Part shown: positions 1-15,260 of the stretch, in pieces
Numbering within the stretch: position 1 is the stretch's first letter
Layout: the number at the start of each line of letters is the position of its first letter
Source of the DNA: Candidatus Latescibacterota bacterium
Lineage (GTDB): Bacteria; Latescibacterota; UBA2968; UBA8231
Assembly (NCBI GenBank): GCA_965205655.1
Contig: CBDBIJ010000136.1
Location: forward strand, 1-15,260
Direction of reading: 5' to 3'
DNA length: 15,260 bases
Translations under genes and position numbers: made by a program
The notes under the pieces: generated by a model
The model's input: only the letters and a program-made list of their open reading frames with translations
What the model was told of the DNA's origin: nothing
Database searches by the model: none

Positions 1-1
1 G

Positions 2-799
2 GCCCTGGGTGGCGTGGCGCTCACCGAGGAGGAGTCCGTGGGCTTCTCGGTCGGCACCGCCGTCGAACTCACCGACGAACTCGAGCTAACCCTCGACTAC
101 TTCGACATCTCCGTCAAGGACCGCATCTCCCTGACCGGGAACATCGAGATTACGGAGGAGATCTCCCGGCTGATCCAGGAGAAGGAGGCCCTGAAGGGGG
201 TCAGCGTTCTCCAGGAGATCAGGTTCTTCTCCAACGACTTCGACACCGGCACCCGGGGCATCGACCTGGTGCTGTCCTGGAGGCGGGTCTGGGACAGCCA
301 GTGCTTGTCAACCGTCGACTTCGCCTGGAACTGGACCACCACCAACCTCGATGACTTTTCGCAGGTGCGGCGAGTCACCGAGTTCCTCGGTACGTCCTTG
401 GACGAGCCGATCGACGTCAGCCTGTTGACGCGCCGGCGCCACGTGGAACTGGAGCAGATGAACCCCGAGCACCGCCTGGTGCTCACCGGCCGCCATCAGC
501 TGGGTTCCTGGAACGCCATGCTGCGGCCCAGCTATTTTGGCGATTGGAAGGCCTGCCGCTTCCAGGCCAATAGCTGTGGCGACCTCGATTCCTTCGACGG
601 GAGCGTCATCGTCGACGCCGAAGCCGGCTACGCCATAAACGAGCGCTACCGGTTGGGGTTGGGGGTGCAGAATATGTTCGATTCAGCGCCCGATGCCGCC
701 CCCGAGGAGACGGCGGGCCAGGGTAATCTACGTCCGGCGAGCACCCCCTGGGATTACAACGGCGCCTTCTGGTACACGCGCTTGTTTGTGGAATTATAG
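2..799 (+). CDS. TonB-dependent outer-membrane receptor, C-terminal beta-barrel part (5'-truncated by window edge)
   Basis: The frame is open from base 2 to TAG at 797-799. Receptor-like segments include LTLDYFDISVKDRI, FFSNDFDTGTRGIDL, LGLGVQNMFD..P and a terminal amphipathic strand NGAFWYTRLFVEL. Confidence 0.88.
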   Translation, partial: ALGGVALTEEESVGFSVGTAVELTDELELTLDYFDISVKDRISLTGNIEITEEISRLIQEKEALKGVSVLQEIRFFSNDFDTGTRGIDLVLSWRRVWDSQCLSTVDFAWNWTTTNLDDFSQVRRVTEFLGTSLDEPIDVSLLTRRRHVELEQMNPEHRLVLTGRHQLGSWNAMLRPSYFGDWKACRFQANSCGDLDSFDGSVIVDAEAGYAINERYRLGLGVQNMFDSAPDAAPEETAGQGNLRPASTPWDYNGAFWYTRLFVEL

Positions 800-847
800 C
801 TCTACCAGCGGCCCTTCGTTCCGGGAAGCCCTCCTCCGGAGACTTGA

Positions 848-1117
848 ATGGAGTTGTTTGCCAGCAACCATGGCCGGCTGGCGTTCCTGCCGGAGATCGA
901 TGCCGCGCTGGATCTGGACTTCGAGACGCTCGAAGCCCAGGCCCGCGATGCGTCCGGCGAAGAGCCGGCCGAGCTACATCATCAACTACATCGGCTCGAA
1001 GGAGAAGCTGGTCGACTCGATCTGGAAGCACACGCCCGACGGGGGGTCGTCGGTGCTGGACGCCTTCTTCGGCTCGGCGGTCGTGGCCTACATGTACAAA
1101 AGACCAGGGGCCTCGCG
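848..1117 (+). pseudogene. N-terminal fragment of a Dam/D12-class N6-adenine DNA methyltransferase, frameshifted and truncated
   Basis: GGAG lies upstream of ATG 848 (MELFASNHGRLAFL...). After a frameshift near 955-975 the frame reads YIINYIGSKEKLVDSIWKHTPDGGSSVLDAFFGSAVVAYMY, resembling motif X (YxGxK) and motif I (DxFxGS). A second shift near 1098 gives KTRGLA. No DPPY motif follows. Confidence 0.75.
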
Positions 1118-1152
1118 ACAGAGCGCGGTGCATGCCGAGACCCGACGACCAC

Positions 1153-1171
1153 TAGTGGTTCAACTAGGTAG
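1153..1171. repeat. IS630 terminal inverted repeat at the transposase 3' end, including target TA
   Basis: TAGTGGTTCAACTAGGTAG matches the reverse complement of 2122-2140 (TAGTGGTTGATCCAGTTAG) at 15/19 positions. Confidence 0.85.
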
Positions 1172-2138
1172 CAGTGCGGGGTAGAGACGCTTGAGCTTGA
1201 TTCGTGCATCCGCCGTCGTGAAATGCCAATTGATGACGGGCGGGTTTTCGAGGCGCTCCGTGAGCCAGGCCTTCACGTGTTTTCCCAACTGCTGGATCGT
1301 CGCGATGCGACGATTGAGGCATTGCCGGAAGAGCACGTTCAGTCCGATCTCGGCCATGTTGAGCCAGCTGCCGTGTGTCGGGGTGTAGTGGATGTCGAGT
1401 TTGTCAGCGATGCGCTTGGCTTCCTCCGGTTCGAAGACCTCGTAGAGGGCCGCCTTTCTTATGAGTGCTCAAGTTGTCCATCACCAGCGTGATCTCCTCC
1501 GCCTCAGGGTAGTGGACGTCGACGAGATCTCTGACGGTGTGAGCCCAGTCTCTCATCGTGCGCCGTTCGCTCACTCGGATGTGGGAGCGACCCGTGAAGG
1601 GCTCCAGCATCATGAAGACGTTGGCGACCCCGTTGCGGACGTATTCATGGTGATACCGTGCCGGACACCCAGGCGCCACCGGCAGGGGCCGCTGCGTTTC
1701 GCCGATCAACTGCTTGCTTGTCTCGTCCAGACAAACCAACGGGTGCTTCGGGTCGTACGGCCATTGATAGACATCCAACACGTCCTCCATCGCGCAGACG
1801 AACTCGGCACCGGGTTTGCCCGGCAGGCACCACATCTCCCGCCGCCAAGGCTTCAGCTCGTTTTTTTTAACGTCTTGCGGACCGTTTCCGGGCTGACACT
1901 GTCAACCAGCTCCAAGGCCACGAGGCGTCCTGCCAGCAGCTTCAGGGTTCCAGTGCCTCCTTCCCCTCGAGATCAAACCGTGCAGGTGAGCTCGCTCCTC
2001 TGCTGTCAGCGTGACGATGTATTTCTTCGTGGGCAATGTCGATCTCCTCTCCTGACAAAGGGGCCTCAGGAGAAGGATACGAGCCCCGGCCTCAAAACGC
2101 TAGTTCCAATGTCCCGCAATCCTAACTGGATCAACCAC
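1155..2138 (-). mobile_element. IS630-family insertion sequence, internally deleted and defective
   Basis: Imperfect terminal inverted repeats match at 15/19 including the flanking TA. TA at 1153-1154 and 2139-2140 each lie within CTAG. The element contains IS630 DDE transposase sequence. Confidence 0.9.
1160..2036 (-). pseudogene. IS630 transposase (orfA/orfB with A8 slippage site), degenerate
   Basis: orfA starts at TTG 2036 after an AGGAG RBS and reads MPTKKYIVTLTAEER...HW/TLKLLAGRLVALELVDSVSPETVRKTLKK. The A8 run at 1861-1868 leads by -1 shift into NELKPW..MWCLP. orfB has CLDETSKQL, VMDNLSTH, YTPTHGSWLNMAEI and FTTADARIKLKRLYP. Extra frameshifts occur near 1455 and 1949. Confidence 0.9.
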
Positions 2139-2140
2139 TA
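2122..2140. repeat. IS630 terminal inverted repeat at the transposase 5' end, including target TA
   Basis: CTAACTGGATCAACCACTA is the partner of 1153-1171. Confidence 0.85.
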
Positions 2141-2162
2141 GTGTCCCAACTAGTGTCCCAAC
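2137..2162. repeat. Perfect 12-bp tandem repeat (ACTAGTGTCCCA x2, plus AC) at the IS junction
   Basis: 2137-2148 and 2149-2160 are identical and each contains CTAG. Confidence 0.9.
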
Positions 2163-2437
2163 GCCTTTTCGGCCACCTCTTGCGGTATCTCAACCCTCGT
2201 TTTCCAGTGAAGCTCGTATCGGGCTCCCTCGTCGTACTTGCTCGTAACGAAAGCGTGGGCCAGTTGGGCACCATACTCGCGGGCTTCGTTCTTGGTGGTA
2301 AATTCCCGCACCTCTTTGATCGGCACGATAAACACGTCTACGCGGTCCCCGTGGTCTTCGCTCACCTTGACTTTGTCAATCCTGTACTTGCCACCATGCA
2401 TTCGGACGATCCGTATACGTACAATCAGCCTTGACAT
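2150..2437 (-). CDS. 95-aa hypothetical protein, possibly HlyU/CV_2116-like small alpha/beta fold
   Basis: Strong RBS AAGGAGG-cag-ATG. Protein-like composition with pattern GGKYRI...F.TKNEAREYG..LA..F. The stop codon lies in the 12-bp repeat. Confidence 0.7.
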   Translation of the reverse strand: MSRLIVRIRIVRMHGGKYRIDKVKVSEDHGDRVDVFIVPIKEVREFTTKNEAREYGAQLAHAFVTSKYDEGARYELHWKTRVEIPQEVAEKALGH

Positions 2438-2481
2438 CTGCCTCCTTCACATCAAACCATTAGTCTTGCGTAAAGATTCCA

Positions 2482-2509
2482 AATATACGCTGCTCTCAGC
2501 CCATTCCAA
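2482..2509 (-). promoter_or_regulatory. Possible sigma70-type promoter for the 95-aa gene
   Basis: Minus-strand TTGGAA-16 nt-TATATT in the intergenic gap. Confidence 0.3.
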
Positions 2510-2515
2510 GCAGTT

Positions 2516-4093
2516 TCACTCGTTCCTCTTTTCCCGGGGCGGTGAGGCGATGAAATCTTCCCCTGCTTCCCGTCGCATGTAGCTACTGAGATAGTCCCGC
2601 AGAGAGTCCCACATGGCGCCGAGTGACTGCGCCTCGTCTTTGATTTTGAGGTACTTTTCCCTGTGGCTGATCGGGTGCAGGCCGATGCGATAGCTGCCCG
2701 CCAGTCCGACGGGAAAGTCATCCAGGGTTTTGTCTTTGCCGGCAACGGTCAAGCTTCCGACCTCTATCCGGAAATTCTCGGACCCGGAGCCGGATCGGAT
2801 CCTTTCCACACGGCCGTAGACCACGGAGTCGAAGTCCCCAACCTCCTTGTCCAGCATGAAGTTGACCGGAGATCCGATCTCGATGCCTACCATTTTCGCG
2901 CGGGGCAGCTCGAGTCCGATCCGCTTGCGCTGCTCGCCAACCCAGATTTCGGCGACGAGCTCACCGCGCCGGACATGTGAGGTCGAACGGGAGCCGGCCA
3001 AATAGATCAGCTCTCCATGGTTCCATCCCGGTTCGTTCGAAGCAGTGGTCAGTCCGGCGATGGCTTCCGCATCGAGATCTGCCCCCGCCGGGCTTCTACC
3101 CAGGACCTGTCCCGACTTTGTGCGGTCGCGAGAATGTGACGGCGCTGCCACGTACGCCAGGTGCGTCAACCATTCTCGCTGCGACTGGGTGCGGAACTTG
3201 AGAAAATCGGTCTGCGCCTTTTCGTAGCGGTACTCCTGCTCTAACACATCACCTTCCTCGCCGTCACCGAGCTCTGCGCTCAATTGGCGTTCCTCCAGAC
3301 CTAGTTGCTCGTGGCTTGTTTTCAGACGTTCGTACTCACGTTCAATGTCGCGGAATTCTCGTTCCAGAATCAGTCCTCGCTCGAACAGTTTGCGATACCC
3401 CTCCAACGCCGATTCGCCGCTGGCAGCCTGTCGCTCGAACTGCTCCCTCTCGAATCCAATCTGCTGGCGCTCCAGGGTTCGTACCTGGAGCTCGGTACTC
3501 GTCTGCTGACGTTCCCGCAGATGCTGGGACAGCAGCAAGTCCACATACGCCTCCCGGGGGCGTACCTCCTCCTCCAGTTGTGCCAGCTCCACTACTTCCT
3601 TGGCAAAGTCGGCGATCAGCAGCCGCTCCCCCGGGTAGATCGTCTGCCCTTCCGATTTCAACCGCGCGCTGATGAAGAAATCGTCCTGGGCGTAAAGTCG
3701 CACCATATCGCTCGAGTGGGGCACGATACGGGCTCCATCGCCGGAGACAAACTTGTAGGTCGCGCCTTCGAGAAAACGGCTGATTTTCGGCACGACTGAA
3801 ACGACCTGGTACACCACAATGGCGACAATGGCGGCCAGCAGCACGAGGCCATACGCCGATTTCAACAGGCGACTGAGGACGCGAGAAGCCAGCGGCGCAA
3901 CCAACAGAGTGAGCGCCACAAAAGGATGGCCGGCCGCCAATGCGATGCCGAGGCAGACAAAGACCCAGACTACCCACCAGAAATTGCGACGCACTAACAC
4001 GTAGCGTCTGCCCCGCTGGGCGAGAAAGGCGCGGTCGCGAATCTTGACAATCGCCTCTTCCGCCGACTTGGCTAAAACCCGGATCTCGTTCAT
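2516..4093 (-). CDS. HlyD-like membrane fusion (periplasmic adaptor) protein, atypical, 525 aa
   Basis: N-terminal hydrophobic segments, a lipoyl-like half motif (EGQTIYPGERL), a long coiled coil with the LFERGLI hairpin turn, a second half motif (HVRRGELVAEI) and a beta-barrel part (IEIGSPVNF...GRVERI). It starts 3 bp after the ABC gene. Confidence 0.75.
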   Translation of the reverse strand: MNEIRVLAKSAEEAIVKIRDRAFLAQRGRRYVLVRRNFWWVVWVFVCLGIALAAGHPFVALTLLVAPLASRVLSRLLKSAYGLVLLAAIVAIVVYQVVSVVPKISRFLEGATYKFVSGDGARIVPHSSDMVRLYAQDDFFISARLKSEGQTIYPGERLLIADFAKEVVELAQLEEEVRPREAYVDLLLSQHLRERQQTSTELQVRTLERQQIGFEREQFERQAASGESALEGYRKLFERGLILEREFRDIEREYERLKTSHEQLGLEERQLSAELGDGEEGDVLEQEYRYEKAQTDFLKFRTQSQREWLTHLAYVAAPSHSRDRTKSGQVLGRSPAGADLDAEAIAGLTTASNEPGWNHGELIYLAGSRSTSHVRRGELVAEIWVGEQRKRIGLELPRAKMVGIEIGSPVNFMLDKEVGDFDSVVYGRVERIRSGSGSENFRIEVGSLTVAGKDKTLDDFPVGLAGSYRIGLHPISHREKYLKIKDEAQSLGAMWDSLRDYLSSYMRREAGEDFIASPPREKRNE

Positions 4094-4096
4094 GAG

Positions 4097-6094
4097 TCAC
4101 CCATCCTCCGACAGGCGCATGAGCTCCAGATCGGCTGGCTGCAGCGCCAGGGCGTGACGGACATTTTCGCGGGCCAACGCTGTGAATTCGGGACAGGTCC
4201 TCATCAGCTCCCGCCGCTGCCCGGCCCCGATGAGGCGGCCGTCGTGGAGGAAAACGAAAAAGACCTTGTCGTCCGGCAGGGCAAAGTACGGTGCCAGCGT
4301 GTGTGCCACCAGCACCACGGTCCGCTCTTGCTCCGCCAGAGTGGCGATGGTATCCACGAGCTCATTCTCGGAAAATTTGTCCAGGCCGCTGAACGGTTCG
4401 TCGAAAAGCAAAATCGGGCACCGGGCCAGGAGCGAAAAACCGATGCTCACCCGCTGTTGCTGGCCGCCGGATAGATTCCCCGAAAGGCCGGCCATCCGAT
4501 CCAACCCTTCGCGGCGCTCCATGAGCTCCACTCGCTGCGGCTCGAAGCCGAACAGCGTGCGTCCCAACCTTTGCAGGGGACTGGTGCGCACATCGGTCGT
4601 AGAAATCTTGACCTCCTGCTCCATCGCCTCGATCTCATCCAGAACATTTGCCATGCGCAGGGCCCTCTGCAGATCCTCCTCGCTTGAGTCGGGGGAAAGC
4701 AGTTCGGCGTTCTGCAGGATGGACATGGACAACAGCGAGATTCTCTGGGACATATAGGCCATCAACAGGGAGAGGTCCTTGCGATCGATGTCGCGCACGT
4801 CGGCCCCGCCGAGCTGCACCGTTCCCTCACGGGCTTCCAGGTTGCCCCTCAGCAACTTCAACACGGTCGATTTGCCGCAGCCGCTGGCCCCGCACAGTAC
4901 CGTCATCTGCCCGTTTGGCACGCGAAAGGTTATGTCCTCAAGCGCCGGGCGGGCAGACTCGGGTGTATCCGGATAGCGAAAGGTGACGTTTTTAAACTCG
5001 ATTTCGTGACTCGTTATGGGTACTCGGGTGGTGCGATCTGTGCGCTGTTCACCCTTTGCCGTAGCGAAGAATTCCTCGCTCCACTGCACGCTCACCATCA
5101 ACGGAATGATTTCCTGCCAGGATCGAATCAGGTCCAGGATCGGCACGAGCACCCGCTGGGCGTAGGCGTTGATCACAAGGTAAAAGGTCAGGGAGATGGC
5201 CCCTTCGATCACCTGGAGACCGGCGATGAGGGCGATGCCGATCGTAAACGTGATGGACACTGCGTTGCTGCACGCTTCCCAGCCATTCCGATAATTTCGG
5301 GTCATGCGTTGCTGGGCAATCATCCCCTCTACCTTGGCCAGCGTCCGTCCACTCATGCGCTCTACTGCGTCGAACGATTTGATCAGGTCGGAATTCGCCA
5401 GAGACTCGTTGAACATGGACATGGCCTCATCCCGCAGTCGACTGTGCCTCCGATGGTTGCCGCGAAGGCGAGACCGAAAGAAGGACATCGCGAACACCTG
5501 CAGTGGAATTACTAGAAGCAGCAACGCGAATATCACCGACGACATGAAGTAGATCACCGCAAGAGTGGCGACGATATTGACGAGATTGGTGATGAGGCCG
5601 GGGAGGAAACTCTTGTAGAATTGACTGTAGGCCGGCAGATCGCTGCTGTAGGTCGTGTAAAGTCGGCCGAGTCCCAACGACTCCTTCGACTCTTCGTTCA
5701 TCTCCTCCATGTCGCCCAGAAATCGCCGCCGCAGGTCGTATATCAGACTGAAAGAGCCTTCGGTGGACAGATACCGGTAGAGCATTGTGACGGCAACGCA
5801 GACGACCTCCAGAGCTGCCCAGACCAGGCATATGGTGATCAGCGCATGACTGCTCTCTTGCAAATCGACCACGAGCGGCAGGATGCTGCCGATGATGATC
5901 GCAGCGGGGATGGGGCGCAGAAATTCCAGACCAACGTGCACCAGCGCTACCAGAATGGAACTGCAGTACCAGTGCAGGCTGACGGCGCCTCGCTTCAGCA
6001 TGAACCAGACCAGCTCGTGGTCCCGAAGCCTCTTCTTCTCCTCGGTGGCCAGACGGTATTCCAGCATTCTATCCGATGCGGCTACTCCCGTCAT
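4097..6094 (-). CDS. ABC exporter with fused transmembrane and ATP-binding domains, 665 aa
   Basis: About six TM segments, Walker A GASGCGKST, Q-loop YMSQ, signature LSGGQQQR, Walker B ILLFDEP and H-loop VAHT. No N-terminal C39 peptidase domain. Confidence 0.93.
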   Translation of the reverse strand: MTGVAASDRMLEYRLATEEKKRLRDHELVWFMLKRGAVSLHWYCSSILVALVHVGLEFLRPIPAAIIIGSILPLVVDLQESSHALITICLVWAALEVVCVAVTMLYRYLSTEGSFSLIYDLRRRFLGDMEEMNEESKESLGLGRLYTTYSSDLPAYSQFYKSFLPGLITNLVNIVATLAVIYFMSSVIFALLLLVIPLQVFAMSFFRSRLRGNHRRHSRLRDEAMSMFNESLANSDLIKSFDAVERMSGRTLAKVEGMIAQQRMTRNYRNGWEACSNAVSITFTIGIALIAGLQVIEGAISLTFYLVINAYAQRVLVPILDLIRSWQEIIPLMVSVQWSEEFFATAKGEQRTDRTTRVPITSHEIEFKNVTFRYPDTPESARPALEDITFRVPNGQMTVLCGASGCGKSTVLKLLRGNLEAREGTVQLGGADVRDIDRKDLSLLMAYMSQRISLLSMSILQNAELLSPDSSEEDLQRALRMANVLDEIEAMEQEVKISTTDVRTSPLQRLGRTLFGFEPQRVELMERREGLDRMAGLSGNLSGGQQQRVSIGFSLLARCPILLFDEPFSGLDKFSENELVDTIATLAEQERTVVLVAHTLAPYFALPDDKVFFVFLHDGRLIGAGQRRELMRTCPEFTALARENVRHALALQPADLELMRLSEDG

Positions 6095-6188
6095 GACGGC
6101 ATCCCCTCTCGCCGAGTCAATGGAGCATCGATTGTGGGTGGTGGGTGAGCGGTGAGACCGGGCTCGCTTTCTGCTTGGAGCAATACAC

Positions 6189-6548
6189 CTACGCCAATGG
6201 CACTATTCTGGATCGTCGAATGCGTCGATCACGTGTGAGCAGCGGGACTGAGTGCACGACACTGGTGGCAGCGATCAGTTCGTCCGCGGGATCGCCCTTG
6301 AAGTCTAGACGGGTGGAGGCTCTTGCCGTGGTGAAATCCACTGGCCATACGTGCAAACCGGTGATGACCCTTTCGACTTCCGGATCGTCGAGATCGATCT
6401 CGATTCGCTTCAGTTGAGCCAGCTTGGCGAGTTCCCATAGCGCCATGGCCGCAACTCCCCATTGGTTCTCAGCCAGGAGATCCCGTTCCCGCTTGCGTAG
6501 CTTTCCACTCAAGGCGTGGATAAGCATATGAGTGTCAAGATTGAGCAT
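6189..6548 (-). CDS. vapC: Type II TA toxin, VapC/PIN-domain ribonuclease, 119 aa
   Basis: MLNLDTH..., LWE, DPADELIAATS and LLTRD supply the PIN acidic residues. The start overlaps the antitoxin 3' end, so the likely start is ATG 6548 rather than 6671. Confidence 0.9.
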   Translation of the reverse strand: MLNLDTHMLIHALSGKLRKRERDLLAENQWGVAAMALWELAKLAQLKRIEIDLDDPEVERVITGLHVWPVDFTTARASTRLDFKGDPADELIAATSVVHSVPLLTRDRRIRRSRIVPLA

Positions 6549-6759
6549 CGGCGTCCCAGGAAATGCCGGTCGAATTGATGTCGCCGCTGACCCGAATCTT
6601 GTCCCGCAGGATGCCGATGAGCGACGACGGGGGCTGAGGGTAGGGAACGACCCGGGCCACGGGTTTTCCACGTTTGGTTATGACAAGGCCTTCGGGATCG
6701 AGCTGACCCAATAGACGAAGGCACTGTTCCTTGAACTTGGCGGCACCTATACGTTTCAT
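6535..6759 (-). CDS. Type II TA antitoxin, Phd/YefM family
   Basis: MKRIGAAKFKEQCLRLL...LVITKRGKPVARVVP is a Phd signature. GGGAG RBS; directly upstream of and overlapping vapC. Confidence 0.9.
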   Translation of the reverse strand: MKRIGAAKFKEQCLRLLGQLDPEGLVITKRGKPVARVVPYPQPPSSLIGILRDKIRVSGDINSTGISWDADAQS

Positions 6760-6786
6760 CACTAAATAGCTCCCAAAGTAGACACT

Positions 6787-6821
6787 AAATATGACCAGTC
6801 ATAAAATATGACCACTTTGAC
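6787..6821. promoter_or_regulatory. Likely autoregulatory operator of the Phd-VapC module
   Basis: Alternating boxes TATGAC (6790-6795), GTCATA (6798-6803) and TATGAC (6807-6812) form two overlapping palindromes. AAATATGACCA is repeated at 6787 and 6804. Confidence 0.7.
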
Positions 6822-6839
6822 CGCTGCGCAAAAGGCGAC

Positions 6840-7529
6840 CTAGCCGTCGCGACGTGGAAGGACCGTCCGCTTCCGGAAGTCCTTGACCATGCCCCAGGTT
6901 TCGGGTGTGATCACCGAATAACTACTGGGGTCCATACTCAGGCCGCGCGCATAGTAGTATGAAATCTGAACGACTATCCAGATCGTTTTGAGTTCGTCTT
7001 CGTCTCTGGGACCGTAAATCATGACGTAATCCGTGCTCGCTCCGGATATAGAGTCGGTTAATGGATGGATTATGCCCCAGCCTTTTCCCAAGGCGACTGC
7101 GGCGGGTTCCAACGGCAGCAACATGTGCATACTGCCGTCGGCAGGCACGTGCTGGTGTCCGAACTCGGGGCTTTCGAAGAGGAACGCGTCGTCCGGTCCC
7201 TGGGCGAAACTCTCGTCCAGCCTCCATCCTCGAGATCCAGAGAGAGAGAACGGCGTTGGTTCGACCCGCACGCCAGGCAAAACGGCGACTGACGCCAACA
7301 ATTCCTCCTGCAGGTCCAACCCAGCATTCTGATCGAACTGCTGGTGAGGGATCCCAGACGGCGTTGTCGGAGGTGGTCCCTCTCTGACTGGAGCATCGCT
7401 GAGGACATTGAGAATTTCACCAGCAGGGATTATCTCCAGGTGAGAGTCGGGAGCGGCTGTCTGAGCCCAGCCGTCCACAGATACACTCGCTATCAGAGCT
7501 GATGCGGCAAGAAGGATCCCGAAAGTCAT
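6840..7529 (-). CDS. Secreted DUF5519/luciferase-family-like protein with a C-terminal TWGxxK motif
   Basis: Signal-peptide-like N-terminus ending GWA-QT. Motifs REGPPP..PHQQ.DQ, EFGHQH..DGSMHM.LP, KGWG..HP and MIYGPRD..E. Tail VITPETWGMVK. Confidence 0.75.
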   Translation of the reverse strand: MTFGILLAASALIASVSVDGWAQTAAPDSHLEIIPAGEILNVLSDAPVREGPPPTTPSGIPHQQFDQNAGLDLQEELLASVAVLPGVRVEPTPFSLSGSRGWRLDESFAQGPDDAFLFESPEFGHQHVPADGSMHMLLPLEPAAVALGKGWGIIHPLTDSISGASTDYVMIYGPRDEDELKTIWIVVQISYYYARGLSMDPSSYSVITPETWGMVKDFRKRTVLPRRDG

Positions 7530-7673
7530 TGACCGTTTCCCGATTTCTGTTTGAGTTGCAAAAGCCGCGCTTCCGTGATATATAGTGAGCTTCTACGCAA
7601 TGTCGCGGATTTGCCTTGCCTCTCCATACGTTGTGGTAGCGTGCTCATCCGGCTCGAATCATGGGAAGTGAAA

Positions 7674-8567
7674 ATGGTCCCAACGATCAGTAGCATCTGC
7701 AAAGGATCCATCGGAATCTGTCATCTTCCCCGCACCTGGTGGAAGACGCTGACACGTGCCGTGAATCTGCTCGATCCGTCCTATCCTGATAACAGCGGCG
7801 GACTGGACGCATGGTGTCTTCGCGAGATTGGCCTGGACATCGACGAGACCTACGACTATCTGAGGTCCGAGCTCCCTGATTATGTGACGTTTGAACGCTG
7901 GATTCTGGACCGAAAAAACGGCCAACTACCGGACGCGCCGATCGAGAGGTTCAACGACTGTGTGCGCTACCGACGCCACATTCGCCCCGAAAAGATTTCC
8001 GAAACGTATGCGGATATCGGTTTTGACCCCGACGTACACACCTACACATCAGCTCTCCTGCTCAACACGCTGCAGGACTGGCATCTGTTCCATGCCAATG
8101 ACCATAACTCGGATCAGTGTGACATACCTGCTGAGATATCTCCACTCGTCAGCAGTGTCGACGTCGGCCCGCTCGATGTGATGCATTTGCCGCGCACGTG
8201 GTATAAGGTTCTCCTCGATGCGAAGGGACTGTTGAACAGCGACTATCCTGCCTGCGGGGGCGGGCTGGATCAAGGTGCGCTCGACGCGCTTGGTCTCGAT
8301 CGTGAAGGGACCCTTGCCCATATCCGCGACAATCGACCGACCTACATGGATTTCGAGGGTTGGGTGATCGCGCAGATCGGGGAGGTGGATCGCGACAGGG
8401 TCGATGCTTTTCAGACCTTCATGCTCAACCGGGAGCATGCCGAGCCCAAGCGAACGGGTATCCACGAGCTGACTGGTTGCGATCGATCGATTACGAATGG
8501 GGTGATTCTCAATCACCTCGAGGACTGGCGTTACGCCTACGACGTCTGCATTGTCCCGCACAAATAA
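7674..8567 (+). CDS. Protein with two tandem DUF5069-like domains, 297 aa
   Basis: Two internal repeats share P..SS...G.....HLPRTW.K......LL...YP...GGLD...L...GLD...T.........P.Y..FE.W and LN.L.DW. ATG 7674 lies at the start of repeat 1. Confidence 0.75.
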   Translation: MVPTISSICKGSIGICHLPRTWWKTLTRAVNLLDPSYPDNSGGLDAWCLREIGLDIDETYDYLRSELPDYVTFERWILDRKNGQLPDAPIERFNDCVRYRRHIRPEKISETYADIGFDPDVHTYTSALLLNTLQDWHLFHANDHNSDQCDIPAEISPLVSSVDVGPLDVMHLPRTWYKVLLDAKGLLNSDYPACGGGLDQGALDALGLDREGTLAHIRDNRPTYMDFEGWVIAQIGEVDRDRVDAFQTFMLNREHAEPKRTGIHELTGCDRSITNGVILNHLEDWRYAYDVCIVPHK

Positions 8568-8579
8568 GAGAGAAGCCGC

Positions 8580-9732
8580 CTACCCGAGCGTCCAGCGGAT
8601 GGACATGATGCCGCCGGCGTCTTCAGCGTGAGGCAGATAGACGAACTTGCCATTCCGCAGAGCATACTTCTTGTTGAGATAATAGGCGGTCACAAGCTCC
8701 CCGGGTGAAGGCTCGGCGGTGACGGGATAGCCGAAATCATGTTGCACCGGGAGCTCGTAGAGGGTGATGAAATTCTCGTAGTCCCACGTTTTGCCCTCGT
8801 CGTAGGAGAGCATCGCCCTGACGGACAGCGGATCTCTGCGATAGCCGTAGGAACAAAGCACGGCGCCCGAGTCTAAAACCAGCAGGTGCGGCGGCCCCCC
8901 CCCACACGGGTATCCTCTCCGGTTCCGTCCACGTACGCCCCGAATCGTAGGAATGCGATTGGTAGTGAAACATATCGTTCCACTCGCACGCTTCGCTACG
9001 AAACATGACGACCAAATGGCCTGGACTCGTCTCCACGAGATGGTTTTCGATGATGAGCATTTCACGAGGCATCTCATCGGAGCGCGGTATTTCGCTGATC
9101 TTCTCCCACGTGTCCCCCTTGTCCGCCGACTCCCACACTGAGACTTTCACGTCATACTTGGCCGCGGTCGTTGTGTCAGCCTCACGCATGGGACCCGTCC
9201 CCACATAGATCAGGCGCCCATCGTTCAGAATGCCCGGACCCGCATGCTGACCGGTAGGGGTATCCGCTGGCGGGCCCCAGACATGCCCGCCGTCTTCCGA
9301 GCGGATCAACCACCCGATCGAAGGGAGCTCTTCTGTCAGTCCCATCCGTTCGATGCGAGCCTGCCACTGATACTTCCACCGCTCGGGGATAGGGCAGTCT
9401 CCGGGATAAACCCCATTCATTATAATATAGGGCACCCAATCCGTAGAGCTGAACGACGTGAGAATTATGGTGCCGTCTGGATGGCTCCTGAGGCTGGCAT
9501 CACGATCATCGATCTCGCTGTTGAAAACCTCCTGCGGTAGGGACCAGGTTCGACCTCTATCGCTGGACCTCATCACGACGACCCGGCCCAGCGGTCCCAC
9601 GTGATGCATCCGCTCAGATGCCGAAACCACTATCACACCGTCTTTTGTGGTGCATATTCCCGGCCACCCATACATCTGGTCGGGACGCGAAGCCGCGACT
9701 CCGTGCTCGATATTTCCTGCGGTGAGCGCCAT
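8580..9732 (-). pseudogene. Sialidase-family (BNR/Asp-box beta-propeller) glycoside hydrolase, split by one frameshift in a G9 tract
   Basis: GGGGAG RBS. Five Asp boxes: SSDRGRTW, SEDGGHVW, SADKGDTW, SYDSGRTW and SYDEGKTW. Removing one base from C9 at 8895-8903 gives ...IPVWGGPPHLLVL...YGYR...DFGYP. Confidence 0.8.
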
Positions 9733-9815
9733 GTATACTTTCTCCCCGGTTGGATGGCAATAAGAACGCGCAAAACCGTGCCTACCGCATCAGCCAGAGA
9801 GTTGGACATAAGATC

Positions 9816-10854
9816 ATGGGATTGACGCATCACTGGGTGAAAGAGGCCGGCCCACGTCTGCAGGGCTCACGGCCCCTCGACGACGCCAAGGTCCAGGCGC
9901 CAGGCATCGTACGTTGCCCCGAAGGAGGCTTTCGGCTCTTCTACACGGCGGTAGGGACCGGCAAGCCGTTCGGCGCCTGCCAGGGCTACATCCTCAGCGC
10001 CGTGTCCGACGACGGCCTGCAGTTTCAGCCCGAGCTGGGAATCAGAGTTGGGCCCCGGCAGGACTTGCCCCATATGTCTCTACGTATCCTTGCTCCCTCC
10101 GTGGTCACCTGCCACGGCGGCTGGCGCATGTACTTCGAAGCGCGTGGCACCGCCGATCGACCGCTGTAGCGCCATCTCCGCTGACATGCTGGACTGGGAA
10201 CTCGAAGCCGGCATCCGCATGTCCGGACCGGGCAGCGTGGGCGCGCCCCGTTTTCAGTCGTTGCCGGACGGGGGTGGGCGGATGCACTGCTGTAGTAGTG
10301 AGTTCGGAGCAGAAGGGCCGGCCGGCGGCGAGGAGCTGTCTCAAGGTGTGATCAGCTCGCTGACTGCTGACGGTCTCCACTTCGAGCTGGAACCGGAGTA
10401 CCGGCTTCAGTCTGGGCAGAGCGACTACGATAGCAACGGTATCACCGCGGCCGAAGTCGTGGCCCCGGAGGAGCCCGGCGACCGGTGGACGATGCTGTTC
10501 TCCGCGTGGCAGGACGTGCCTCCCGGCACCGAGGTGCCGCTACACCCGAGTGCCGACGAAGATGCGGTTGAAAGCGGGCTCAGTGAAGATTTCGCGGCCG
10601 CCTCGATCGCCTCTGACCTGGCGGGGTACCGCTCGCGCATCTACGTGGCCTACTCCGACGACGGCATGGAGTGGGAACGCGGCGGGAGCGCCATCGAGGG
10701 AGCCGGCTACGACGGGGAGGGCCTGGATGCCGTCCACGCCGAAGACATGTCAGTCATCAAGCTCGGCACCGACCGGTACCGCATGTATTACGCCTGCTGC
10801 GATACCGACGGCAACTGGCGAATCGCCAGCGCCGTGTCGGCGACCGGGGAATAG
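9816..10854 (+). pseudogene. Five-bladed beta-propeller glycoside-hydrolase-like protein (GH32/43/68/130-like superfamily), frameshifted near 10165
   Basis: Repeated blade motifs AP.(I/V)V....G.(F/W)R(L/M)(F/Y)(Y/F)...SA.S.DG..F/W..E occur in both 9816-10169 and the 10048-10854 frame. The junction reads DRP / CSAISAD. Confidence 0.7.
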
Positions 10855-10899
10855 GGAGCCCGCCATTCACCTTGCTCCATGACAAGAAGCAAGACAGGA

Positions 10900-11298
10900 T
10901 CATTTCAGAAGTCGGAAAAAGGGGAGCTTTGCGGCTTTCTTGTCGAACGTGACGCCCCCTTCGCAACCGCTGGCCTGTGCTGAGTGCGCAATCAGCAGGT
11001 CTGACAGATCAGCTTTGCTGGTCTTGCCGTCCACCAGGACACGTTGAAGCACTCCATCCTTCTCGAATTCGAGAACCGGCATTCTTCTCATGTCCTCGAT
11101 CGCGTCCAGCATTTCAGCTCGAGATTTTTTGTAGGCACTTTCCAGGACCCAGACGGTCTCCACTACTACGACGAAGGGTACGAACAGGGTTTCGCCGTCA
11201 GACTCCGCCCGCCTGAGGCGCCTGTACACGGCTCGAGCCTGCCGTTCGTCGTCTCGCACGAGGAACCGCACAACGACGTTCGTGTCAAGGGCGATCAT
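10900..11298 (-). CDS. vapC: Type II TA toxin, VapC/PIN domain, 132 aa
   Basis: MIALDTNVVVRFL..DD, VETVWVL, DLSDLLI and TFDKK. The start overlaps the antitoxin stop (ATGA). Confidence 0.92.
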   Translation of the reverse strand: MIALDTNVVVRFLVRDDERQARAVYRRLRRAESDGETLFVPFVVVVETVWVLESAYKKSRAEMLDAIEDMRRMPVLEFEKDGVLQRVLVDGKTSKADLSDLLIAHSAQASGCEGGVTFDKKAAKLPFFRLLK

Positions 11299-11549
11299 CG
11301 GCTGCCACGGCGTACTCGCATCCTGGTCGAAACGGCATCTGCCATCTCATCCACGGTCTTTCGTGGCTGACCCTTCTTGTGAAGTATGCCGAAAACCTCA
11401 TCGACGGATTTCGTGACCGGCCTCAACACCGCTTCGGTCTGTCCGCGCACGACGAACTCGACACGGTCCCCCGTGTGGAGTTGAAGAGAGTCTCTGACCG
11501 CCTTCGGTATCGTGATCTGGCCCTTGCTCGTGACGGTGGCCGTAGCCAT
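11295..11549 (-). CDS. AbrB/MazE/SpoVT-family antitoxin (VapB-like), 84 aa
   Basis: ATVTSKGQITIPKAVRDSLQLHTGDRVEF is a swapped-hairpin motif. AAGGAG RBS. Confidence 0.92.
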   Translation of the reverse strand: MATATVTSKGQITIPKAVRDSLQLHTGDRVEFVVRGQTEAVLRPVTKSVDEVFGILHKKGQPRKTVDEMADAVSTRMRVRRGSR

Positions 11550-11557
11550 GAGTTTTC

Positions 11558-11614
11558 TCCTTACTAAATAGCATATTCCTTACCTAATGGTAAGGATATA
11601 TCGGAATCCGTCAA
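11558..11614 (-). promoter_or_regulatory. Promoter and palindromic operator of the AbrB-VapC module
   Basis: Minus-strand TTGACG (11609-11614), 16 nt, TACCAT (11587-11592). Palindrome TCCTTACC-taat-GGTAAGGA (11577-11596) overlaps the -10. A third half-site TCCTTAC at 11558-11564 overlaps the RBS. Confidence 0.75.
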
Positions 11615-11626
11615 GAGGCTGCCGGC

Positions 11627-12547
11627 TCAGGGCTCGCCCGCGCTGTCGATGCGTTCCCCGGCGTGCTTATAGGCCAGCTGTGCGGCGGTCCTGAACACCT
11701 CGGACCGGCCTCCGGACGGGGCGGACTTCAAAAGCTCGGCCGCAAGGCTGGCCATCGGCACCGGCAACCCGAGCTCGCCCGCAAGTCTGACTCCCCAGGT
11801 GAGCTGGTTACCCCCATCGACCGGTGCGGGCGGCGCGTCGACGAAACTCGGCTGGTAGCGGTCTTCCTCCTTCTCGTGAAAGAGCTCCCCGGCCTGAGAA
11901 AGGATCCAGCTCCGCGCAGCACCCCCGCCTACTACGTCCAGCAGTCTGGCGACGTCCAGGCCGGCCTTCGAGGCCAGCGTCAGCGATTCGGCGATGACGA
12001 AATCCGTCATCTTGGTGATCATGTTGTTGATGACCTTGGACAGGTGACCGTTGCCGCTGGGACCCAGGTAGGCGATCTGCTCCCCCACGGCCTCGAAGAC
12101 TGGTAGGCAGCGCTCATAGGCCTTTTCGTCTCCTCCGACCATGATCGCCAGTCGTCCTTCCTTCGCACCATGCGGCCCACCGCTGCACCCGGCGTCGAGG
12201 TACGAGACTCCGGCGTCGGCGGCTGCCGCAGCGTGGCGACGTGACACGACCGGATCACAATTGCCTCCGTCCACGACAACGGTCCCGGCAGAGGCTTCCT
12301 TCAACACGCCGTATTCGCCCAGCAGCACCTCCGCCACCTGCCCGGGATGGAGCATCATCCAGACCACCTCAGATTCGCGAGCGACTTCCGCGGGACAAGC
12401 GGCGGCGCCCGCACCTGCTTTGGCCAGCTCTGCGACCGGCGCCTGCGAGACGTCGTAGACGGCGACCGCGAATCTTTCTTTCAGGAGGTTCTGGGCCATG
12501 GGCTTGCCCATCTTGCCGAGGCCTATGAAGCCCAGTCTGCTCACCAC
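11627..12547 (-). CDS. NAD(P)-dependent beta-hydroxyacid dehydrogenase (HIBADH/GarR/6PGDH superfamily)
   Basis: GFIGLGKMG Rossmann motif, DAGCSGG, IMVGG and catalytic-Lys motif GNGHLSKVINN. GAGGAGG RBS. Confidence 0.9.
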   Translation of the reverse strand: MVSRLGFIGLGKMGKPMAQNLLKERFAVAVYDVSQAPVAELAKAGAGAAACPAEVARESEVVWMMLHPGQVAEVLLGEYGVLKEASAGTVVVDGGNCDPVVSRRHAAAAADAGVSYLDAGCSGGPHGAKEGRLAIMVGGDEKAYERCLPVFEAVGEQIAYLGPSGNGHLSKVINNMITKMTDFVIAESLTLASKAGLDVARLLDVVGGGAARSWILSQAGELFHEKEEDRYQPSFVDAPPAPVDGGNQLTWGVRLAGELGLPVPMASLAAELLKSAPSGGRSEVFRTAAQLAYKHAGERIDSAGEP

Positions 12548-12597
12548 AACGGTCCTCCTCTGCGTCGTCTCGGAGACGGTGGGTTTACGTATGAGTC

Positions 12598-13452
12598 CTA
12601 CTCTTCCGGTTCGAAAACGGTCTTCAGGAACCTCAAGCCCTCTACGGCCAGGTCGTCGGACGAAGAAGCTTCGGTATGCCAGAGCCTCAGGTGTTTCGCT
12701 GAGCGCTCTACGTGGTGGCCACCTGGTGCTATTACGACTGGCCCCGGATAGTTGATCTGTTGGAGCGCGTCCTTGAACCCGTGCCAGTCGAAGTGGCCCG
12801 TGCCCGGCACCCCTCGGTCGCTCTCTATTACCTGGAGATAGACGAGCCGCTCTCCCGCCGCTTCGACCGCCCGCGCGACGGACTTTTCTTCGATGCCGGC
12901 GTGAAAGGTGTCCAGCATCATGCGGAAGGCGGAGCTATCCACGGCGTCGACCAGCCGCACGGCCTCTTCAGCGCGGGTGCAGAAGCTGCTCTCGTAGCGA
13001 TTCAGCGGCTCGAACACGAATGTCACCCCGCGTTCCGCCGCATAGGGGACCACCTCCTTCAGCGCCGCGGCGCTGCGGTCGATGTCGGTCTGGAGCTCCG
13101 CAGGGGAGCGCAGCTTGAGGACGCCGGGACCTTCCACGACTTCTCCGGCGATCGTCTTAGCTCCTAGAGAAACTGCCACGTCGACGCAGTATCTGAGATG
13201 ATCTATCCCGGCGGCCCGAACCGAGGGGTCGGCGTCGGTCAGACTCGTCTCCGCGGCTACCTGCGTCAGCACTACCGGCTCCACGCCGTGACGCTCGAGC
13301 TCTGAGGCGATGGCCCGCACGTCGAAGGGGTCGCGCTCCCAGACGGTTATCTCCAGGATGTCGAACCCAAGAGACCGCACATGGCCGATCGTCCACGTGT
13401 CGTCATTTCGGAAGGGTGCCGTATAGTTCAGCGAACTGATGCCGTACTTCAT
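12598..13452 (-). CDS. Sugar isomerase/epimerase, D-psicose/D-tagatose 3-epimerase-like TIM barrel
   Basis: GFDILEI, EPLNRYE, LDTFHAGIEE and ESDRGVPGTGHFDW. Confidence 0.88.
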   Translation of the reverse strand: MKYGISSLNYTAPFRNDDTWTIGHVRSLGFDILEITVWERDPFDVRAIASELERHGVEPVVLTQVAAETSLTDADPSVRAAGIDHLRYCVDVAVSLGAKTIAGEVVEGPGVLKLRSPAELQTDIDRSAAALKEVVPYAAERGVTFVFEPLNRYESSFCTRAEEAVRLVDAVDSSAFRMMLDTFHAGIEEKSVARAVEAAGERLVYLQVIESDRGVPGTGHFDWHGFKDALQQINYPGPVVIAPGGHHVERSAKHLRLWHTEASSSDDLAVEGLRFLKTVFEPEE

Positions 13453-14210
13453 CTGGGCCTTTCGCTCTTATACAAGTTCCGCGGCAACGTCCAAGGATTT
13501 AGACCCATGGCGCATTGTCGTTAGTATCGGGCGAAGATCGGGCGCTGTCGAGAAGTGTTTCAAGGCGTGTTGGTGGTGGATGGCTGTGCTGGGAGGTGAC
13601 ATAGGTATGAGACCGCAGTTGTGTCGCTCTTAAGGCCACCTGCCAACCATCCGCTGGCAACGTACCCGGTACAACTGTTCAGCACATAGTGCCCTTGACA
13701 GCCGCGACCGAAGACTCTTTCTCTTCCTATCCTTATCATTCACACCCATAGAGGAAACCCGGTCGAGCGCTGTCGTGCGTGAAGTGATACGGCGATTTGC
13801 ACTGGCTTGCGCCGCAGTGGCGTTTACTGCAGGGCTCGGCGAGTTCGGCCTCTTAGCCTACGCGAAGCTGCAGGGCCCGGCGGCAAGGGGAGTGGCAACT
13901 GGTGCGACCTCGCAACCGCTGACTGATTTCGATGTGATGCCACCCGCCGACACAACCGCCGGCGACGGCATCATGCGAAGGATGCCGGTCCTGGGATGGC
14001 TTCCAAAGGAGGGGACGCAGAGGCGGCGCATCGACGCGCAGGGCCGAGAGTACACTTTTCGAATCAACTCCACGGGCCAGCGTGGGGGTGAGGTAGGGCC
14101 GCGCGCCCAGCCGGAACGGCGTATCCTGTTCCTCGGCGATTCCTTCACCATGGCCGCCAGTGTCCGGGAAGCCGACACTTTCGTCGAGCGAACCGGCCGG
14201 TTGATCGCCG

Positions 14211-14956
14211 ACGACGACGTACCCGTGCGGGTCGTAAACGGCGGAGTCGATGGTTACGGCACCTATCAGGAGCTGGCCTACTACCGCCACATAGGGCGTT
14301 TCCTCGAGCCCGACACCGTCGTCCTCTGCTTTTACACCGGCAACGATTTCCGCGACAGCATGGTAGCCACGCGGCAGGGCGACTTGGTGAGCCGGGCGCT
14401 TGTGGGAGGTTCTCACAGGTACGCTGGACGCCATGAGGATCCCTATCTGTACGACAGCTACGATGAGCTGTTGCCCGACCCGTTATCCGGCGACCCTGTC
14501 GTGCGGCCCGCGTCGGCGGGGTGAAGTCCCATTTTCAGTTGAAACGACGACGTACCCGTGCGGGTCGTAAACGGCGGAGTCGATGGTTACGGCACCTATC
14601 AGGAGCTGGCCTACTACCGCCACATAGGGCGTTTCCTCGAGCCCGACACCGTCGTCCTCTGCTTTTACACCGGCAACGATTTCGGCAGGTACGACACGAC
14701 GTTCTTGCGCTTGTGATACTGGCAGCGCGACAGCATGGTAGCCACGCGGCAGGGCGACTTGGTGAGCCGGGCGCTTGTGGGAGGTTCTCACAGGTACGCT
14801 GGACGCCACGAGGATCCCTATCTGTACGACAGCTACGATGAGCTGTTGCCCGACCCGTTAGGGCCTGGTAGGCGTCCAGCGCGACCTCCGTGTCGCTGTC
14901 GACGTTGCGTACCCGGGGCACCTCCGGCGACCCTGTCGTGCGGCCCGCGTCGGCGG
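14211..14956. repeat. Tandem duplication of a 309-bp segment (14211-14519; second copy 14544-14956, interrupted twice)
   Basis: The copies are identical except a synonymous CAT/CAC difference (14434 vs 14809) and insertions at 14684-14725 (42 nt) and 14861-14922 (62 nt). A 24-nt spacer lies at 14520-14543. Confidence 0.95.
14520..14922 (-). mobile_element. Three dispersed IS256-family-like fragments (14520-14543, 14684-14725, 14861-14922)
   Basis: Minus-strand translations give EVPRVRNVDSDTEVALDAYQAL and RCQYHKRKNVVSYLP, the latter carrying the CxxH motif of IS256/Mutator transposases. TTCAACTGAAAATGGGACTTCACC resembles an FN-stop plus terminal inverted repeat. Confidence 0.7.
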
Positions 14957-14988
14957 CGGCGGCGTGGGTAGCCCGCAATTCGATTCCT

Positions 14989-15073
14989 GCTGATGCGTCT
15001 GGTTAGCTGGCGCTCTCGGAAGCTCTGGGACCGGCTGACCGGCGGCATCGAAACGCTGATGCGTCTGGTTAGC
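14989..15073. repeat. 19-bp direct repeat GCTGATGCGTCTGGTTAGC (14989-15007 and 15055-15073)
   Basis: Exact match with 66-nt period; both copies encode LMRLVS in the same frame. Confidence 0.9.
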
Positions 15074-15260
15074 CGCTATTTCTACTACGAAATCGGTTTT
15101 TTCCAGAAGCGCGACGACGGCTATTTCCAGACCGCGCGCGAGCTGACCCGTGATTGCATCGCGGCGCTGCGCCGGTCCACCACGGCTGCAGGCGCCGAGC
15201 TTCTCGTCGCGATCATCCCGTCGCGGAATCAGGTCGATGCCGAGGGTTGGAAGCAGACCC

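What the first reader, a model, noticed from the sequence alone, without database searches (positions are those of the whole stretch)
14520..14922. IS256-like fragments interleaved in collinear order through a duplicated gene segment
Seen: the three non-gene inserts in the SGNH duplication (62, 42 and 24 nt) read on the minus strand, in order, as EVPRVRNVDSDTEVALDAYQAL, then RCQYHKRKNVVSYLP, then FN-stop followed by AAATGGGACTTCACC. Known: PRVR near the N-terminus and RCxxHKxxNV are IS256/Mutator transposase motifs, in that order. The translations run a few bases into host sequence at the junctions, suggesting microhomology. Inference: either a consensus chimera of IS-containing and IS-free haplotypes with the insertion at 14519/14520, or real serial template switching between the IS and its target. 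The first is more likely; the second would be very unusual.
Basis: partly seen in the sequence, partly recalled or inferred. Interest (0 to 1): 0.7.

Follow-up and report, generated by a model that had tools for sequence, protein, structure and literature searches.

The report
Polishing artefact at an IS256 insertion
The patchwork of transposon scraps inside a duplicated gene piece is almost certainly not real DNA: assembly-polishing software working in 500-base windows blended a version of the gene carrying an IS256 insertion with a version lacking it.

Summary
A 309-nt piece of an SGNH-hydrolase gene is repeated, and the repeat is broken by inserts of 24, 42 and 62 nt. All three match one 1,427-bp IS256 of the same assembly at 100%, in order. 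The mosaic is a polishing artefact. (1) Single contigs from two runs of two studies cross the gene without inserts 2 and 3; no listed record bridges a mosaic junction. (2) The junctions fall where greedy, edit-distance-style embedding of host letters in the IS puts them; 2 of 20,000 shuffles match as well. (3) Four junction constraints fix a period of exactly 500 nt and a boundary at 14498, two bases from 29 x 500. (4) The same model accounts for a 4-nt IS scrap and an 11-nt leftover further right, both absent from those contigs. (5) A racon-like simulation with one read mix gave the deposit within 13-15 of 1,361 letters; other mixes fitted worse. The IS-bearing allele and the software are inferred; raw reads were not available. 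The scan's notes held no such finding. Not a biological feature.

The parts
13775..14519 (+). 5' part of an SGNH/GDSL-hydrolase-like gene, up to the IS insertion point
   Evidence: ORF list; PF13472 E 5e-4 and NF047475 E 1.9e-8, both below their curated cut-offs; 51-62% identical stretches in four relatives' loci
14211..14519 (+). Copy 1 of the duplicated 309 nt: inferred draft (backbone) sequence; T at 14434
   Evidence: role inferred from the model
14512..14519 (+). Predicted 8-bp target site of the IS256 insertion; its second copy is not separately visible in the deposit
   Evidence: 8-bp duplications at 3 of 6 full-length copies elsewhere; the fourth window constraint fits a draft longer by 1,427+8 nt; inference
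14520..14543 (-). Insert 1: IS positions 1-24, the terminal inverted repeat downstream of the transposase gene (non-coding)
   Evidence: this terminal variant occurs otherwise only on C135 and C48
14544..14683 (+). Copy 2, piece 1 (140 nt): IS-free read sequence placed in the first IS window
14684..14725 (-). Insert 2: IS positions 478-519 (transposase CxxH region), backbone left over at a window boundary
   Evidence: skipped by contigs of X1 and X2
14726..14860 (+). Copy 2, piece 2 (135 nt); C at 14809, as in both public contigs
   Evidence: (0 other letters)
14861..14922 (-). Insert 3: IS positions 980-1041 (transposase PRVR region), backbone left over at a window boundary
   Evidence: skipped by contigs of X1 and X2
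14923..14956 (+). Copy 2, piece 3 (34 nt)
14982..14985 (-). Fourth IS scrap (4 nt = IS 1218-1221), lying between two consecutive read-matched backbone bases
   Evidence: left out in both contigs; given by the model; identity checked
15060..15072 (+). Leftover backbone: 11 nt equal to 14994-15004, ending at the fourth predicted window boundary, plus 1 nt; it creates the false 19-nt repeat 14989/15055
14957..15260 (+). 3' continuation of the gene, cut by the contig end
   Evidence: 47-52% identity to relatives; frame open for 344 codons once the letters missing from the public contigs are left out

Best explanation
The deposited sequence is a software consensus, not a molecule. Step 1 (inferred): the draft contig carried a full 1,427-bp IS256 with an 8-bp target duplication after 14519, while a majority of spanning reads lacked it. 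Step 2 (method from the racon paper; path computed here): each read was aligned to the draft by unit-cost edit distance. That cost does not favour one long gap, so the IS-free reads were smeared over the IS, one host base per about 3.6 IS bases. Step 3 (method from papers; period and phase computed here): the draft was cut into non-overlapping 500-nt windows, so each IS window received about 135-140 nt of host sequence. Step 4 (inferred, simulated): the partial-order consensus followed those read pieces but kept the backbone before and after them. This left IS scraps at window edges and a second copy of 309 host bases. The underlying gene is intact in the public contigs.
For: Contigs of X1 (depth 9.66) and X2 (depth 3.74, another study) cross 14544-15260 in one piece and skip 42 and 62 nt. 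Forward greedy embedding puts 14350 at IS 477 and 14485 at IS 979; backward embedding puts 14211, 14351 and 14486 at IS 25, 520 and 1042. These are the observed junctions. Both pieces were this tight in 2 of 20,000 shuffles. Predicted host letters per 500 IS bases: 140 +/- 10 and 132 +/- 11; observed 140 and 135. The four boundary ranges, shifted by 0, 500, 1000 and 1500, are 14498-14523, 14496-14498, 14498-14503 and 14487-14498; they meet only at 14498. Junctions 2-4 together allow only a period of 500 (arithmetic). The model also yields the 4-nt scrap and the 11-nt leftover. Simulation with 5 spanning IS-free, 3 IS-bearing and 3 clipped reads gave the duplication and all three inserts, within 13-15 of 1,361 letters, in 8 of 8 runs. 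Racon aligns with Edlib and splices non-overlapping windows (PMC5411768, passages); metaMDBG uses 500-nt windows and SPOA (PMC11392814, passages).
Against: No raw reads were available, and contigs drop rare variants; 5 pieces and 7 loose ends were not displayed. The IS-bearing allele was not seen in any run. The path's starting point was fitted: 23 of 411 tested starts give it. The simulation needed two assumed draft-versus-read differences that I did not observe; with only the T/C difference it gave a different chimera (889-890 letters off). Of 7 read mixes, 1 came within 15 letters, 3 within 47-167, 2 within 299-457, and 1 kept the whole IS. The best mix missed the T at 14434, the 4-nt scrap and the letter at 15072. 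The simulation code follows my recollection of edlib, SPOA and racon. This is the only locus of the assembly with the full interleaved pattern.
Confidence: 0.97

Rival explanations
1. An assembly artefact of another kind (graph mis-join, or another polisher with column-wise voting) produced the mosaic, and the 500-nt fit is incidental.
For: The software is unknown. False duplications and unsupported sequence occur with several long-read assemblers (10.1101/2025.04.22.649783, parts 1-3 of 5 read). My simulation has free parameters.
Against: A mis-join does not predict junctions on the greedy path, a period of exactly 500 anchored at the contig start, or the 4-nt and 11-nt leftovers.
Confidence: 0.02
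2. A real rearrangement: a polymerase switched repeatedly between an IS256 copy and the target gene on 1-4-nt microhomologies (FoSTeS/MMBIR-like; mechanism recalled), leaving collinear scraps of both.
For: The junctions share 1-4 letters and both templates are copied in order. Contig data cannot exclude a rare molecule.
Against: Two studies' contigs show the gene without inserts 2 and 3 and without 16 further letters. No biological reason is known to me for switches on a 500-nt lattice counted from the contig's first base, or on an edit-distance path. An aligner yields the same shared letters.
Confidence: 0.005
3. Old biological decay: an IS256 insertion plus tandem duplication, later eroded by deletions.
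For: Truncated copies of this IS exist in the assembly.
Against: The scraps are 100% identical to intact copies, and copy 2 differs from copy 1 at 1 of 309 sites. Deletions cannot place host sequence inside the IS in order. The 500-nt fit would stay unexplained.
Confidence: 0.005

Closest known systems
Racon window polishing (Vaser et al. 2017, PMC5411768) and its re-implementation in metaMDBG (Benoit et al. 2024, PMC11392814)
   Same: Edit-distance alignment used to cut reads into non-overlapping backbone windows (racon passage); 500-nt windows with SPOA consensus (metaMDBG passage). The locus fits a period of 500 and a greedy path.
   Different: The passages I read describe the method, not this failure. 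Which program made this assembly is not known.
Haplotyping chimeras and false duplications in long-read metagenome assemblies (Trigodet et al. 2025, 10.1101/2025.04.22.649783)
   Same: A contig holding parts of two subpopulation-specific sequences at one locus, and a direct repeat that reads do not support.
   Different: In parts 1-3 of 5 that I read, these errors are shown by read clipping; no fine interleaving on a window lattice is described there.
IS256 family insertion sequences, such as ISCth4 (PMC7780238, passages)
   Same: The donor element has one IS256-family transposase ORF with a CxxH motif, imperfect terminal inverted repeats and 8-bp target duplications.
   Different: At this locus only 132 of 1,427 IS bases and one end are present. 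It is the trace of an insertion in a draft, not an element.
FoSTeS / MMBIR templated insertions (recalled; one search gave only two loosely related listings)
   Same: Serial short segments joined at microhomologies.
   Different: Those are real molecules. Here the junctions follow an aligner's path and a 500-nt lattice, and public contigs lack the inserts.

Membership tests
IS256 family (donor element, C135:33780-35190 and copies) | Single ORF encoding an IS256/Mutator transposase | tested here: met
   432-aa ORF; NF033543 222.5 bits, cut-off 150; PF00872 E 4e-38
IS256 family (donor element) | C/DxxH motif in the insertion domain (PMC7780238) | tested here: met
   CxxH motif seen in the translation; it lies in insert 2
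IS256 family (donor element) | Imperfect terminal inverted repeats of about 30 bp | tested here: met
   The ends align as an imperfect inverted repeat of about 28 bp
IS256 family (donor element) | 8-bp target site duplication | tested here: met
   3 of 6 full-length copies at 97% identity or more have exact 8-bp duplications; 3 do not
IS256 family (donor element) | DDE catalytic triad; copy-out/paste-in circles | not tested
   No alignment of catalytic residues was made; circles cannot be tested with these data
IS256 insertion (the window locus itself) | Both ends and a continuous element between target duplications | tested here: not met
   One end and scraps of 24, 42, 62 and 4 nt only
Windowed-consensus (racon-type) chimera | Junctions on a fixed window period | tested here: met
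   Period 500, boundary 14498, from four constraints
Windowed-consensus (racon-type) chimera | Lattice anchored at the contig start | tested here: met
   14498 is 2 from 29 x 500; best-fitting boundaries in the scan were 14499-14503
Windowed-consensus (racon-type) chimera | Read pieces follow a unit-cost (subsequence) path | tested here: met
   2 of 20,000 shuffles
Windowed-consensus (racon-type) chimera | No single molecule carries the junctions | tested here: inconclusive
   Contigs of two studies skip inserts 2 and 3 and no listed record bridges a junction, but these are contigs, not reads
Windowed-consensus (racon-type) chimera | Assembly was made with such a polisher | not testable with these tools
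   No provenance is given for the assembly
FoSTeS/MMBIR-type templated mosaic | Microhomology at junctions | tested here: inconclusive
   1-4 shared letters, equally expected from alignment
FoSTeS/MMBIR-type templated mosaic | Exists as DNA in a sample | tested here: inconclusive
   Not seen in 4 runs laid, 2 of which cover the gene and show it without the inserts; a rare molecule is not excluded

The most novel reading that the evidence does not exclude
A real DNA molecule in which replication hopped several times, in order, between an IS256 copy and its target gene on 1-4-nt microhomologies, giving a collinear IS/host mosaic. It is not formally excluded, because only contigs and no raw reads were seen.
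Probability: 0.005. Interest if true: 0.8.

Novelty: not a real feature. Interest (0 to 1): 0.08.

Why it matters
Biologically it matters little: the gene looks broken only because of the assembly, and an IS256 insertion polymorphism would be ordinary. Its use is as a warning and a test. Short, collinear scraps of a multi-copy element about 500 element-bases apart, interleaved with about 140-nt copies of the flanking sequence, with junctions near multiples of 500 from the contig start, point to window polishing and can be checked from sequence alone. Such scraps could otherwise be scored as template switching, new mosaics or pseudogenes in long-read metagenome genomes. I did not see this signature in the listings or in the text read; that search was not exhaustive.

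Tried and rejected
Genome-wide scan for a second interleaved locus: 9 collinear-pair groups, 4 of them this locus; none of the other 5 showed the full pattern. Relatives: 12 of 40 other genomes matched the region, none across the mosaic; matches were gene stretches at 65-72% or IS scraps. Runs X3 and X4 did not cover the gene, only IS pieces; 14455-14535 had no cover in X1-X3, which proves nothing. The stretch laid began at 14455, so most of copy 1 and the assumed difference near 14095-14117 were not checked. A minimal model with pure backward embedding over-predicted the leftover in the last window (49-58 letters off). Simulations with no IS-bearing reads, or no clipped reads, lost copy 1 or the inserts; an IS-bearing majority kept the whole IS. 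Other local duplications near multiples of 500: 4 of 20, binomial P 0.016, with threshold and end chosen after looking, so only a hint. Racon, edlib and SPOA themselves are not on the script machine. Earlier scan notes: 0 for the words searched; 6 notes on this genome, none on this subject.

Full report
Observation. The window is all of contig C136 of a 4.0-Mb, 150-contig assembly. A gene starting at 13775 resembles SGNH/GDSL hydrolases (PF13472 E 5e-4, NF047475 E 1.9e-8, both below cut-off). Its bases 14211-14519 recur at 14544-14956 in three pieces of 140, 135 and 34 nt, separated by inserts at 14520-14543, 14684-14725 and 14861-14922. The copies differ at one site, T 14434 versus C 14809, the third position of a His codon.

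The donor. The element is 1,427 bp, with imperfect terminal inverted repeats. Three of six full-length copies are flanked by exact 8-bp duplications. Its 432-aa ORF is an IS256-family transposase (NF033543, 222.5 bits against a cut-off of 150; PF00872) with a CxxH motif. This agrees with the family description in PMC7780238 (passages read). Counted from the end at C135:33780, the inserts are IS 1-24, 478-519 and 980-1041. Insert 1 is the non-coding terminus; its variant occurs otherwise only on C135 and C48.

Public data. Six runs hold part of the region; four were laid on 14455-15260. All are contigs, not reads. In X1 one 5,210-nt contig (depth 9.66) and in X2, from another study, one 5,709-nt contig (depth 3.74) cover 14544-15260 and skip 14684-14725 and 14861-14922. 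Both contigs read C at 14809, like copy 2. Both also lack 4 nt at 14982, 11 nt at 15060 and 1 nt at 15072. Records laid on the inserts continue into IS sequence, not host sequence. No listed record bridges a mosaic junction; 5 pieces and 7 loose ends were not displayed. X1 may be the source sample, so X2 is the independent witness. X3 and X4 do not cover the gene. With those letters left out, the frame from 13775 stays open for 344 codons to the contig end, and both halves resemble relatives' genes.

Geometry. The inserts lie about 500 IS bases apart and the host pieces are about 500/3.6 long. Under unit-cost edit distance a long deletion need not be one gap, because any embedding of the read as a subsequence costs the same. 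Greedy embedding predicts 140 +/- 10 and 132 +/- 11 host letters for IS 1-500 and 501-1000; 140 and 135 are seen. One forward path places 14350 at IS 477 and 14485 at IS 979, the last bases before inserts 2 and 3. Backward embedding places 14211, 14351 and 14486 at IS 25, 520 and 1042, the first bases after inserts 1, 2 and 3. In 20,000 shuffles that kept the shared end letters, piece 1 was this tight 137 times, piece 2 111 times, and both 2 times.

Lattice. In a model draft (IS plus 8-bp duplication after 14519), each break between read pieces limits where a window boundary can lie. Shifted by 0, 500, 1000 and 1500, the four ranges are 14498-14523, 14496-14498, 14498-14503 and 14487-14498, which meet only at 14498. 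Junctions 2 and 3 need a period of at least 500 and junctions 3 and 4 at most 500. Position 14498 is two bases from 29 x 500, as expected if windows were counted from the contig start and two bases were lost upstream; the chance of lying within 2 is about 1 in 100. The model also gives two features that were not used to set it: the 11 backbone letters left before the fourth boundary equal the 11 extra letters at 15060-15070, and the IS letters between two consecutive matched bases equal the 4 extra letters at 14982-14985. The path's start was fitted: 23 of 411 tested starts, 14095-14117, give it.

Method in print. Racon aligns each mapping by edit distance with Edlib only to cut reads into non-overlapping backbone windows, builds a partial-order consensus per window and splices the results (PMC5411768, passages). 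metaMDBG re-implements this with 500-nt windows and SPOA (PMC11392814, passages). Trigodet et al. report haplotype chimeras, contigs that follow a minor subpopulation, and false duplications in long-read metagenome assemblies (10.1101/2025.04.22.649783, parts 1-3 of 5 read; supplements not seen). I did not find this lattice signature in the listings; those were listings and abstract openings only.

Simulation. I wrote a racon-like program from recollection of the algorithms. It needed two assumed draft-versus-read differences, near 14106 and about 120 nt right of the insertion, to put all reads on the observed path; with only the T/C site it gave another chimera. Over 7 read mixes, 2 trimming settings and 4 seeds (56 runs), the mix of 5 spanning IS-free, 3 IS-bearing and 3 clipped reads gave the duplication and the three inserts within 13-15 of 1,361 letters in 8 of 8 runs. 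Three mixes were 47-167 letters off, two were 299-457 off, and an IS-bearing majority kept the whole IS. This shows that the mechanism is sufficient under those assumptions, not that it is unique. It suggests that both alleles were present among few reads.

Shown and inferred. Shown: the duplication, the identity and order of the inserts, the intact gene in two studies' contigs, the 500-nt fit and the greedy fit. Inferred: a draft with a full IS256 and 8-bp duplication at 14519; that this insertion is a real allele in the source population (clean end at the IS terminus, synonymous T/C difference); and the software. No run showed the IS-bearing allele.

Rivals. Real serial template switching would explain order and shared letters, but not a lattice counted from the contig start, nor absence of the inserts from two contigs (0.005). 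Decay of an old insertion cannot put host sequence inside the IS in order (0.005). Another type of assembly error remains possible (0.02). This is the only locus with the full pattern in this assembly. Four of 20 other local duplications end within 12 nt of a multiple of 500 (P 0.016, post hoc), and one IS256 copy on C119 lacks 126 nt at 9003|9004; these are hints only.

Verdict. Interest 0.08. The scan's earlier notes held nothing on this.

Noticed in passing
window 14989-15007 and 15055-15073: The 19-nt direct repeat found by the repeat finder is an artefact: 12 letters of its second copy are absent from both public contigs.
   Followed up: yes
G000 C21:13825-14180; C58:129741-130280; C110:13192-14203: Near-perfect local duplications whose first copy ends 3, 11 and 8 nt after a multiple of 500; possibly the same polishing effect.
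   Followed up: partly
G000 C76:17937-19349: A multi-copy element of about 1.29 kb starting at 18001 is flanked by a 68-nt perfect direct repeat: either an unusually long target duplication or a window artefact.
   Followed up: partly
G000 C119:7891-9194: A copy of the same IS256 lacks positions 190-315, with the junction at 9003|9004, close to 18 x 500.
   Followed up: partly
G000, many contigs: A second IS256 relative, about 81% identical, is present in roughly 30 copies; IS elements are often nested in one another, for example at C135:35190 and C35:10808.
   Followed up: no
window 1160-2140, - strand: An IS630-family transposase in pieces (NF033545 E 3.8e-23 on 1407-1835, below cut-off); programmed frameshift, decay or sequence error not examined.
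   Followed up: no
window 2516-6094, - strand: Adjacent ORFs that by eye resemble an ABC transporter (665 aa) and a membrane-fusion-type protein (525 aa); not scanned.
   Followed up: no
window 6189-6762 and 10900-11549, - strand: Two small gene pairs that by eye resemble antitoxin plus PIN-domain modules; the first PIN ORF has a doubtful start (recalled resemblance, not scanned).
   Followed up: no
window 7551-8567, + strand: A 338-aa ORF with an internally repeated half, of unknown family to me; not scanned.
   Followed up: no
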